Sequence record: NC_061444.1
Direction: 5' to 3' (one strand)
DNA: 64,000 bases
The notes under the pieces were generated by a model. The model ran no database searches and was not told where the DNA came from. It saw only the letters and a list, made by a program, of their open reading frames with translations. The translations under genes were made by a program, and so were the position numbers. Each line of letters begins with the position of its first letter. Position 1 is the first letter of the stretch. Positions 1-64,000 of the stretch are shown here, in pieces.

Positions 1-1455
1 CCAAAGATTAAGGAAGCATACAGGACGGCCATGATGGGCCGTCTTGGCGCTTCTCACTTTAGTTCGGAAGTCACTCGTAAGGCATTCCGCCGCATAACTA
101 AGCTGGTGGAAGTCAAAAGCGAAATAATTGAATGGGATGACTTGCTGGAAGATCCTAACCTGAGCGAGGAGTTCAGGGACAGTCTGCGTGAAGCAGAGGA
201 AATGCCAGCGAAGACCATGAAAGGGTTTGATAAGATTTACGACAGCTTGGAGAAGTATCGCCAGCGTCGTGATATCATGAACCTGGGTAAGATGATTGCC
301 AAAGACTTCGGTGAGGCTGACCCGGAAGAGTTCGACGAGCAGATGTATATGCAAGAGCTGGCAGATAAGCTCGGGCAAGCGCAGCGTGGCACACGAACGA
401 CAGAGAAAGTCTGGACGTTTGGTGGCAAGAAGTCGAACGCGACCAAGTTAGCGAAGCAGGTAATCACTAACCCGAAAGAAGTGATGTACAAGACCGGTTT
501 CACAAGCTACGACAAGAAGAACGGCGGTTGGCCGACGACTGGTGTAGTGTTGTTAGCTGGTTCAACGTCCGGCGGTAAGTCTGTGTTGTCAATGAACATC
601 GCAGACCGTATGGCAAAGATCAATGGCATTCACTGTCTCAAGGTCACTCTCGAAATGACCGCCGAGCAGGAAATGAAGCGTATGCTGTCCATGATCAGTG
701 GCATCGACTTCTGGAAGATCAAGCAGGGTAAACTCTCGCAGCGTGAGCAGAAAGAACTGCTGAAAGCCGCGAAGAAGTATGACAAGCTCATGAGCAAGTC
801 GAAGGGACGTAACTCGTTCACAAGCCCTGAGCGAGGCATGTCGATTGATGACGTTCTGTATATGTCGATTCCATATGGCGTACACGTAACGTTCATCGAC
901 TACGTTGGTCTGCTTGAGGGTATCGACAACGACAACCAGTGGCGCGAACTGTCTACCGTTGTTCGTAAAGCGAAAGTACACGCGTCAGCAACAGGTCAGC
1001 TTGTTGTTATCTTGTGTCAGCTTGATGATCAGTCTGGACGTATTCGTTACTCTGGCGGTATGCGTGAGCACGCCGACGTTGTGTGGGCATGGAACTACTC
1101 TGACCCAGAAGTGCGTGAAGGTAAAATCATTCCTGTTCAGGTAATGAAAGCGCGTGATGGTGAACTGTTCGAAATGCCTCTGAAAGACGTGTTTGAGAAA
1201 ATGCGTGTTGAAGATGCAGAAGAGGGCACAGAAGTTCCGAAGTCGAAAGCAATCTCTGCTGATGATATGGAAGGCGGCGGATCGTCCAAGAAGAAATTCG
1301 GAAAAGGTAATTTCAAGAAGAAGGATAAGATTGAGATTAAGAAGTCTCGTCGTGGTGCTGCTGCGTTCCTCAATTCAGGTAACGATAGCGATGATGACGA
1401 CGATGACGATTTGCCGAAGAAAAAGAAGAAGCGTAAATCGTATGACGTAGCTTAG
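1..1455 (+). CDS. dnaB: DnaB-like replicative helicase (5' truncated; frame open from base 1)
   Basis: Walker A LAGSTSGGKS, LEM motif (TLEMTAEQ), Walker B FIDYVGLL, VILCQL, KARDG; acidic/Lys-rich C-terminal tail. Confidence 0.9.
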   Translation, partial: PKIKEAYRTAMMGRLGASHFSSEVTRKAFRRITKLVEVKSEIIEWDDLLEDPNLSEEFRDSLREAEEMPAKTMKGFDKIYDSLEKYRQRRDIMNLGKMIAKDFGEADPEEFDEQMYMQELADKLGQAQRGTRTTEKVWTFGGKKSNATKLAKQVITNPKEVMYKTGFTSYDKKNGGWPTTGVVLLAGSTSGGKSVLSMNIADRMAKINGIHCLKVTLEMTAEQEMKRMLSMISGIDFWKIKQGKLSQREQKELLKAAKKYDKLMSKSKGRNSFTSPERGMSIDDVLYMSIPYGVHVTFIDYVGLLEGIDNDNQWRELSTVVRKAKVHASATGQLVVILCQLDDQSGRIRYSGGMREHADVVWAWNYSDPEVREGKIIPVQVMKARDGELFEMPLKDVFEKMRVEDAEEGTEVPKSKAISADDMEGGGSSKKKFGKGNFKKKDKIEIKKSRRGAAAFLNSGNDSDDDDDDDLPKKKKKRKSYDVA

Positions 1456-1463
1456 GAGTCTTC

Positions 1464-1706
1464 ATGGACAATATCGACTGGCTCGTCTTTGATGACGAAG
1501 CCCGCAACAACATAGACAAGGATTATGTCTATCACATTCGCACCAAGGAGGGTGCGGAACTCTCTGGTATGTACCCGAACTATAATGGGTTCCACTGTCA
1601 GAATCCCGGTGAACCGAATCGTACTGATATGAGCGACGTTACTCATTACGCAGTGCAGATGACGTTCGACGATCACGCTGATAAGTACGTATTCAACCGT
1701 GGCTAA
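1464..1706 (+). CDS. hypothetical protein (80 aa)
   Basis: ORF with SD (aggag) in a tightly packed operon. Confidence 0.65.
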   Translation: MDNIDWLVFDDEARNNIDKDYVYHIRTKEGAELSGMYPNYNGFHCQNPGEPNRTDMSDVTHYAVQMTFDDHADKYVFNRG

Positions 1707-2499
1707 GTTCGAAGGCCCATACGGACTTGTCGAGTCTGATAACATGGTCCCACGCTGGACGTACCCTGTTAAGCATGGACAGGTGCGCCGAGTAGAAGCG
1801 TGGGAACTCGATACAATGCCAAACACCACTATGCGTGTGCGTATGGTGAATGACATTCATGCAATCCACAGTATACCTGTAGAGGAACACGATGACGACA
1901 CCCTCGACCTCGACGAAGAAGCCGCAGCGATCTCAAAAACTGAGTCCCGACTTCTTATCAAGCCTCGACTCAATGAAGTCCGTTCCCGTAAAAACAAAGA
2001 CCACGTTGGTCCAGAGAACGTCTTCACAGTCAGCGCCGAAGTAATCGACGGTACGCTGGATAGTGTTGACGAACACGCGCAAACATTCCGTGACTATCTG
2101 CTGCATCAGGTGTTTAGCCCGATACTTGGGTTTGATATCGCAGCCGGTGAAGTAGAAGCGATCTCGAAAGACTGTCTCAAAACAGACTTAGAGATTGATA
2201 GTGAGCTTGTGCCTTATATAGAGCGCGTAGGGCTTGCGAACATCATCGGCGTTATGCTTTCGAAGTCACAGTCAGTACCTGAATCAGTACGTGCAGACGT
2301 CCTGAAAGACTGGTTAATCAAATCGTTCGATGACGTGCGGGCAGAGCACAAAGCGAAGCTAGGGAGCAATTCACTACGCGCCCAGATTCGACGCTTGATG
2401 CACGGTAACGACGAGCTGGTTGCCAAAGGTACAGGCATAGGAACAACGCGCGGGTTTACTGAATACAGGAAGAAGCAGAACGAGAATGGCCAAGCCTAA
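1699..2499 (+). CDS. hypothetical protein, possible terminase small subunit
   Basis: 266-aa helical ORF overlapping the start of TerL; TerS role from position only. Confidence 0.5.
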   Translation: MAKFEGPYGLVESDNMVPRWTYPVKHGQVRRVEAWELDTMPNTTMRVRMVNDIHAIHSIPVEEHDDDTLDLDEEAAAISKTESRLLIKPRLNEVRSRKNKDHVGPENVFTVSAEVIDGTLDSVDEHAQTFRDYLLHQVFSPILGFDIAAGEVEAISKDCLKTDLEIDSELVPYIERVGLANIIGVMLSKSQSVPESVRADVLKDWLIKSFDDVRAEHKAKLGSNSLRAQIRRLMHGNDELVAKGTGIGTTRGFTEYRKKQNENGQA

Positions 2500-5314
2500 A
2501 AAGGGCCCAGCATTCACGATACGTCCTAAACGAATAGCTGCATTCGATGCGCTACTTGGTGATGACGTTCAGGCGGATGCCGCATCCGATATGGATTTCT
2601 TGTCGGATAATAGTTCGAGTGGGATTAACTTTCTCGAAAAGGGTGAGGTCAACATTGTCGATCTCGTTGAAGGAGCTTTAGAGCAACGCACACTTGTGCC
2701 GCGCGATTTGAAGTTTGACGACAGTGCAATGCCACGCGCCAAGAATTTCCTTGAGTGGTGTACGAGTCCTGACTTCTTAAAAGCTGACCCTTATCTCGAA
2801 CAGGCCATGATTGGTCTGCGCTTGTTTGGTGAGATCTGCGTTAAGTGCTCACCGAACTTGCAATGGATGTACACTGAAAACCACGAGCCACAAGAAACGA
2901 CAGCCGCGATAGAGACACACTTACACCTGCTACACAATGGTGTGTGCCCTCATTGCGGCGCTCGTCGTTCTGAGATGATTCGCAAGAAGGAGATGAACTT
3001 CTACAACGAACTGGCGGTGAACGCCGGACAGCGTTGTGTGATCGCTTCAACTCCTGTGCTGACCTCTCGTGGTGTTATGCCTATCGGTCACATGATGATT
3101 GGCCATGACGTGCCTGGGTTCCACAAGCCACAGCGTAACTTCAACGCGCACAATGGCCGTGAGATCAAGAACGTCAGTCAAGTCTATGTGTCAGACGTAG
3201 CGCCTACCAAAGTCGTCACGCTCGCAAACGGTATGTGGATTGAAGCAACTCATGAGCACCCTGTGCGTACTGAGCAAGGCTTTAAGAAAGTGTCGAAGCT
3301 GCGTGGTGGCGAGCGTATCGAAGTCAAACTCGGTACGAACTCATGGGGCAAGATACAGCGTCCTGTAAGTATCTATGATGCTGGTCTGTCTACGCGTGAA
3401 GAAGCGCTGCGCTATATCGCTGAACGCAGTGTGCCTCTAGGCGAAAAGATGCAGTACGTCACAGATGACGTTGACGCGCTTCAAATGGTGTGGTCGATTC
3501 TGATTAACGCAGGTTACCTGCCGCAGATCGTTCACGGTACGCGTATGTGGAGTTTGGTCTATGACTTGACTGAGCAGCCGCAGTGTCGTTCGATTCACAT
3601 CGAAGTAATGTCCGTTGATGACGGTACTCCGCAGGTCACGTATGACTTGCAGATGGAAGGTCTGCCTCAATTCGTTGCGTCAGGCATTCTGCATCACAAC
3701 AGCGGTAAGTCAGTTGTAGTAGCGATGATCTCTACCTATCTGACGCACAGACTGCTTATGTCGCAGTCGCCTACTGGTATCTTGGGCATCGACAGCACAA
3801 CCGTATTGCACGGTACGTTCGTTGCGCTTACCCAGAAGCAAGCGTCTGATACATTGTGGACTCCGTACTTCAACTACATCATGGGTAGTCCGTGGTTCCA
3901 AGCCTATCACGATTTGATTCGCAAACACGAGCGCCGTTACGGCATCGAAGTGATGAAGATTCGTGACACGTTCGTACTGTACGGACACAGGAACTTCGTT
4001 ATCTACCCTGCCGGACCTGATGGTCGTATTCTTCGTGGTCGAACCCGCGTACTGGCGGTAATCGACGAAGTGGCGTATTTCGACAACGACGCCCAATCCA
4101 AGAAGATCAAAGTCAGTGCTGGTGCAGTCTACGGTGCACTTGACCGTTCACTCGCAACTGTTCGTTCTGCCGAGATGCGGCAAGTCGAATCCGGTTATGA
4201 TGAAGCATTCACGGGATATTTCTGTAACATCAGTAGTCCGGTTCACGCCCGTGATAAGATTAACGAATTGCTTCGTATGTCAGTAGGCTCTGAGAAGCTG
4301 CTCGGTATTCATGCTCCTACGTGGAAGATGAACCCGACAATGCCGCGTACCTCTGAGTTCCTTGTAGAAGCGTTTCGTCGTGACCCGGTAGGTGCAGCCC
4401 GAGATTACGGAGCAGAAGCACCGTTGTCTGCTAACCCATTCATCACGCAACCAACCTTCATTCAGGATGCGATACGTGAGAAAGGTCGCTCGATGTGTAC
4501 GTATGCCCACCACATCATTCGACACAAAGACGGTGAACGCCAGCGCTATGGCAGTCTCGTCAAAGCGGCAACGACAACCAAAGCGTCGATACTTGCAATT
4601 GACGCAGGCTTCTCGAACAACAGCTTCGCACTCGTTACAGGCTCACGCGACGATGCAGGTATTATCAGTGTCGATTGTCTTGTTGAGATCGTACCGAAGC
4701 CTGGCATCCCTCTGAACTACACCTTGATATTTGATGAACTGCTTATTCCGCTGTGCAAAGCGCGTAACGTTCGCGTAATGCTTGCCGACCAGTGGCAGTC
4801 ACTCAAGTTGTTGCAGGATGCGAAACTGAAAGTGGATTCCATCGAGGAGTCCGATCAGTACAGCTTGAAATATCAGGACATGTGGACAGTTAAGACGATG
4901 TTCGAATCAACGCCGTCGCGCATCAGTCTGCCGCGAATGACCCACGCAGACAAGATTGCTGACACGTTGAAGTACGATGGTGACGAATATCCTCAGTGCT
5001 TCGAGAACAAACCAACAGAGCACTTGATCATGCAGTTGCAGACGGTGCAAGATACAGGCCGCAGCGTAATCAAGAACACAGGGGCAACCGATGACCTGTG
5101 GCGAGCAATGGCACTCATGGTCTATGGATTTGAGTGTGGTGAGTACGACGAGTATCTGACGAAAGCACCAGAAGTATCAATCAACCGTGACCCGAATCGC
5201 TTGGGACGCGTAGCGCATCGACTTAACTCCGGCACTGCGGGCAGCTCACGCGTTGCACTTGCTGGTGGTCGAGTTCTTGGTAGTGCTCGTACTCGAATGA
5301 TTGGCCGGAAATAA
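2486..5314 (+). CDS. terL: terminase large subunit with intein
   Basis: Walker A GQR/SGKS split by intein, Walker B AVIDEVAYF, nuclease motifs LAIDAG and DDLWRA. Confidence 0.9.
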   Translation: MAKPKKGPAFTIRPKRIAAFDALLGDDVQADAASDMDFLSDNSSSGINFLEKGEVNIVDLVEGALEQRTLVPRDLKFDDSAMPRAKNFLEWCTSPDFLKADPYLEQAMIGLRLFGEICVKCSPNLQWMYTENHEPQETTAAIETHLHLLHNGVCPHCGARRSEMIRKKEMNFYNELAVNAGQRCVIASTPVLTSRGVMPIGHMMIGHDVPGFHKPQRNFNAHNGREIKNVSQVYVSDVAPTKVVTLANGMWIEATHEHPVRTEQGFKKVSKLRGGERIEVKLGTNSWGKIQRPVSIYDAGLSTREEALRYIAERSVPLGEKMQYVTDDVDALQMVWSILINAGYLPQIVHGTRMWSLVYDLTEQPQCRSIHIEVMSVDDGTPQVTYDLQMEGLPQFVASGILHHNSGKSVVVAMISTYLTHRLLMSQSPTGILGIDSTTVLHGTFVALTQKQASDTLWTPYFNYIMGSPWFQAYHDLIRKHERRYGIEVMKIRDTFVLYGHRNFVIYPAGPDGRILRGRTRVLAVIDEVAYFDNDAQSKKIKVSAGAVYGALDRSLATVRSAEMRQVESGYDEAFTGYFCNISSPVHARDKINELLRMSVGSEKLLGIHAPTWKMNPTMPRTSEFLVEAFRRDPVGAARDYGAEAPLSANPFITQPTFIQDAIREKGRSMCTYAHHIIRHKDGERQRYGSLVKAATTTKASILAIDAGFSNNSFALVTGSRDDAGIISVDCLVEIVPKPGIPLNYTLIFDELLIPLCKARNVRVMLADQWQSLKLLQDAKLKVDSIEESDQYSLKYQDMWTVKTMFESTPSRISLPRMTHADKIADTLKYDGDEYPQCFENKPTEHLIMQLQTVQDTGRSVIKNTGATDDLWRAMALMVYGFECGEYDEYLTKAPEVSINRDPNRLGRVAHRLNSGTAGSSRVALAGGRVLGSARTRMIGRK
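3035..3700 (+). mobile_element. 222-aa intein in TerL Walker A
   Basis: Starts CVIASTPV, block B ATHEHP, ends YDLQM...LHHN followed by Ser; removal restores GQRSGKS. Confidence 0.9.
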
Positions 5315-5319
5315 AAAGC

Positions 5320-5333
5320 TAATTTAGACGAGT
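5320..5333 (+). promoter_or_regulatory. putative phage promoter, TAATTT class
   Basis: TAATTTAGACGAGT, identical 14-mer at 48538-48551 on the minus strand; both are 21-25 nt before a start codon. Confidence 0.6.
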
Positions 5334-5358
5334 CTAGTTATTACAAGGGAATAAGATC

Positions 5359-5574
5359 ATGAGTAAGCATTACAACCCGTTGCTGAACAACAACTCTGTA
5401 AAGTCAGAGTCGAATGCCACACAAATGGAAAGCACGAGCGGTGCGTTCATCGTTGAAAGCGCTAACGTGTGTCCGAAGTGTGGTTCGTCTACAGTGCCGA
5501 CACAATTGCTCTCAGGTGAGGGTGTTATGTTCTGCACTGGCTGCCGTGTGAGTCTCGCAATCCCTTTGAAGTGA
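5359..5574 (+). CDS. small zinc-ribbon protein
   Basis: CPKC...CTGC, 71 aa. Confidence 0.7.
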   Translation: MSKHYNPLLNNNSVKSESNATQMESTSGAFIVESANVCPKCGSSTVPTQLLSGEGVMFCTGCRVSLAIPLK

Positions 5575-5581
5575 GGTAAAG

Positions 5582-7519
5582 ATGGGTATTCAGGTAGGTC
5601 GTCGTCAACTGGGCGCCGAACCCCAAGAGCCTGCAAAGAAGAAGAAACAAAGTTCTCTCGGAGCAGCCTCTTTACCACGCGAGATAGGCAAAGCAATCCG
5701 CAGTGAGAGTTCGCGTCGTCACACTGACTTCGTATCTCAATCTGCGGGTGGCGCAGGAATGTCTGCCGGTAATATGCAAATTGGTACAGTGCCTCTTGAT
5801 ATCGACTTAGAGCCGATGATGGAAGGTATGGACTATGATGCTGACGACCGGCAGCTATTCAACGTCTACCGCGATATGTATCACTTCGACCCAATCTGCG
5901 GTTCATACGTGGACTTGTTCTCAACGCTGCCATTCTCAGATGTGAGTTTCAGTGGCGCTAAAGACAGTGTGCTTGAACCGTATTACGAAGTGAACGAACG
6001 TCTGTCACTGACCACCAGTATGCCGAACATCACTACCGATATTCAGGTTACTGGCGCGTTCGTTGGCAGTATGATCTACAACAAAGACCGTAAAAAGTTC
6101 ATCGACCTGATGACGCACCGTTACGACAACATCGACGTAACGCCACTGCCGTTTATCAGTCAAGACCCGATGTTCGAGCTGCGCATTCCTCAGTACGTGA
6201 AATCTGCTTTCGCTAAAGAAGGTAAACGTATTGACGCGCTGAAAAAAGAACTCGGTTCTGGTTTCGTTGATAAGTTGATGAACGACGTGACGATGGAACT
6301 CGACCCTATCGGCACAATCTACATTCCACGTAAGACATTCAGCTTTGGTGAAGGTATCTCGGTGTTACGCCGTGTGCTGCCAATCTGGTTGATCGAAAAG
6401 AACCTGTATCGTGGTACGCTGATTGAGTCTGGTCGTCGTCAACGCGGTATCTTACATGCCCAGCTGGGTGATGGTGATCAGTGGGAACCGTCGCAAGAAG
6501 AAATGGACTTTATGACCGACCTTCTTCTGTCTGCGGATAGTGACCCGATTGGATCTATCATCACAACGCGTCTGGGTGTGAACATCAGTGAGTTCCGTCA
6601 AGGCGGTGACTTCTGGAAGATTACGGACATCTGGGACCAGACTGCTCAATTCAAAATGCGAGCTATGGGTATCAGTGAGGCCTTCCTTAGCGGTGAAGCG
6701 AACTATGACTCGGGTGCTGCTGGCCTGACGATTTTCGTTGAAGCGATGCGAGCGTTCCGTGATCATCTGACGCGTAAAGTCTACTACGAGAAAGTCTTCC
6801 CTCTTATCAGTATGATGAACGGCCTTGCTGTTCAACGTAACGGTAAGATCATCAAGAAGAACAATCTCATGGAAGGCGGCCTGACCGAAGTAATGTACAA
6901 ACTGAATGACGGTAGCAAACTGTTTATTCCGAACGTGCATTGGTCTAAGCAACTGCGTCCTGATGTTGACCAAGCGATGATGGAAAACTTACGTGCGATG
7001 ACTGAACTGGGTGTTCCGGTTCCATTACGTGCAATCGCTGCGGCTGGCGGGTACAACTTCGACCAGATTCTTATGGATCAGGATGAAGACCTCGCAATGC
7101 GTCGCAAGCTGATGGCGTACCGCAAACGTCAGTCTGAAATCGACGCCGAGTTCGCTCCGCCTGAACCTGGTGCTGGTGGTGAGGGTGACAGCTTTAGTTC
7201 TGTTAGTAGCATGTCTGCTGACTTGAAGCGCCGTCGTCGTCACATCGCTGGTATCGGCCTGTCGTCTGCTGTTCTGGGCGGGGAGCAACGCAAGCTGTTG
7301 AACCGCGACTTTGGTGAGCGTTCTGAAATCTTCGAAATCGGTAAGACCGGTAAGAAGAAGCACGTTATCCGTCAGTCTGTCGCTAACAACAAAGCGAACG
7401 ATGCAATCTGGAAAGCGGCGAAGAACTACGAAGCAAACAAAACGATGCCTCTTGATAACGGCAAGGTATCATTCCAGCCGACTCCTCAGGAGCTTCGTGC
7501 AATGTCGAGACTCCGTTAA
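5582..7519 (+). CDS. probable portal protein
   Basis: 645 aa just downstream of terL; portal-like layout; no diagnostic search run. Confidence 0.65.
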   Translation: MGIQVGRRQLGAEPQEPAKKKKQSSLGAASLPREIGKAIRSESSRRHTDFVSQSAGGAGMSAGNMQIGTVPLDIDLEPMMEGMDYDADDRQLFNVYRDMYHFDPICGSYVDLFSTLPFSDVSFSGAKDSVLEPYYEVNERLSLTTSMPNITTDIQVTGAFVGSMIYNKDRKKFIDLMTHRYDNIDVTPLPFISQDPMFELRIPQYVKSAFAKEGKRIDALKKELGSGFVDKLMNDVTMELDPIGTIYIPRKTFSFGEGISVLRRVLPIWLIEKNLYRGTLIESGRRQRGILHAQLGDGDQWEPSQEEMDFMTDLLLSADSDPIGSIITTRLGVNISEFRQGGDFWKITDIWDQTAQFKMRAMGISEAFLSGEANYDSGAAGLTIFVEAMRAFRDHLTRKVYYEKVFPLISMMNGLAVQRNGKIIKKNNLMEGGLTEVMYKLNDGSKLFIPNVHWSKQLRPDVDQAMMENLRAMTELGVPVPLRAIAAAGGYNFDQILMDQDEDLAMRRKLMAYRKRQSEIDAEFAPPEPGAGGEGDSFSSVSSMSADLKRRRRHIAGIGLSSAVLGGEQRKLLNRDFGERSEIFEIGKTGKKKHVIRQSVANNKANDAIWKAAKNYEANKTMPLDNGKVSFQPTPQELRAMSRLR

Positions 7520-7854
7520 TGTACAACGTGTCAACGTGTCCAATTGACGGTACTGAGAAGGTGGTTGTGTATCGCCACCCTATCTTTACCGATTACGGGC
7601 TAGGCTTAAAGATTGATCGCAGCGGCGAAATGACTATTGTGGAATGCAACATAGTCACGGGCGTAATTGACGGTCAGTCTAAGTTAGAGACAATCACAGA
7701 TCACAGCGCCCCACTAGATGTTCAATTGTGGTGTTTTACGTGCATGGCGACTCTGCGAGAATCTGTAAATAGAGAGAGCCTATCATTAGATGCTTCATTC
7801 CCGAATAACGGGGGCATCGTTTATTACAATCAAAATCAGGAGAGTACATCGTGA
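7519..7854 (+). CDS. hypothetical protein (111 aa)
   Basis: Coupled ORF overlapping the portal stop. Confidence 0.55.
   Translation: MYNVSTCPIDGTEKVVVYRHPIFTDYGLGLKIDRSGEMTIVECNIVTGVIDGQSKLETITDHSAPLDVQLWCFTCMATLRESVNRESLSLDASFPNNGGIVYYNQNQESTS
7762..7771 (+). promoter_or_regulatory. putative phage promoter, CTGTAAA class
   Basis: TCTGTAAATA about 80 nt before the 7851 start. Confidence 0.4.
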
Positions 7855-8237
7855 GCGTATTATTCCCGCATCGCGTTATTGATCAGAAAGAAGGTTTCGT
7901 CTTTATCGTGCAACCCGCTGACGATAACGATCCTGCCTCGGTAGAAGCTGCGAAAGAAGTCGAAGAGGTCCTCGCAGAAGCGTGGCCTACTGCACCTTCT
8001 GAACTGACCGTCGATGACGTGACAGACCCGGAAGAAGCCGAACTGATCTACGCTGACGTTGCGCAACTGCTGGAAGAAGCAGAGCGCGAAGAAGCAAATC
8101 AGATCGTAATCACCAGCGTAGTTGTCGCAGGTCGTCTGGTAATCGTTAACTGTATGCTTACCGGCGAAGACCTCGAAGACGAGGAAGAAGACGAAGACGA
8201 TGATTCCGTTGAAGCCGACGAAGAAGACTTCGATTAA
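7851..8237 (+). CDS. highly acidic hypothetical protein
   Basis: SD aggag, GTG start; very D/E-rich, C-terminal EDEEEDEDDD tract. Confidence 0.7.
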   Translation: MSVLFPHRVIDQKEGFVFIVQPADDNDPASVEAAKEVEEVLAEAWPTAPSELTVDDVTDPEEAELIYADVAQLLEEAEREEANQIVITSVVVAGRLVIVNCMLTGEDLEDEEEDEDDDSVEADEEDFD

Positions 8238-8265
8238 CGTCTGTCGTGAGGACCTTCGGGTCCTC

Positions 8266-8400
8266 ATGAATTTGACTGACGTAAACCCCGCGTATGCAGC
8301 AAAGTTCCTTACGAACAAGACAGATGACGAAGCCCGCGCTCTGCTTGCTGCTCTCAAGAACGAGGAAGTAGAATCACTCTATAACTTCTTGGTGGCGTGA
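8266..8400 (+). CDS. small hypothetical protein (44 aa)
   Basis: ATG at 8266 with gagg SD; start re-called from the ORF track. Confidence 0.5.
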   Translation: MNLTDVNPAYAAKFLTNKTDDEARALLAALKNEEVESLYNFLVA

Positions 8401-8897
8401 TGGAAACAAATTCAGTGGACGAAAGTCCTAATAACGCAAGGCATCGCATATTCTTCAAGCAGCCGAAACGAGTCCCTCCCTTCGATACAGCTTTCGTTCG
8501 TTCTTCAAACAAAGAAGGTCTGAAAGTTCTCCTATCGGCTGCTCCTGAACATTGCCAAATCATTTTGTTTACGGACGGTCTCGGCGCTGCTTACGCCATG
8601 AAACGCCTCTTTAAGCGCAACTTCAAACTCTATTCACAAGCTCCGCAACTTGACCTCAGGACAATCACGTTCACGGGTCAGGTCGTTTTTCAGTTCGTTC
8701 GTGGTGGCGCAGTCGTTGACCCACTGGCTCGCTACTTCTGTGCTGGCGAAAGCTATCTGCATGAGCTTGCTCAGACGACGAAGATTGCACAGGTCGAAAC
8801 AGACACGATTGATATGTTCTGTTGCGGCTTAGGGTTTCATAAAGCGTTACGTGAGCGAGGTCGAGGTCGTTCTCTCGTATTCGCGGAGGAACAATGA
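8397..8897 (+). CDS. hypothetical protein (166 aa)
   Basis: Coupled ORF in operon. Confidence 0.6.
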   Translation: MMETNSVDESPNNARHRIFFKQPKRVPPFDTAFVRSSNKEGLKVLLSAAPEHCQIILFTDGLGAAYAMKRLFKRNFKLYSQAPQLDLRTITFTGQVVFQFVRGGAVVDPLARYFCAGESYLHELAQTTKIAQVETDTIDMFCCGLGFHKALRERGRGRSLVFAEEQ

Positions 8898-9922
8898 GTA
8901 GATCGTTTGCCAGTATCGGTAAAACACCGACGCCTGGCTCTGTGCCAAAGATGAAGATCAAGTACGGTAAGAAGCCGATGCTTCACGTTGTTGATGCGTC
9001 GAACTGGATGTGTCGTGCTTACTTCGCCACGCAGAAAAGTCCTACGTATGCAAAAGACGGTACGCCGACTTATGGTCTGCGTCAGTTCATGTATATGGTC
9101 AAGGACCTGATTGATATTGCCTCGAAAGATCCAAACGGTGCGTATCTCGCGTTCTGCTTCGACCCAAGTTCGAGCGATACGTGGCGCTATCGAGCGATTC
9201 AACAATGGGCCGCTGAACACAAGAAGAAATACATTCGTCAGGTGTTCAAGAAGTCCAGCGACTACAAAGGCAACCGTGACCGTACTCAGACCGTAGAGCT
9301 TGGTCCGCAGATGACACTCGCCAGAGAGATTCTGCAAATGGCAGGCTACTACGTGGGCATTAAAAAGCCTTACGAGTGCGATGACCTTGTTGGTACGTTG
9401 TGTGATCGATTCAAGCACGACTACCTGATCAAGCTGTATTCGCGTGATAAAGACTACGTGCAACTTGTTGACCACAAGAACGTTGAGCTTATCATGCAAG
9501 CGCAGTCGAATGCTGCTGAACGCCGCTTCGATTACAAAACAGCAAAAGGCTTCTTCGGTGTTCCTGCCGACCGTGTTATCGACATGCTTGCCTTGTGTGG
9601 TGACGGTGTTGATAACGTGCCTGGCATTCCGGGACTTGGTGAGAAGACCTCGATTGAGCTTATCAATAAGTGGGGTGGGGCGATTGGTATTCGTGATGCT
9701 CTGCTGAAAGGCAAACTCAAGTCGAACGCTGGCTGGGCTAAAGCACTCATGATGCAAGTACCAGCTATGGATATTGAATTGCAAATGGAGCTTGTAACTA
9801 TCGACCGCAACGTGCCGTCGTTACCTCGTAACATCGAAGCGTTTGCACCGCGCAGACCAGACATAAAAGCGCTGAAAGCTGTTAAGAAGCGCCTGGCTCT
9901 GCCTCAACTATTACACGTCTAG
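8894..9922 (+). CDS. 5'-3' exonuclease/flap endonuclease (PolI N-terminal, T5 D15/T4 RNase H type)
   Basis: VVDASNW, YKGNR, ECDD, SRDKDYVQL, GDGVDNVPGIPGLGEKT (H3TH). Confidence 0.92.
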   Translation: MSRSFASIGKTPTPGSVPKMKIKYGKKPMLHVVDASNWMCRAYFATQKSPTYAKDGTPTYGLRQFMYMVKDLIDIASKDPNGAYLAFCFDPSSSDTWRYRAIQQWAAEHKKKYIRQVFKKSSDYKGNRDRTQTVELGPQMTLAREILQMAGYYVGIKKPYECDDLVGTLCDRFKHDYLIKLYSRDKDYVQLVDHKNVELIMQAQSNAAERRFDYKTAKGFFGVPADRVIDMLALCGDGVDNVPGIPGLGEKTSIELINKWGGAIGIRDALLKGKLKSNAGWAKALMMQVPAMDIELQMELVTIDRNVPSLPRNIEAFAPRRPDIKALKAVKKRLALPQLLHV

Positions 9923-9933
9923 TAGAGGACAGC

Positions 9934-10476
9934 ATGACGGAAAAGATTACGCAGTTGGCAAAGTGGTTTGATGCGGCGAAAGTCGCATTCAAGATGGGGA
10001 CAGTTAATCCAGACGGTGATGCTGCGTTGCTTCTGGCAATTCACAAACGTCTGATTAAAGAAGTCGAAGATGCTGGTGATGCAGAAACCAAAGCATTCGC
10101 TCAGACAAATCTGTCAGAGTTCATTTCGGATCTGCGCATAGAGCTGCGCATGTTCGACCTGATCTGCAGGCGCTTCAACACTGACCTGTACCCTCAGATC
10201 AAAATCGGCGATGACGTCAAAATCTATATCGCGCTCATGGCTCAAACGCCGGGCAGTGCTGTAATGGCAATGACGTACCTGTATCTTGCTCGCTGCTACA
10301 CGCTGCAAGACATGATCTTAAACTTCCTCCCGAACGGCTTCCCGGCCTCAGATGCTCTCGGTCTTACGTGGAGCATTCAGAAAGGGAACAGTGATGCGTT
10401 CACCGGAAATCTGGTGGACGATATCGAAACTGTAAATAGCCTGTACAATAAGATGTATAGCTCAGGAGAGAAGTAA
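9934..10476 (+). CDS. hypothetical protein (180 aa)
   Basis: SD gagga, long ORF in operon. Confidence 0.65.
   Translation: MTEKITQLAKWFDAAKVAFKMGTVNPDGDAALLLAIHKRLIKEVEDAGDAETKAFAQTNLSEFISDLRIELRMFDLICRRFNTDLYPQIKIGDDVKIYIALMAQTPGSAVMAMTYLYLARCYTLQDMILNFLPNGFPASDALGLTWSIQKGNSDAFTGNLVDDIETVNSLYNKMYSSGEK
10429..10438 (+). promoter_or_regulatory. putative phage promoter, CTGTAAA class
   Basis: ACTGTAAATA 37 nt before the macrodomain ATG. Confidence 0.5.
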
Positions 10477-11063
10477 TGGATTTGTCTGCAATCGGTTACG
10501 CTTCGAAACAGTTCCGAGTAATCCCCGTTGAGAAGGGAAATCTCGTGACTGATTTTATTCAAGGTAAGTTCCGCGTTATCGGTGTTGAGTGCAATGCCCG
10601 TGGTGCTTACGGTAGTCCTATCCAGCAGAGTATCGCACGGCGCTTCCCGGAAGTCATGCGCAAAGTCGAATCAGTTGACTACGAGCATGAACTGACTATC
10701 GGTAAGACTCATCTTATTCGTGTTGGTACTCAACACCGCCGCAATCTGTTTGTTGCTAACATGCACATTGCTCGCGGTTTCGGTCTGGGCCTCAATCGCA
10801 CTATGTCCGAAGGCCCGATCAACCGTTTCAGTGAGCAGCACCTGACGCGAGCGTTTGAACATCTGATTGAACAGTGTGATAAAGAGAACATCGCACTCGA
10901 CCGTCAGATCGCTATTCAGCGCTTCTATGGTGGACTCGGCGGAGTTTCGTGGGAAGAAGTATGTGTAGTCCTTGATGCTATCTGTGAAAAGCACAAGTTC
11001 AACATGTACGCGTACCTACCACGTAACTACAATTCTAACTACGTGCGTGGTAGCGCGAACTAA
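10476..11063 (+). CDS. macrodomain (ADP-ribose binding/hydrolase-like) protein
   Basis: KGNLV...VECNARGAYGSPIQQSIARRFP and IAIQRFYGGLGGVSWEEV resemble T4 Tk.4/Poa1-type macrodomains. Confidence 0.7.
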   Translation: MDLSAIGYASKQFRVIPVEKGNLVTDFIQGKFRVIGVECNARGAYGSPIQQSIARRFPEVMRKVESVDYEHELTIGKTHLIRVGTQHRRNLFVANMHIARGFGLGLNRTMSEGPINRFSEQHLTRAFEHLIEQCDKENIALDRQIAIQRFYGGLGGVSWEEVCVVLDAICEKHKFNMYAYLPRNYNSNYVRGSAN

Positions 11064-11078
11064 CTCTGGGGTGTATTG

Positions 11079-11420
11079 ATGAATACAATACGCGGATTTG
11101 ATTGGCTCTTTTACGGAGATGGAACCGATAGCGGCCAACACTCAATTTTAAGTATCGTCGTTGAACAAGCGGCGAAATCAATACAGGTGGAAGTAGAACA
11201 AGGAAGTGCCGTGCCTGTAATTCAAGCGATTCAGGAAAACGAAGTCCTGTACGCGCAGACGGACGAAGGGCTTTATCGCGTTCGTTACAGTTGTTCGTTC
11301 CGTGGTCTTGACCCGAACTTCTTCCCGCAAGACAAAACGACATTCCGTTTGAAGCTCATCTCGTTTGAGTTTCTTCCGGGAGTTACTACGCACGATAAGC
11401 TGTTGGAGTACGTGCCATGA
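11079..11420 (+). CDS. hypothetical protein
   Basis: ORF in operon. Confidence 0.6.
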   Translation: MNTIRGFDWLFYGDGTDSGQHSILSIVVEQAAKSIQVEVEQGSAVPVIQAIQENEVLYAQTDEGLYRVRYSCSFRGLDPNFFPQDKTTFRLKLISFEFLPGVTTHDKLLEYVP

Positions 11421-12178
11421 TTACTGTGCAGAAAATTGAAGCCCGTTTAAAAAGACTGGACTATACTCGCCCCTCACCTAGTCGTGAGATGCTTGAGGGA
11501 CTTATGAAAGATGGACGCACTCGCATTCTTAGCAAATCAGCTTCGAGTGACCTGTGCAAAGACTCGATGGAATACTTCGAGTTCTGCCTTTCGCAAGTCG
11601 GCTCTTTCTGTACTGCGTCGTACAATGCTGTGGAGATTGGTCTGTCTCTCAACATTCAACCGATTTATATCGCTGCTGCTATTCACCTGTACGGTAGCGA
11701 TTGGCAGTTCCGTTTCCTTGAGCTTAAACGTTTCGGTCTGCTTGCTCGTGGTGATTACTCTGTGTGGAAGTCTGCTGACGCATGGTTCGGCCTGGGTGAA
11801 TGTCGTCGTCGCTTAGTACGTGCTGGTGTGACGAACGAAATCTCCAGCGGTCAGTCTGAGCTTCGCATGGCAGTACGCAAAGGTGAGCTGGACAAGATTC
11901 GTGAGATTGCCAAGAAGTTTCCGCATCGCATGATGTCCATTCTCGACGTGAAGCGTGACCCACTGTATAACGATCCTCGTATTGCGGCATCACGTAAAGC
12001 GCGTGAGAAAGCAAAGGCAGAAGCTGCTGCTGCCGGTAAGAAGCTGGCTGAACCTCGTTCGTACTCTGACCTGAGCGCTGTGTTCAACGGAGCAATCGCG
12101 CCTCGTAATACTGATCGTGGGTTTAGCGATTCGTCAGAAACTCGCGGTACGGTGAACGGTCGTCGTTTTCGTGTCTGA
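11417..12178 (+). CDS. hypothetical protein (253 aa)
   Basis: ATGA-coupled ORF, basic C-terminus. Confidence 0.65.
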   Translation: MITVQKIEARLKRLDYTRPSPSREMLEGLMKDGRTRILSKSASSDLCKDSMEYFEFCLSQVGSFCTASYNAVEIGLSLNIQPIYIAAAIHLYGSDWQFRFLELKRFGLLARGDYSVWKSADAWFGLGECRRRLVRAGVTNEISSGQSELRMAVRKGELDKIREIAKKFPHRMMSILDVKRDPLYNDPRIAASRKAREKAKAEAAAAGKKLAEPRSYSDLSAVFNGAIAPRNTDRGFSDSSETRGTVNGRRFRV

Positions 12179-12191
12179 TAACTGCGAACGG

Positions 12192-12198
12192 TAATTTC
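12192..12198 (+). promoter_or_regulatory. putative phage promoter, TAATTT class, ahead of the cmoA operon
   Basis: GTAATTTC in the 50-nt intergenic gap, 30 nt before the ATG, same spacing as other copies. Confidence 0.4.
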
Positions 12199-12228
12199 TG
12201 CTGTCAAAACAAATAACGGAAACCTCCA

Positions 12229-12999
12229 ATGAGCAACATTGATAATACAATGCCTGAGGGCAAGTGGGAGTTCAACGAGCCTGTTGCTGCTGTGTTTGAT
12301 AACATGCTGCAAAACTCAATCCCGTCGTATGGCCGTATGCGCGACTTGACCTATCGTCTGGGTCGTCAGTTCGTCACGCCCGGTACTGCTATCGTTGACC
12401 TCGGAGCTTCTCTGGGTCGTGCTATTGAGCCGTTCTGCAAAGAGTTCGGCGAGTACATCTACGTTCACGCTGCTGACCGTCCTGAGCCAGATCGTGAAAT
12501 CGGTAACATGTACTGCTGCTACGAAGTCGCTCCTGCGATGCTTGAACGCCTGCGTGAAAACGAAGTGCTGAAAGCGGCCAAAGCGAAAATCAGTAGCGAA
12601 TCGCTGGTGGACGTTGACACGTTCCGCTTCGACGAACAGGTTGAGTGCTCGCTCATTCTGTCTGTACTCACTCTCCAGTTCACGCCGATTGAACATCGTC
12701 AACACGTCCTTGAGAAAGTCTATGACTCTCTTGCAAAAGGCGGTGCGTTCATTCTCGTTGAGAAGGTTCTCGGTGACGACAACTTCCTCGACCGTCTGCT
12801 GGTGGACACGTACTATCACATGAAAGGCGACAACGGCTACACGCAAGAATCTATTGCATGTAAGCGTAAGTCACTCGAAGGTATTCTGGTGCCTGTCAAA
12901 GCTGCATGGAACGAAGAACTGCTGCGCAAAGCGGGCTTCAACCGTGTAGAATGTTTCTACCGCGATCTCAACTTCGCCGGATGGATCGCAATTAAGTAA
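12229..12999 (+). CDS. cmoA: CmoA-like carboxy-SAM synthase
   Basis: WEFNEPVAAVFDNMLQNSIPSY, VDLGASLG, TLQF, GGAFILVEK, KRKSLE and LNF align along the full length with bacterial CmoA; the KR Arg is kept. Confidence 0.88.
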   Translation: MSNIDNTMPEGKWEFNEPVAAVFDNMLQNSIPSYGRMRDLTYRLGRQFVTPGTAIVDLGASLGRAIEPFCKEFGEYIYVHAADRPEPDREIGNMYCCYEVAPAMLERLRENEVLKAAKAKISSESLVDVDTFRFDEQVECSLILSVLTLQFTPIEHRQHVLEKVYDSLAKGGAFILVEKVLGDDNFLDRLLVDTYYHMKGDNGYTQESIACKRKSLEGILVPVKAAWNEELLRKAGFNRVECFYRDLNFAGWIAIK

Positions 13000-13009
13000 G
13001 GGAAGTAGC

Positions 13010-14272
13010 ATGAAAGTAAACGGGCGTATCTTAGCAATCGTACCGCACAAGACTCTGGCTGATCGCACGAAGTCTGGTGTTGGTGCTTACATCGACGGAC
13101 TCGAAGCGTATGGCTTCTGCGACTTCATCACTGACGGTGAGAACAGTTCCGTAACCAAGAGCTTGTGGTTTAACTACGGTGACACCACGCTGAGTGATGG
13201 TTACAAAGTAGGGCACATTCAAAGTGAACTGCTTGCTGCTCTTGAGCGTCATCCGTATCGTGCAATCATTTGCAGCACATACGAAGCGATTGAAGCTGCT
13301 GTCGGTCTGGGCTTGCCAAAGATTATGCCCGTTTACTATCGTTCGCATAACAGCTTCCTGTTGACGCAAGATCTCAATGGTCTCGGTGCTGAGAAGATTC
13401 ACCGTGCTCTACTGCAAGCTGGCGTAACTGGTCTGCGTGTGTTAGCGAACTGTGATTCAACTGCAAACAATCTGGCATCACGTTATCCTGTTGCTGCGTC
13501 TGTCGCGTACAACTCGTTCAACGTGCCTGACTACAATCCACCAGCAAAGCGCAAGCCGACGCTGTTGATTATCTGTCGCTACGAAAAGGTTAAGCGCCCT
13601 GCGTTTGCTGCTCGTATCGCTGCTGCATCTGGTCTGCCTGTTCGTGTGATGACGGGCAGTGATCGCCAAGTTAAAAGCTGGCAGAAAGAATTGACCGATG
13701 CTGGTGTCAAAGACCATACAGTCGTTAGCGGTATCAGCGGCAAAGAGAAACTTGAGTTCATCGGTGCTTGTACCGTGGCTCTCTCCTGCGCTGAAATCGA
13801 ATCGTTCGCTAACGGTGTGCGTGAGTCTATCCCGTACTGCCCAACGTTCATCGTGCAAACATCGAAGTTCGACTGGGCGAAAGATTACACACGCTTCTGC
13901 TCTCTGGACAAACACATCCACGTTCGCACTGTTGACCGTGTGACAGAGCAGGAAGTCACTGAGCTGGGTAATGAGATTGCTTACTGGGCTACTACTCGCT
14001 ACCTGAACAATGCTCAACGTAAAGACTTGATGACCAAGTGGGTTGCTCAAGTCGATAAGGGCTGGGCTGACTTTATGAAGAATGCCGTTGTTGCTGATGA
14101 CGGCAAGCCCCTGAAAACTGACCTGTCGAAAGAACTCGAACAAAAAGGCGTAGTAGACTGGTCAGAAGTACCTGCGCTTATGCGTACTGTAAAAGCATTA
14201 CACAAATGCCATGCTCGTATGGGCCTGACATTCGATGGCACCAAAATCAAAACTAAAGGAAGAAAGAAATGA
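13010..14272 (+). CDS. GT-B fold glycosyltransferase (GT4-like)
   Basis: N-terminal SGVGAYI, ICRYEKVKRP, E-x7-E motif ESFANGVRE. Confidence 0.75.
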   Translation: MKVNGRILAIVPHKTLADRTKSGVGAYIDGLEAYGFCDFITDGENSSVTKSLWFNYGDTTLSDGYKVGHIQSELLAALERHPYRAIICSTYEAIEAAVGLGLPKIMPVYYRSHNSFLLTQDLNGLGAEKIHRALLQAGVTGLRVLANCDSTANNLASRYPVAASVAYNSFNVPDYNPPAKRKPTLLIICRYEKVKRPAFAARIAAASGLPVRVMTGSDRQVKSWQKELTDAGVKDHTVVSGISGKEKLEFIGACTVALSCAEIESFANGVRESIPYCPTFIVQTSKFDWAKDYTRFCSLDKHIHVRTVDRVTEQEVTELGNEIAYWATTRYLNNAQRKDLMTKWVAQVDKGWADFMKNAVVADDGKPLKTDLSKELEQKGVVDWSEVPALMRTVKALHKCHARMGLTFDGTKIKTKGRKK

Positions 14273-15303
14273 GCGTGATTGGTGATATCTATAACATTCC
14301 TCAACCGTATGCGATGTACTGCGGCAATGCCAAAACCAAAGCAATGGCAAAGATTACTGCCGGTATGGTTGAGTGGGCTCCTGAGAAGGTATGTTGTGTA
14401 GTCGAAGACGCTGAACGTTTGTTCGCTGACGTACCGTGTGTTGAAGTGCGCGATCTCGATAAGACCGACGCTGAAACTCTGGTTATCGGCTTTGCGCCAT
14501 TTGGCGGTCAGATTAACGACGACATTGATCGCGTTGTCTGCGAAGCATTAAAGCGCGGTCTGAACGTTGCTGCTGCTCTGCACGTCAAACTGGCAGACAA
14601 TCCTAAATACTTCGCGCTCGCTCGTGAGCACGGTGTATCACTGTATGACTTCCGCCATCACCCTGAGCAATATCCTCTGGGCACCGGTATTCGTCGTGAC
14701 GGTATTCGCGTTCTGACTGTTGGCACCGACTGCTCCTGCGGTAAGAAATTCACTGCGCTCGCTCTGACCAAGAAGCTGACCGAGATGAGTCAGAAAGCTG
14801 TGTTCTGTGCTACAGGCCAGACAGGCTTCTTGATTAGCGGTCGTGGCATCAACAACGACACTGTGGTTGCTGACTTCCTTGCTGGTGCTGCTGAGTGGCT
14901 TTCACCTGATGACAAAGACGCAATCTATTTGATTGAAGGTCAAGGCGCTATTCGTCACCCTGCGTATACTGGCGGCAGCATGAGTCTGATTGCTGGCTCG
15001 CAACCTGATGCGCTCGTTATGTGTCACACTGTTGGCCGTAACGTCATGATGGGCACTGAGCGCGAGATCAGTATCACGGACGAAATCTCTGCTAACCTTG
15101 CAGCGGCTGCGATGCACGACTGGTACCCTCGCGTTGTTGGTATCAGTATCAACTTCTGCGAGTCTGGTATGAACAAAGAACAGCGCAAGAAGTATCTGGC
15201 GACTATTGAGCGTAACATCGGCTACGTAGCGTTCGACCCGCAAGAAGGTGGCGAAGCATTTGACCGTGTTGCTACTACCATCGCGTTGCTGTCGCGCCCA
15301 TGA
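14269..15303 (+). CDS. DUF1611 family protein (DgcN-like)
   Basis: GFAPFGGQI, VLTVGTDCSCGKKFTA, ATGQTG, DFLAGAAE, IEGQGAIRHPAY, GSQPDALVMCH. Confidence 0.88.
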   Translation: MSVIGDIYNIPQPYAMYCGNAKTKAMAKITAGMVEWAPEKVCCVVEDAERLFADVPCVEVRDLDKTDAETLVIGFAPFGGQINDDIDRVVCEALKRGLNVAAALHVKLADNPKYFALAREHGVSLYDFRHHPEQYPLGTGIRRDGIRVLTVGTDCSCGKKFTALALTKKLTEMSQKAVFCATGQTGFLISGRGINNDTVVADFLAGAAEWLSPDDKDAIYLIEGQGAIRHPAYTGGSMSLIAGSQPDALVMCHTVGRNVMMGTEREISITDEISANLAAAAMHDWYPRVVGISINFCESGMNKEQRKKYLATIERNIGYVAFDPQEGGEAFDRVATTIALLSRP

Positions 15304-16235
15304 TAGTCCTAATCGACAACGCTGCGTTAGCGAGTAATGCAGCGTATTTAAAATCACTCGCACCGACCATGATTCCAGTTGTGAAAGGTAATTTCTATGG
15401 GCATGGTTTAGATTGCGTGGCAGCGTTCGCGTCTGACTTTGACGTGCTTGCAGTGCATAACGTCCGAGAGGCATTGACGCTGCGTGAGCTTGGACTTGAC
15501 CACACGCTGCTGATTCTCGGTGGTACTGACGCGCGTATGTGGAATATAGTTCCTGTATTGAATGCAGCGCAAGCCTCAACGTATGAAGGCCAGTATGCTG
15601 TGTTTGCTGATTGGGGCTGTCGTCGTATCAATGTCAGCCCTGGCCAACTTACCAGTCGCCCAGCTCTCGTTCTCATTCACTCTGAGGACTACCGTCAGCC
15701 TGTGTCTGCGCACACTGCTAACGAGATTGCTGTGCGTTACAACATGCCGCGCTCTCGATTGTCTGTAGGCTCAAGCATGAATGCGCTTACACCAGACGCG
15801 CCGAAGTTGATGCCGCGTGTTGGTATGGCACTTACCGGTTATAGCAGTGATGAAACTGTTAACGGTAATTTGATCGTAGCGAAGACAGTGCTTGCTCGCA
15901 TCTGCGATAAGCTGGATGCTGGTCGAGTATTTGGTTACGGTGCATTAGTGCCTAACAGCGCACACATGTTCCTGTATTCGATTGATGTGGGTTATTACGA
16001 TAACTTATATCAGTCAGAGAACAACACGCCTGTGCATTGCCCTACTGTGCCACACGCTAAGGTCACGTTGCTTACTGGCGTTGCGCGATCAATCAGCATG
16101 AACCATGCCTTCGTATTGTCAGATACTGAGCTACCGTTCGACTCTGAAATTGAATTGCTTGGACCGAACGTTCGCGCAGATTATCTGGCCAAACTTCACG
16201 GAACAACAACTGCGAATATTTTAAGGCTGGGTTAA
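15300..16235 (+). CDS. alr: alanine racemase-like PLP enzyme (fold type III)
   Basis: IPVVKGNFYGHG (PLP Lys), EALTLRELG, RVGMALTG, FGYG, VGYYD, ISMN; shorter than typical Alr. Confidence 0.8.
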   Translation: MIVLIDNAALASNAAYLKSLAPTMIPVVKGNFYGHGLDCVAAFASDFDVLAVHNVREALTLRELGLDHTLLILGGTDARMWNIVPVLNAAQASTYEGQYAVFADWGCRRINVSPGQLTSRPALVLIHSEDYRQPVSAHTANEIAVRYNMPRSRLSVGSSMNALTPDAPKLMPRVGMALTGYSSDETVNGNLIVAKTVLARICDKLDAGRVFGYGALVPNSAHMFLYSIDVGYYDNLYQSENNTPVHCPTVPHAKVTLLTGVARSISMNHAFVLSDTELPFDSEIELLGPNVRADYLAKLHGTTTANILRLG

Positions 16236-16237
16236 TC

Positions 16238-17107
16238 ATGGCTAAACACGTTTTGCGTAAGCTGTTTGAGCAGCACGTTAAGCAAGAGGTTAAAGCGGAC
16301 AAAGTTGCAGTGCTGCTGTCAAGCGGCCTTGATGGACTTGTCAGTGCTCTTGCTGCCCACGACTTAGGAAAGAAGGTACATGCCTTTACTTTCCAGATGG
16401 GTGACAACGAAAGTTTTGACAGCAAACACGCACGTAAAGTAGCAGAGAAGATGGGCTGGGAGTTCACGCTTGTGAAAGTTCCTACGTCCGACACTGCTAT
16501 CGCTCAGGGCTGGCGCACACTTCACGCCAAGTATCGCTGTATCAAAAAGCGTGACTACGAGTGTGCTTACCCTATGGTGTATTGCTACAAGGCAATCAAA
16601 GAAGCAGGTTACAAGTACGTTCTCAGCGGCCTTGTTGCTGACGCTTACTTCTGCTTTGCGCGTAATACCCACATCGCAAAAATCAGCGGCCCGCATAGCG
16701 TACTCGAAAAGTTCGACGAGTATCGCAAAGAGTATTGGGCGCCGTGGTTCAAGAACGGTAAGAAGTCTCTCGGCGTTGACGGCTATAATCCAAGTGGTAT
16801 GCTGCAACACGAAATGCTGTGCGACACTTTCGGCCTGACTCACGTTAACCCGTGGCTGTTGAAAAAAGTCCATGACTACTTCATCGGTCGTTCGTGGCAA
16901 GAACTAAATCAACCCAAGCAGAAAATGCCAATAACAGAAGCCTGGGCTGATCACATCGCTGTGGTAGGGCATCGTCCTCACCGTGGCTATCAAACAGAAG
17001 CTGGAGTACCTGCGTACTTCGAACGCTTACTGGATAATCCTGAGATCAACTTCAACGGTCGCAAGCGTGTTATGGACCTTGCGCGTGATTGGTCAACGAG
17101 GACTTAA
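16238..17107 (+). CDS. asparagine synthase C-terminal-domain-like ATP-dependent amide ligase (no glutaminase domain)
   Basis: PP-loop VLLSSGLDG, VLSGLVADAYF (cf. SGEGADELF), NPWL (cf. PFLD). Confidence 0.75.
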   Translation: MAKHVLRKLFEQHVKQEVKADKVAVLLSSGLDGLVSALAAHDLGKKVHAFTFQMGDNESFDSKHARKVAEKMGWEFTLVKVPTSDTAIAQGWRTLHAKYRCIKKRDYECAYPMVYCYKAIKEAGYKYVLSGLVADAYFCFARNTHIAKISGPHSVLEKFDEYRKEYWAPWFKNGKKSLGVDGYNPSGMLQHEMLCDTFGLTHVNPWLLKKVHDYFIGRSWQELNQPKQKMPITEAWADHIAVVGHRPHRGYQTEAGVPAYFERLLDNPEINFNGRKRVMDLARDWSTRT

Positions 17108-17108
17108 T

Positions 17109-17729
17109 ATGTTAGTACACATCATTGACGGAAGCGTAGGCGGTAACTATGTATTCCATAATCTGCAAGAGGCTGGTATCAACGCGCGTGTTCATGCTCC
17201 TAGTGATCCACGTCGCCGCGCAGTAGCAGCAACCTATCCTTCGCTGTCTATGGGATTTACTCCCGAAGAGATTGAGAAGCATATCGGTAATGTGCTTGGC
17301 ACGTATCGCGGTCTGTTCTTGATTAGCAGCTATGTTGGTTCGCTGGTGGCTCGCAGTATGATTGACCAGTGTGGTCAGAGTCATAACATCATCTACTGCG
17401 ATGATCTCAAGTGCGGGTCTACGCCTGTCGTTGCTTCCTCGATTTCTGTAAATGTCTATCAGAAGCAACGACAACTCGGACGCATTGCAGGTCGAATCAA
17501 ACACTTCGACTTCGACCATGAGTTCATTGTAGCTGACAAGGCTGTGCGTTTTGCAGCAGGGTCAGAATTTGATGAGCATGGTGCGCGTGAAGAACTGGAC
17601 GACACGCCCAAGTTCTTATCGAGTCCGTCAATGATTGTTGCTGCACACAAACTCGGTGTGAAGCGCAACGTGTATCACAACTACGCTGGTCTGGTGCAAG
17701 AGTTCCTTGAAAAGTGCCAGCAGCAATAA
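17109..17729 (+). CDS. hypothetical protein, degenerate Glu/Asp racemase (MurI)-like
   Basis: N-terminal IIDGSVGG resembles MurI VIDSGVGG; LISSYVGSLVA sits where IACNTASA would be; ATG 1 nt after the upstream stop. Confidence 0.45.
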   Translation: MLVHIIDGSVGGNYVFHNLQEAGINARVHAPSDPRRRAVAATYPSLSMGFTPEEIEKHIGNVLGTYRGLFLISSYVGSLVARSMIDQCGQSHNIIYCDDLKCGSTPVVASSISVNVYQKQRQLGRIAGRIKHFDFDHEFIVADKAVRFAAGSEFDEHGAREELDDTPKFLSSPSMIVAAHKLGVKRNVYHNYAGLVQEFLEKCQQQ

Positions 17730-17741
17730 CGCGAGGGTACG

Positions 17742-18005
17742 ATGATCAATCGCTTTCAGTTAAAACGAGTTCCAGTGATTGAAGCATGTCAGTGGAACGG
17801 AGAGAACGTTGAGGAGATGAATCAGTTTCTCAACGGAGGTGGTTACGTTGTAGGTCGTTATGTCCAGATTGGTGTGACGGACAAACAGGGTAACCCAACT
17901 CTGGCTAACGTAGCAGTAGGCAACTACGCAGTGAAAGACGAAGACGGCAAGTACGGCGCAATCACCGCATCAGAGTTGATGGACCTTTACGTACTGGCGG
18001 ATTGA
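17742..18005 (+). CDS. conserved phage hypothetical protein
   Basis: PVIEACQWNGEN motif typical of a small phage family. Confidence 0.65.
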   Translation: MINRFQLKRVPVIEACQWNGENVEEMNQFLNGGGYVVGRYVQIGVTDKQGNPTLANVAVGNYAVKDEDGKYGAITASELMDLYVLAD

Positions 18006-18012
18006 GGAACAC

Positions 18013-18468
18013 ATGAATCTTTTCTCTATTTTAAAACAGCAAGTGAAGAAAGCGCTGTCTACCGAAGCGAACCACGAACCAGAAATTCGCGCTTTGTTTG
18101 ACTGGCGTTACTCAGTTGAAATCAAAGGTCAGATGTATATCGTCGGCAAGACAGGAGCAAACACCTGCTTCTATATCGAGCCGGGAACGTCTGAACCTAT
18201 CGCCTGTTACCCCGATGCGTTACTGGACAAGATCGACCAGTGGGGTTCAGGCAAGTACGTGTCGTATGCGATCTACTTCAAACGCTTCGAAAGCCCTGTT
18301 GCTGAGAACATCAAAAGTCTCGAAAAGGTAATGACAGGTAAACCGAAGACGTTTAAGAAAGGTTACTTCATCTGTGGCGTTACGCCGAAAGGCAAGCGCG
18401 TCAAGCTCTATCGTCTTCAACAGGGACTGAGCGGAATGCAGTGGGTAGCAGTGGAACCTAAAAAGTAA
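18013..18468 (+). CDS. hypothetical protein (151 aa)
   Basis: SD gagga. Confidence 0.65.
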   Translation: MNLFSILKQQVKKALSTEANHEPEIRALFDWRYSVEIKGQMYIVGKTGANTCFYIEPGTSEPIACYPDALLDKIDQWGSGKYVSYAIYFKRFESPVAENIKSLEKVMTGKPKTFKKGYFICGVTPKGKRVKLYRLQQGLSGMQWVAVEPKK

Positions 18469-18496
18469 TCACGGACTGTCCGTGTGAGGAGCAAGT

Positions 18497-18790
18497 ATGA
18501 TTAGTGACATTACAGTCGGCTGTATCTATAAGTCACCTAGTGACAGACCATTTATTGTTGACTGCATTGCTGCGCACGGACAGGATTGCTCTCTACCTAT
18601 GGTCGTCTATCGTAATCTTGAAAAGACGTTAGACAAACCGGCAGGTACCGTATGGGTAATCCCTGAGTCGTTGTTCACAATGCAGTTCTCTGAGTATGAA
18701 TGTGGAGAACATCATGAACACAACGAACTTGTATCAGCATCTGGCGTCAAGGGGGTTCGATCCTTCTTTTTATCATTGCTGGGTGAGTGA
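18497..18790 (+). CDS. DUF1653-like SH3-fold protein
   Basis: GCIYKS...FIVDCIAAH...MVVYRNL...WVIPESLF pattern; 3' end overlaps the next gene by 77 nt. Confidence 0.6.
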   Translation: MISDITVGCIYKSPSDRPFIVDCIAAHGQDCSLPMVVYRNLEKTLDKPAGTVWVIPESLFTMQFSEYECGEHHEHNELVSASGVKGVRSFFLSLLGE

Positions 18791-19230
18791 AACACAAATG
18801 ACCGTACCTCTGTTTGCGTTTGACAGAGCGATGCGTGGTCTACAGGTCTACACACCAGATGCACCAAAGCACGACGCTAACCCGAAAGCGTGTCGTTACT
18901 TTACGCGAGCATTCGGCGGCAAGCAGTTGGTGTGGGGATCGGAAATTAAACCTGAACGGGTCGACCGTATTCTTAACTGAGTCTGTGTTCAAGGCATGTG
19001 CGCTGCATCGTCTTGGACTTAACGCTTGGTCCGTTCTTGGTTCTGATGTTAGTGACCATCTTTATCGTCAGTTGCGTCTTCTTGGTCTTCGGTTCGTTTG
19101 TCTCGGCGATAACGATCCGGCAGGGCAGAAGTTTAGTCAGACGTTTGGGCTAGGCGCTGTTAGTCGTGACCTTGATGAACTTACTGACGAGGAACTTCTC
19201 GACCTAACTCTACCATTCGTAAGGAAGTAA
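18714..19230 (+). pseudogene. Toprim primase-like gene split by a frameshift near 18945
   Basis: Frame 1 gives YQHLASRG...GLQVY...LVWGSE; frame 2 continues LNLNGSTVFLTESVFKA...LGS...GDNDPAG; removing one A joins them. Confidence 0.7.
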
Positions 19231-19231
19231 A

Positions 19232-19666
19232 ATGGAAAACAAACATAAGATCATCATTCGCATCCTAGGTGATGTGGGTAGCGGTAAGTCTGCTGCATAC
19301 TGTCGTATTGCTGCGATGCTGAAAGACAGCGGTGCGACTGTTGTTCATGCTGACGAGAAAGCGTGGAACATGTTGCAAAACGCAGGCGAAGCCGACCGCG
19401 CTAAGGAAGACCTATATACCTTCGCGCCTCAGGTTACTCTGGAGGAAGTCTGCATTCGCTCAGACTCGTCAATGTCGAAAAATCAGATCATGCAGTATTT
19501 CGCATACGCACATCTGCCTGCCCATCTGCAACGTGTCAGTAAGCCGTTCGCGCTGCTGGCGCAAGAGATGGATCTGTATCTGCCCGACGGCGCTGAGAAG
19601 TCTGCTGGTCTGCGTAAACTTCTCGAAGCGAAAGACTGTGCCGTCCGTGCGTTAGTTGCAAAATGA
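19232..19666 (+). CDS. hypothetical protein: P-loop-like N-terminus plus conserved helical-hairpin C-terminus
   Basis: GDVGSGKS; FAYAHLPAHLQ...EKSAGLRKLLEAKDCAVRA. Confidence 0.7.
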   Translation: MENKHKIIIRILGDVGSGKSAAYCRIAAMLKDSGATVVHADEKAWNMLQNAGEADRAKEDLYTFAPQVTLEEVCIRSDSSMSKNQIMQYFAYAHLPAHLQRVSKPFALLAQEMDLYLPDGAEKSAGLRKLLEAKDCAVRALVAK

Positions 19667-19791
19667 TCGTACTGTGCTTTCGCTGTCTCAAAACATACGA
19701 CATTCTGAAAGCACCTTTGACCAAGACCAAACGGCTGCGCGTCAAAGAGCCAGAGTGTCCTCATTGTGGGTGTAGGGTTTACTTCTCATAG
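19663..19791 (+). CDS. 42-aa zinc-ribbon protein (not in ORF track)
   Basis: ATGA overlap; MIVLCFRC...ECPHCGCRVYFS. Confidence 0.65.
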   Translation: MIVLCFRCLKTYDILKAPLTKTKRLRVKEPECPHCGCRVYFS

Positions 19792-19801
19792 GGAGGCGAT
19801 C

Positions 19802-19828
19802 ATGAACGATTGGTTCTACGACTGGTAG
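19802..19828 (+). CDS. possible 8-aa micropeptide MNDWFYDW
   Basis: GGAGG SD just upstream, last ORF before a terminator. Confidence 0.3.
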   Translation: MNDWFYDW

Positions 19829-19834
19829 TAACTC

Positions 19835-19861
19835 AAAGGGTGGCCTAATGGCTGCCCTTTT
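19835..19861 (+). terminator. intrinsic terminator
   Basis: AAAGGGTGGCC-TAAT-GGCTGCCCTTTT. Confidence 0.8.
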
Positions 19862-19903
19862 CTGATCTTAGACAAGCAAAATAAGCCATTAGGGATAGCG
19901 AAT

Positions 19904-19939
19904 AACCATGCGTAAGGCATATAAAACCATGTGTAGGCA
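19904..19939 (+). repeat. imperfect direct repeat, possible operator
   Basis: AACCATGCGTAAGGCA / AACCATGTGTAGGCA, 21-nt period, upstream of the RHH gene. Confidence 0.4.
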
Positions 19940-19985
19940 GCGTAGAAACACCACCTTTTTCTTGAGCAGTGTCAAGCGCTTAAAA

Positions 19986-19995
19986 TCTGTAAATA
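19986..19995 (+). promoter_or_regulatory. putative phage promoter, CTGTAAA class
   Basis: TCTGTAAATA intergenic, 39 nt before ATG 20035. Confidence 0.6.
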
Positions 19996-20034
19996 AGCAT
20001 CAGATACCAATAACGATTCTTGAAAAGGATAAAA

Positions 20035-20436
20035 ATGAGACCCGAGACCATCGCACGAACGTATAGAGTCCCAAGCCAGACTTTGGAGACAGTTCACAAT
20101 ATCTGCGAACGCCAAGGCGTAAGATTATCTGACATTGTTCGACGCTATGCCCAATTCGTCGTGCGTACTCGCGGTGAGTTTCTGCGTTCGGCTCCTCGGC
20201 CAGAATCGTCCCAGCTCAACGTGCGTATGCCTTTTGATTTAGCACATTCGTTTAGTCTTGTGTGCAAACAATCTGGCTCTGGTACCAACACAACTGTGAC
20301 CAGTTTCCTGAATGAGATCGTTCAACTCAATCGTATTCCTGAGGAACTTCTGCAAGAGTCGGCAGAAGATGTGCGTGAGTATATCCGCAAAGAACGTGCT
20401 CGCCTCGATACACTGGAGGCCCAACTCGGAAAATAA
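20035..20436 (+). CDS. tandem ribbon-helix-helix DNA-binding protein
   Basis: Two RHH-like units, RTYRVPSQTL...LSDIVRRY and LNVRMPFDL...VTSFL. Confidence 0.6.
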   Translation: MRPETIARTYRVPSQTLETVHNICERQGVRLSDIVRRYAQFVVRTRGEFLRSAPRPESSQLNVRMPFDLAHSFSLVCKQSGSGTNTTVTSFLNEIVQLNRIPEELLQESAEDVREYIRKERARLDTLEAQLGK

Positions 20437-20437
20437 A

Positions 20438-21280
20438 ATGACAGTAATCAGCCCCATTCGTTATCAGGGCAATAAGCGTAGCCTTATCCCTCTTATTCTT
20501 GAAAACACACCTGATGTGAAAGACTGCCCGCGTATGGTCGATGTGTTTGGCGGTAGTGCCACCGTGTGCGCGAACATGCCTCAGAAGTTTCGCGTCTACA
20601 ACGAGCTTAGTCCTCAGGTGTATGAGATCGTTAAGATGCTTGTCGAGCAAGACCCGAAGAAAACATTGGGTCAAGTCAAGCGTCTGGTAAAGCACTGGTG
20701 CCTGACAAACAGCAACGAAGCGAACTATGACGCGTTTCGAACTGTCGTCCAGAAGAAGCGTACTCCCATACTTCACTACGTTGCGCACAGACACGCACAC
20801 TCGAACATGCTGCGCTTTAACCAGCAGGGTGTGTACAACGTAGGCTTCGGCGATCGTGGTCTGATTGGAAAGTTCGAGGAGCTTGAGCATGAGCTTACGA
20901 CATTCCACCAGCACATGCAGGGTGTTCACCTAACGAACATGAAGTACGGTAAGTTGTTGGGTAGACTCAGCAATCAACTGGATTGCAATACGTTCTGCTA
21001 CTTCGACCCGCCGTATCTGGCAAGTGGCGCGATGCAGTACGGCAAGTGGACTGAATCTAACGAACGTAACCTGCTTGCTACGCTTGAACAACTCAATCGC
21101 TTAGGCGTACCGTGGATGTTGAGCAACGTTACAGAGCACAGGCATTTCTCGAACGACCTGTTAAAGCGTTGGCTAAAGAAACACGCGACGACCGTGCTCT
21201 ACCCGAACAAAAGCTATGCGATGAACAACGGCCAGAGTGGCTCGCATGGTACTGTTGAAATTCTGGCAATGAACTACTGA
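20438..21280 (+). CDS. dam: Dam-like (D12 class) DNA adenine methyltransferase
   Basis: SPIRYQGNK, DVFGGSATV, DPPY, WMLSN; target sequence not determinable. Confidence 0.88.
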   Translation: MTVISPIRYQGNKRSLIPLILENTPDVKDCPRMVDVFGGSATVCANMPQKFRVYNELSPQVYEIVKMLVEQDPKKTLGQVKRLVKHWCLTNSNEANYDAFRTVVQKKRTPILHYVAHRHAHSNMLRFNQQGVYNVGFGDRGLIGKFEELEHELTTFHQHMQGVHLTNMKYGKLLGRLSNQLDCNTFCYFDPPYLASGAMQYGKWTESNERNLLATLEQLNRLGVPWMLSNVTEHRHFSNDLLKRWLKKHATTVLYPNKSYAMNNGQSGSHGTVEILAMNY

Positions 21281-21287
21281 GGCTTCT

Positions 21288-21596
21288 ATGACTATGCGCA
21301 CAAACCAAAAACTGATCTTCGTGTTAAAAGCACTGACTCGTAAACTGGAAGAGGTCAATGCTCTCGCGTGGTCAATTTCGAAAGATCCCAGAGATACGTG
21401 CGGCGCTATTGATATGTCCGCAATTTCTGACTACTCAGACGAAGGTCTGATCAAAGAAATTGAAATGCGCGCCAATCAAATCGAAGAACGCAAACGCTAC
21501 ATTGCCGGTCTGCATGGTGGTGCTGATGGTCACTGCCGCGCTGCTAATAGACAAGCAGACGAGCTGTATCAGAAATACTGCGGAAAGAGCCGATGA
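21288..21596 (+). CDS. hypothetical protein
   Basis: ORF in operon with gagg SD. Confidence 0.6.
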   Translation: MTMRTNQKLIFVLKALTRKLEEVNALAWSISKDPRDTCGAIDMSAISDYSDEGLIKEIEMRANQIEERKRYIAGLHGGADGHCRAANRQADELYQKYCGKSR

Positions 21597-21877
21597 ATCT
21601 AACGCGCTATATGCAAGACCGCTTGGACGAGTATGAGCGCCTGATTTATAAGCTGGTCTCCAAGTACGATACAGGCATGGGTGAGTGGGGAAGACTTGCG
21701 CCACTGAGGTCAATGGAGCAGGTTCGCCACGTATTCATCTGTAGGACTCGCGGCTGTTTTCACGGTCTGCGTCGCGGTCTGAACATCGAACAGGCCTACA
21801 AAGAACTTCGCACTTTGCTCAAGCATCCCACTGCAAGGGAAATCGAGCTTATGTCTGAATCTGTAAAACAACACTGA
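21593..21877 (+). CDS. hypothetical protein
   Basis: ATGA-coupled ORF. Confidence 0.6.
   Translation: MNLTRYMQDRLDEYERLIYKLVSKYDTGMGEWGRLAPLRSMEQVRHVFICRTRGCFHGLRRGLNIEQAYKELRTLLKHPTAREIELMSESVKQH
21860..21869 (+). promoter_or_regulatory. putative phage promoter, CTGTAAA class (variant)
   Basis: TCTGTAAAAC 41 nt before ATG 21911. Confidence 0.4.
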
Positions 21878-21910
21878 ACCACTTATTTGACTACACATTA
21901 AGGATATACG

Positions 21911-22495
21911 ATGAAAGAGTTCCTGTCTAAATATTTCGATCTGGGTGAGTATGACCGTTGGCCTGTTATCGGCATGTTCATTCCGATGTTTATCGGTCTG
22001 TTCACTGATCATCTGGTGTCTGTTGAAAATCAGCTTTACGTCACGGTGCTGTTTATCGCGTTTCTCGTTGTGTGCGTTTGGCAAGATGCACGTAATCTGA
22101 AAGAAGCTGGCTTCGATCATCCGTCACGCGGCTGGGTGCTGCTTATCCCTGTGTATCTTTTCCGCCGTGACCGCGCAACGAAGAAAAAGAACCATCGCAT
22201 CTTCCTCGCGTGGATGTTGTTATTCTGTGTCTCTGTTGCAAACGGCGTCTGGGCAATGAACAAAGACCAGAACTATGCTGTCGAGCAAGACGTGTGCTCT
22301 GTGCTTGATACGCTTGACACGCTGAAAGAAAACAACGTGACCTGCGTTCGTGCGTACAACATGGAAGAACAATACGACGGCTACTGGAAGGGTAGTGCGC
22401 ACCTGTCAAACAACCGTGACGTAAACGTAAGCGCTGACTACAACAAGTATCAAGGTCAGGTGTACGTTCAAATTCATAGTCTGCTGGTGGAGTAA
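21911..22495 (+). CDS. membrane protein
   Basis: About four hydrophobic segments followed by a soluble C-terminal domain. Confidence 0.7.
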   Translation: MKEFLSKYFDLGEYDRWPVIGMFIPMFIGLFTDHLVSVENQLYVTVLFIAFLVVCVWQDARNLKEAGFDHPSRGWVLLIPVYLFRRDRATKKKNHRIFLAWMLLFCVSVANGVWAMNKDQNYAVEQDVCSVLDTLDTLKENNVTCVRAYNMEEQYDGYWKGSAHLSNNRDVNVSADYNKYQGQVYVQIHSLLVE

Positions 22496-22497
22496 TC

Positions 22498-23196
22498 ATG
22501 GAACAGAACATGCAAGACATGCCTGTGCATATCATCAACGGCTTCCAGTTCAACAAGAAATCTGCTGCGCTGTTTGGCTACGCGCTCGACCTTGTTCGCC
22601 TTGGCGCAGAGATTGATGAATCGTTCTGGATCGATCACATTCGTCCGCAAGACGAGAAAGCAGATCTGATGCACACGATCTCAATCTCAGGTCCTGTCAT
22701 TCGTCATCGTGAATTTGACCTCTTCGATTCGCTTGATAAGTGCCGCCGCAACGCACACATCATTCTCGAAGGTCTGATTGACGGTATGAGCACTATCTGC
22801 TCAGAGCTGGAAACAGCGTTCCTTGTAGAAGACGGTCCGTCCCTTAATATCTGCAAGTCAAACCAGAACATGTTCCGTAACGAAACGCTGCAATACTTGA
22901 CGCGACCTGCGGAAGAACAGGACATTCTCTTGTGTGCTGCCGGACGTAGACAAGCGGCCCAGCTGTACGACACTGAATCTGTGTTGTTGGCTATTCGTGG
23001 TATTGAGTCAAGCTGGCAGTACGTGTGGAACGGCGAGTGGCGGGCACTGCTTGCGTCAGACGAAGAAACGCGTAGCACTCACTTCCGCCGTTGGTATTAC
23101 AACCATGTGCTGACAATCCATCGTCTGCGTCATGCCATATCGTGCCACCTGTACACGGTCTATCCTGAACATTTTAACAGAGGTAAGAATGCGTAA
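22498..23196 (+). CDS. hypothetical protein (232 aa)
   Basis: SD ggag. Confidence 0.65.
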   Translation: MEQNMQDMPVHIINGFQFNKKSAALFGYALDLVRLGAEIDESFWIDHIRPQDEKADLMHTISISGPVIRHREFDLFDSLDKCRRNAHIILEGLIDGMSTICSELETAFLVEDGPSLNICKSNQNMFRNETLQYLTRPAEEQDILLCAAGRRQAAQLYDTESVLLAIRGIESSWQYVWNGEWRALLASDEETRSTHFRRWYYNHVLTIHRLRHAISCHLYTVYPEHFNRGKNA

Positions 23197-23527
23197 GATC
23201 AGAGCGTTGTTGAAAATGCGTCATCTGGAACAATTGCGTGATCGTTTCGAAGATGGTCCGCTGTTTGATATCATCTACTTCGATGGTCAGGCAACCGATG
23301 CGCCTCAGTACGTCCGCGAAGTTGTGTGCGACAAGCTGTTCCCTAACAGCATCGACGAATCTATCGTTGGCGGTTACGACTATCTGGTGCTGGGAGTTCG
23401 CGATCAGGACGTGGATATCGAACTCAAGCCGGGTGACTATGTTGTGTTCCGTGACGACAATAGCTTCGTCACCCTTCGTGGTTTTGATAAAGCAGAGGTG
23501 GCTGGTGGAAAACTCGTCCTTCACTGA
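23189..23527 (+). CDS. hypothetical protein
   Basis: Start re-called to ATG 23189 (gagg SD). Confidence 0.6.
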   Translation: MRKIRALLKMRHLEQLRDRFEDGPLFDIIYFDGQATDAPQYVREVVCDKLFPNSIDESIVGGYDYLVLGVRDQDVDIELKPGDYVVFRDDNSFVTLRGFDKAEVAGGKLVLH

Positions 23528-23984
23528 GTTGCGTGAGCGTCTGGTTAAGGCGCTCGATATGTCTATCGTAAGTGACGGTCCATCTGCCTGTTACGTCGAT
23601 GCTATAGGCAAACCAATGGGTCTGGTTAGTCATTGGCGTCCTGAATCAGCAGAGAACATTCTGCTTGTGATCGAGCGTTACGGTCTGCATGTAGAGCGTA
23701 TCGTAGCACCTTACCATAAGCCTCGTCCCGGCGAAGAAGATAAGATTGTGTGGCAGTTCAACGTATGGTCGCGCAATCCAATTTATCGCACACTGTCTCA
23801 GGATTACGGACGTAGACTGGAACATGGTCCTCGTGTCGTTGGTCCTGATTTGACTACTGCCGTGTTTACGTGGGCGGTACTTCGTGCAGAGCGTGTCAAG
23901 CAACTACGCGAGTGTAAAGTAGACGCGAACCTCTACCACTTTGGTGCGCTGCGGGAGAAGGTATATGTATCACCAGCTCAGTGA
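23505..23984 (+). CDS. hypothetical protein
   Basis: Start re-called to GTG 23505 with GAGGT SD; uncertain. Confidence 0.5.
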   Translation: MENSSFTELRERLVKALDMSIVSDGPSACYVDAIGKPMGLVSHWRPESAENILLVIERYGLHVERIVAPYHKPRPGEEDKIVWQFNVWSRNPIYRTLSQDYGRRLEHGPRVVGPDLTTAVFTWAVLRAERVKQLRECKVDANLYHFGALREKVYVSPAQ

Positions 23985-24375
23985 CGGCGCGTCTGACGAT
24001 GAAGTTCGTAAGTATTACGAGCAGATTCACAAGGACGCAGAAGCAATCATGCAGCAGGTGTGGGCGCTTCGTGGTTGGACTATTCGCTGGGAGTGGCACA
24101 ACGGCATTTGCGATGACTGTGAATTTATTTTCGATGAAACAGGCAAATGCCGTGGCACTAAGTCTGATGCCATACCTCAGCAGGTGGGGATAGCTGACCG
24201 CATCGACGCGCTAAAGCTGTCTGTTTCGCACACCAAGAAATCTGTAAAGATAACTAACAAACATGCTGAAAAGCCAGTTGAAGGAAAAGGCCGTAATGTG
24301 CGCCTTGCTTATCTCGACTGGTTGCTCAGTGTTGAAAAGCAGAAAGCTGAGGAGAGAAAGTGCGCTGCAACTTAA
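23965..24375 (+). CDS. hypothetical protein
   Basis: ATG 23965 with ggag SD. Confidence 0.6.
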   Translation: MYHQLSDGASDDEVRKYYEQIHKDAEAIMQQVWALRGWTIRWEWHNGICDDCEFIFDETGKCRGTKSDAIPQQVGIADRIDALKLSVSHTKKSVKITNKHAEKPVEGKGRNVRLAYLDWLLSVEKQKAEERKCAAT

Positions 24376-24881
24376 CTGAACTACCAATCAAGCTCGAACA
24401 GGCCGAGTTTATTATGGCAAGCGTCTTTGCGCTCGCTGGTGCTTCTAAATCGAAACGCCGTGCGACTGCTGCGATGCTGGTGCACTTTCACAAAGGCTTC
24501 CCCACTATTATCAGTAGTGGCGTGAACGGTACGATGCCTGGTGAGAGCAACGTCATGGAGAACGCTGACCTGACGCTCTCCCTTGACACTGTTATTCACG
24601 CAGAAGCGAACTGCCTGAATCGCATGGAAGAGTACAACATGTGGTCGGACGATCAGGACATTTTGTTCTGCACCGATTCGCCGTGTCCAAACTGTCTGGC
24701 GTATCTTGAAGCGGAAGGCGTTAAGACGATTGTGTACGCGCGAGAGTATCGCCTGACCGATCATCTGGATGCGTCTGATATCAAGATGTTCTGTCTCGAT
24801 ATGGACAGCGTTATTCAGCGTATGCAACACAGCATCGACCGCAGCAAAGAAGTGATTGCAACAACCCCAGCGTCTAATTAA
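24360..24881 (+). CDS. dCMP deaminase-like zinc deaminase
   Basis: SGVNGT, HAEANC, SPCPNC, IVYAREY. Confidence 0.88.
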   Translation: MRCNLTELPIKLEQAEFIMASVFALAGASKSKRRATAAMLVHFHKGFPTIISSGVNGTMPGESNVMENADLTLSLDTVIHAEANCLNRMEEYNMWSDDQDILFCTDSPCPNCLAYLEAEGVKTIVYAREYRLTDHLDASDIKMFCLDMDSVIQRMQHSIDRSKEVIATTPASN

Positions 24882-24906
24882 GACCAATAGCAGAGAGGCT
24901 CTCAAC

Positions 24907-25710
24907 GTGGAAAAGAATCAGCATTACAATACGGCCATACCGTCGGATGATCAAGTACGTCAGGTCTTAGACCAAGAGGACCGCATCTTCGTTGATGCTA
25001 TGCGTGAGATTGAAAATGCGCGTCGTCGTAATCTGGATCGTCTGGCCGAGATGATTGCTTCTGATCCCAAGTTGAGAGCCAAGCTGGAAGCGACTCAGCG
25101 CAACAAGTTCCAACCAAAATTGGACCTGTCTTCGCTTGAGGAGATTGCTGCGAGGACGCATACTGGTCGTGTGAGATCTGATCGTAGTAATATCGAACAT
25201 GTCTCACCTACGTTTCGTCACACGTCAGGCAAAACTCGTGGTGTCATTCAACGCGTACCGTTTATGGCAGACAATATCCCGCGTGACGGTCGTATCAAAG
25301 TTGACGTAGCTCCTGGGAAACGTGTTCTGCAAACTGATATTCATCTTGGTGATTCCAAAACAGAGGATTTATCTATGGCAATGGTAGCTGCTGCATACGG
25401 CCTGAGTGGCGAACAGCTTGGCGTTATTCCTGCTGTATCTGGTGGAGGTCAGTCTGTACCAGATACGCGCCCGTCTTATATCGACGAAGCGCCTTTCGTT
25501 CCAAATCACATGGCGCAGCATTATCTACAGACTGCTAAAGGTCCTGTGTGCCCAGTAGGCCCTAGCCCTTCAGGCAGAGCGCTGCGTGTTGAGAAACTGC
25601 AGGGCTGGTCTGCTACTCGCCGTGACCGCGCTGCCACTTCTGCGCCAGTGCGTAAGAAGCTCCGTGATCGTACACGCGCCCAGAAGCAAGCGCGCCGTAA
25701 ACAACGCTGA
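24907..25710 (+). CDS. hypothetical protein, Arg/Lys-rich C-terminus
   Basis: GTG 24907 with gagg SD. Confidence 0.6.
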   Translation: MEKNQHYNTAIPSDDQVRQVLDQEDRIFVDAMREIENARRRNLDRLAEMIASDPKLRAKLEATQRNKFQPKLDLSSLEEIAARTHTGRVRSDRSNIEHVSPTFRHTSGKTRGVIQRVPFMADNIPRDGRIKVDVAPGKRVLQTDIHLGDSKTEDLSMAMVAAAYGLSGEQLGVIPAVSGGGQSVPDTRPSYIDEAPFVPNHMAQHYLQTAKGPVCPVGPSPSGRALRVEKLQGWSATRRDRAATSAPVRKKLRDRTRAQKQARRKQR

Positions 25711-25720
25711 GGTAACAGCA

Positions 25721-26209
25721 ATGTCTGATTTTAATAAGTTCAAAGATGGTTTCCTTCGCTCGGTGGGTATCGACCCAAAGCGTCTTGACCTGCCGGAAGA
25801 TCCTGAGGGTGCTGAAATCTTTAACAGCCTGAATGCGCAAGACCAGCGCAAAGTCAAAGTTGGTCTTGCGCTGCTGCATCTGCAAGTTCCTGATGAAGTT
25901 CGTTATGAGTTGCTGACGAACCATCTCGATGAAACCGAGCGTCTGGTATCTACCGCGTTTGAAGATCTGACTGCCTCGCTTGTGAACAAGCTGTCGCAAG
26001 CGGGTGATGCGGAAACCAAATCGACACTCGGTAGTGTTCGTCTGGCTATGCTGATGAACATTCTGGGTTTTGATGACGCTACTTTAACTGGCGTCCTTAA
26101 CGACCCTATTCTCACTCGTCGCGCTAGCCTTGTTGCTGTGACGTGCATGAATGAGATGGGTCAGAAAATCCAACAAATGTACGACGAGAAAAGCAATGAG
26201 CCAACCTGA
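25721..26209 (+). CDS. hypothetical protein
   Basis: ATG 25721 with gaggt SD. Confidence 0.65.
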   Translation: MSDFNKFKDGFLRSVGIDPKRLDLPEDPEGAEIFNSLNAQDQRKVKVGLALLHLQVPDEVRYELLTNHLDETERLVSTAFEDLTASLVNKLSQAGDAETKSTLGSVRLAMLMNILGFDDATLTGVLNDPILTRRASLVAVTCMNEMGQKIQQMYDEKSNEPT

Positions 26210-26354
26210 AAATCCTTTAGCGAAATTCTTCGATGAATCTGCATCTATCCCTGGTCTGGATGAAGCCCAAGAGCGCGTTGAAACAATGCGTGATGGTGGC
26301 GGTGAAGTTGTAGAAGCATCTGATGAATGCGAAGGTGGCGGCTGCAAGATCTAA
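26196..26354 (+). CDS. 52-aa acidic peptide ending in an NrdA-like redox tail
   Basis: Ends SDECEGGGCKI*, last gene before a terminator. Confidence 0.6.
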   Translation: MSQPENPLAKFFDESASIPGLDEAQERVETMRDGGGEVVEASDECEGGGCKI

Positions 26355-26357
26355 CTC

Positions 26358-26380
26358 ATGGGGCCTAGTGCCCCATTTTT
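26358..26380 (+). terminator. intrinsic terminator
   Basis: ATGGGGC-CTAGT-GCCCCAT plus T tract. Confidence 0.8.
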
Positions 26381-26392
26381 GTTTTGGGGAAC

Positions 26393-26923
26393 ATGATGCA
26401 AACAGCATATCGGTGTAAGCACTGTAAGTATGTCCACATTGGCAAAGTCAGTAGCTGTGACTGTCAGGGCAGCAAGCGATTCGAATACACGTTGGTGCAA
26501 ATCATCGACGTGCCAGAAGCTGAGGAGCAGATTCCTCAGTTCAAAGATCTCAAACACTCTCGTGCCCAGCGTTACGTGAACGTGAAAGACGGTACGTATG
26601 GCAACGGCATTTACGAGCTGCGCGAGAAGCGTGAGGGTGAGCGTTACTGGTGGACGCATCTAGGCACGATGCAGAGCGGGCTTGATAGCACTGATGCCAG
26701 CTACAAAATGTGCGAAGACAACCGCAAGGCAAATGTTGTTCTGGCTGCTGCCGGGCCTGTTATGCTCGAAGCGCTCTATATGTGCTATCAGTATTTCAAT
26801 CTCAAACGTGAGGTGCAAGGCAGTTCAATCAAGAACGATAGCCGCATCTCAATCATCGCAGACGCTATTCGTCAGGGCACGGACTTGTCTGTGTTTGACA
26901 CACTTCAACATCCAAAGGAGTAA
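26393..26923 (+). CDS. hypothetical protein with N-terminal Cys-rich motif
   Basis: CKHC...SCDC. Confidence 0.6.
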   Translation: MMQTAYRCKHCKYVHIGKVSSCDCQGSKRFEYTLVQIIDVPEAEEQIPQFKDLKHSRAQRYVNVKDGTYGNGIYELREKREGERYWWTHLGTMQSGLDSTDASYKMCEDNRKANVVLAAAGPVMLEALYMCYQYFNLKREVQGSSIKNDSRISIIADAIRQGTDLSVFDTLQHPKE

Positions 26924-26925
26924 CA

Positions 26926-27522
26926 ATGACAACGCGAGCGAAAAACATGCTGGACGAAATACGCATGAAACTTAGTAAGTGCCGACATGAGTACCGCAGA
27001 CAAGAAGCTGCTGATCGTGTGCTCAAGCACGATGCAATACGCGGCGGTCAGGTGTGGACAAACATCAAAAACAATGCGCCGTACCAAGTGTTGTTCCTGA
27101 CTAACCTGTACAACGACGGTCACATTCAGGTTGTGTATTCTCAGCATTGGGCATACATCTACTCCATGCCTGTTGAAGACTTCTTCGAACAGTTCACACA
27201 AAATCTGAACATCGACAACACCTTGGCCAGTGCGCACGATGACCTGATGGCTATGGCGACCAACATGCGTGGGAGCACTCGTTTACGCTTACCGCAAGAA
27301 GGTGAACGCTGGACGCGTGTTGACCGCATACCAGACGGCTTCGATGAAAATCGTATGCCTGTGTACCGCCCGCAGTCTGTTACCGTTGTGGTTGAAGGTA
27401 TCGTCGAGCAAAGTCCTGCGCATCCATTCGTTCTGTTTAAAGAAGGCGGCGAGCGCAAGGTCCTGAACATGTATATGTTCCTAAACTTCTACAGCCCTGA
27501 AGGTGAAAACAATGTTGCTTGA
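26926..27522 (+). CDS. hypothetical protein, DUF1653-like plus PQEGE domain
   Basis: GQVWTNIKNNAPYQV...VVY; LPQEGERW. Confidence 0.6.
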   Translation: MTTRAKNMLDEIRMKLSKCRHEYRRQEAADRVLKHDAIRGGQVWTNIKNNAPYQVLFLTNLYNDGHIQVVYSQHWAYIYSMPVEDFFEQFTQNLNIDNTLASAHDDLMAMATNMRGSTRLRLPQEGERWTRVDRIPDGFDENRMPVYRPQSVTVVVEGIVEQSPAHPFVLFKEGGERKVLNMYMFLNFYSPEGENNVA

Positions 27523-28147
27523 TGCGCTAAAGGCACTGCCGTTGCTTGTACTGTGTTATATCGCGTGGAACTGGTTGATTGCTCGTCGTGACCGTGACCG
27601 TCAACTTATCAAAGCGCAAGAGCATTATGATCGCGGTCACCTTGATCGCGGTAACGTCTGGATTCATTTAAAGACAGGTCGTCCGTATACCGTTCTCGGT
27701 CTGACTAATACTGGCACGTCGAAAGCTGGCTTGGAAATCAACGTCATCTATACGAATGACTTCAAGCAGATCTATAACAGGCCGTTCAGTGAGTTCTGCC
27801 ACAAGTTCACGCACGTTAGTCGCGGTTCTAATGAAGAACACTTCACTTTGACGCTGATGGGTTTGCAGATGGAAGCTAACACTCGTCTTCTTATTCCACA
27901 AGAAGGTGAGATTTGGTTTGAGGGCACCATACACGCGACACCTCCAGAGCTGGTGGAACGTGGCCACGCACCGCAAGTAGTCAGTCAACGCCGCGCACAT
28001 ATCGACATGGTGCTTGGTGTAGGTGAAGCCCACCCAGTAGTCGTGTATACTGTAAATGACAAGCAGACAGCAATGCTGCTCTCGCAGTTCATTTTCATCT
28101 ATCGCAAAGAGGTGTCCTTCGATGGAACAACCAGCTCTTGTGTTTAA
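27512..28147 (+). CDS. hypothetical protein with N-terminal TM, paralogue of 26926
   Basis: GNVWIHLKTGRPYTV...VIY...RPFSEF; IPQEGEIW. Confidence 0.6.
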   Translation: MLLDALKALPLLVLCYIAWNWLIARRDRDRQLIKAQEHYDRGHLDRGNVWIHLKTGRPYTVLGLTNTGTSKAGLEINVIYTNDFKQIYNRPFSEFCHKFTHVSRGSNEEHFTLTLMGLQMEANTRLLIPQEGEIWFEGTIHATPPELVERGHAPQVVSQRRAHIDMVLGVGEAHPVVVYTVNDKQTAMLLSQFIFIYRKEVSFDGTTSSCV

Positions 28148-28469
28148 ATACGTGATGTTCGTTCGTACACGCAACAAAGAGCGTACTGACGGCGTTCACC
28201 TGCCAGTGATCTTCCCTACCCATATCATGCACTCTGATATGGGCGATGTGATGCGCGGTTACGGTATGCAGAATGGCTATCGTGACAACTACTACCACCA
28301 GCGTGTCGAACCAATCTCTGCTGGCTTCATTAACTTGCGGACGCTTCAATGCTTTGGTGAGTCTGAATCTCTGGAACTCAAATCACGTCCAGAAGACAGT
28401 CAGATAATTGCCGAGTACATGAAGACTCAGGGCAAGGGTGCAGAAGCTCCACCGGAGGAAGACGAGTGA
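28122..28469 (+). CDS. conserved phage hypothetical protein
   Basis: PVIFP..H, PISAGF, CFGESESL..SRPED pattern; gaggt SD. Confidence 0.65.
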   Translation: MEQPALVFKYVMFVRTRNKERTDGVHLPVIFPTHIMHSDMGDVMRGYGMQNGYRDNYYHQRVEPISAGFINLRTLQCFGESESLELKSRPEDSQIIAEYMKTQGKGAEAPPEEDE

Positions 28470-28807
28470 TGGAAACGCTCTTAGCATTTTGGAACAGCCC
28501 GTTCTGGAGCAGCCCTGCATCTGCGTTCGTCGTACCTGTTGTGGTAATCAGCTACTTCATCTTCACCGAATGGCGTGAGCGCCGCATCTTCCGTATGTCA
28601 CGCAAAGCATTCGCAGACGGCTGGGGCCCGAAGAAGAATACGCGCTTTCGTCATAAGTGGTTTCCATTTTTGACGTGTCGCGTTGACTTCTATTCAAACA
28701 GTCCAAATGACGCGTTCGTGCCGACTGTATTCGTTCAACGGAATAGCGGGCGTTATGTGGAAATACCCGCTGGAATCCTACGCTATCGCTGGAAAGAAAT
28801 CCAATGA
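28469..28807 (+). CDS. hypothetical membrane-anchored protein
   Basis: N-terminal hydrophobic segment. Confidence 0.6.
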   Translation: METLLAFWNSPFWSSPASAFVVPVVVISYFIFTEWRERRIFRMSRKAFADGWGPKKNTRFRHKWFPFLTCRVDFYSNSPNDAFVPTVFVQRNSGRYVEIPAGILRYRWKEIQ

Positions 28808-29145
28808 CTACACCAGTAATTCGCTTTGACGAACAGACACGTCAACTGCTGGCAAAGATCTTCGGCATACATAAGCCGTTCTTTGTTGTGCGTCGTGATA
28901 CGATCATCTCAGGTGGTGACTTGGGCTTTCGTGTGTATTTGTCGAATGGCACCAACACTGTTACCGTTCCTCGCGTTAAAGGCCTTGACTTGGGCGACAA
29001 GCTCTATCTCGGTGATGACGAGGAAGTTTATGAGTGGCATCCTCATATAGGCTGCACGTATATGGCCATTGGCGATAATCAGCCAGAAGCACTCGCATTT
29101 GGTCTTCATCCAATCGTTTTTCACAAAGACAGTCGGAACTCTTAA
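28804..29145 (+). CDS. hypothetical protein
   Basis: ATGA-coupled ORF. Confidence 0.6.
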   Translation: MTTPVIRFDEQTRQLLAKIFGIHKPFFVVRRDTIISGGDLGFRVYLSNGTNTVTVPRVKGLDLGDKLYLGDDEEVYEWHPHIGCTYMAIGDNQPEALAFGLHPIVFHKDSRNS

Positions 29146-30248
29146 TGGCAAAGCAAACTCTTGATCTACGCGATCCTAATCAGTACGAACTCTATTCCCT
29201 GCATTGTGTTGACGAGCAATACATCAATCTGGGCAACGCTATTATCTCTCAGGGTACTGATGAGTCAGACCCAGGCCGTACAGAAGATACGTGGCGCACC
29301 ATTATCGGCTGTGGCTTCCAGTTGTCAAACACGCTGATCGCTTTCCCTGCGTTAGTCAGTGCTCGTAAGAACTGGCTGGCAGCAGTCGATGAGATGTGCT
29401 GGATGTCTCGCGGCGAAACGAATATCAGCTCGCTCAATTCCAAAATCTGGAATGAGTGGGCAGATGAAGACGGCGAGTGCGGCCCTATCTACGGTCTGAT
29501 GTGGCGCATGTGGCCTGATATCAAAACGTTCCCGACTATTGAGTCGATGAAAGAGCGTCAGATCAGCGATGCAGAAATCGAGCGCATCTCGAAAGAGATC
29601 AATCGCATGAAAGCTGCCGGGTACACTGAAACGCAAATGGCTGACGGTCGTGTGTGCTACGAAGGTACAGTTGACCAGTTCGCTGATGCGCTGCGTCAGG
29701 TAATGGCCCGCAGTCGTTCTCGTCGTATTCGCGTTCAGGCGTACAACCCGTCCTATCTGCACATGCAGGGTCTGCCTCCGTGCCACACCGAGTTCGAGTT
29801 CAACGTAACCAAGCCGACGCTGTATGAAATCGCTCAGATGGAAGCGCGTCAAATGGCACCGGCCGAAGATTCGTTGCACATCGTTGTGACCATGAGATCG
29901 AACGATGTGCTCTTGGGCAGGCCATTTAACATCATCGGCTACAGCGCCATGCACCAGATGATTGCCAAGTGGGCTGGCTTGAACGTCGGCAGCTTTACGC
30001 TCAACACTACCAACACGCACCTGTACACGCATCACTTTGAAGCGTTTGAAAAGCAGCGTGAGCAGTGGGCAGTTCTCGCAGACAACATTAAGCGCACTGG
30101 CGAACCTGTTGTCTATCCTATGCTGGAAATCAGCGACGACATTCTCGGTCTGACGCCGGAAGAGTTGCTGGACAACGCGAACGCAGAGTGGTTCCAGCTT
30201 CTCGATTACGCACCATCACCAGCGGTCAAAGGACGTGTGACGAAATGA
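29145..30248 (+). CDS. thyA: thymidylate synthase
   Basis: IWNEWAD, GPIYG, SRR, LPPCH, MRSND, GRPFN, HLY. Confidence 0.95.
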   Translation: MAKQTLDLRDPNQYELYSLHCVDEQYINLGNAIISQGTDESDPGRTEDTWRTIIGCGFQLSNTLIAFPALVSARKNWLAAVDEMCWMSRGETNISSLNSKIWNEWADEDGECGPIYGLMWRMWPDIKTFPTIESMKERQISDAEIERISKEINRMKAAGYTETQMADGRVCYEGTVDQFADALRQVMARSRSRRIRVQAYNPSYLHMQGLPPCHTEFEFNVTKPTLYEIAQMEARQMAPAEDSLHIVVTMRSNDVLLGRPFNIIGYSAMHQMIAKWAGLNVGSFTLNTTNTHLYTHHFEAFEKQREQWAVLADNIKRTGEPVVYPMLEISDDILGLTPEELLDNANAEWFQLLDYAPSPAVKGRVTK

Positions 30249-30907
30249 TTGACAATAACTTCCTGCTGATTAAACGTATCAGCGCTTTCCTGTACCTTGG
30301 TTATGCAGAGAAAGAGCTGTACATCCCGCGCCGTGGCGTAGAAACGTTTGACGTGCTTATCCCTAATCCTAAAGGTCTGGCCGAAGAAGGTCCTATCCTG
30401 ACGATGCGAGCACGTTGCATCTATCATCTGCCGCACAACTGCTTCCTGATTCAACGTGTCGATGACGGTCGCTCTGGTTCGTATGAGCACCCATCATTGA
30501 TGAAGTCGCACTGCCAGAAAAACGAAGGCGTGTTCCAGAGATCAGAGCACGGTCGTGAGCAGTCTGCCGTTAACCTGATACTGAACGAACTGCGCGATGC
30601 AGAAACTGATCATCCTACGTGGCCGGAAGAATGTATTCACGCTGCATCCATCGTTGTTGAAGAAGCGGGTGAGTTGCTTCGTGACTGCGCTACGTTTGAA
30701 GAAAACGGCGATATGCGTCTGATTGAAAACATGGGGATTGAAGCTGTGCAGACAGGCGCAATGGCAGTTCGTTTCCTCAAGAATCTGCCGCGCAGCCAGA
30801 AGCGCACAATCCCACACAATGCCCTGCGTTCTATTCTCGATTCCGGGATGACACAGGAACAGCAACTGATTGAGTTGCGCCGCCTTGTAGAAAATGGAGT
30901 AAGCTAA
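30245..30907 (+). CDS. protein with C-terminal MazG-like NTP pyrophosphatase domain
   Basis: IVVEEAGELL...EAVQTGAMAVRFL. Confidence 0.6.
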   Translation: MIDNNFLLIKRISAFLYLGYAEKELYIPRRGVETFDVLIPNPKGLAEEGPILTMRARCIYHLPHNCFLIQRVDDGRSGSYEHPSLMKSHCQKNEGVFQRSEHGREQSAVNLILNELRDAETDHPTWPEECIHAASIVVEEAGELLRDCATFEENGDMRLIENMGIEAVQTGAMAVRFLKNLPRSQKRTIPHNALRSILDSGMTQEQQLIELRRLVENGVS

Positions 30908-31797
30908 TGAAGCTATTAGGCTATGCTGCTTGTGGCGGCACACCCTTTCGTATTCTGCGTGTGCAGGACTATGGTAGGCTGACTGGCGGTACGCACGAAC
31001 GTCTTGACCTGTTCGGTTGTATCTTCACTAACGTAGACGTGTCGCACGACATTGATACGAATCTGGCGTATCTGTCTTTACCCACAGCTAATGACTGGCG
31101 TGTTAATCTGACCAATCCAATGTTCACCAAAGAGTACATGGACTGGTTCAACGGTTACTCACCTACAATCGAAGTCATGCTTGACGCACACAAGCTGAAA
31201 GCACTCCTGCCTAACATCACGCAAGAGTTTGACCAGTTCGTTGACTGGCTGAAAGTGCAGATAGCGAAGATGCCGACGCTTGAAGTCTCGTTTAAGAACG
31301 ACACTCTTACGGCGGTTGCGACCGGTAATAAGTACGACATTTGGATGCTGTACAAACACTACCTGATGGTTGACGGCAATCTGATTGTGACACGCAATCC
31401 TGAAGGTGATGTTATCTTCCACGATGCTCACATCTCTGAAAAAGGTACCAAGCATTGGTTGCTTGAGCACAACAAAGAGATGATGCGCCTCGCAGCAGAA
31501 AATGATCTGCTAGCTGCATACATCACTTTCGGTGCGGTGCGCGGACACCCTCAGTATCAGTACACGTTTGTAACGCGTGAAGGTGACTACATGCACCGGC
31601 CAGTAGATGAAGCAGAGTTCACGCACATCGCTATTCGCGGGCAAATGCCTGTCGTGTTGTTTAAAGATGAGGGCGCTAACCTGAATCTTACTGTCAACAT
31701 CGATCAGCACTTCCCGCAGAAGTATCTCGACTTCACGCGTACTGCGCATCCAGTCATCGGCTACAACCATGCACTGAACCTGATTCGCTTCATCTGA
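30907..31797 (+). CDS. hypothetical protein (296 aa)
   Basis: Long coupled ORF. Confidence 0.7.
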   Translation: MKLLGYAACGGTPFRILRVQDYGRLTGGTHERLDLFGCIFTNVDVSHDIDTNLAYLSLPTANDWRVNLTNPMFTKEYMDWFNGYSPTIEVMLDAHKLKALLPNITQEFDQFVDWLKVQIAKMPTLEVSFKNDTLTAVATGNKYDIWMLYKHYLMVDGNLIVTRNPEGDVIFHDAHISEKGTKHWLLEHNKEMMRLAAENDLLAAYITFGAVRGHPQYQYTFVTREGDYMHRPVDEAEFTHIAIRGQMPVVLFKDEGANLNLTVNIDQHFPQKYLDFTRTAHPVIGYNHALNLIRFI

Positions 31798-31806
31798 CCG
31801 GCTGCC

Positions 31807-31842
31807 GTCTCCTGTCAGTAATTTAACTTTCTAACAGGAGAC
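31807..31842 (+). promoter_or_regulatory. 9-bp hairpin sequestering the SD of gene 31848
   Basis: GTCTCCTGT (31807-15) / ACAGGAGAC (31834-42); the 3' arm contains AGGAG. Confidence 0.6.
31813..31825 (+). promoter_or_regulatory. putative phage promoter, TAATTT class
   Basis: TGTCAGTAATTTA, identical 13-mer at 57846-57858 on the minus strand; 22 nt before the ATG. Confidence 0.6.
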
Positions 31843-31847
31843 TTGCC

Positions 31848-32183
31848 ATGAAATACGATCCGAAGAAAGACTACAAACCATTTCAGTATCTGGGTGCGCC
31901 TAAAGCTCCAACAAGCGGTTACTTGGGCAGTACAGTGTTTGTCGTAGAGAACGATGTTAACATCGGAAGTGATGAATGCGAGTTCGTATTCACTGTAGCT
32001 CAGATGAATGAGATGGATAGAGGTACTGTTACGTTCCGTGCTAAAGACTCGGGCGGAGGTATCACGATAAAGAAATGCTCGGTCTCAGGTCTGAAAATGG
32101 TAATTAAGCTGGACAGACGCGTCATACAGTTTGGCAAAGTTCAGGTCGAATGGCAGACAACGCCCCGACATTATTACTACTGA
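31848..32183 (+). CDS. hypothetical protein (111 aa, beta-rich)
   Basis: Strong SD; first gene of the ParB/C5-transferase unit. Confidence 0.65.
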   Translation: MKYDPKKDYKPFQYLGAPKAPTSGYLGSTVFVVENDVNIGSDECEFVFTVAQMNEMDRGTVTFRAKDSGGGITIKKCSVSGLKMVIKLDRRVIQFGKVQVEWQTTPRHYYY

Positions 32184-32184
32184 A

Positions 32185-32194
32185 TCTGTAAAGA
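32185..32194 (+). promoter_or_regulatory. putative phage promoter, CTGTAAA class (variant)
   Basis: TCTGTAAAGA intergenic, 32 nt before ATG 32227. Confidence 0.45.
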
Positions 32195-32226
32195 CAGAGA
32201 AAGAGCAACCGATAAGAGATACGATA

Positions 32227-32931
32227 ATGGCAAAAACTGCTACCAAAACAAAGGACGGAAAAAAGAAAGGCGAGTTGAAGTTTGATCTGAAAAAACTCAA
32301 TTCAGTCTCTCAGCTCAAGGGCGCAGAGTACAACCCGCGCTTCATTACTGACAGTCGCTTGAAAGCTCTCGAAGGTTCTCTCGGGAGTTTCGGTGATCTG
32401 TCTGGTATCGTGTTCAACAACAACATCAAGTCTGGTGTGTTGATCTCAGGCCACCAGCGTCTGAAATCAATCGACGGTTGGAAAACTCGCATCGAGATTC
32501 AGCCGACGACTGACAAGCACGGTACTATCGGTCTGGGCTACATTCATGCAACGCATCCGAAGAAAGCTGATCGTGTTATCAGCATTCCTCTGCGTGTCGT
32601 GAACTGGACTGATAAGAAAGCTGAGTACGCAGCGAACATCGCAGCGAACGCCCACGGCGGTGAGTTCGATAACAAGAAGCTCGCCAAGCTGGTTGAGAAA
32701 CTCGATCTGAATACGATCAAGCCTCAGCTGCTGGGTCTCGACCCGCTTGAGATTCGTGGTCTGCAAGCCAAGATCAAGATTCAGGCGAACGTCGAAGATA
32801 CGAAACGTGCTGGCAAGACTACTGGCCAGATGAACGGCAGCACCGGTAAGTTTAATGAGTACAACCCTGATGATGTGGGTGACACTCTGAACTGCACCTG
32901 CCCGCGTTGTGGATTTAAGTTCGAGGGATAA
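32227..32931 (+). CDS. ParB/Srx-like domain protein with C-terminal zinc ribbon
   Basis: YNPR, SLGSFG, LISGHQR, ANAHGGEFD, CTCPRCGFKF; start re-called. Confidence 0.8.
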   Translation: MAKTATKTKDGKKKGELKFDLKKLNSVSQLKGAEYNPRFITDSRLKALEGSLGSFGDLSGIVFNNNIKSGVLISGHQRLKSIDGWKTRIEIQPTTDKHGTIGLGYIHATHPKKADRVISIPLRVVNWTDKKAEYAANIAANAHGGEFDNKKLAKLVEKLDLNTIKPQLLGLDPLEIRGLQAKIKIQANVEDTKRAGKTTGQMNGSTGKFNEYNPDDVGDTLNCTCPRCGFKFEG

Positions 32932-32932
32932 T

Positions 32933-35062
32933 ATGATCATCAAGCCGCCAACCATGAAGGAAATCAACAAGCTGGCTAAACCCTGGCGTGGTATGAGTTT
33001 CTTCGCAGGTTGCGGTGGGTCTTCGACCGGTCACAAGATGGCCGGTATCGACATTCTGTTGAGCAACGAGTTTATTGACTCTGCGCGTGAGTCGTATGAA
33101 GCAAACCACCCGACAACCAAAGTGCTGCCTCATGATATCCGTCGCTTAGACCCAAGCAAGCTGTTGCGCTACTGCGGTCTTGCTAAGGGTGAGCTGGATT
33201 TGCTTGATGGTAGTCCTCCGTGCTTTACCGAAGACACAATCATCCACACTGCTGACGGCATGAAGTTCATTTCTGATATGCACGTCAACGATCTGGCAAT
33301 GACGAGCGTTGGTGAATACTTTCCTGTGTACGACACTATGGTTCGTCCGTATGTCGGTACGATGCACAAGATTGAAACGATGCTCGGTAGCAACAAAGCA
33401 ACGCCAGAGCACCCGTTCTTTGTTCGTCGCTCTCAGGCAGACGGTAGCTACTCTGAGCCGTTCTGGTGTGATGCGAAAGACGTGCAAGAAGGTGACTTGC
33501 TCTGTACGCCGCGCACTACCCCTGACATGGGGATTGACGTGTATCAGGCTCAGATTGATCAGTTGCCTAAGTTAGTAGCGGACTGGGTGACTTACCCTGA
33601 GTTCTGGTGGATGATTGGTCACTGGTGTGATCGTGGCACAATCGAAACAGTTAACGGTGTTGACGTCATCTGCTTCGAGTCGCACTCAAGCCTTGAGAAC
33701 GCGATGATCGAGCAGGCGTTTGATGCGCTTAAAATCAGTAGCCTGAATCGTATCGACACGACAACGGCGCAGCGCAAAACATTCCGCACTGTTATCGAAG
33801 CAGAGCTGGTGCAGTTCCTGCGTCGATTCGTCAGTCAGGAGCAGAACAAGTTTTCTCGTCGTCTGCCTGCAATCGTGTTCCATTTGTCAAACGAGTTGAA
33901 GCAACAATTCATTCTCGGTTGTGCGGGGCATGACTACGTGACTGCTATGGGCACAAGCCTTGCTATCACATCTGATAGTCGCCGCTTCCTGATTGAGCTG
34001 AACTACCTGTGTGCGTCTGCTTTCAATCGTCCGCTGTTTGACGGTCTTATCTGGGCAGACGTTAACTTCGGTAGTGCGTTAACGCCGCGTGAGCGTAACA
34101 GTTCACGAGCGCATATCGGCTTCCTGTTCCTGCAGGATGAAGCGCTGTTCATGCACGAGTTCTCCGATGAAGACCCGCATCTCTGGGTTGAAGTGATTGA
34201 GAACCTCGCGTATCAGGCGACCTGTGACGTGTATAACTTCTCTGTGCAGACAGACGAGACATACGTTGCAAATAGCATGGTCGTTCACAACTGCAAAGGC
34301 TTCTCTACTGCTGGTGTGAAAGAAGAAGGCTGGGGCAAAGAAGTTAAATACAGCGACAACAAGTATCAGCAGGTTGATGACCTGTTCGATCAGTATTGCC
34401 GTATGTTGCAAGGCATGGAGCCAAAAGTGTTCACTGCGGAAAACGTCAGTGGCCTAATCAAGGGTACCTCTAAAGGGTACTTTGTCGAAATCATGAAGCA
34501 CTTCGACAGATTAGGTTATTATGTTCGTGCTCCGATGTTGAATGCTTGCTGGCTTGGCGTACCGCAATCGCGTGAGCGTATCATCTTCATGGGTGTGCGT
34601 AAAGACGTTGCCCACGCACTCGGCTATAAGTCTGCTCAGACCGCTGTGCCTGATGTTATCCCGTGCGAGACGCAAGCGTTTCTCGGTGATGCGTTACCGC
34701 ACATCATGCGATACAAAACAACGCAGCGTGACCTGATCAAATATCTGCCTGCCGTTAACGGTCCGATGCCTACGATTACTGCTGCTGATGCGATTGCGTA
34801 TGAGACTGCGCGATTCTCGTCTGCTGGCTTTATCGAAGACAACAAAGGTCATCGCCGTAAGCTGACCATCGACGAACTCAAAGTTATCTCTGGACTGCCG
34901 TCTGACTATAAGCTGATGGGCGAGTTTGAAGAACAATGGGAACGTCTTGGTCGTATCTGTGTGCCAGCAATGACACACGCTGCATCTAAGGCTTTCATCG
35001 AGCACATTCTTCTGCCGTATGCGAAGAAGCGTAAGAAGAAGCCCGGCGATATCTTTAAGTAA
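32933..35062 (+). CDS. C5 cytosine methyltransferase-fold enzyme with intein; candidate cytosine carboxymethyltransferase (CmoX-like)
   Basis: Motif I FAGCGG, IV GSPP/C, VI AENV, VIII QSRERI; motif X reads LGRICVP instead of GNAVP. Confidence 0.85.
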   Translation: MIIKPPTMKEINKLAKPWRGMSFFAGCGGSSTGHKMAGIDILLSNEFIDSARESYEANHPTTKVLPHDIRRLDPSKLLRYCGLAKGELDLLDGSPPCFTEDTIIHTADGMKFISDMHVNDLAMTSVGEYFPVYDTMVRPYVGTMHKIETMLGSNKATPEHPFFVRRSQADGSYSEPFWCDAKDVQEGDLLCTPRTTPDMGIDVYQAQIDQLPKLVADWVTYPEFWWMIGHWCDRGTIETVNGVDVICFESHSSLENAMIEQAFDALKISSLNRIDTTTAQRKTFRTVIEAELVQFLRRFVSQEQNKFSRRLPAIVFHLSNELKQQFILGCAGHDYVTAMGTSLAITSDSRRFLIELNYLCASAFNRPLFDGLIWADVNFGSALTPRERNSSRAHIGFLFLQDEALFMHEFSDEDPHLWVEVIENLAYQATCDVYNFSVQTDETYVANSMVVHNCKGFSTAGVKEEGWGKEVKYSDNKYQQVDDLFDQYCRMLQGMEPKVFTAENVSGLIKGTSKGYFVEIMKHFDRLGYYVRAPMLNACWLGVPQSRERIIFMGVRKDVAHALGYKSAQTAVPDVIPCETQAFLGDALPHIMRYKTTQRDLIKYLPAVNGPMPTITAADAIAYETARFSSAGFIEDNKGHRRKLTIDELKVISGLPSDYKLMGEFEEQWERLGRICVPAMTHAASKAFIEHILLPYAKKRKKKPGDIFK
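33221..34291 (+). mobile_element. 357-aa intein with degenerate LAGLIDADG region
   Basis: Starts CFTEDT, ATPEHPF, ends YNFSV...VHN followed by Cys; removal restores SPPCKGFS. Confidence 0.92.
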
Positions 35063-35071
35063 GGGCGCGTT

Positions 35072-35173
35072 ATGTTCTGGGCAGGCTTAGGCTTAGGTGT
35101 CGTTTTAGGCGCAGTGCTGTGCATCGGCATTGCGTGGTATTACCTCAGAGACTTTGCAGTGTTCAAGTCTTAA
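35072..35173 (+). CDS. 33-aa membrane peptide (not in ORF track)
   Basis: MFWAGLGLGVVLGAVLCIGIAWYYLRDFAVFKS. Confidence 0.55.
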   Translation: MFWAGLGLGVVLGAVLCIGIAWYYLRDFAVFKS

Positions 35174-35206
35174 TAACCGTGGACAAGGACGTCCGGAGAA
35201 TTTCAA

Positions 35207-35773
35207 ATGTCATATACAATCACTCGTGGTGCAATGATCGCTTTCGTCCAGAACGGTCAGTTGCAATGTCGCAGCATCAAAGTAAAAGCGTCTGGTATTC
35301 AAGACGTCTATATCTACAACAAGCTGGCCGGATTACAGGCGCTTCTCAACACGAAGATCTTCACGCAAGGCCCTTCCGGCGCGGACGTTCTTCCTACTGA
35401 TGAATACATCAAGGCTGCCCACTGTCTCTACACTGACCTGGGCATTCTGAAACGTCTGGAGCGTATGTTCTCCGATGAAGACGTGACGATTCGTATCATC
35501 GACAAACAGCGTGATACGCCGCTTTCAGTTGCGTCTGTGTTCTGGATTGATCGCAAGGACATGATTGCCTTTCAGGTACTTGAGACCGACAAGAAAGAGC
35601 ACAACAGAAAGACTATCCTCATCACTGAGGCGGTCGATGTTAAGTACCCAGGCAACCCTACTGTTCTGCGCTACGATGCGGACGAGCAGTGCGTCTACGA
35701 CACCGACCTGTGCAACAATGTCTACACGCTGCACGGTTGGAACGAAACTGTTACCCACTCAGCGGATAAGTAA
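35207..35773 (+). CDS. hypothetical protein (188 aa)
   Basis: SD ggag. Confidence 0.65.
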   Translation: MSYTITRGAMIAFVQNGQLQCRSIKVKASGIQDVYIYNKLAGLQALLNTKIFTQGPSGADVLPTDEYIKAAHCLYTDLGILKRLERMFSDEDVTIRIIDKQRDTPLSVASVFWIDRKDMIAFQVLETDKKEHNRKTILITEAVDVKYPGNPTVLRYDADEQCVYDTDLCNNVYTLHGWNETVTHSADK

Positions 35774-35774
35774 C

Positions 35775-35942
35775 ATGATACGCTACCCGATAATCTTCTT
35801 CGCTACATGGATTCTGGTAGCGTACTCGTTATCTACAGTGGAAGTATCTCCTGAATGGTGCGAGCGCATTGGCATAGTATGCGCCGCTGTCTTCACGCAT
35901 TTTGAAATGAAGTGGCAACGTTTTATTAAGGATCGTGGCTAA
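35775..35942 (+). CDS. small membrane protein
   Basis: Start re-called to ATG 35775; two hydrophobic segments. Confidence 0.55.
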   Translation: MIRYPIIFFATWILVAYSLSTVEVSPEWCERIGIVCAAVFTHFEMKWQRFIKDRG

Positions 35943-36352
35943 TGAGCAAGCGCCAAGAAGCAATTGGTATTCTGAAAGAGTTTGGCTTTGAGCACCATCG
36001 TGGTTTTATTCGTTTCGTTCGCGGTGAGTATCTGTCTTCGTTCCAGTTCCATCTGGACGAGATACGCGAAGTGACTGTGGCACAGGGTGAAGGTGTCAAC
36101 AAAGCAGACGGAAGCATCGTTACCGTATGTCGCGTTAACATTGATTTGATTGGCGGTGGCGTTGCCCACTCAGTACCGATGCACCCTGAACGTGATAAAA
36201 GAAACTACGAGCGCCTTTCTGCCGCTCTCTTGTTGTTGCGTGATTCAGCTTGTGGTCTGCCTTACGCAGATTATCACGTCCGTCTTGTTGATACAAAGTT
36301 TTACACCAACCCGCCAGTTGTTGACTGGCCTGTTGAAACTCCCGCCAAGTAA
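35942..36352 (+). CDS. hypothetical protein
   Basis: Coupled ORF. Confidence 0.6.
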   Translation: MSKRQEAIGILKEFGFEHHRGFIRFVRGEYLSSFQFHLDEIREVTVAQGEGVNKADGSIVTVCRVNIDLIGGGVAHSVPMHPERDKRNYERLSAALLLLRDSACGLPYADYHVRLVDTKFYTNPPVVDWPVETPAK

Positions 36353-36410
36353 TTGGCATTCGGTGTGTAGCGTAAACTCGACTACACCCTCTACCTAAAA
36401 GGTATGTACT

Positions 36411-37325
36411 ATGACTAAGCAACATGTGTCTTATAGCAGCGCGTTCGCAATCGGTGAGAGTGCTATTCTGGTTCTCGATAGCTTTGGGCAGAACAAAGTT
36501 CCGTACGGCGTGATCGAAGGTGTGATGTTCTACGGACGTCAGCGTCTGTACCGTGTGTCGTTGTTCGTTAACGAAGGTACGGAGGCATCACCAGAAGCGT
36601 TCCTGCATCAGGGTCGTCCTGTTGACGGTTTCATTGCGCAGGACTTGAAGCCGATTCTTGACCGTCAGTATGTTGATCATATCGGGCACGTTGGTAAGTT
36701 CGAGCGCACTGATTGTGCCTCCATGGGTGACGCGAGCTTTATCCCAGGTCAGCTTGTAGAAGTCGATATCGACCTTGAAAGCGAAGGCGAACAGGATAAG
36801 TTCAACATCCCTGTAGTCGTTACTGGTGTGACTTACGTTGAAGGTAAAGTGTTGTACGAAGTGAGCATTCAACGTGCCTATTACAATGACGGTCGTGTTA
36901 ATGGCGGTCGTCTGGTGCGTGACACTCTGAGCAACATCGACAGCATTTACCTGAAACCTGTAGGCGGTTGGCCAGAGACTGTGCTCGACGAAGAAAAGGG
37001 TGACGCCACTCTTACAGTCAAAGGCAACGGTACTATCGCTATCGACTGCGATGCGGAGCTGACTATCACTGCTAAATCGATCAGCATTGAACCAGCTACG
37101 CAGACCAACATGCCAATCTCAAACGATCTGTTTGATGCGGCTTATGAAGCGCACCTGTTGGGTATTTTCTGCGGCGATAACAACAAGCAAGCGGCTCGTA
37201 ACTTCCTTGGGCAGTACATCCGTGAACAGGACAAACGCCTGGAAAACTTCCGTGCTCTTGGCTCTGTTAGCGGTCGTGTTTCTGGCCTGACTGAGAACCA
37301 GAGCGCTGAACCTCGTTCTAAGTAA
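36411..37325 (+). CDS. hypothetical protein with two SH3-like repeats
   Basis: FAIGE...LYRV and FIPGQ...LYEV units; C-terminal GSVSGRVS tail. Confidence 0.65.
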   Translation: MTKQHVSYSSAFAIGESAILVLDSFGQNKVPYGVIEGVMFYGRQRLYRVSLFVNEGTEASPEAFLHQGRPVDGFIAQDLKPILDRQYVDHIGHVGKFERTDCASMGDASFIPGQLVEVDIDLESEGEQDKFNIPVVVTGVTYVEGKVLYEVSIQRAYYNDGRVNGGRLVRDTLSNIDSIYLKPVGGWPETVLDEEKGDATLTVKGNGTIAIDCDAELTITAKSISIEPATQTNMPISNDLFDAAYEAHLLGIFCGDNNKQAARNFLGQYIREQDKRLENFRALGSVSGRVSGLTENQSAEPRSK

Positions 37326-37331
37326 CTAAAT

Positions 37332-37357
37332 ATGGGTGACTTCGGTCGCCCATTTTT
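37332..37357 (+). terminator. intrinsic terminator
   Basis: ATGGGTGAC-TTCG-GTCGCCCAT plus T tract. Confidence 0.85.
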
Positions 37358-37367
37358 GTATCTAAAT

Positions 37368-37377
37368 TCTGTAAATA
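37368..37377 (+). promoter_or_regulatory. putative phage promoter, CTGTAAA class
   Basis: TCTGTAAATA directly after a terminator, 29 nt before ATG 37407. Confidence 0.65.
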
Positions 37378-37406
37378 TCTGACACACAAACAAAGAGAGT
37401 ACCGAT

Positions 37407-38060
37407 ATGAATCTTGAGCACGTACAACTGGCAACGGCTGCTGTAGTCAATCTCGTCAATGAGATGAAAAGCGAAGCAGAGAAGAATGGCTTTGCAGTAT
37501 CTGACAAGGAAGATGGAGTTCGTATCGTCTTCCCTGGCTTTAATGGCGGTCAGACCTATAACTTCCTGAATCTGTCACGCATGGCTCTTATCTCAGTGGT
37601 AACGAAGTGTCCGTTCATAATCAAAACAGATGAGCGCTACGGACCAATGATGATACCCGAAGTTGATCTCAGCAAATACGATGGCGAATTCCCTTCGACG
37701 AGAACAATGTTCAGCACAGTCAACAAGGAACTACGTGAGTTCCTGTCGGCGCAAGGTGATCTCGAACCCTCGCACATCTTCTGGGTACAACCTGAGCCTC
37801 CACATATAAACGCCACAGAAGAAGAACGTCATCACTTTGCGGTATTGAGTAACGTGTATGAGAACGGGCGTTTCCGCAATCTAACCACTACACTCTATCA
37901 CTTCTCGTACATCTACCTGACGGATAACGTCAAGTATAAAGTGTTTGAGCATCCAGAGCGCGGCCAGTACGTTGACTTGCACGAAGACTCAGATAAAGCG
38001 TACGGCGAGTTGTGCTGGGAAGTGTTTACTCGCGTTAAGAACGAACTGCGTCCAGCGTAA
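37407..38060 (+). CDS. hypothetical protein (217 aa)
   Basis: First gene after terminator and promoter. Confidence 0.65.
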   Translation: MNLEHVQLATAAVVNLVNEMKSEAEKNGFAVSDKEDGVRIVFPGFNGGQTYNFLNLSRMALISVVTKCPFIIKTDERYGPMMIPEVDLSKYDGEFPSTRTMFSTVNKELREFLSAQGDLEPSHIFWVQPEPPHINATEEERHHFAVLSNVYENGRFRNLTTTLYHFSYIYLTDNVKYKVFEHPERGQYVDLHEDSDKAYGELCWEVFTRVKNELRPA

Positions 38061-38072
38061 GTTGAGGTGACC

Positions 38073-38420
38073 GTGGAACAACATAAGCCTGTAGTCAAAC
38101 AGATGGTCGATTACGTCACGAAGCGTATAAACGAAAACGCGACTGATGGACTCGATATCAGCGAAGATGCGTGGCGTAGTCATGCACGAGATATCGTTAA
38201 CGGTGTAATGCGCGCCTTTAACGATAAACCTGAGAGTGGTGTGCGTGTTGTGTGCGACGAATCAAATAACCCGCAATACAACATCGACAACAACATTCTG
38301 ACCATTGATGTTATCATCACAGGTCAACCGCTGCGTAAACTCATTCTCGGAGAAGAAGATGATCAAAAGACTATTAGCGTGGTTTGCTCGCTCGAAGACC
38401 CAGCCAAAGAAAACCTTTGA
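38073..38420 (+). CDS. small protein resembling the tail sheath C-terminal domain
   Basis: VRVVCDESNNPQYNIDNNILTIDVII resembles gp18-type VVCDETNNTP..ID.N. Confidence 0.5.
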   Translation: MEQHKPVVKQMVDYVTKRINENATDGLDISEDAWRSHARDIVNGVMRAFNDKPESGVRVVCDESNNPQYNIDNNILTIDVIITGQPLRKLILGEEDDQKTISVVCSLEDPAKENL

Positions 38421-38838
38421 AGAAAAGCTGGACGATGTTGCGGGAGTGAAGCACGATAACTCTTTGGCCGCTGAGATTCGTCGTCACGATGAACAGCTAC
38501 GTCGAGCGCTGCATCCAGGGTATCAACCGATTCGTAGGGAAGATGATCCAAAGGTAGTAGACTTCCCTACACGGCGTTATCAGACGCAACGAAGTGCTGA
38601 TCGACCTAAGCCGTTGAATCGTGGCATGACGGTCAATCAACATGCGTCCAGTCGAGCAGCAACAGACGATCTGGCAATGGCAATGATGATGCGCCAGACG
38701 TTCGTAGCACCATCACCGATTGTCTCTTACGACGATGACTGCCGCAATACTCATCACACGCCTAGTCATGGTGGTTACGATAGCCCGTCTGATGGTGGCG
38801 GTTCAAGCGACGGCGGTGGAGGAGGTTCATGTGATTAA
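38359..38838 (+). CDS. hypothetical protein with Gly/Ser/Asp low-complexity tail
   Basis: Start re-called to ATG 38359; ends DGGGSSDGGGGGSCD. Confidence 0.6.
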   Translation: MIKRLLAWFARSKTQPKKTFEEKLDDVAGVKHDNSLAAEIRRHDEQLRRALHPGYQPIRREDDPKVVDFPTRRYQTQRSADRPKPLNRGMTVNQHASSRAATDDLAMAMMMRQTFVAPSPIVSYDDDCRNTHHTPSHGGYDSPSDGGGSSDGGGGGSCD

Positions 38839-39172
38839 ACGTCTAGCAAACTGGATAGGCTTGATGCTTATCTCTGACAAGAACAAGCGCAAGCTCCGTC
38901 AACACGAAGCGATGATGCGCGCCTGCACTGACGTGTACGACTGGTGTGGCGCAGACTTACCGCAAACAGCAGAAGCAGTTGAGTATGTGCGTACTCGCGC
39001 TCTCGGTTATGAGAATCGCTTGAACATACACAACGGTAAGATCATGACGCCATACGAATGTCACACTGGTATCAGTGACTGGCGTGATGCGATGCGCCGT
39101 AAGTACCGCGAACTACCTGAACTTGATTTCGACGGCAAAGACTTCAAGGTCAAGTCAGTATCTGTAAACTGA
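38831..39172 (+). CDS. hypothetical protein
   Basis: GTG 38831 with GGAGG SD. Confidence 0.6.
   Translation: MIKRLANWIGLMLISDKNKRKLRQHEAMMRACTDVYDWCGADLPQTAEAVEYVRTRALGYENRLNIHNGKIMTPYECHTGISDWRDAMRRKYRELPELDFDGKDFKVKSVSVN
39161..39170 (+). promoter_or_regulatory. putative phage promoter, CTGTAAA class (variant)
   Basis: TCTGTAAACT 31 nt before ATG 39202. Confidence 0.45.
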
Positions 39173-39201
39173 TCGCACGAACAACATATACCGAGAAAAA
39201 T

Positions 39202-39687
39202 ATGGAAAAGAAACAGAAGCAGCCCAAGAACGATAATCCAAACATCGTTGTCTTGGACATTGAAATGTATCGCACACTTGTGGGTTACGCTAAGTGCGGT
39301 GAAGCAGATTGCGGTGAAGGTTTCTTTGGGAAAACAATGCGGGATATCGAAAAACACGCACGGCACTTCAATGTGCATCTACGCCCGCAGTTCGAGCAGC
39401 AGCAAAAGAACGAGCGCATGGCGAAAGCAGAACGCCGTCGTCTGGTGAAGAAAGCTCGTCGTCTAAGTTCGCAGCGTGAGCCTGTGCGTTTCCTCGTTGA
39501 CCACCAGCACAAGGTAATCTACCCTATCGTCATTATCGGCGTAGCGTCTGACAATCAACTGCGCTTGAAGTATCACGCGCTGTCAGACGGCTGGGAATCA
39601 TACGCTATGGTTGATCGCATCTTCGAAACACCAGAAGAGTTGCCTCAGTCGTATCGCGTGATGAAAGAAGGGGAGAAGTGCGAATGA
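39202..39687 (+). CDS. hypothetical protein
   Basis: ORF in operon. Confidence 0.6.
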   Translation: MEKKQKQPKNDNPNIVVLDIEMYRTLVGYAKCGEADCGEGFFGKTMRDIEKHARHFNVHLRPQFEQQQKNERMAKAERRRLVKKARRLSSQREPVRFLVDHQHKVIYPIVIIGVASDNQLRLKYHALSDGWESYAMVDRIFETPEELPQSYRVMKEGEKCE

Positions 39688-40082
39688 AAGCTCTTTCTAT
39701 CCGTCAACCGTGGGCGTGGCTGATCGTTCAAGGCCACAAGAAGATTGAGAACCGTACGTGGGACACAAAGAAGCGCGGACGTTTCCTCATTCATGCAAGC
39801 TCGAAGCGACCGAGTGATGACGACATGGAAGCAGCGCTAGCTATCTGCACCAAGCTGGGTATTGCTCTGCCGCATAAAGCAGACTTTACTCTCGGTGCTA
39901 TCGTTGGCTACGCTTCGCTGTGTGGCACTGTCACTCAGTCTGACGACCCATTTTTCTTCGGGCCTGTAGGGTTGCAGTTGAAAGACTGTCACGCAGTTGA
40001 GCCTATTCGTTTCAAAGGCGCTCTCAGTTTCTTCAACACGCCGTACTGCGTCAACAACGGAAAGGTGGTACACTCACGGTGA
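39684..40082 (+). CDS. ASCH domain protein
   Basis: MKALSIRQPWAWLIVQGHKKIENRTW...RGRFLIHAS, GAIVG. Confidence 0.9.
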   Translation: MKALSIRQPWAWLIVQGHKKIENRTWDTKKRGRFLIHASSKRPSDDDMEAALAICTKLGIALPHKADFTLGAIVGYASLCGTVTQSDDPFFFGPVGLQLKDCHAVEPIRFKGALSFFNTPYCVNNGKVVHSR

Positions 40083-40294
40083 GACCCATACTGGTTGTAC
40101 ATAATGGTAAAGTTCTGCCTGCACAACTGGTTAATGAAGATCGCAATGACGTGTATTTCGTGCGGCAGATTGTAGTCCGTGGATTCTCAGTCTTCACGAC
40201 GGGTATATGTCCAGTTGCCTACGTCGTGTTTCTCTACGGCTACTCGCCAACGAAAGATGATTACGATGTTGTGAGCGCTATGCGTGGCAGATAA
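40079..40294 (+). CDS. hypothetical protein
   Basis: GTGA-coupled ORF ending at a terminator. Confidence 0.55.
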   Translation: MRPILVVHNGKVLPAQLVNEDRNDVYFVRQIVVRGFSVFTTGICPVAYVVFLYGYSPTKDDYDVVSAMRGR

Positions 40295-40296
40295 AC

Positions 40297-40324
40297 AAAG
40301 GGTGGCCTAATGGTCGCCCTTTTT
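40297..40324 (+). terminator. intrinsic terminator, near copy of 19835
   Basis: AAAGGGTGGCC-TAAT-GGTCGCCCTTTTT. Confidence 0.85.
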
Positions 40325-40352
40325 GTGTTTTACTTTCGAAACGAGGAACATC

Positions 40353-40757
40353 ATGCTACCGTTTGCACCTAAGACGCGTGTAGTCAGTATGCGTAATGGA
40401 AACAAAGACTATGACGTGCGCATCGACCGTGAGACTAAGTGGGGCAACAAGTTCTACATGAAGCGGGAGACAGTCGCAGAACGCAACCGAGTGTGCGACG
40501 AACATGAGGAAGATTTGTGGAAGAAGATACTCAGCGGTGAGATTCTATTGAGGCATTTGCTTGAACTGTACGGTAAGCGATTGGGTTGTTGGTGTAGCCC
40601 TAAGCGTTGTCACGGTGACGCGTTGGTCAGAGCAGCAGAATGGGCGTATCAGCTAAACTGTAAATATGAACGTATCAAACGTACATACAGGAAACGCCGT
40701 CGTGCAGCAGCTAAAGCCAATCGTCAAAAAGACAGGAAGAAAGTTTCTCGCAAGTAG
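40353..40757 (+). CDS. DUF4326 family protein
   Basis: IDRETKWGNKF, LYGKRLGCWCSPKRCHGDAL. Confidence 0.85.
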   Translation: MLPFAPKTRVVSMRNGNKDYDVRIDRETKWGNKFYMKRETVAERNRVCDEHEEDLWKKILSGEILLRHLLELYGKRLGCWCSPKRCHGDALVRAAEWAYQLNCKYERIKRTYRKRRRAAAKANRQKDRKKVSRK

Positions 40758-40764
40758 TCCCTCA

Positions 40765-41256
40765 ATGCGGGCCATGAATTGGGAAGTATATGTCAGCCCA
40801 TGCAGTGGCCTTGCTTATGGACAGTTTGCAGTCGCGTGGGGTGCAGCGCATCTCGTCATCCACACGCTCGATGCCACAGAGCAGATTCGCCATAACTGCG
40901 ACCAGCTCTACATCGACAAGCTAACGTTAATCATCGACTGCCTGAACGAGTTCATGGATCTGCTTGGTACGACAAATACTGGTCGTCGCCGTGAGTGGTT
41001 GAACCCGATAGAAACAGGTGCTACGGGCAGCGTGGCCTACTGTTACTCAGTGGCAGAGAAAGAGTCCACCGTGTATTTCGAGCTTGGCTCATGCACAGAC
41101 AAGATTCGCTTCTACCCCGCAATGACAGGCCGTAATAAACTGCGCAATCTCAAAACCAGTATGGAGAGACTGCGCGTAGAGCTTGCTAACCACAGGCAAG
41201 CCATGCTTGATACAATGAGCGTAGTCAACGAAACACGGGCTATGCTGAATCTGTAA
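40765..41256 (+). CDS. hypothetical protein
   Basis: Start re-called after the DUF4326 stop. Confidence 0.55.
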   Translation: MRAMNWEVYVSPCSGLAYGQFAVAWGAAHLVIHTLDATEQIRHNCDQLYIDKLTLIIDCLNEFMDLLGTTNTGRRREWLNPIETGATGSVAYCYSVAEKESTVYFELGSCTDKIRFYPAMTGRNKLRNLKTSMERLRVELANHRQAMLDTMSVVNETRAMLNL

Positions 41257-41259
41257 ATA
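41250..41259 (+). promoter_or_regulatory. putative phage promoter, CTGTAAA class
   Basis: TCTGTAAATA 38 nt before ATG 41298. Confidence 0.6.
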
Positions 41260-41297
41260 TAGCGTAAGATCACTATACCTAGAATAAGGACCATATT

Positions 41298-41624
41298 ATG
41301 GCAATGACTGAATTGCAGTTCGCGCTATCCATGTTTTCTCAGAAGTGTTCTGAGGCTGCCGTGCTTGCTACAGAGGCCCAACAGTTTGGCCTTGGTCATT
41401 TTGACAATAGCGGCAAGCCTGTTGTAGATCGTCTCCTGAGCATCATGCGTGATATTGACGCGGCTCAGTATCTGGTTGAAGAAAAAGCGCAGGCGTTTGA
41501 GTACGTGCCTGATGTGCTCCGCGCTCTGGACCGTACCGACGAATTGAAAGCACTCATGGAACAGGCCAAAGATAATGGTCAAGTGCTCCGTGAAGACGAA
41601 GAAGATGAAGACGAGGACGAATAA
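41298..41624 (+). CDS. hypothetical protein, weakly MazG-like, acidic tail
   Basis: CSEAAVLATEAQQFG...DRL...DI pattern; EDEEDEDEDE tail. Confidence 0.55.
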   Translation: MAMTELQFALSMFSQKCSEAAVLATEAQQFGLGHFDNSGKPVVDRLLSIMRDIDAAQYLVEEKAQAFEYVPDVLRALDRTDELKALMEQAKDNGQVLREDEEDEDEDE

Positions 41625-41626
41625 TA

Positions 41627-42142
41627 ATGAGTTACTCTTTCGTTGTTGAGTGGAATATCCGACTCAAGGCAGATACGCCTAAAGAAGTTATCAGCATGTT
41701 GAAGCAGTGGCACAATAACCCGCACGGCTTTGACGATTTTCTGCATCTGGGCATTGACGTAAGTGCAGCGTTGGGTTGTCGTGACAGCGAAGGCTTCGCT
41801 AGCGTTGTTCCTGACAGAAACTTCATTCACGGTTCCGGTGTAGTTACCTGCATTCGCACCTGCTCAAACTTCTCGCGCCGCTCTCAAGGTACAGACCGTC
41901 TTGTTGGTTTCATCAACTGGCTTGAGCCGTACATCGACCATCGTGATGACGTTATTGGTATCATGCGCGGTGAAGACGATCTGTATAACATTCATGATGA
42001 CCGCGTGAACATGTGGTCCGATGAACCACAAACGCCTACCGAAACCTACTACGAAATTCGCGTAGTTAACAACCATGCCCAGATCAAATACGTGCGTGGT
42101 GATCTCTATAACCTCTACCCGTGGGTACAACATGCTTACTAA
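41627..42142 (+). CDS. hypothetical protein (171 aa)
   Basis: ORF in operon. Confidence 0.65.
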   Translation: MSYSFVVEWNIRLKADTPKEVISMLKQWHNNPHGFDDFLHLGIDVSAALGCRDSEGFASVVPDRNFIHGSGVVTCIRTCSNFSRRSQGTDRLVGFINWLEPYIDHRDDVIGIMRGEDDLYNIHDDRVNMWSDEPQTPTETYYEIRVVNNHAQIKYVRGDLYNLYPWVQHAY

Positions 42143-42806
42143 CATTGCACGTCTTGTCGCTACACAAGCTCATCACGGCCAAGTACGCAAGTACACTAAC
42201 GAGCCTTACATCAATCACCCGCTGCGTGTTGCACATTGGTTGTCGCAATTTAACGTGGGTGAACTGATCGAAGCTGGCGCTATCTGTCACGATGTTATCG
42301 AAGACACAGGCGTTACGCACGGTACGTTGGAACTGACTGTCGGCACTCAGGTTGCTGATCTGGTACTTGAAGTAACCAACAACGAATACCCTGAAGGTAC
42401 GCCACGCGTTGAGAAGTTCTGGGGCAACGTCATCAAACTGCTGCAAGCCAGCCATCAGGCGCAAACGCTCAAATGCGGCGATTGCTACGACAACTGCAAA
42501 GACGTGTACGAGCTGGACCCGTCGTATGCTGCGCGTTACATCGCAGAGAAGTTCTTCATGATCCGCATGTTCACTCGCGCTCAGGGTGACGTTCGTGCCG
42601 CAGTGCTGCAACTACTGTCCGATATCTATAATAAAATGTCTGACGGTCATCGCATCTATTGCCTGGAGTACATGCAGCGTCTGGAACGCGAATGCCCGGA
42701 CAGCCTGTTAATCCACTTCCACAACGCACTGGCGGAAGCCCAGAACTACAACGGCTACACTCTGCGCATCGGTGATAATCATGGAACTGAAACTGCCGCC
42801 GTTTAA
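42132..42806 (+). CDS. HD-domain hydrolase, Mesh1/SpoT-like
   Basis: AHHGQVRK...EPYINHP, CHDVIEDT, VLEVT, KCGDCYDN. Confidence 0.88.
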   Translation: MLTNIARLVATQAHHGQVRKYTNEPYINHPLRVAHWLSQFNVGELIEAGAICHDVIEDTGVTHGTLELTVGTQVADLVLEVTNNEYPEGTPRVEKFWGNVIKLLQASHQAQTLKCGDCYDNCKDVYELDPSYAARYIAEKFFMIRMFTRAQGDVRAAVLQLLSDIYNKMSDGHRIYCLEYMQRLERECPDSLLIHFHNALAEAQNYNGYTLRIGDNHGTETAAV

Positions 42807-43155
42807 AACTCGTAGCGTGTTGGTTGAGAATATGGAAATCAAAAACAAACACGCTAATGCAGTTTTGACTGTCAGTGAAACAAGCTGGTGGGGCTTTCGC
42901 AAACGTCATCTGCGAGTGAGGATGAAGTGTGATAAAATCACTCGAAAAGAGCCTGAGTGGTTCGCACTTGTTGAGTGGACTGACGGCTTTATTTACATGC
43001 CTATCTGCGACGATCATGAAGTCCTGACAGTAGCAACCAATACACTACGCGATATGCGCAACATGAACATGACACACTTTGATCAGTTGCTTGCGCATCG
43101 CCTTACTATTCACATGAGGAAGAATCATGGCCGCCTTATCTCTGCACCTGTTTGA
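42781..43155 (+). CDS. hypothetical protein
   Basis: ORF in operon. Confidence 0.55.
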   Translation: MELKLPPFKTRSVLVENMEIKNKHANAVLTVSETSWWGFRKRHLRVRMKCDKITRKEPEWFALVEWTDGFIYMPICDDHEVLTVATNTLRDMRNMNMTHFDQLLAHRLTIHMRKNHGRLISAPV

Positions 43156-43510
43156 GAACGTAGTGAACGAGCAAGAGTTTGCTGAACGCCGCTTTCATAA
43201 AAGCATTATGCTGATGAAAAGCGCTACGCCGAATAGCGTGTGCGTCAAAGAAGCCGTACCACAGACTTTCGCCGTGTACGAAGTGGGTGATACCCGCACG
43301 TATGCTGCAACTGTCGGTACGCACCTGCCTGAGCATTTGCAGCAAGCAATGAACCTTGAGCCAGTGCGTGTGTGGCAATTGGTTCGTCGTGGTGACGATG
43401 TATTCTTTGTAGGCGAAAGCTCCGAAGCAATCGTTGCTGAAAACGTTGTACCTGCTGAGATTCTTGTTGAGGGAGGCCAAGATGCAGAGCGTTGCTGGGC
43501 AGCCCGTTGA
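43127..43510 (+). CDS. hypothetical protein
   Basis: gagga SD. Confidence 0.6.
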   Translation: MAALSLHLFENVVNEQEFAERRFHKSIMLMKSATPNSVCVKEAVPQTFAVYEVGDTRTYAATVGTHLPEHLQQAMNLEPVRVWQLVRRGDDVFFVGESSEAIVAENVVPAEILVEGGQDAERCWAAR

Positions 43511-44162
43511 GTTAACCGCTAAAGACGTTGAAGCATATTGGAGGGGACGTGCCTACATTGAAGCTGCGCGACTTGCGCACGAAAGCCATGAAGACCCTAC
43601 GGCGCACACTCTCAGTCATGCAGAGATCGCTCCGTTTTTAGATCAGGGTAATGCGATCATCGAACCGCTGCGTGAACAGCATGAGCAACAACAGGCGGAT
43701 GCTCAGTTTGAGCACTCTCTGCCTGATGCTGTCTTCGAAGAGGGCAACACGCTTGAGCCTCGTTTCGTTATCTTGCTTGCGCTTATGCTTGACAGTGAGA
43801 AGCAGGTTGGCGGTAAGACGCTGCGAGCTATGGCTGATATCTCTGCCTATGCTCGTGACAGAAAGATCGTGTTAGTGCTTAACGGTCATGATACAGAGCT
43901 GGCGCGTCACCTTGCGCGTGAGTCAGGCTACGAAGTGAAAGAGTCTGGTCTGATTGAAGCTGCGCAGGCTATCAGTGCAAAGATGCTGCGGAGAGAACAA
44001 CTCACAGGCTTCTTCGAACTCGATACGCCTCGTGTGCGTAAAGAGCCTGACCCTAATCTGAAAGCTGTACGTCAGTCGCACAATCGTGTAGGCAGACATT
44101 CAGGCCACCAGCGTTTTAACGCGAAGCCTCAACGCCAGAACTTCAAAGGTCGCGGTCGTTGA
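43482..44162 (+). CDS. hypothetical protein, basic C-terminus
   Basis: ATG 43482 with GGAGG SD. Confidence 0.65.
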   Translation: MQSVAGQPVELTAKDVEAYWRGRAYIEAARLAHESHEDPTAHTLSHAEIAPFLDQGNAIIEPLREQHEQQQADAQFEHSLPDAVFEEGNTLEPRFVILLALMLDSEKQVGGKTLRAMADISAYARDRKIVLVLNGHDTELARHLARESGYEVKESGLIEAAQAISAKMLRREQLTGFFELDTPRVRKEPDPNLKAVRQSHNRVGRHSGHQRFNAKPQRQNFKGRGR

Positions 44163-44356
44163 GCAAGTCACCATCTCTACCGCAGTCTCCACTAGATGCG
44201 GTATCAACGCGCACAAGAGTTTTTCTTGATGTGCTGAATAATGAACGTACACCAGCAGGTGAATGTATCAGCCGTGTTGTGGATGCGGAACTTGCTCAGG
44301 GGAATGGCCATGAGTATAAAAGACTGGTTGATACGGACGGAGACAATCGTCCATGA
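44159..44356 (+). CDS. hypothetical protein (65 aa)
   Basis: TTGA-coupled short ORF. Confidence 0.4.
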   Translation: MSKSPSLPQSPLDAVSTRTRVFLDVLNNERTPAGECISRVVDAELAQGNGHEYKRLVDTDGDNRP

Positions 44357-44666
44357 GATGATTGTCAATGTCGAAGACGGTACAGCGGTAGGCTCAGTGG
44401 AGACTGTTTACTACGGACCTAAGCGTACCGGAGGCAATCGCATTCACGGCAGAAATCAGTCCTGTATGTGCCACGATATCTACCGTCGTCATTTGACGTG
44501 GACGGATGTTAATGGCATGGACGATCTCTTGCCTAAAGACAACACTGCGAAGTCATTGAGCCGTAGACTACGCACTGAACTCAACAAACTCGTTGCAGAA
44601 GGTAAAGTAAATGGCGAGTCCATTATCAGAGATGCAAATAGGCAGCCCACTGCCGAACACGAGTGA
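44304..44666 (+). CDS. hypothetical protein
   Basis: Start re-called; agggg SD. Confidence 0.55.
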   Translation: MAMSIKDWLIRTETIVHEMIVNVEDGTAVGSVETVYYGPKRTGGNRIHGRNQSCMCHDIYRRHLTWTDVNGMDDLLPKDNTAKSLSRRLRTELNKLVAEGKVNGESIIRDANRQPTAEHE

Positions 44667-45336
44667 TCTGATCTTCAAACAGATACTCGAAGGTAACATC
44701 GAGATTCTCGATACAGTCCAAGAGCTACACGAACGCAGTCAGATAAACATGCGTAACGTTGAGTCGCTTGGGCTGGTTGCACTTAACGGTAGTTGGTGCT
44801 ATACGCCTAAGTATTTGCACGAAAACAAACACGCTATCTCATACATGCTCGGTCATGTTCTGCTTGGTCCGACGCTGAACTACACCACTCTCCTGACCGA
44901 GATGACTCAGCGTGTAGAGAACGAGATGTATTACGGCCCGTTGCGTCAACTGCGCACCTTCCTAATCAATCACGATACAGTGTCGGGCAAAACTGATTTG
45001 CGTATGCCTGACGAATGGACAATTGACTTCGATGAAAGCCTAACAGTGGCAGACTTCATGGGTGTCGTTGAAGCCTATGTGCGTGAACCGCAACGTCAGG
45101 CAATCTCGTCGTTTGTGTACGAGCACTTCTACGCAAATGGTCTGAACGACAAAAACGGTGCTGCGCGTTTCGCATTCATCGGCGGTCAGATGGTGTTCGT
45201 TGCGCCTGACAGTTTTGCGCCCGGTGTTAACTACAAATACAACATGACGCGAATCATACGCTTCATCTCACGTCCGTGGAATCACGGTCTTGACCAGAAG
45301 AATCTTCGCGCCTATCGCAGTCTCGTAAATCTGTAA
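44611..45336 (+). CDS. hypothetical protein (241 aa)
   Basis: Long ORF; start uncertain. Confidence 0.6.
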   Translation: MASPLSEMQIGSPLPNTSDLIFKQILEGNIEILDTVQELHERSQINMRNVESLGLVALNGSWCYTPKYLHENKHAISYMLGHVLLGPTLNYTTLLTEMTQRVENEMYYGPLRQLRTFLINHDTVSGKTDLRMPDEWTIDFDESLTVADFMGVVEAYVREPQRQAISSFVYEHFYANGLNDKNGAARFAFIGGQMVFVAPDSFAPGVNYKYNMTRIIRFISRPWNHGLDQKNLRAYRSLVNL

Positions 45337-45339
45337 ATA
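45330..45339 (+). promoter_or_regulatory. putative phage promoter, CTGTAAA class
   Basis: TCTGTAAATA 51 nt before ATG 45391. Confidence 0.55.
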
Positions 45340-45390
45340 CTGACTGCTAAAGTTAACTGTCTCTAACTTCTCGATAGAAAGGAAAAAGTA

Positions 45391-46089
45391 ATGGTATCTA
45401 AAGTTCGTAAAGGCGGTGCTAGCGGTGATACGCTTCCTGCTGCGGGTAAACGTGTGACTGCTCCAGTTTATAATGGCGCTGTTGCTTCGTCTGTTCCTGC
45501 TCCGGAACTGCGTACAGCCGTACCATGCAAAGGCCAATCGCTGGCGGGTGCTCTGTATAGTCGCATCGACTCACTGCACTACGCCGTATCTTCTCTAACC
45601 GATACGCTTACCCGCATGGGCGTATACTCTGCGCCACCGGCAGCAGAAGACAAAAACAAAGAAGGCGCTGGTCAGCACGAAAACATTCTTCGTATTCTGA
45701 ACGAAGATCTGAACTACGCTACCACACGCGCCGGTCAGCTTCTGATTGCCTCCATTTATGATCGTGAAGATCCAACGGACGATGAAGAAGGCGAAGACGC
45801 AGATAAGCAACCAAGCGGTCCTATCCTGCGCACTGCGTACGGTCGCTCCATCTACAACGACTGCGAAGCACTGATTGAACGTCTGCTGATTATTCAGCGT
45901 AACGCAAACGACGTGGGCGCCTCATTCGTAGGTGAAGGTCCGGAATCAATCTCTCGTGGCTCGCGTGTGACTGAAAGCGTTCATGCGTGTATCAGCAATC
46001 TGGCAGACCACGTAGAAGACACTATCGGCGTTCTGCATCGTATCAACGCGGACCTGGCCGCAAACATCCTGGGAGAAACTGAGCAATGA
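45391..46089 (+). CDS. hypothetical helical protein
   Basis: SD aagga; shares helical pattern with 46086. Confidence 0.7.
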   Translation: MVSKVRKGGASGDTLPAAGKRVTAPVYNGAVASSVPAPELRTAVPCKGQSLAGALYSRIDSLHYAVSSLTDTLTRMGVYSAPPAAEDKNKEGAGQHENILRILNEDLNYATTRAGQLLIASIYDREDPTDDEEGEDADKQPSGPILRTAYGRSIYNDCEALIERLLIIQRNANDVGASFVGEGPESISRGSRVTESVHACISNLADHVEDTIGVLHRINADLAANILGETEQ

Positions 46090-47081
46090 TCGACTTTACC
46101 ACAGTCAAATTTGACGATGAGCGCCAGCCGTATATTGTAGAGCGTGGCGCTAAGGGCAAGTTCACTCGTCGTTACCTGAACGATGCTGAACAGCAAGCCC
46201 ACAAAGAGTGGGACGCTGAACGCGTTCAAAAGCTGAACTCCCCGGCAGTTGCGCCAGCACGTGGCCAGACCAAATCGTTCCAGCACGTGGACACTATTGG
46301 CACTGATCGTAGTGCAGCACGTATCGCTTCGTACCGTGGTTTCCATGAGGGTCCAACAGGTGTTGTTGGCGGCTGTGCTGGTGGCCCAATTGGCGGCGAA
46401 CCTTCACCTATTCCACCGTCAATCGAGAGCAACGACGACGAAACTGAAATCCCTATCGGCCAGCGCGTAGCTCGTCGCTCTGTTAACCTGATGGACAGCG
46501 TTGCGCATCTGACCAATGCTCTGTATGAGTTCGGCGCTATCGACAACTCATGTCCGGCAGATTTACGCGCACGTATCATGGATCGCTTCTCCGGCGAGTG
46601 CATCTCTGATCGTGATAATGTTATTCGTGCAGAAGACGAGCTGGAAGAACCGTACTTCTACATCGAAGGCCTGTCGCAGTACCTGTGCAATGCGTACACG
46701 CAGTCACGTACTCAGGCGCCGTTAAAAGTTGTCGGCTATCACGCAGCACCGATGATCGTTCTGGCGCAGTACCTGATGGGCCTGCTGTTCCCTGAAGGCG
46801 ATATGGCACGTCGTGCTCAGTCTGGCGACATGCTTGGTCGCGGTGATGAAAACGTGTATAGCTTGGCACTCGACCTGCTGACCGTATACAACAACATTCA
46901 GGCTGACCTGAGTCATGCCGGTAACACGCTGCTGGGCGTAACACCAGAAGAGATTGGTGAAATCACCGTAACGATCTCTGACCTGTCTCAGCTTGACGTT
47001 GTTCACTGCGTTGACGAGATGCTGGAATATCTGACCCGACGTATCGACGGTCTGACTGAACTGCTTAACGAACGTCTGTAA
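46086..47081 (+). CDS. hypothetical helical protein
   Basis: ATGA-coupled; last plus-strand gene. Confidence 0.7.
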   Translation: MIDFTTVKFDDERQPYIVERGAKGKFTRRYLNDAEQQAHKEWDAERVQKLNSPAVAPARGQTKSFQHVDTIGTDRSAARIASYRGFHEGPTGVVGGCAGGPIGGEPSPIPPSIESNDDETEIPIGQRVARRSVNLMDSVAHLTNALYEFGAIDNSCPADLRARIMDRFSGECISDRDNVIRAEDELEEPYFYIEGLSQYLCNAYTQSRTQAPLKVVGYHAAPMIVLAQYLMGLLFPEGDMARRAQSGDMLGRGDENVYSLALDLLTVYNNIQADLSHAGNTLLGVTPEEIGEITVTISDLSQLDVVHCVDEMLEYLTRRIDGLTELLNERL

Positions 47082-47100
47082 AATTTGCCGTAGAAACGAC

Positions 47101-47138
47101 AAAAGGGCGACTCTCAATTACGAGGGCCGCCCTTTTTA
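47101..47138. terminator. bidirectional terminator between convergent blocks
   Basis: AAAAGGGCG...CGCCCTTTTT, A/T tracts on both sides. Confidence 0.85.
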
Positions 47139-47139
47139 T

Positions 47140-47604
47140 TTACAACGCCAGTCCTATTCCGATTGCCGCTGCAATGCGTGTTAACCACAACTGAAAATCT
47201 GCTGACTTCTGATCTTCAATACGTGCTTTACGCTCTGCTGCAAGATCATCAGAAAGTCCATTAGCCCTCACCTCTTCGGCTTGAGCCAAACGCAATAGCT
47301 TGTTGCGTTCATCAATAGTCAGATTAAGCACATCGAGTAACTTGTTTCGTTCTTCGGTGCGCTCTTTCCCTGCCTGATAAAGATTTATCAGATCAACCAT
47401 CCCCTTGTTATCGAGCACAGCTACCTTCTTGTCGTCTACTACTTTGACAACAACACTAGGCTTAGCAGGAACGCTTTCCTTCTGCCACTCAACATGATTA
47501 ATCTGCTGAATGTCCTGCATGGTTGTTTTCTTTTGTGCGTCGATGCTCGACAAGGAGCTGCAACCACAGACGAGCAAACACAGGAGTAACGTGATTATTT
47601 TCAT
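47140..47604 (-). CDS. spanin-like lipoprotein
   Basis: Signal plus lipobox LVCGC, coiled coil, hydrophobic C-terminus. Confidence 0.65.
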   Translation of the reverse strand: MKIITLLLCLLVCGCSSLSSIDAQKKTTMQDIQQINHVEWQKESVPAKPSVVVKVVDDKKVAVLDNKGMVDLINLYQAGKERTEERNKLLDVLNLTIDERNKLLRLAQAEEVRANGLSDDLAAERKARIEDQKSADFQLWLTRIAAAIGIGLAL

Positions 47605-47903
47605 AGCTTATTATACCTGTCTACCAGCTCATCCATGCTGTCATCTACGGACGGAGGCTTAACATCAGTCTCAGGCTTCCGCGTGTTCAGGTCTTTCACC
47701 GCCTCGTTGACAGTCTTGCTGTCTTGGACTTGGTTCTCGATTGCTGCTTCACGCGTATTCTCAGCGGCTTTCTGCTCACCTGTAACGGTCGATGGGCTAG
47801 TCTTAGGACGACGGAACAACAACGCCGCTACTACCAACACAACAACAGATGCGAAAACCTTCCAGTATTTTCTAAACAACTCAATAGCCTTTGACATAAT
47901 CAC
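47601..47903 (-). CDS. i-spanin-like protein
   Basis: N-terminal TM (VFASVVVLVVAALLF) then a hydrophilic helical domain, overlapping the lipoprotein gene. Confidence 0.55.
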   Translation of the reverse strand: MIMSKAIELFRKYWKVFASVVVLVVAALLFRRPKTSPSTVTGEQKAAENTREAAIENQVQDSKTVNEAVKDLNTRKPETDVKPPSVDDSMDELVDRYNKL

Positions 47904-47912
47904 GCACTCCCG

Positions 47913-48221
47913 CTATTCGGCTTTGTCGTCAGCCTGCTTCTGCGCTTTGGTCGTCTGCAAGTTGACGAGATTCTCAACCGTGAATGCCAAAGAGAAGTAG
48001 GTTAAATGATCGGTCTGACCGTTCATCAGTAAACCGATGAACATACCGGTAGACACGAACACTGCGGCTATGGACGAGATTGGATTCAGCGTCCAATACT
48101 CTTTCCAGTTCAGGCCTTCTCGCTTAGTCTTGACTACATAGTTCATCAAGACGCCGCCAACGTATGAAAGAAAGAAGGCTACGATTTGAATCGTTGGCAT
48201 TTGTGATAATACATCACCCAT
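47913..48221 (-). CDS. holin-like membrane protein
   Basis: 102 aa, 2-3 TM segments, charged C-terminus, upstream of spanin-like genes. Confidence 0.55.
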   Translation of the reverse strand: MGDVLSQMPTIQIVAFFLSYVGGVLMNYVVKTKREGLNWKEYWTLNPISSIAAVFVSTGMFIGLLMNGQTDHLTYFSLAFTVENLVNLQTTKAQKQADDKAE

Positions 48222-48241
48222 GTTAATACTCCCTATTAGAC

Positions 48242-48271
48242 AAAAGAAAAGGGAGAGCCGAAGCCCTCCCT
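48242..48271 (-). terminator. intrinsic terminator
   Basis: Minus-strand AGGGAGGGC-TTCG-GCTCTCCCT then TTTCTTTT. Confidence 0.8.
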
Positions 48272-48276
48272 ATAGA

Positions 48277-48516
48277 TCAAAGCTGTTCAGCGGTAATCTG
48301 CCCAGCTTGATACAGTTCCCGTTTGCGCGTTTTCCACGATGAGGAAAGTTCAGAGAAGAACTCTCTCAGGCGGTCATCGTCCAGTTCAAACGGTTGTGCC
48401 ACGCCATACTTCTCGCACATTGCTTCGTATGCGGTCACGTATTCCTGTTGAAGGAATGACTTCTCAGCGCTAACGCTAACGTACTGCTGCGCTGTCAGAG
48501 CTACAGATACTTGCAT
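48277..48516 (-). CDS. hypothetical protein (79 aa)
   Basis: gagga SD, preceded by the TAATTT motif. Confidence 0.65.
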   Translation of the reverse strand: MQVSVALTAQQYVSVSAEKSFLQQEYVTAYEAMCEKYGVAQPFELDDDRLREFFSELSSSWKTRKRELYQAGQITAEQL

Positions 48517-48537
48517 GATACCATCCTCTTATTTTGT

Positions 48538-48551
48538 ACTCGTCTAAATTA
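48538..48551 (-). promoter_or_regulatory. putative phage promoter, TAATTT class
   Basis: TAATTTAGACGAGT, identical to 5320-5333. Confidence 0.6.
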
Positions 48552-49151
48552 TCAAACGAATTTCAAAACAAGGTCGTTGATAATCACTGCTTTCGACTGG
48601 TCAGTAGGGGTGCTGCTATTCGCATACACCTTGCCGCCTTTCAGTCTGAGGTCTGCGTTCGAGTTCTCATCCCCAACAGAACATATTGCGAGGAACGCAC
48701 AGCCTGCATCGTTGGTGCCTGTCTGCAAGTTGAGCGTATTCGAATATGCGCAAGCGACGATACACCAAGTAGGCGTAGCGTCTTTGAGGAAGTAACTCGA
48801 ACGATAGTCAGTGTTACCAGCAGCGGCCTTCATGTTCATAGCAGACGCAAGAAGCACAGGCACGTTGTTCGCATTGAGCGTCATCGCAGCCTTGTTACCT
48901 GCCACACCGCCAACGTAATCAGCAGCGTGGGCATTAAGCAACGGAGAGATACGCGTGTACAATGCGTTACCACCAGCAAGCTGGGTAGCTTCGGCAAGCA
49001 GTGCCTGAACTTCTGCTTTAGTCGGCATCGTACCTGTATAGAACAGGATTGAGTTCGCAACAGTAGTGTAGTTCGTAGGAATAGCCGCAGACACCAAGCT
49101 GCTGAATGCGTTACGCATCATTGCGTTCGCAGTAGAGGGAAGCATTTTCAT
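48552..49151 (-). CDS. virion/tail-associated protein, short paralogue
   Basis: ILFYTGTMPT, PTW, SVGDENSNADLRL; start re-called. Confidence 0.7.
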   Translation of the reverse strand: MKMLPSTANAMMRNAFSSLVSAAIPTNYTTVANSILFYTGTMPTKAEVQALLAEATQLAGGNALYTRISPLLNAHAADYVGGVAGNKAAMTLNANNVPVLLASAMNMKAAAGNTDYRSSYFLKDATPTWCIVACAYSNTLNLQTGTNDAGCAFLAICSVGDENSNADLRLKGGKVYANSSTPTDQSKAVIINDLVLKFV

Positions 49152-49152
49152 A

Positions 49153-50061
49153 TCACACACCCTCCAGGATGTTATCCACGATACGAACGGTAAAATCAGA
49201 AGTAGCCATCTGACCGTACTGACCGATAGACGATACGCCGAGCACAAGGTCAGTGCCAACATCAAGCACAAGCCCGTAGTAATCGTCCTGCACCTGACTG
49301 AGATATTGAGCAGTACCGGAAGGAATGCTCAGAGTCAGAGGCACAAGCACAACATGCGTGAATGCGGCTGTGACGAAATCGCTCGCTCGTTCTGCATAAG
49401 GCGTGAATGCCAACTGGTTATTGGTAGACGTACCGTTCATGCTCAGTCGGAGCTTACGCGCAGTGATATCCACATCGTTGATGCCAGTGACAACAGTGAT
49501 GCGTGTCCACACTAACGTTGTAGGGTCCTGATACTCAAGGCGAATGTTGCCTGTATTGATAGGCGTAGCATTCGGCACGAAGAACGAACGAAAACGCAGG
49601 GTGCGTCCATAGTCGTACTCGACGATATCATTCGCATCATAAGATGGAGCGACACCAGTAGTGATATCAGAACAGGCTGCTAAGTTCGCCAGTACCTGCT
49701 GAGGAGTTTTGCTCCAACCCGGTGACGGGATATAGCGAGAGTATTCAGGGTAGACAGCAAACGTTGCAACAGCCTGTTTGTTCGTAGCATCGAATGCCAT
49801 GCGGCCCTGACCGTACCCGCCAATCGGCATCAGACTGCGAACGCGAGAATACAGACGGCAGAGAATACCGTTAGCATCAGCAGTCTGGTTCTGGTACTTG
49901 AGTTCAATAGCGCAGCGAGAAGTCGCAATCAAGTCAGTGAGTGACTTGGGCACGTTCGCGCTACTACCGTTGCGGAAGAACGCTGCCCAGCCGCTTGAGT
50001 TTGTCGTAGTACCGGCAGTCTGTAGCAACTGATACAGCGCTTGCTTTTCAGAGACTAACAT
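49153..50061 (-). CDS. virion/tail-associated protein, long paralogue with beta-sandwich insert
   Basis: EYDYG, ARKLRL, LVLDVGTDLV. Confidence 0.7.
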   Translation of the reverse strand: MLVSEKQALYQLLQTAGTTTNSSGWAAFFRNGSSANVPKSLTDLIATSRCAIELKYQNQTADANGILCRLYSRVRSLMPIGGYGQGRMAFDATNKQAVATFAVYPEYSRYIPSPGWSKTPQQVLANLAACSDITTGVAPSYDANDIVEYDYGRTLRFRSFFVPNATPINTGNIRLEYQDPTTLVWTRITVVTGINDVDITARKLRLSMNGTSTNNQLAFTPYAERASDFVTAAFTHVVLVPLTLSIPSGTAQYLSQVQDDYYGLVLDVGTDLVLGVSSIGQYGQMATSDFTVRIVDNILEGV

Positions 50062-50070
50062 AATGCCTCC

Positions 50071-50604
50071 TTAGAGTTTGATACGCATATCAGCTACACG
50101 TACAGGCTGACCGGCAGTAACAGTACCACCGAGAATACGCAGGTCGGCAGTTGAGTTCTCATCACCGACAGTACCTGTCATGAGTGCATAACAGTTAGTG
50201 CCCGCAACGAAGTTTGTCCATGAATCACCGGCAGAAGCAACAGAAGTCACACGCATCAGGAACCACGTTGGCGTACCGCTTGTTGCGATAGTCATCGTGT
50301 TCGGCTGGCTGCTGAACGGCAGGTTGATGATGTTGTTATCGTAGTCCATGTTCGGTACAAACGAAGACAGTGTGGCATCACCGAGGAAGTTCGATTGCGT
50401 TGCAAATGAGGAGAGAGCAGCAGCGGACCACGTGAACATCGTGTTAGTCGTAGACAGCATCGCTTGTAACTGATCATCAGTCGGTGGCGTACCGGAGAAC
50501 AGAGCGATATGCACGGTGTTTGCAGAGGCAGCAGACCCTGGGACTAAGCGCCAGTTGAGTGCAATCATTGCTTGCAGCGAGTTAAAGGCTTTAGAAACGC
50601 GCAT
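50071..50604 (-). CDS. virion/tail-associated protein, short paralogue
   Basis: IALFSGTPPT, GTPTWF, GTVGDENSTADLRI. Confidence 0.75.
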   Translation of the reverse strand: MRVSKAFNSLQAMIALNWRLVPGSAASANTVHIALFSGTPPTDDQLQAMLSTTNTMFTWSAAALSSFATQSNFLGDATLSSFVPNMDYDNNIINLPFSSQPNTMTIATSGTPTWFLMRVTSVASAGDSWTNFVAGTNCYALMTGTVGDENSTADLRILGGTVTAGQPVRVADMRIKL

Positions 50605-50605
50605 C

Positions 50606-51670
50606 TTAGTATACCTCCAGCACGACAGGTTTAAAGGTCACATTGAACGAGCCTACAGCTTGTTCCTGTCCAGGGTACACAGTTGCGTCATTCAACACAA
50701 GGTCAAAGCTAGCAGACTGTTTCAGATCGTCTGTAACTGTCAGGCCGTAGTGCGGGAAGATGCGGCCGTAAGACTGCGCGACAAGACCTGTAGAGATTGC
50801 AGTTGCGTTGTAGCTTGTACCCCACAGCAGAGGGAACATAACTGCATGTTGGATTTTGCCCAACGTACGCGGTGCAGTACCAGCAGCGTAATCGCCGTAG
50901 AAGTGCAGCGCATAAGTACCGATACCCAGAGGGAATGGGTTCGCTACAGCTTTAGACACGATACGGAAGCGACGACCCTGAACAGTAGACGGCAATTGAT
51001 AGAACTTCTCAGTAGCTACTGAGGTTTGGAACAGGTTCGTTTGCAGGTTGGTCACGTCTACCCACGAGCTACCCTGCTGCACTTGCAGGAAAGGTAAGTT
51101 TGCAGCGGTGTTGGCAAACAGGTTGTTCCCAGCAGTTGTGAGAGTGATGCCCGCCAGAGAGTTAATAACGACCTCCGCACCGAAGTCATACTCAGCCAGA
51201 GTCCATGTACCGTCTGCGTTCGCTTGTTTTACCACAGGCACAGATGCGTTCGTTGAAGGACTAGCGCACGGTTGCAGCGTAGCACTTGAAGTCGAAGCAA
51301 CACGGTGCATCAGGATAGTAGCGTACAGCATGTCCAGTTGCAGACCGAAGATAGACAGGTTAGCTGCTACGTCTTGATACACAGTGCTGTAGGAAGCGAA
51401 CGTCACTTTAGGCAGAACGCGTTTACCACGGAAGCCTTGTGCAGTAGTCCATGCCGGAGCAGGAGAGACCTGATAGTTAGGTGCTACAGCCGGTTGAATT
51501 TGCTGTAGACTTGCACCAAGAGGCTGCTGCGTACACATACGACCTGACACCATGTTGTTCAGCAGAGTCTGAATGTCGTAGTTAACAGGGTTAGGAAGAT
51601 TCCCTTCCATAAAGGCACCGTACATAATGACCGGCGTGTTCTGATAGATAGGTAGGATTTTCATATACAT
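50606..51670 (-). CDS. virion/tail-associated protein, long paralogue
   Basis: AEYDFGAE, GRRFRI, PRTLGK, LTVTDDLK. Confidence 0.7.
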   Translation of the reverse strand: MYMKILPIYQNTPVIMYGAFMEGNLPNPVNYDIQTLLNNMVSGRMCTQQPLGASLQQIQPAVAPNYQVSPAPAWTTAQGFRGKRVLPKVTFASYSTVYQDVAANLSIFGLQLDMLYATILMHRVASTSSATLQPCASPSTNASVPVVKQANADGTWTLAEYDFGAEVVINSLAGITLTTAGNNLFANTAANLPFLQVQQGSSWVDVTNLQTNLFQTSVATEKFYQLPSTVQGRRFRIVSKAVANPFPLGIGTYALHFYGDYAAGTAPRTLGKIQHAVMFPLLWGTSYNATAISTGLVAQSYGRIFPHYGLTVTDDLKQSASFDLVLNDATVYPGQEQAVGSFNVTFKPVVLEVY

Positions 51671-51691
51671 GCCCTTGGTTTAAAGACAGTT

Positions 51692-51698
51692 CAAATTA
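51692..51698 (-). promoter_or_regulatory. putative phage promoter, TAATTT class (variant)
   Basis: Minus-strand GTCATTAATTTG, 21 nt before ATG 51670. Confidence 0.45.
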
Positions 51699-51701
51699 AT
51701 G

Positions 51702-51725
51702 ACGTGGCAGCCGAAGCCACCACGT
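51702..51725 (-). promoter_or_regulatory. 10-bp UUCG hairpin without U tract (RNA stabiliser or weak terminator)
   Basis: ACGTGGTGGC-TTCG-GCTGCCACGT on the minus strand. Confidence 0.55.
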
Positions 51726-51730
51726 GTGTC

Positions 51731-52255
51731 TTACAGTTGAATGGTAAGATCGAGGAAGCGATATGCTTGACCTGTCTTAATCGTACCACCGATGAACTGT
51801 AGTTCTGCGTCAGACCCTTGAGCACCGACACTGCCGATCCAGAACGGACCAGTAAGGCTTGCGCTGTAGCTGAATCCTGCCCAGTTGTTTGATGCGTTAG
51901 CCGGAAGAATACGCGCAACATAGAACGTAGGCGTACCGTCAGCAGCACCGATCAACGTAGCGGCCTGTCCAGAAAGAGGTAGTGTAACAGTACGAGCAGT
52001 GACGTTCACGACTGGAGTGATTGCAGCAGACGCCAACACACCAAGGAAGTCTGTAGACGTCAAGCCAAGATTAGCTGCCACCGTACTCCATGTAAGCAGA
52101 CTGTTAACAGCACCTGGAGCCATGAGATCAAGTGCTTTACTGATCTTAGGAGCAGTGCCTTTGAACAGAGCAATGTGCAACGTGTTAGCAGCCAGAGCAG
52201 TTGCAGGGAATGCAGCGTTCATCTGGGCAAGAGAGATACCTTTGTTGCTAATCAT
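51731..52255 (-). CDS. virion/tail-associated protein, short paralogue
   Basis: IALFKGTAP, GTPTFY, GSVGAQGSDAELQF. Confidence 0.75.
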   Translation of the reverse strand: MISNKGISLAQMNAAFPATALAANTLHIALFKGTAPKISKALDLMAPGAVNSLLTWSTVAANLGLTSTDFLGVLASAAITPVVNVTARTVTLPLSGQAATLIGAADGTPTFYVARILPANASNNWAGFSYSASLTGPFWIGSVGAQGSDAELQFIGGTIKTGQAYRFLDLTIQL

Positions 52256-53328
52256 ACGCCCCTCCCTACGAGTGCATCTTGCTTAATGCGGAACGTTGGC
52301 ACAGGCGCTTCACCTAACGCAATGCTGTATGTCGTATCTGGCATCACGATATCGTTGCTTGCAGCGAGCTTGAGATCGTCAGTGACGGTCAGATGTGTCA
52401 TACCGAAGTAACGTCCGGCAACCGTTGCTTCTGCGGCAGGCCAGTTGAAGTGCCACTGGGTGCTGTTAGCATAACTACTGTTTGCCATGAGTGTAAGCAG
52501 AGACATGTGCTTGTACTTGCCTAACGTGCGCGGCTTCGTTCCTGTGTAGTTGCCATAGAACTGCAAGCTAAACGGATAGTGGCCTGTAGTAGACCACGGC
52601 CATGCGGTAGTCTTGTTCACCAGACGCCACTTCTGCGCTTTGATAGACACCGGCAGGTTGTACGCTACTGGTGACCAGTTGGTGGTTGTGCGGACGTTCG
52701 TGTAACAGTCAACTGCATCAACCCACTGACCATCAACATAGGCCTGCAGGAAAGTATTCGCAGTGCCGAGCACCATCAGGCTACTTACCATAGAACCGAT
52801 AGATACGCCCACCAGCCCTTTGAGTTCCATCTCAGCGCCGAAGTCATATTCAGCAATCAACCAGTTGCCAGCTTCTGTCAGGTTGTACTGAGGACTCAGG
52901 TACAGACTGGTATTGATGGAGAACTGAGTCTGAATAGTCCCCATCTTATGTGCGAGAATAGTTGTCGCCACGCTCTCATTGTATTTACCAACAGTCGCAG
53001 CGAAACGGTTGTCGAGTGCAGGCAGTCGCACTTTAGGAACGATGCGCGATAGCACATTGATAGCAGCACCATATCCTAGCGACCCACTGAACTCGACCCA
53101 CGCAGGATAGAAGTTGGTGCAGAGGAACGTTGACGCTGTTACTGGCTGATACCGCCAGCTAAACGGTGCAGTAGACATAAATGTTTTCTGAAACAGACGC
53201 ATAGCGATAGCGTCATTGAACGTGCTATGAATGCCACGCTCGCCATTTGCTGGCACGTCTGTATCATACAGCAGACCGAGCGCAAACACCGACGCTACGT
53301 TTGCGGCTTGATACGGAAAGAGTTCCAT
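52252..53328 (-). CDS. virion/tail-associated protein, long paralogue
   Basis: AEYDFGAE, AQKWRL, PRTLGK, LTVTDDLK (close to 50606). Confidence 0.7.
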   Translation of the reverse strand: MELFPYQAANVASVFALGLLYDTDVPANGERGIHSTFNDAIAMRLFQKTFMSTAPFSWRYQPVTASTFLCTNFYPAWVEFSGSLGYGAAINVLSRIVPKVRLPALDNRFAATVGKYNESVATTILAHKMGTIQTQFSINTSLYLSPQYNLTEAGNWLIAEYDFGAEMELKGLVGVSIGSMVSSLMVLGTANTFLQAYVDGQWVDAVDCYTNVRTTTNWSPVAYNLPVSIKAQKWRLVNKTTAWPWSTTGHYPFSLQFYGNYTGTKPRTLGKYKHMSLLTLMANSSYANSTQWHFNWPAAEATVAGRYFGMTHLTVTDDLKLAASNDIVMPDTTYSIALGEAPVPTFRIKQDALVGRGV

Positions 53329-53337
53329 AGAGCGTCC

Positions 53338-53919
53338 TTAGCTGAATGAGATGTTGTTGATGTTGACAGTACCATTCAGGTTGAATGTACCGTCACCGTT
53401 GTCAGTCAAAGGTACACCCATGCTGATCAAGTCTTGTGGCGTGAACTCAAACACCGTAGTTGTAGACACAGTTCCCGCGGCGTATGCAGAAGTGCTGTTA
53501 CTGACTAACAGGTACATGCGATTGAATGCTTTCGCGTAGCTGAAACGTCCGAGTAGACCGTTCAGGTCGAGAGTACGCTTGCCGCCACCAACATTGATAA
53601 CACGCACAGTACCAGACGAAATGAACGATGCGTCCATGACACAGTTAGGCAAATTCGCTGCGAGATATGTGCGCAACGAAGTGAGACTGAACAGAGCTTG
53701 TGACTGGTTTGTCCAAACGCTGTCTGGAATTGTGTCGCCCGTGGAGAACACGATAGCAGCAGAAGGTTCAGCCGATATAGGAACGCCACCAGACTGATAG
53801 GCACCAGCTTGGTTGTATGCAGTAAACGCACTCGGTACCCAGGGCATATCCACGGTAATAGATGCAGTAGAACTAAGCGAGTCACCACGCATGTTGAGCA
53901 TTGCTTTAGAGATATACAT
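53338..53919 (-). CDS. virion/tail-associated protein, short divergent paralogue
   Basis: MYISKAMLN start like 50071; IVFSTG..P. Confidence 0.6.
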   Translation of the reverse strand: MYISKAMLNMRGDSLSSTASITVDMPWVPSAFTAYNQAGAYQSGGVPISAEPSAAIVFSTGDTIPDSVWTNQSQALFSLTSLRTYLAANLPNCVMDASFISSGTVRVINVGGGKRTLDLNGLLGRFSYAKAFNRMYLLVSNSTSAYAAGTVSTTTVFEFTPQDLISMGVPLTDNGDGTFNLNGTVNINNISFS

Positions 53920-54821
53920 CAGCTACTCCTTTGCGTGAAGCGAAGTTTAGGGCAGTACATCAGCGTCTTCTGGTTAGGAATAACCTGATCGACTAACTTG
54001 AACGGACCCTGATTACCGACAGCACCAGCAGTGAACATGATCTCGTCACTGTAGTTAATGTCGCCATGAGTGAACGTGTTGCAGTGCGCAAGAGCAGCCC
54101 ACGTAGGTGAAGTAACTGCCGTAGCACTAGGCACATCCACAGAACTAAGCAGCACACGCATAGCAGACTGCGCGGACGTGCTGGTGGACTTGTAACGGTA
54201 GCGCTTAGAAGCACGAGGCGCACTTAGCACTAGGCAGGTTGTGTCGCCTGCAATAGCTGTAGCACTACCGAGTTGATATTCAGTTAGACCGTCATCAGAC
54301 AGAGCCACCAGCTGGAACGCATCACCAACTGTATTGTTGAATTTGATATGCGTTACGGTAACTGCCGTGTCGAACTCGAAGTCTATATCAGTGCCCAGAT
54401 TACGCGGAGCAGGAACGTAGCCAGTACCTGCACCCATAATCAATGTGATGCTACGATCAGTAAAACCTGAACGAGTGATACGATGAGGCACAAGTTGAGA
54501 TACCACAAGAGCAGCAGTGCCAATGGTCCCATAGTACGATACCCCTTTAGGGATGTACTGAGATTGAAGGGCAAGTGCAATCACGTTGCCGTTTTCAATT
54601 CCAGTAATAGGGTTTCGCACGATACCGATAGACTGATTGTACATATCAGCAAGTGACTTATTGTTGAAGGCTGCTTCGAAGCCCTCTTTTGAGGTAGGCA
54701 GTTTGCCGCTAAACGCAAAAATATTCCACCCGGCACCTACATTGGGGTCTTGCAGGAGAGTGTTATTTGTGTTTGTGCCAACAACTGCCTGAGCCATGTT
54801 ACGTGTGTTAATGATTTTCAT
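53919..54821 (-). CDS. virion/tail-associated protein, long paralogue
   Basis: IFAFSGKLPT, DFEFD, SKRYRY, SPTW, GAVG. Confidence 0.7.
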   Translation of the reverse strand: MKIINTRNMAQAVVGTNTNNTLLQDPNVGAGWNIFAFSGKLPTSKEGFEAAFNNKSLADMYNQSIGIVRNPITGIENGNVIALALQSQYIPKGVSYYGTIGTAALVVSQLVPHRITRSGFTDRSITLIMGAGTGYVPAPRNLGTDIDFEFDTAVTVTHIKFNNTVGDAFQLVALSDDGLTEYQLGSATAIAGDTTCLVLSAPRASKRYRYKSTSTSAQSAMRVLLSSVDVPSATAVTSPTWAALAHCNTFTHGDINYSDEIMFTAGAVGNQGPFKLVDQVIPNQKTLMYCPKLRFTQRSS

Positions 54822-55276
54822 TAGCTCACCACCGGTGCAACAGATTTGTTATTCGCTTTCGTGTCGGACAGGTCAAGCTGAGGAACAGACACGCGGAACA
54901 CGATGTTATCGAACAGCGGTTCAATCGTCTGGTCAGTAACGAAAGAGCCTGTAGCGATTGGAACATCAATACGAGACTTCCCAGGGTTCGACGCAAAGTT
55001 GCGTGGTGTGAACTTGGACTGAACCTGATTCACACCTGCAGGAACAAGCACAATGCTGTCTGAACTGCTCACCTGCTGATTGAGAATCTGCGACCAGCGA
55101 TACGCCTGAATAGCAAGCGTTACCGTATCTGCGACACGCTCTGCTGGGTGCAGTGCGGCCTTCTCATTCGTCATAGGCTTTGACGGTTGTGAGTTCGTAC
55201 TGATCTCAATCTGAGACATAACGAACACGAAGTCAGCAAAGAGATCTGGATCATACGCAATGACAGGTACAAACAT
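54821..55276 (-). CDS. probable virion protein (151 aa)
   Basis: Position in the array; weak similarity. Confidence 0.55.
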   Translation of the reverse strand: MFVPVIAYDPDLFADFVFVMSQIEISTNSQPSKPMTNEKAALHPAERVADTVTLAIQAYRWSQILNQQVSSSDSIVLVPAGVNQVQSKFTPRNFASNPGKSRIDVPIATGSFVTDQTIEPLFDNIVFRVSVPQLDLSDTKANNKSVAPVVS

Positions 55277-55277
55277 G

Positions 55278-56366
55278 TTATGCTCCTTGTCTCACGCTGT
55301 AGCGGTTGATGATTGGCGTGAACGCAGCGTTACCGCCACCATAGCCCCCTTGAACCATAACGTTAGTCGCTACAGGCTTCTGCACCGCATACGTGAACTG
55401 ATCCACCTGAGTACCGTTCAAGAACACAGTGTGCGTGTTGGTAGTTGCGTCATACACATATTTGATGTGGACAACACTACCAGACCAGAGCGCAGAGTAC
55501 GGAGAAATTGAGCGCGTGACTTTGGCAGGCGCGGTTCCACCGTTAGCGTTGTTCCAGATGAGCAGGCCACGTTCGTTAGAACGGTCGAAAGCAATGACCA
55601 TTCGGTTAGACGCAGTGCCGCCGATATTGAGCAGACACCATTCAGCGTAATCAGAGTTACCTGACTGGTGATAGTCACACTCGATTGTGAATGACTTGCT
55701 GCAATCAAAGGCAGTTGGCGTAGAAGTCGTGCAGACACCGTTAGTGCCAAGGTCGATGCCGCTACCATCAGCAGCAACTTTCAAAGCGCCTGACGTTGTG
55801 TATGCGTTGCCAATGTAATCGGTAAACGCGCCCGTGTTGAAGCTACCTGTGTCGAACGCTATCGTTTCGTTGCCAGCAAGCCATGTCACGCCAGCAGTCT
55901 CAGTCCAGAAGCTCGACAGGCTAATGTTGAACGCAAGAATGGTGATTTGCGTCTTATAGCCGTTCGGGTCATACTTGATATTCAAGTCAGGATAGAGCAG
56001 CGTAACGTCAGTGCCTACAGTCAGACACACAGGCAGAATGCCGCCGAGAATCAAATGGGTTGGCACACCTTCGGCTGTAGCAGTAAGCAGACAGTCAGAG
56101 ACAGCGATCTTAGTGCGGTCGATTGTGCGCACACAGTTGGTGCCTTTCGCAAGCACGGTACAAATGCCTGTAGATGCAGCGAGCGCCGCGTCGAATACAT
56201 AGCCTGCACCTGTCTGCGTCTGATAGTTCAGGCACTTGTTGATATCAGCTTCGGTAAAACCGGCATTCAACTTGACCAGATAGCAGGACTTATCGTCTGC
56301 TGTAGCCTGAGCGAACAAACGAGTCAACTGAGGTACAACAGAGTTTGCGAATAACTTATAGTTCAT
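55278..56366 (-). CDS. tail-associated protein with C-terminal LamG/ConA-like lectin domain
   Basis: GVPTH, LTVGTDV; SFTIEC...VHIKYVYD...VFLNG; start re-called. Confidence 0.65.
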   Translation of the reverse strand: MNYKLFANSVVPQLTRLFAQATADDKSCYLVKLNAGFTEADINKCLNYQTQTGAGYVFDAALAASTGICTVLAKGTNCVRTIDRTKIAVSDCLLTATAEGVPTHLILGGILPVCLTVGTDVTLLYPDLNIKYDPNGYKTQITILAFNISLSSFWTETAGVTWLAGNETIAFDTGSFNTGAFTDYIGNAYTTSGALKVAADGSGIDLGTNGVCTTSTPTAFDCSKSFTIECDYHQSGNSDYAEWCLLNIGGTASNRMVIAFDRSNERGLLIWNNANGGTAPAKVTRSISPYSALWSGSVVHIKYVYDATTNTHTVFLNGTQVDQFTYAVQKPVATNVMVQGGYGGGNAAFTPIINRYSVRQGA

Positions 56367-56367
56367 G

Positions 56368-57324
56368 TCATACCTCGGTAGATAGACGGAGCTGGGCGAC
56401 AGATGCGAACTCACCAGGACCGAGTGATGTGCTTAACAACTCGATAGGCTTGCCACTACCAATCGCACCAACTTCACATGCGAAGTAAGTAGGCACGTAG
56501 CTGCCGTTTGCCAGAGCACCGTAGTTCGTGTCTTGAATGACAACGATAGCACTCTTAATCGACTTGTACGCTGCGGTGCGACCTACATCCGATGCAGTCA
56601 CAGGCAGAACGCGACGAGTACCTGACGTCTGAATGAAACGATAACGGTTCGACTGAGGGATAGACGTGGCAATCACGTTACCTTCTTGGTTAGCAGCAAT
56701 CGACCAAGCGACAGCAGTACCAACTGTACCAGAGCCATCAATAGGAGCAATCGTGCCCGCTGCGGCGGTTGATATGTCACCCACATCAGACAGCACTGCG
56801 TCAATCGTAACAGCGAAGTCATACGTCAGGTCAGTAGTAGACAGATGAATGCCGGGCATCAGTGCATCGTGAGGCACACCTGCATAGTCCCATGGTCTGA
56901 ACCCAGCAGGACCAATGCCCCACAGAGCTTTGTTACCTGCATCGTTGCTGGTGTTGTACGCTGTCTGAATCTGAACAGCCGCAGCACCGTTGTAGCCTAC
57001 AGGACGCGCTTTCGAAGGATAGTGAATTGTAGCACCGTTCTTGATCTCGTACACATGACCAGAACGAGCTTTCCACCCTTCTTGCTGATCCATCAGAGGC
57101 AGCAGACCTTCTGTAGTGGGACGCAATACAAGGCGGGTAACAGCAACAGCGTTATCGTACAGGTTGCGCATGTCAAGCAGATGCTGGGAGAAGTTACCTT
57201 GATCGGCAATCTCCGTATCGAAGAAGAACACGTTAACAGTTTGACCGTTAGCCGCATTCGATGCCCAGCCAGTGCCTAAGTTAAGCACACTGAAAGGCAA
57301 TAGGTTGTGACCTAGGATGCGCAT
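56368..57324 (-). CDS. virion/tail-associated protein, long paralogue
   Basis: VNVFFFD, CEVGAIGSGKPIEL. Confidence 0.65.
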   Translation of the reverse strand: MRILGHNLLPFSVLNLGTGWASNAANGQTVNVFFFDTEIADQGNFSQHLLDMRNLYDNAVAVTRLVLRPTTEGLLPLMDQQEGWKARSGHVYEIKNGATIHYPSKARPVGYNGAAAVQIQTAYNTSNDAGNKALWGIGPAGFRPWDYAGVPHDALMPGIHLSTTDLTYDFAVTIDAVLSDVGDISTAAAGTIAPIDGSGTVGTAVAWSIAANQEGNVIATSIPQSNRYRFIQTSGTRRVLPVTASDVGRTAAYKSIKSAIVVIQDTNYGALANGSYVPTYFACEVGAIGSGKPIELLSTSLGPGEFASVAQLRLSTEV

Positions 57325-57821
57325 TAGAACTCCTTAGAATCTTTGACGACTGTAGCGAGGAATTTACCGTTGCGCAGATTCGCTGCGGACAGAATCAAGT
57401 CAGCACCAGAGCCAGCAGCACCGATAGTCAGAATCAGGAAGCCGCCGTAAGGTGTGCTTGCAATGTCCTTGTTAAACACAATAACATTGTATGCTGTCAG
57501 CAAGTCAGAGATAGTCCCGGCAAAAGTACCAGACAGAGTTGCGCTCAGTCGGAACTTATACTTGTTATCTTGACCGTGAATCCAGCGCACAGGGTTAACA
57601 GTAACAGAAGTCAGGTCGAGCACCGCAGTAGCACCGATAGCTGTTTGCACTGTAGTGCCGTCGGCAACAACAATGTTAGCAGGGTCAGGCACTTTAGCGA
57701 GGCAGATAGTCTTCTGCATATTCGAGAGGCCGTACTTCAACGGCGGATCAGAAGCAGGACGTTTACCTGCATCGGGGATCGTAATGCCGTTGGCGACCAG
57801 AGGGAATGAAACTATTTCCAT
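57324..57821 (-). CDS. virion/tail-associated protein, short paralogue
   Basis: LTIGAAGSGADLIL. Confidence 0.65.
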   Translation of the reverse strand: MEIVSFPLVANGITIPDAGKRPASDPPLKYGLSNMQKTICLAKVPDPANIVVADGTTVQTAIGATAVLDLTSVTVNPVRWIHGQDNKYKFRLSATLSGTFAGTISDLLTAYNVIVFNKDIASTPYGGFLILTIGAAGSGADLILSAANLRNGKFLATVVKDSKEF

Positions 57822-57845
57822 TTTAGATCTCCAGTTAACTCGCTA

Positions 57846-57858
57846 TAAATTACTGACA
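57846..57858 (-). promoter_or_regulatory. putative phage promoter, TAATTT class
   Basis: TGTCAGTAATTTA, identical to 31813-31825; 24 nt before ATG 57821. Confidence 0.6.
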
Positions 57859-57877
57859 ACAAAGGTTCGTGTAGGAC

Positions 57878-58930
57878 TTAACACCTAAAGGAGCGCTCAA
57901 TCGCCAGCGGTGTGTAGTCTCTCAATGCAGCTACAGGTTTCTCATTTGGCAGAATCGCTGAGGCTACATCAAAATCAATTCCCGCTTTAGCCACCAGCAC
58001 ATAGACTGGAGCGCCATAAGCAAACGCTATAGGCATTGCTCCCCATGTGATAAAGTATGCGGGAGTATCTTCATGAGTACCTTGTCCATAGTACACAAGA
58101 TTTTCATTCGCAGGGGCTGTCCCATAGGAACCGGGAGAGTATGATGTTGTATACGACCAACCTCCACCCGAAAAGTACGTCGTACCGTAAACAACAGATC
58201 TATACGGCTGAAATAGACGAGGTGCTCGCGCGAAAGAGTATGCACCATGGTTATAAGGTTGATTGGCTGTTATGCCTGGCAATGACTGAGATGCAGTAAC
58301 AAGGACTGCTGTATCTGCAACTCTGTCCATTGAGTTCACGCCTATATTTTGCAGATAGGACGTTGTGTTTCTTGACCAATAACCGATACCGCTGCCACCA
58401 CCGCCATAGATCGTCCCTGACTCTGAGAGCGTTGTATTTGCGTTGGCCGATGGTGTCGTATACAAAGACACACTGTAGCTGGTGTTATCAAACGACGGTA
58501 GTACCATATCAGAGTAGGCAGGCACTGTAGGATTGCTTGTGCCTAACGTATCAAGCAGACTACCAGACCCATTGAGTGCACCGCCACCTGTATCATCTTT
58601 TCCTATGGCATAGTATCGACAGAACAGGTTGAACGCAGTTGTGTTGCGACTTTGGTTGGTCTGATCGAATGTAGACTCCTTTCTCACATTCGGAACATAG
58701 TTGTAGAACAACTTATTACCAGACCAACCAGCTCCTCTGACACACAGCATATTCTTATCTGCATCAACTGAGGCACAGAAAGAGAGTGACGTGTTTATCT
58801 TGTCCCACATGTCAGAGAACGAAGACTTGTCAGTTGGTTTTGGTGTGCTATCAGAAAACAGAAACATGCGCTTTCTGGCTATCTCAACTTTCTTCTCCAA
58901 CAGCTGGGCACCGTTTGAAACAAAAAGCAT
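57878..58930 (-). CDS. virion/tail-associated protein
   Basis: MFLFSDSTPKP N-terminus shared with 61805; Ser/Thr/Gly/Tyr-rich. Confidence 0.65.
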   Translation of the reverse strand: MLFVSNGAQLLEKKVEIARKRMFLFSDSTPKPTDKSSFSDMWDKINTSLSFCASVDADKNMLCVRGAGWSGNKLFYNYVPNVRKESTFDQTNQSRNTTAFNLFCRYYAIGKDDTGGGALNGSGSLLDTLGTSNPTVPAYSDMVLPSFDNTSYSVSLYTTPSANANTTLSESGTIYGGGGSGIGYWSRNTTSYLQNIGVNSMDRVADTAVLVTASQSLPGITANQPYNHGAYSFARAPRLFQPYRSVVYGTTYFSGGGWSYTTSYSPGSYGTAPANENLVYYGQGTHEDTPAYFITWGAMPIAFAYGAPVYVLVAKAGIDFDVASAILPNEKPVAALRDYTPLAIERSFRC

Positions 58931-58939
58931 AATGCGTCC

Positions 58940-59977
58940 TTACATCAGATACAGCGTCTTAGAACCAAATGGCAGTTCAGATTCGATGTTCAGCACAGCA
59001 ACATCACCAGTGGCCGCGGGTGCGGTCTGTATAATGTCTTGGCCAATCTTGGCACGAAGCATATATCCTTGTCCGTTACATTTAAACATCATCATGCACG
59101 AAGACAAGGTTACGTCAGGTGTGTTTGATTTACCAGTCACAGCAACTCGCATGTTGAATGCGGCTGCGGCAGTTCGATCATATCCACCAATACCGTTCGA
59201 CACTGTAGGAACATCCCACGCAGTGTTTTGGTTGAGGCCGTTAGCGCTATATCGTTTACCTACAGGACGCACGAACACAATGTGGTCGGCTGCAACATTC
59301 TGTACAGGCATTGATTGCATAGGCGTAGCAGTAGGTGATATGTAGGCGTAAGCGTTCGTAGTAGTCTCTTGTCGTGTGCTCAGGTTAAGCGCAGCATTCA
59401 TAAAACCTGCTTCGTAGCCGCTGTACGTTCCCCAGAACGGGTCAGTGCTTATCGAATACTGAATACCAGCTTTGGAGCTGTACGTTTCAATAGTAGTAGA
59501 CTGTCTAATGCCGTTAGGGAAAACGAGCATTGACTGCGAAGGCCAGTAGTAGCCTGTTTCGCAAGTGTCTCTGCTTGGACCGTTCCAGCCGTTGAACACA
59601 GGGTTACCGTTCGACCACTGCTGGGATGTACCTACAGGTGAATCATATACACAGAAGTAACGCTCGGCCGTAGCTTTTGGCGTCTGCACAGTCGTGTAAC
59701 TGTTATGCGCAGCATTCACGCCAGAAATCAAGTTAGCACTACGCGCAGGGTAGAAGTAGTTATCTTTGATGCCACTCATAGGACTGAGCGTGATAGACTG
59801 AGCGTTTGTGTCTGAACTGTTTCCCCAAGCCCTTACATTTGGAATCTTAGCAAGGTAGTGGCTTTCGTCAAGATGCGCGTCGGACAAGTCTGTCTGATCG
59901 TCAAAGTACATGGCACGATGCAGTGCCAGCGTAGCGATGTTGTTTGCTTTCTTGTTGTGGTACGTTGCAAAGAGCAT
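58940..59977 (-). CDS. virion/tail-associated protein
   Basis: Start re-called (GGAGG SD); RAKIGQDI C-terminal motif like 57878. Confidence 0.65.
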   Translation of the reverse strand: MLFATYHNKKANNIATLALHRAMYFDDQTDLSDAHLDESHYLAKIPNVRAWGNSSDTNAQSITLSPMSGIKDNYFYPARSANLISGVNAAHNSYTTVQTPKATAERYFCVYDSPVGTSQQWSNGNPVFNGWNGPSRDTCETGYYWPSQSMLVFPNGIRQSTTIETYSSKAGIQYSISTDPFWGTYSGYEAGFMNAALNLSTRQETTTNAYAYISPTATPMQSMPVQNVAADHIVFVRPVGKRYSANGLNQNTAWDVPTVSNGIGGYDRTAAAAFNMRVAVTGKSNTPDVTLSSCMMMFKCNGQGYMLRAKIGQDIIQTAPAATGDVAVLNIESELPFGSKTLYLM

Positions 59978-60000
59978 CGTAACCTCCTTATAAATAGGTA

Positions 60001-60930
60001 TCACAGAGCAAACTGGTTACGAGCGTACAGGGAGAACTCTTTCACTGAGGTAACTGTAGCATTCATACCAGCCAGAGTGTTTCCGTGTGCGAAGTCTCCA
60101 TCGGCACTAGAAAGAACGACAGCGCGAAGTGTTGGCCCCTCGTCAACTACAAGCAAACCCTTAGTCAACTTGATTGCAGACTCAACGCCACCACTGAAAG
60201 CGAAATCACTGGACACAGCATTAGCATACGTTGACGTGTCGCTACGCGTTGGCGTCGTAATTCGGTTCTGACCGCTGATTAGAAACGAGGGTGACCACTT
60301 GAACGCAACAGTCGTGCCATTCGTATAGGTAGGTGCGAATATGTTTATACTGTTATTGTCGTTGTAGGCCCAAGATGCAATAGTGGAAGTGGCCTCCGTT
60401 GGACCAGAAGGAGTAAACTCTCGGTGCCAATGCGTCCATGCTGCCGCATACTGGAGACTCTGTTTAGAGGCTTGCGAGGTGAGTTTCGGGAATGTCATTG
60501 TCGTGTTAGTGAATGCGTAAGCACCAACATAAGCAGGACGTACCCATATAGGACCTTCACGTTCACCAGCAGCACCTTGAGGGAATGGTATAGAGTTCTC
60601 AAGGAAATCAATCTCCGTGCGAGGATTCAGGCCACGCCCCGGATGCAACATTGTCTGTATGAAACGCTTATCCGTAGTGAAGTCTGGGTCTTCGGACAGG
60701 AATGATATCCGCGCAAAGTGAACTCGTTGTGTGCCACCAGCAACGCCTGCCACAGCACCCATCATGCGGTGAGTAACAAGAGTGCTGCCTGACTGAGACT
60801 TCACAGTTGCGCGTGTGCTTCTTATCGTATCTTTGAGCGCTGCCATTGAAGCGAAGTTCAAAGGTGTGGCATCGTCGTAGAAATAGAGAAGTTTTCTTAG
60901 GTCTTGTTGTGCAGGGAATATGTATTGCAC
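60001..60930 (-). CDS. virion/tail-associated protein
   Basis: LLYFYDDATP N-terminus. Confidence 0.6.
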   Translation of the reverse strand: MQYIFPAQQDLRKLLYFYDDATPLNFASMAALKDTIRSTRATVKSQSGSTLVTHRMMGAVAGVAGGTQRVHFARISFLSEDPDFTTDKRFIQTMLHPGRGLNPRTEIDFLENSIPFPQGAAGEREGPIWVRPAYVGAYAFTNTTMTFPKLTSQASKQSLQYAAAWTHWHREFTPSGPTEATSTIASWAYNDNNSINIFAPTYTNGTTVAFKWSPSFLISGQNRITTPTRSDTSTYANAVSSDFAFSGGVESAIKLTKGLLVVDEGPTLRAVVLSSADGDFAHGNTLAGMNATVTSVKEFSLYARNQFAL

Positions 60931-60985
60931 TATCCATCTCCCAGAAGGTAAAAAGGCCCGTACCGTTAAGATACAGGCCAGAGGG

Positions 60986-61567
60986 CTACACCAACAGACG
61001 ACCTGCGATGGTGATCGCTACACCGTTAAGTGTTGTGTCAGCAGTGTCAGGCGCAACTACACGCAACTGGTCGCCAGCAACAAGAATGATCTCTTGATCC
61101 TGATACGCAGCAAGCGGTGTAAACACACCAGTCTTCGAGCCAGCACCAAACGTCACAGTACCAAGCTGAATAACTGCTTGGGTTGCTGAGTCGTATGCAC
61201 TGATCTTAAACGCAGCCGCAGCAGTAGCCGCAATGTCAGCGTTGGCCATAGAGCCGCCGAAGTTTTTGATGATTGCAGTTGTGCGGACAGACAGGTAGCG
61301 AGCGATCTCCTGACCACCTGCATAACGCTTGAGCACACTCATGCCTACATCATAGGGATTTACAGACTGCAACTGATTAACCCACTTGGCGCGTACTTGA
61401 CTGTAGACGTACAGGCCAGGCTGGTTAGCGCCAGCTACAGCGGTCAGGTTCCATACGCGACCGTTACTTGGGTTAGATGGAAAGGTAGGCCCCGATGAGT
61501 TTGGGTCTCCCGGTGCGCGTGTAATCTGCGACTGTTCGCCCGCCAGTTGAATACCAAAAGCGTACAT
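60986..61567 (-). CDS. tail fibre-associated protein
   Basis: FPSNPSNG..W motif plus C-terminal beta domain (AGDQLRVVAP). Confidence 0.6.
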   Translation of the reverse strand: MYAFGIQLAGEQSQITRAPGDPNSSGPTFPSNPSNGRVWNLTAVAGANQPGLYVYSQVRAKWVNQLQSVNPYDVGMSVLKRYAGGQEIARYLSVRTTAIIKNFGGSMANADIAATAAAAFKISAYDSATQAVIQLGTVTFGAGSKTGVFTPLAAYQDQEIILVAGDQLRVVAPDTADTTLNGVAITIAGRLLV

Positions 61568-61578
61568 TGTTTATCTCC

Positions 61579-61797
61579 TTAGGCGATTCGCGCTTCGCCC
61601 GTAACTGCATACGGGAAGACGATTTTTACCGTGTTGTTATCTACGATGATAACGTCAAGAGGTAGCACTTGATGGAGTTTACCATCAGGCATATTCACGC
61701 ACGTTGTCACAGCAACTGGACGCCCGAAGTTGTGTGTAATCGTCCATTCAGATGCTGGCGTTTCTTGCTTATAGCTACGCCCCATTGAATAGTTCAT
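61579..61797 (-). CDS. 72-aa HNLG-repeat protein
   Basis: WTITHNFG...NTVKIVF; start re-called. Confidence 0.65.
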   Translation of the reverse strand: MNYSMGRSYKQETPASEWTITHNFGRPVAVTTCVNMPDGKLHQVLPLDVIIVDNNTVKIVFPYAVTGEARIA

Positions 61798-61804
61798 AAG
61801 TTCC

Positions 61805-62710
61805 TCACATATCGAAGATGTATTGCGGCTGAATACTGAATGATAGAGCGGCCGTACCGTAACCATCAAGCACAGGCGTCACATGCGCTAAGTCACTCTC
61901 TGCAACCAATGCAATGAGCAACGTGCTTTTCTCATTGACGAAAGCAGCCATTCCCCACGTAGGAACTGCCACACCAGGAGTACCACCAGTGATTGGATGA
62001 TACAGGTTTGGTGTTCCCCAGTATATAGAGAAGAAACTTCCGCCTGAGTTGTTGAAGTTGATGTTCTTATACGTGACTGCGTATTGCAACCTGTTAGCTG
62101 GAACGCCGTTGGCGCCCATAACAATGTTACCGTTGCTTGACCATGCATACGAAGGACCAGCGACGTTAGTGAACGAATCCAACGTCTCAGGGTACACGAA
62201 GACACCCATATTGGTTGTATACATGTTGTTGCCTTGCTGGCTGTTAAGCTGTCCATTGGCAACAATATTCAGTGTGCGGTCTATACCATAAGCAGCTTTC
62301 GCTTGTGGTATGCTATCACCCGTCGGCACAGTAATCATACCGAGAGGATCACTCAGATTGAGAGCAAACTGACGTTCCATGTATCGGTAGCTCGGCACTG
62401 TAGGTTGGTTCACAGGAGCAAGTGTTCCTGTTACTGTACCGTTATTGCTGGAATACGTATGGCTAACCAGACGAGTATGTAACCAGCGGCGTGTACCATC
62501 AGCACTGACACCCGCTGCAGGGTTAAGCGGAATCTCTCCGTTTGTCGGATAGTCTCTGGCGCTCGTCACAGATTTTTCAGCACACAACTTAACGAACCCG
62601 TTCCATGTCAAAGTGCCCATGTCTGGCTTAGGCGTGGACGCTTCGAACAGGAACAGGCTTCGTTCTATCATATGCTTTTGAGCGGTACGTTTTGACGGCA
62701 CAAAAAGCAT
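61805..62710 (-). CDS. virion/tail-associated protein
   Basis: LFLFEASTPKP, VPTWG. Confidence 0.65.
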   Translation of the reverse strand: MLFVPSKRTAQKHMIERSLFLFEASTPKPDMGTLTWNGFVKLCAEKSVTSARDYPTNGEIPLNPAAGVSADGTRRWLHTRLVSHTYSSNNGTVTGTLAPVNQPTVPSYRYMERQFALNLSDPLGMITVPTGDSIPQAKAAYGIDRTLNIVANGQLNSQQGNNMYTTNMGVFVYPETLDSFTNVAGPSYAWSSNGNIVMGANGVPANRLQYAVTYKNINFNNSGGSFFSIYWGTPNLYHPITGGTPGVAVPTWGMAAFVNEKSTLLIALVAESDLAHVTPVLDGYGTAALSFSIQPQYIFDM

Positions 62711-62722
62711 ATGCCACCTACC

Positions 62723-63319
62723 TTAGTACAGAATGACAGTACCAGACTGCGCACTATCGAATGTGATGGTGAGCTGGCTGTTGCTGTCATGTACGATTGA
62801 CTTAGGTTGAACCTCTTCCGTACCTTGATAGATGCGCACCGCTGGGTGATAGCCGAGATTGTGAGTAACAACCCACACAGCTTCATCAGTGAATGATGTG
62901 GTGAACGCTACGGTAGGAGTAGGCAGACCGCTCTCGATACCAGACAGAAGCACAGCGGTACCGGCAACGGGTTCAGGGAACAGCACGATAGTCGTGTTTG
63001 CATCCTGAGCTTTGATGGAGGAAGGCTGAACCACTTCGCCGTTCTCGTCGTAGCACTGCACGATAGGCGTAGCAGTATTCATGTTGTGTGCGATTTCCCA
63101 GCGAGATGACGCAGATGCCTGAGCATAACGGTACATCGTCATTTGCTGCGTCAGTGGCACCCAGATAGGCAGAGTTTCGAACTCAACACAGAACATAAGA
63201 CGCTTGTCCATGAAGATTGCCATGCCGGGCTGCGGGTTCTCAGGCCAGTCAGTTACTTCTGCGAACTTAAAGTTCTTGATTGAGCCGAACGCTAAGTCTA
63301 AGCTCCCGATGACTTTCAT
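62723..63319 (-). CDS. tandem HNLG-repeat protein
   Basis: WEIAHNMN and WVVTHNLG units; start re-called. Confidence 0.7.
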   Translation of the reverse strand: MKVIGSLDLAFGSIKNFKFAEVTDWPENPQPGMAIFMDKRLMFCVEFETLPIWVPLTQQMTMYRYAQASASSRWEIAHNMNTATPIVQCYDENGEVVQPSSIKAQDANTTIVLFPEPVAGTAVLLSGIESGLPTPTVAFTTSFTDEAVWVVTHNLGYHPAVRIYQGTEEVQPKSIVHDSNSQLTITFDSAQSGTVILY

Positions 63320-63338
63320 AAATCTTCTCCTGAAAGGT

Positions 63339-63366
63339 AAAAAGGGCAGGCAGATGCCCACCCTTT
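63339..63366 (-). terminator. intrinsic terminator
   Basis: Minus-strand AAAGGGTGGGC-ATCT-GCCTGCCCTTTTT. Confidence 0.7.
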
Positions 63367-63387
63367 ATTTTATGCTACTGAGTCGAA

Positions 63388-64000
63388 TTACACTTCTGGT
63401 TCAACGTAGGCGTTAGTACCAGTCACGAAAGCAATTGCGACTTTCTTAGCAGTAGTCAGCTCAACGCGCAGGCTGTTTGCGTCGATGAACACGATCTCAT
63501 CAGGAATGATCTGATAGCCGGTGTCGTCAACAACAGTAACGGTACCGTACTTCACGCCAGCGTTGTGGGTGAAGGTGTGCGCTGTAGCAGCAACATCACC
63601 GCTAGCGGTTTTGTCGTACTGGTACAGTTTAGCAGCGGAGCCGCCTGCAGAAGCTGCGATGGTGTCAACAACGAACTTCTTGCTTACCGCAGAGTTGTCC
63701 GTGTAGTCTGCGCTATCACCGGTCAGAGTGATTTCCACAACAGAGCCACCAGTAGCGTCGATGAAGCCGCCGGCAGTTTTAACCGCAGCAACGTCAACAG
63801 CGATTTTGCTATTGGTAGTGTCCTGTTTCAGGCCATCACCCAGAGCAGCAGCAGCAATCTGAGTGTAGCCAACGCCACCATCAGCAATTGCCAGACCATC
63901 TACAGAACGGGCCAGAGTAGCGCCGTCCAGTTTAACGCGAGTAGAACCAGCGTTATCTTCCAGACCACCAGCAGCGTCCAGCTTCGCAGTCACAGCGTTA
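63388..64000 (-). CDS. tail fibre-like protein, C-terminal part (5' end outside window)
   Basis: Gly/Ala/Asp repeats (GDGL) and C-terminal HTFTHNAG unit; frame open to the window edge. Confidence 0.65.
   Translation of the reverse strand, partial: NAVTAKLDAAGGLEDNAGSTRVKLDGATLARSVDGLAIADGGVGYTQIAAAALGDGLKQDTTNSKIAVDVAAVKTAGGFIDATGGSVVEITLTGDSADYTDNSAVSKKFVVDTIAASAGGSAAKLYQYDKTASGDVAATAHTFTHNAGVKYGTVTVVDDTGYQIIPDEIVFIDANSLRVELTTAKKVAIAFVTGTNAYVEPEV

Follow-up and report, generated by a model that had tools for sequence, protein, structure and literature searches.

A probable CmoX-type DNA cytosine carboxymethyltransferase, interrupted by an intein at its catalytic cysteine, in Erwinia jumbo phage pEa_SNUABM_32

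Introduction

The protein gp051 of Erwinia phage pEa_SNUABM_32, a jumbo phage, is labeled "hypothetical protein" in RefSeq (32933-35062, + strand), and judging from its sequence it is very probably (roughly 0.85) a DNA cytosine C5-carboxymethyltransferase of the CmoX type in precursor form, an enzyme that would place a carboxymethyl rather than a methyl group onto DNA cytosines. The window analyzed here, a stretch of 64,000 nucleotides, corresponds to bases 1-64000 of this phage genome with 100% identity. SpCmoX, a natural carboxy-SAM (Cx-SAM)-dependent DNA cytosine C5-carboxymethyltransferase, was published in December 2025, and the CmoX family was described with 5,615 candidates (Yang et al., Nat Commun 2025, PMC12783734). 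Hence, gp051 is a further member of an already described family and not a new enzyme class. That report was the only literature on CmoX that we found, and its text supplements hold no mention of Erwinia, Dickeya, or inteins (Yang et al., 2025, PMC12783734). Literature searches on Alexandravirus, Y3, PaBG, CmoX, and DgcN turned up nothing on modified DNA or on an intein in these phages.

Gene Layout and the Intein

The precursor gene and its parts are as follows.
32933-35062, + strand: CmoX precursor gene (RefSeq gp051), 709 aa plus stop, C5-methyltransferase fold with an inserted intein
32933-33220, + strand: N-extein, aa 1-96, with motif I FFAGCGG, NEF, D68, and GSPP at its end, aligned to SpCmoX and to the intein-free PaBG orthologue
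33221-34291, + strand: class-1 intein, 357 aa (aa 97-453), with Cys1, block B T61-x-x-H64 (TPEH), C-terminal His-Asn, and a central region of about 200 aa
34292-35059, + strand: C-extein, aa 454-709, with the +1 Cys and motifs IV (CKGFS), VI (AENV), VIII (QSRER), IX, and X
34952-34954, + strand: CGT codon of Arg674 (R317 of the spliced protein) within ERLGRICVP, equivalent to SpCmoX R350 and M.HhaI N304

In Pfam, gp051 matches DNA_methylase (5.8e-38) in two pieces that flank Intein_splicing. The intein boundaries were set by the orthologue of Pseudomonas phage PaBG, which reads GSPPCKSFS without an insert, and they put the intein exactly before the catalytic Cys of gp051. Splicing in silico gives a protein of 352 aa, so that the open reading frame and the product length of a preliminary description of this DNA both held on reading the frame anew. 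The motifs present are I (FFAGCGG), NEF, IV (GSPP joined to CKGFS), VI (AENV), VIII (QSRER), and IX (RKLTIDE). The same description had called motifs I, IV, VI, and VIII intact, which is right for I, VI, and VIII; motif IV is split in the precursor, where GSPP is followed by Cys1 of the intein and the actual catalytic Cys stands at +1 (34292-34294), and the motif becomes complete only after splicing.

The splicing residues are in place (C97, T157-x-x-H160, H452-N453, and +1 C454), Intein_splicing scores 39.6 bits against a Pfam cutoff of 35.8, and intein_Cterm of NCBIfam also matches. The insert is missing from PaBG and from more than 100 homologues, and an identical insertion site is found in three others (L029, P0006, and P0038). 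The central region of the intein matched nothing in Pfam or PDB, endonuclease families included, and is modeled by AF2 with pLDDT below 50; a by-eye alignment to the L029 intein suggests two degenerate LAGLIDADG-like motifs, the first without its Asp (IGHWCDRG and LGCAGHDY in gp051 versus GRFLGDGW and GYVSADG in L029). This degenerate-looking center could be taken as the mark of a gene that is dead or conditionally silent, in which the intein no longer splices and the reading frame persists only through recency. We regard such a history as extremely improbable, since splicing is unaffected by the loss of homing-endonuclease activity, Cys1, TxxH, HN, and Cys+1 are all intact, and the intein-bearing gene has kept an open frame, with precursor lengths of 692-711 aa, in phages as diverged as Alexandravirus, Sasquatchvirus, Yoloswagvirus, and a Yersinia phage (C-extein identity 70 to 100%), a persistence not expected of a dead gene. 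An intein at the active-site Cys appears to be unreported in the literature, and it offers a natural case of a DNA-modifying enzyme whose nucleophile is the very site of a self-splicing element.

Likeness to SpCmoX and Cofactor Contacts

The best match to gp051 among solved structures in PDB is 8YF3, which is SpCmoX, with E=6.9e-53 for the single sequence and 1.9e-108 for the family profile. In the AF2 model of the precursor the exteins reach a pLDDT of about 90, and Foldseek ranks 8yf3 on top with a target-normalized TM of 0.77, HhaI coming at about 0.5. The contacts of SpCmoX to Cx-SAM and its catalytic residues comprise F25, E47, F48, D69, C98, and R350, the last of which, as the crystal structure shows, touches the Cx-SAM carboxymethyl group (Yang et al., 2025, PMC12783734). 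In HMMER alignments Arg674 of gp051 shares its column with SpCmoX R350, M.HhaI N304, and the Asn of M.HaeIII. This agrees with the earlier reading of motif X as ERLGRICVP with Arg at 34952-34954, and the alignment to M.HhaI and SpCmoX indeed sets this Arg at the position of the motif-X Asn and R350. The five other contacts are all kept in gp051, as F24, E46, F47, D68, and the catalytic Cys454, and the first four are identical in 8/8 aligned phage homologues. Likewise the SPPC motif of SpCmoX (S95-P96-P97-C98) is matched, once spliced, by GSPP and Cys454. Between motifs VIII and IX, in the target-recognition region, gp051 and SpCmoX cannot be aligned, so GC specificity should not be assumed for gp051; this region has no close relative among characterized enzymes.

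Wild-type SpCmoX uses Cx-SAM as its sole cofactor and does not use SAM, and its R350N mutant is dead rather than switched to SAM (Yang et al., 2025, PMC12783734). The latter result means that further determinants exist and that the Arg by itself is insufficient proof of cofactor choice. One might consider an enzyme taking both SAM and Cx-SAM, which would leave phage DNA with 5mC alongside 5cxmC derivatives, in proportions set by the supply of Cx-SAM. The engineered M.MpeI N374K demonstrates that a basic residue can widen cofactor use without switching it, and the repeated return to Asn inside the Arg clade (see below) hints that passing from one state to the other is easy. Dual use is nevertheless unlikely, given that the natural SpCmoX makes no use of SAM and every listed cofactor contact of SpCmoX is identical in gp051.

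Family Pattern and Partner Genes

Arg occupies the motif-X column in 117 of the 123 closest homologues, and gp051 falls within an all-Arg subclade, Asn revertants recurring inside the Arg clade. Among sampled complete phage genomes the CmoA-positive ones carry GR in 5/5 cases, whereas Arg is found in 0/6 of the CmoA-negative ones, which have GN, GM, or GL instead; two Asn-variant homologues (P0110 and P0060) were left out of this count, their contigs of at most 6 kb being too short to prove the absence of CmoA. The genes in the window that bear on this association are the following.
12229-12999, + strand: cmoA, carboxy-SAM synthase homologue, matching PDB 4GEK (E. coli CmoA) with E=1.5e-29 over residues 11-256, nearly full length
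16238-17107, + strand: CmoY-like AMP-forming amide ligase, 289 aa, Pfam Asn_synthase 6.9e-16, with the ATP-binding domain only and without the glutaminase domain
32227-32931, + strand: ParB-like gene (RefSeq), PHROG 620 with 3.1e-32, its stop lying 1 nt ahead of the CmoX start codon

The phage CmoA scores 141.7 bits against TIGR00740, under the cutoff of 193.3, and the PaBG protein scores 130.5. SpCmoA of phage S-B43, an experimentally validated carboxy-SAM synthase (Yang et al., 2025, PMC12783734), itself reaches only 115.6 bits, so for CmoAs of phages this cutoff has no discriminating power. The ligase gene lies 3.2 kb downstream of cmoA in a same-strand gene block, and its product is 34% identical to SpCmoY (E=3e-54, nearly full length). 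The preliminary description had put cmoA 16 kb from gp051, but the actual distance is 19.9 kb upstream. A figure of 16 kb matches the end of the ligase gene (17107) and not cmoA. With cmoA 20 kb away, linkage in this phage means co-occurrence in the genome rather than adjacency, and such a split locus, with cmoX 15-20 kb from cmoA and cmoY, appears to be unreported.

ParBc-domain neighbors of CmoX have been reported (Yang et al., 2025, PMC12783734). The ParB-like protein in the window has no Pfam match even at E up to 5, and it is 44% identical to the ParB-like gene product beside PaBG CmoX. In PaBG and in 16 IMG/VR contigs, ParB, CmoX, CmoA, and ligase form a single compact cluster.

These patterns also bear on a competing explanation, namely that gp051 is a plain C5 methyltransferase like Dcm, making 5mC from SAM; the Arg would then be a matter of chance, and CmoA would have some other use, for instance in modifying tRNA or depleting SAM. 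Its fold and all its catalytic motifs are of the C5-methyltransferase type, relatives are named "DNA (cytosine-5-)-methyltransferase" in databases, and cmoA is not adjacent to it in pEa_SNUABM_32. We consider this explanation very unlikely, for the closest characterized relative with the same Arg takes Cx-SAM only, the Arg follows CmoA across phage genomes (5/5 versus 0/6), and the orthologue adjoins CmoA in PaBG and the 16 IMG/VR contigs; moreover, a CmoB homologue was not noticed in the cluster, which does hold a ligase resembling SpCmoY, a DNA-5cxmC ligase. The proposal of a natural CmoX-type enzyme rather than a plain Dcm, already made in the preliminary description, is thereby supported by the match to 8YF3, the position of the Arg, and the presence of CmoA and CmoY-like genes in the phage.

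Accessory Genes

Four further genes lie between cmoA and gp051.
13010-14272, + strand: gp017, 420 aa, probable GT-B-type glycosyltransferase-like protein, weak Glyco_transf_4 match
14269-15303, + strand: gp018, DUF1611/DgcN-like protein, Pfam DUF1611 5.5e-51, PDB 7XRJ 4.8e-62
15300-16235, + strand: gp019, alanine-racemase-like fold-type III PLP protein, Pfam Ala_racemase_N 8e-15, NCBIfam alr 1.3e-14
18013-18468, + strand: gp023, 151 aa, conserved cluster-associated protein, 34% identical to PaBG gp307

A homologue of gp017 (P0126) has Glycos_transf_1, and gp017 homologues are located inside the CmoX/CmoA/CmoY clusters L027, L029, and L030. The gp018 protein scores 306.9 bits against the NCBIfam DgcN model, under its cutoff of 480, and genes of its type are embedded in the CmoX clusters L027, L029/L030, L050, and L063. 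For gp019, alanine racemases in PDB match at about 1e-8, and a 39% identical homologue is present in cluster L027. Pattern scans of IMG/VR for DUF1611 and gp017 relatives, the patterns being very specific, returned only Erwinia-type phages, and the wider association of these two genes rests on the named cluster comparisons and not on the scans.

The gp023 protein gave no Pfam or PDB sequence match, and its AF2 model (pLDDT 92.8) has no neighbor in PDB, the sole structural neighbor being its PaBG orthologue, gp307, which is placed between CmoA and the ligase. In IMG/VR, every locus with a gp023 relative (32/32) also carries CmoA and CmoY no more than 10 kb away. It can also be noted that gp021 (17109-17729) and PaBG gp305 both follow the ligase gene. 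As a candidate for a shared fifth component this pair was rejected, with an hhalign probability of 0.1%.

The recurrence of GT-B-like, DUF1611/DgcN-like, and alanine-racemase-like genes and of the 150-aa family in such clusters appears to be unreported, and the accessory genes point to a possible hypermodification beyond 5cxmC-glycine. Ligase and accessory modules differ among otherwise syntenic phages, one type consisting of an SpCmoY-like ligase and DUF1611, to which GT-like and racemase-like genes may or may not be added (AD1 and Alexandra have DUF1611 only), and the other, seen in Y3 and Yoloswag, of a second ligase class and an "oxygenase." This variation forms a natural series for finding new amide hypermodifications, which the CmoX paper names as an open question (Yang et al., 2025, PMC12783734).

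Proposed Mechanism

The homologies above lead to a plausible scenario in four steps. Firstly, to judge from its intact residues, the 357-aa intein would excise itself and join GSPP to CKGFS, making motif IV; the +1 Cys of the intein would thereby turn into the catalytic nucleophile, and the enzyme would be inactive until spliced. Secondly, the phage CmoA, like its homologues SpCmoA and EcCmoA, would make carboxy-SAM from SAM and host prephenate. Thirdly, by homology to the structure and assays of SpCmoX, the spliced enzyme would flip out the target cytosine, Cys454 would attack C6, and the carboxymethyl group of Cx-SAM, gripped by the Arg674 that replaces the motif-X Asn, would pass to C5, so that the phage DNA comes to contain 5-carboxymethylcytosine. 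Finally, the SpCmoY-like ligase may adenylate the carboxylate and amidate it with an amine, probably an α-amino acid, and the GT-B-like, DUF1611/DgcN-like, and racemase-like enzymes inherited along with it may provide or further decorate the added group. The modification would likely shield the phage's DNA against restriction by the host, a role already proposed for S-B43.

A broader reading joins three elements: a larger pathway elaborating the carboxymethyl group, the gp023 family as a core part of ParB-CmoX systems, and a transferase conditional on splicing. We put it forward tentatively, at somewhat less than even odds. The pathway may comprise the SpCmoY-like ligase, the GT-B-like protein, the DUF1611/DgcN-like protein as an acyltransferase-type enzyme, and the alanine-racemase-like PLP enzyme, and its product may be neither 5cxmC nor 5cxmC-glycine, for example a D-amino-acid amide further acylated or glycosylated.

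If the assignment of gp051 as a CmoX precursor is confirmed, the jumbo phages of Erwinia and Dickeya in Alexandravirus, Sasquatchvirus, and Yoloswagvirus would carry DNA with derivatives of 5-carboxymethylcytosine, and their sequencing (nanopore or bisulfite), restriction cutting, cloning, and evasion of host restriction would all be affected. Some of these phages serve in biocontrol cocktails against fire blight.

Comparison with Known Systems

SpCmoX of Synechococcus phage S-B43 shares with gp051 the C5-methyltransferase fold, SPPC, the motif-X Arg, and the F, E, F, and D contacts to Cx-SAM, and S-B43, like pEa_SNUABM_32, encodes CmoA and an Asn-synthetase-like ligase without a glutaminase domain. 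Unlike SpCmoX, gp051 is split by a 357-aa intein at its catalytic Cys; and unlike S-B43, where cmoX is adjacent to cmoA and cmoY, pEa_SNUABM_32 has these two genes 15-20 kb from cmoX, a ParB-like gene abutting cmoX, and GT-B-like, DUF1611, and racemase-like genes between cmoA and cmoY. Among isolated phages, the nearest orthologue that lacks an intein is gp309 of the Pseudomonas jumbo phage PaBG ("DNA cytosine methylase"), with 47% identity over the C-extein. PaBG has the GR motif, a ParB-like neighbor, CmoA, a gp023-like protein, and an Asn-synthase-like ligase in common with pEa_SNUABM_32, but it has no intein, its CmoX lies directly beside CmoA and the ligase in one compact cluster, and its ligase belongs to another sequence class (25% identity).

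The engineered M.MpeI N374K, which uses Cx-SAM to make 5cxmC, likewise carries a basic residue at the position of the motif-X Asn; it differs from gp051 in being engineered, in having Lys instead of Arg, in its CpG specificity, and as a distant relative (4dkj, E=3.9e-4 for the single sequence). M.HhaI, M.HaeIII, and E. coli Dcm have the same ten-motif architecture and Cys-addition mechanism, whereas their motif X holds Asn (GNS, GNA), their product is 5mC, and they have no CmoA partner. Inteins in phage DNA methylases are known from mycobacteriophage DNMT-1/2 (Kelley et al., 2016, PMC5050341). Like the intein of gp051 they lie at conserved insertion sites in DNA-modifying enzymes, but their exteins are N6/N4 methylases, whereas gp051 is of the C5/CmoX type and its +1 Cys would also be the catalytic nucleophile.

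The intein-containing probable cmoX gene

The sequence matches the initial 64 kb of the Erwinia phage pEa_SNUABM_32 with 100% identity; this Alexandravirus jumbo phage has a genome of 265.9 kb. The genes that matter here are as follows.

12229-12999: gp016 (cmoA homologue)
13010-16235, plus strand: gp017, gp018 and gp019, accessory proteins
16238-17107: gp020, CmoY-like ligase
18013-18468, plus strand: gp023, member of a ~150-aa family with 57 representatives
32227-32931: ParB-like gene directly 5' of cmoX
32933-35062, plus strand: gp051 (probable cmoX precursor), 'hypothetical protein' in RefSeq
33221-34291: intein of gp051 (357 aa, aa 97-453)

The ParB-like stop codon is separated by one base from the ATG of gp051, which is preceded by GAGGG, and since homologues start at the same Met, this ATG at 32933 rather than the upstream GTG is the start codon. 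In Pfam, the C5 DNA_methylase domain is split in two around an Intein_splicing domain scoring above the gathering threshold, and Cys1, the block-B TPEH, the terminal His-Asn and the +1 Cys of an intein are all present. The intein-free orthologue of Pseudomonas jumbo phage PaBG reads ...EGSPPCKSFSTSG... in the junction region, where the aligned gp051 reads ...DGSPP|CFTEDT...VVHN|CKGFSTAG..., and from this comparison come both the boundaries of the intein and a spliced length of 352 aa, the length given in the preliminary description. Motifs I, IV, VI and VIII had also been described as intact, which holds for I (FFAGCGG), VI (AENV) and VIII (QSRER), with motif IX present in addition. Motif IV is the exception, as it would be formed only by protein splicing: the precursor Cys that follows GSPP belongs to the intein as its Cys1, and it is the +1 Cys (34292-34294) that acts as nucleophile in catalysis.

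A family-model search matched no endonuclease family in the central ~200 residues of the intein; compared with the same-site intein of contig L029, this region looks like degenerate LAGLIDADG motifs. An intein occupies the same site, in precursors of 692-711 aa, in every Erwinia/Dickeya/Yersinia jumbo-phage orthologue examined (including AD1, Alexandra, Y3, Yoloswag and fHe-Yen9-02), with identity among these inteins down to about 34-38% where the exteins keep 70-90%. The GSPP|C site also holds unrelated-looking inteins in the CmoX homologues L029, P0006 and P0038, and the intein is absent from more than 100 close homologues with identity up to 70%.

The motif X arginine

In precursor numbering, the ERLGRICVP Arg is R674, and its codon lies at 34952-34954 as originally placed. 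The closest solved structure to gp051 is 8YF3 (E=6.9e-53 with the single sequence, E=1.9e-108 with a family profile built from 40 sequences), which is SpCmoX of Synechococcus phage S-B43 with carboxy-SAM (Cx-SAM) bound (PMC12783734). In HMMER alignments, the family eRlGRavpP lines up with ERVGR(350)MVPP of SpCmoX, KMIGNAVPV of M.HaeIII and KQFGN(304)SVVI of M.HhaI, and therefore the gp051 Arg falls exactly in the motif X Asn column. R350 of SpCmoX touches the carboxymethyl group of Cx-SAM, the sole cofactor used by the wild type, and R350N is inactive (Yang et al., PMC12783734). The SpCmoX contacts F25, E47, F48, D69 and C98 are kept in gp051 as F24, E46, F47, D68 and C454. When the whole precursor was modelled with AlphaFold2, pLDDT was about 90 in the exteins and below 50 in the intein centre; the best Foldseek match of the model is again 8yf3 (E=1e-16, target-normalised TM 0.77, alignment spanning the intein), with HhaI at about 0.5 in the same search.

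The earlier proposal of a natural CmoX-type enzyme is thus supported by the 8YF3 match and by features which, like the intein boundaries, can be read from the sequence directly, namely the Arg in the R350 column, the conserved cofactor contacts and the CmoA and ligase genes. We consider it highly probable (about 85%) that gp051 is a DNA cytosine carboxymethyltransferase that depends on Cx-SAM.

The motif X column was read in the 123 closest sequences, made up of gp051 itself, the PaBG orthologue, SpCmoX and 120 homologues from databases; it holds R in 117, N in five and M in one. In their tree, R runs throughout a 113-member clade, gp051 lies in an all-R subclade, and N appears at tips on at least three separate occasions. 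The Asn or Met variants P0060 (contig L016), P0067, P0091, P0110, P0074 and P0023, nested at tips of an otherwise all-Arg clade, may be reversions to ordinary methyltransferases.

Complete phage genomes, a small and phylogenetically non-independent sample, were also searched for CmoA homologues with tblastn and the result set against motif X; GR was found in 5/5 CmoA-positive lineages (pEa_SNUABM_32, PaBG, S-B43, S-CRM01 and Streptomyces phage TurkishDelight) and in 0/6 CmoA-negative phages (GM in FpV9, BMBtp14 and LoVEphage, GN in a P2-like phage and CL131, GL in Melnitz-2). This agrees with the large-scale count of 4,257 CmoA genes on contigs of 5,615 SPPC+R350 candidates (Yang et al., PMC12783734). 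The C5-methyltransferase homologues with Met (G-M-S-V-P-P) or Leu at the Asn position in CmoA-less phages are the following, that of BMBtp14 having a ParB-like neighbour.

L021:1204-2271: FpV9
L022:1210-2250: BMBtp14
L024:1171-2277: LoVEphage
L025:1204-2421: Melnitz-2

CmoA homologue, CmoY-like ligase and the split locus

gp016 matches E. coli CmoA (4GEK, E=1.5e-29) over nearly its full length; its TIGR00740 score of 141.7 bits is below the NCBI cutoff, and the experimentally validated SpCmoA reaches only 115.6 bits. gp020 shares 34% identity with SpCmoY (E=3e-54); its ATP-binding domain is of the Asn-synthetase type, and a glutaminase domain is absent. The 16 kb first given as the distance between cmoX and cmoA corresponds to where the ligase gene ends; cmoA itself lies 19.9 kb upstream of cmoX.

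By homology to assayed proteins, gp016 would convert SAM and prephenate to Cx-SAM, spliced gp051 would move the carboxymethyl group onto cytosine C5 via Cys454, and gp020 would amidate the resulting carboxylate. On gene linkage only, the GT-like, DUF1611 and racemase-like proteins might supply or modify the amide substituent.

The PaBG genes run, in this order, ParB-like, CmoX, CmoA, a 150-aa protein and an Asn-synthase-like ligase, and ParB, CmoX, CmoA and ligase are contiguous in 16 non-Erwinia IMG/VR contigs; in the Erwinia-type phages, a system that is normally compact is hence split. A compact cluster in TurkishDelight (L019:3138-6566) comprises two ParB-like genes, CmoX (GR), a ligase of 466 aa and CmoA; the ligase has a glutamine amidotransferase domain and fits the second class of PMC12783734, predicted to use glutamine-derived ammonia. 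In four otherwise syntenic phages, a ligase of another class (about 25% identity to gp020) directly follows cmoA, accompanied in Y3 and Yoloswag by an annotated 'oxygenase', a pattern suggesting that modules have been swapped and that the final modifications differ among members of a single phage group.

L010:2938-4733: Y3
L012:2442-4246: Yoloswag
L011:2356-3237: SNUABM_5
L013:2138-3133: fHe-Yen9-02

Accessory genes

Among syntenic jumbo phages, this subgroup alone has gp017, gp018 and gp019 placed between cmoA and ligase; of these three genes, AD1 and Alexandra have just the DUF1611 one. gp017 is GT-B-like (weak Glyco_transf_4 match; a 40%-identical homologue carries Glycos_transf_1), gp018 DUF1611/DgcN-like (Pfam 5.5e-51, PDB 7XRJ 4.8e-62) and gp019 alanine-racemase-like. 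In metagenomic contigs these genes turn up again within compact clusters, those of L029/L030 (ParB, CmoX with intein, GT-like, DUF1611, CmoY, CmoA, gp023-like) and L027 (CmoA, GT-like, DUF1611, Alr-like, CmoY, DAHP_synth_1, gp023-like), and the clusters of L050 and L063 also contain an embedded DUF1611. The DAHP_synth_1 gene within the L027 cluster (L027:14162-15025; AroG/KdsA type, 287 aa, Pfam 2.4e-42) could provide CmoA with more shikimate/prephenate; alternatively, it could produce a sugar acid.

The gp023 family, with the motif W..VGKGGxNTxFY..ER..CYP, has members at L007:4572-5024, L027:14991-15434 and L030:4499-4978. In 32/32 IMG/VR loci, the family member lies no more than 10 kb from CmoA and CmoY. 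The gp023 model is confident (AF2, pLDDT 92.8), and apart from the PaBG orthologue it has no structural neighbour. Because a relative follows the Asn-variant methyltransferase on L016, a short contig without CmoA, the family may belong to the ParB-methyltransferase pair rather than to Cx-SAM chemistry.

The same early-gene block also contains:

20438-21280, plus strand: D12-class (Dam-like) N6-adenine methyltransferase
24360-24881, plus strand: dCMP deaminase
10476-11063, plus strand: gene with AD1 and Y3 counterparts annotated O-acetyl-ADP-ribose deacetylase (macro domain)

Relation to the published class

The description of CmoX enzymes as a class dates from December 2025 (Yang et al., PMC12783734), and gp051 is therefore a new member of a known family, with predicted activity. 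DUF1611, glycosyltransferases and racemases receive no mention in that paper (PMC12783734). What is new relative to the published class is the intein at the active site, the splitting of the locus and the larger set of accessory genes.
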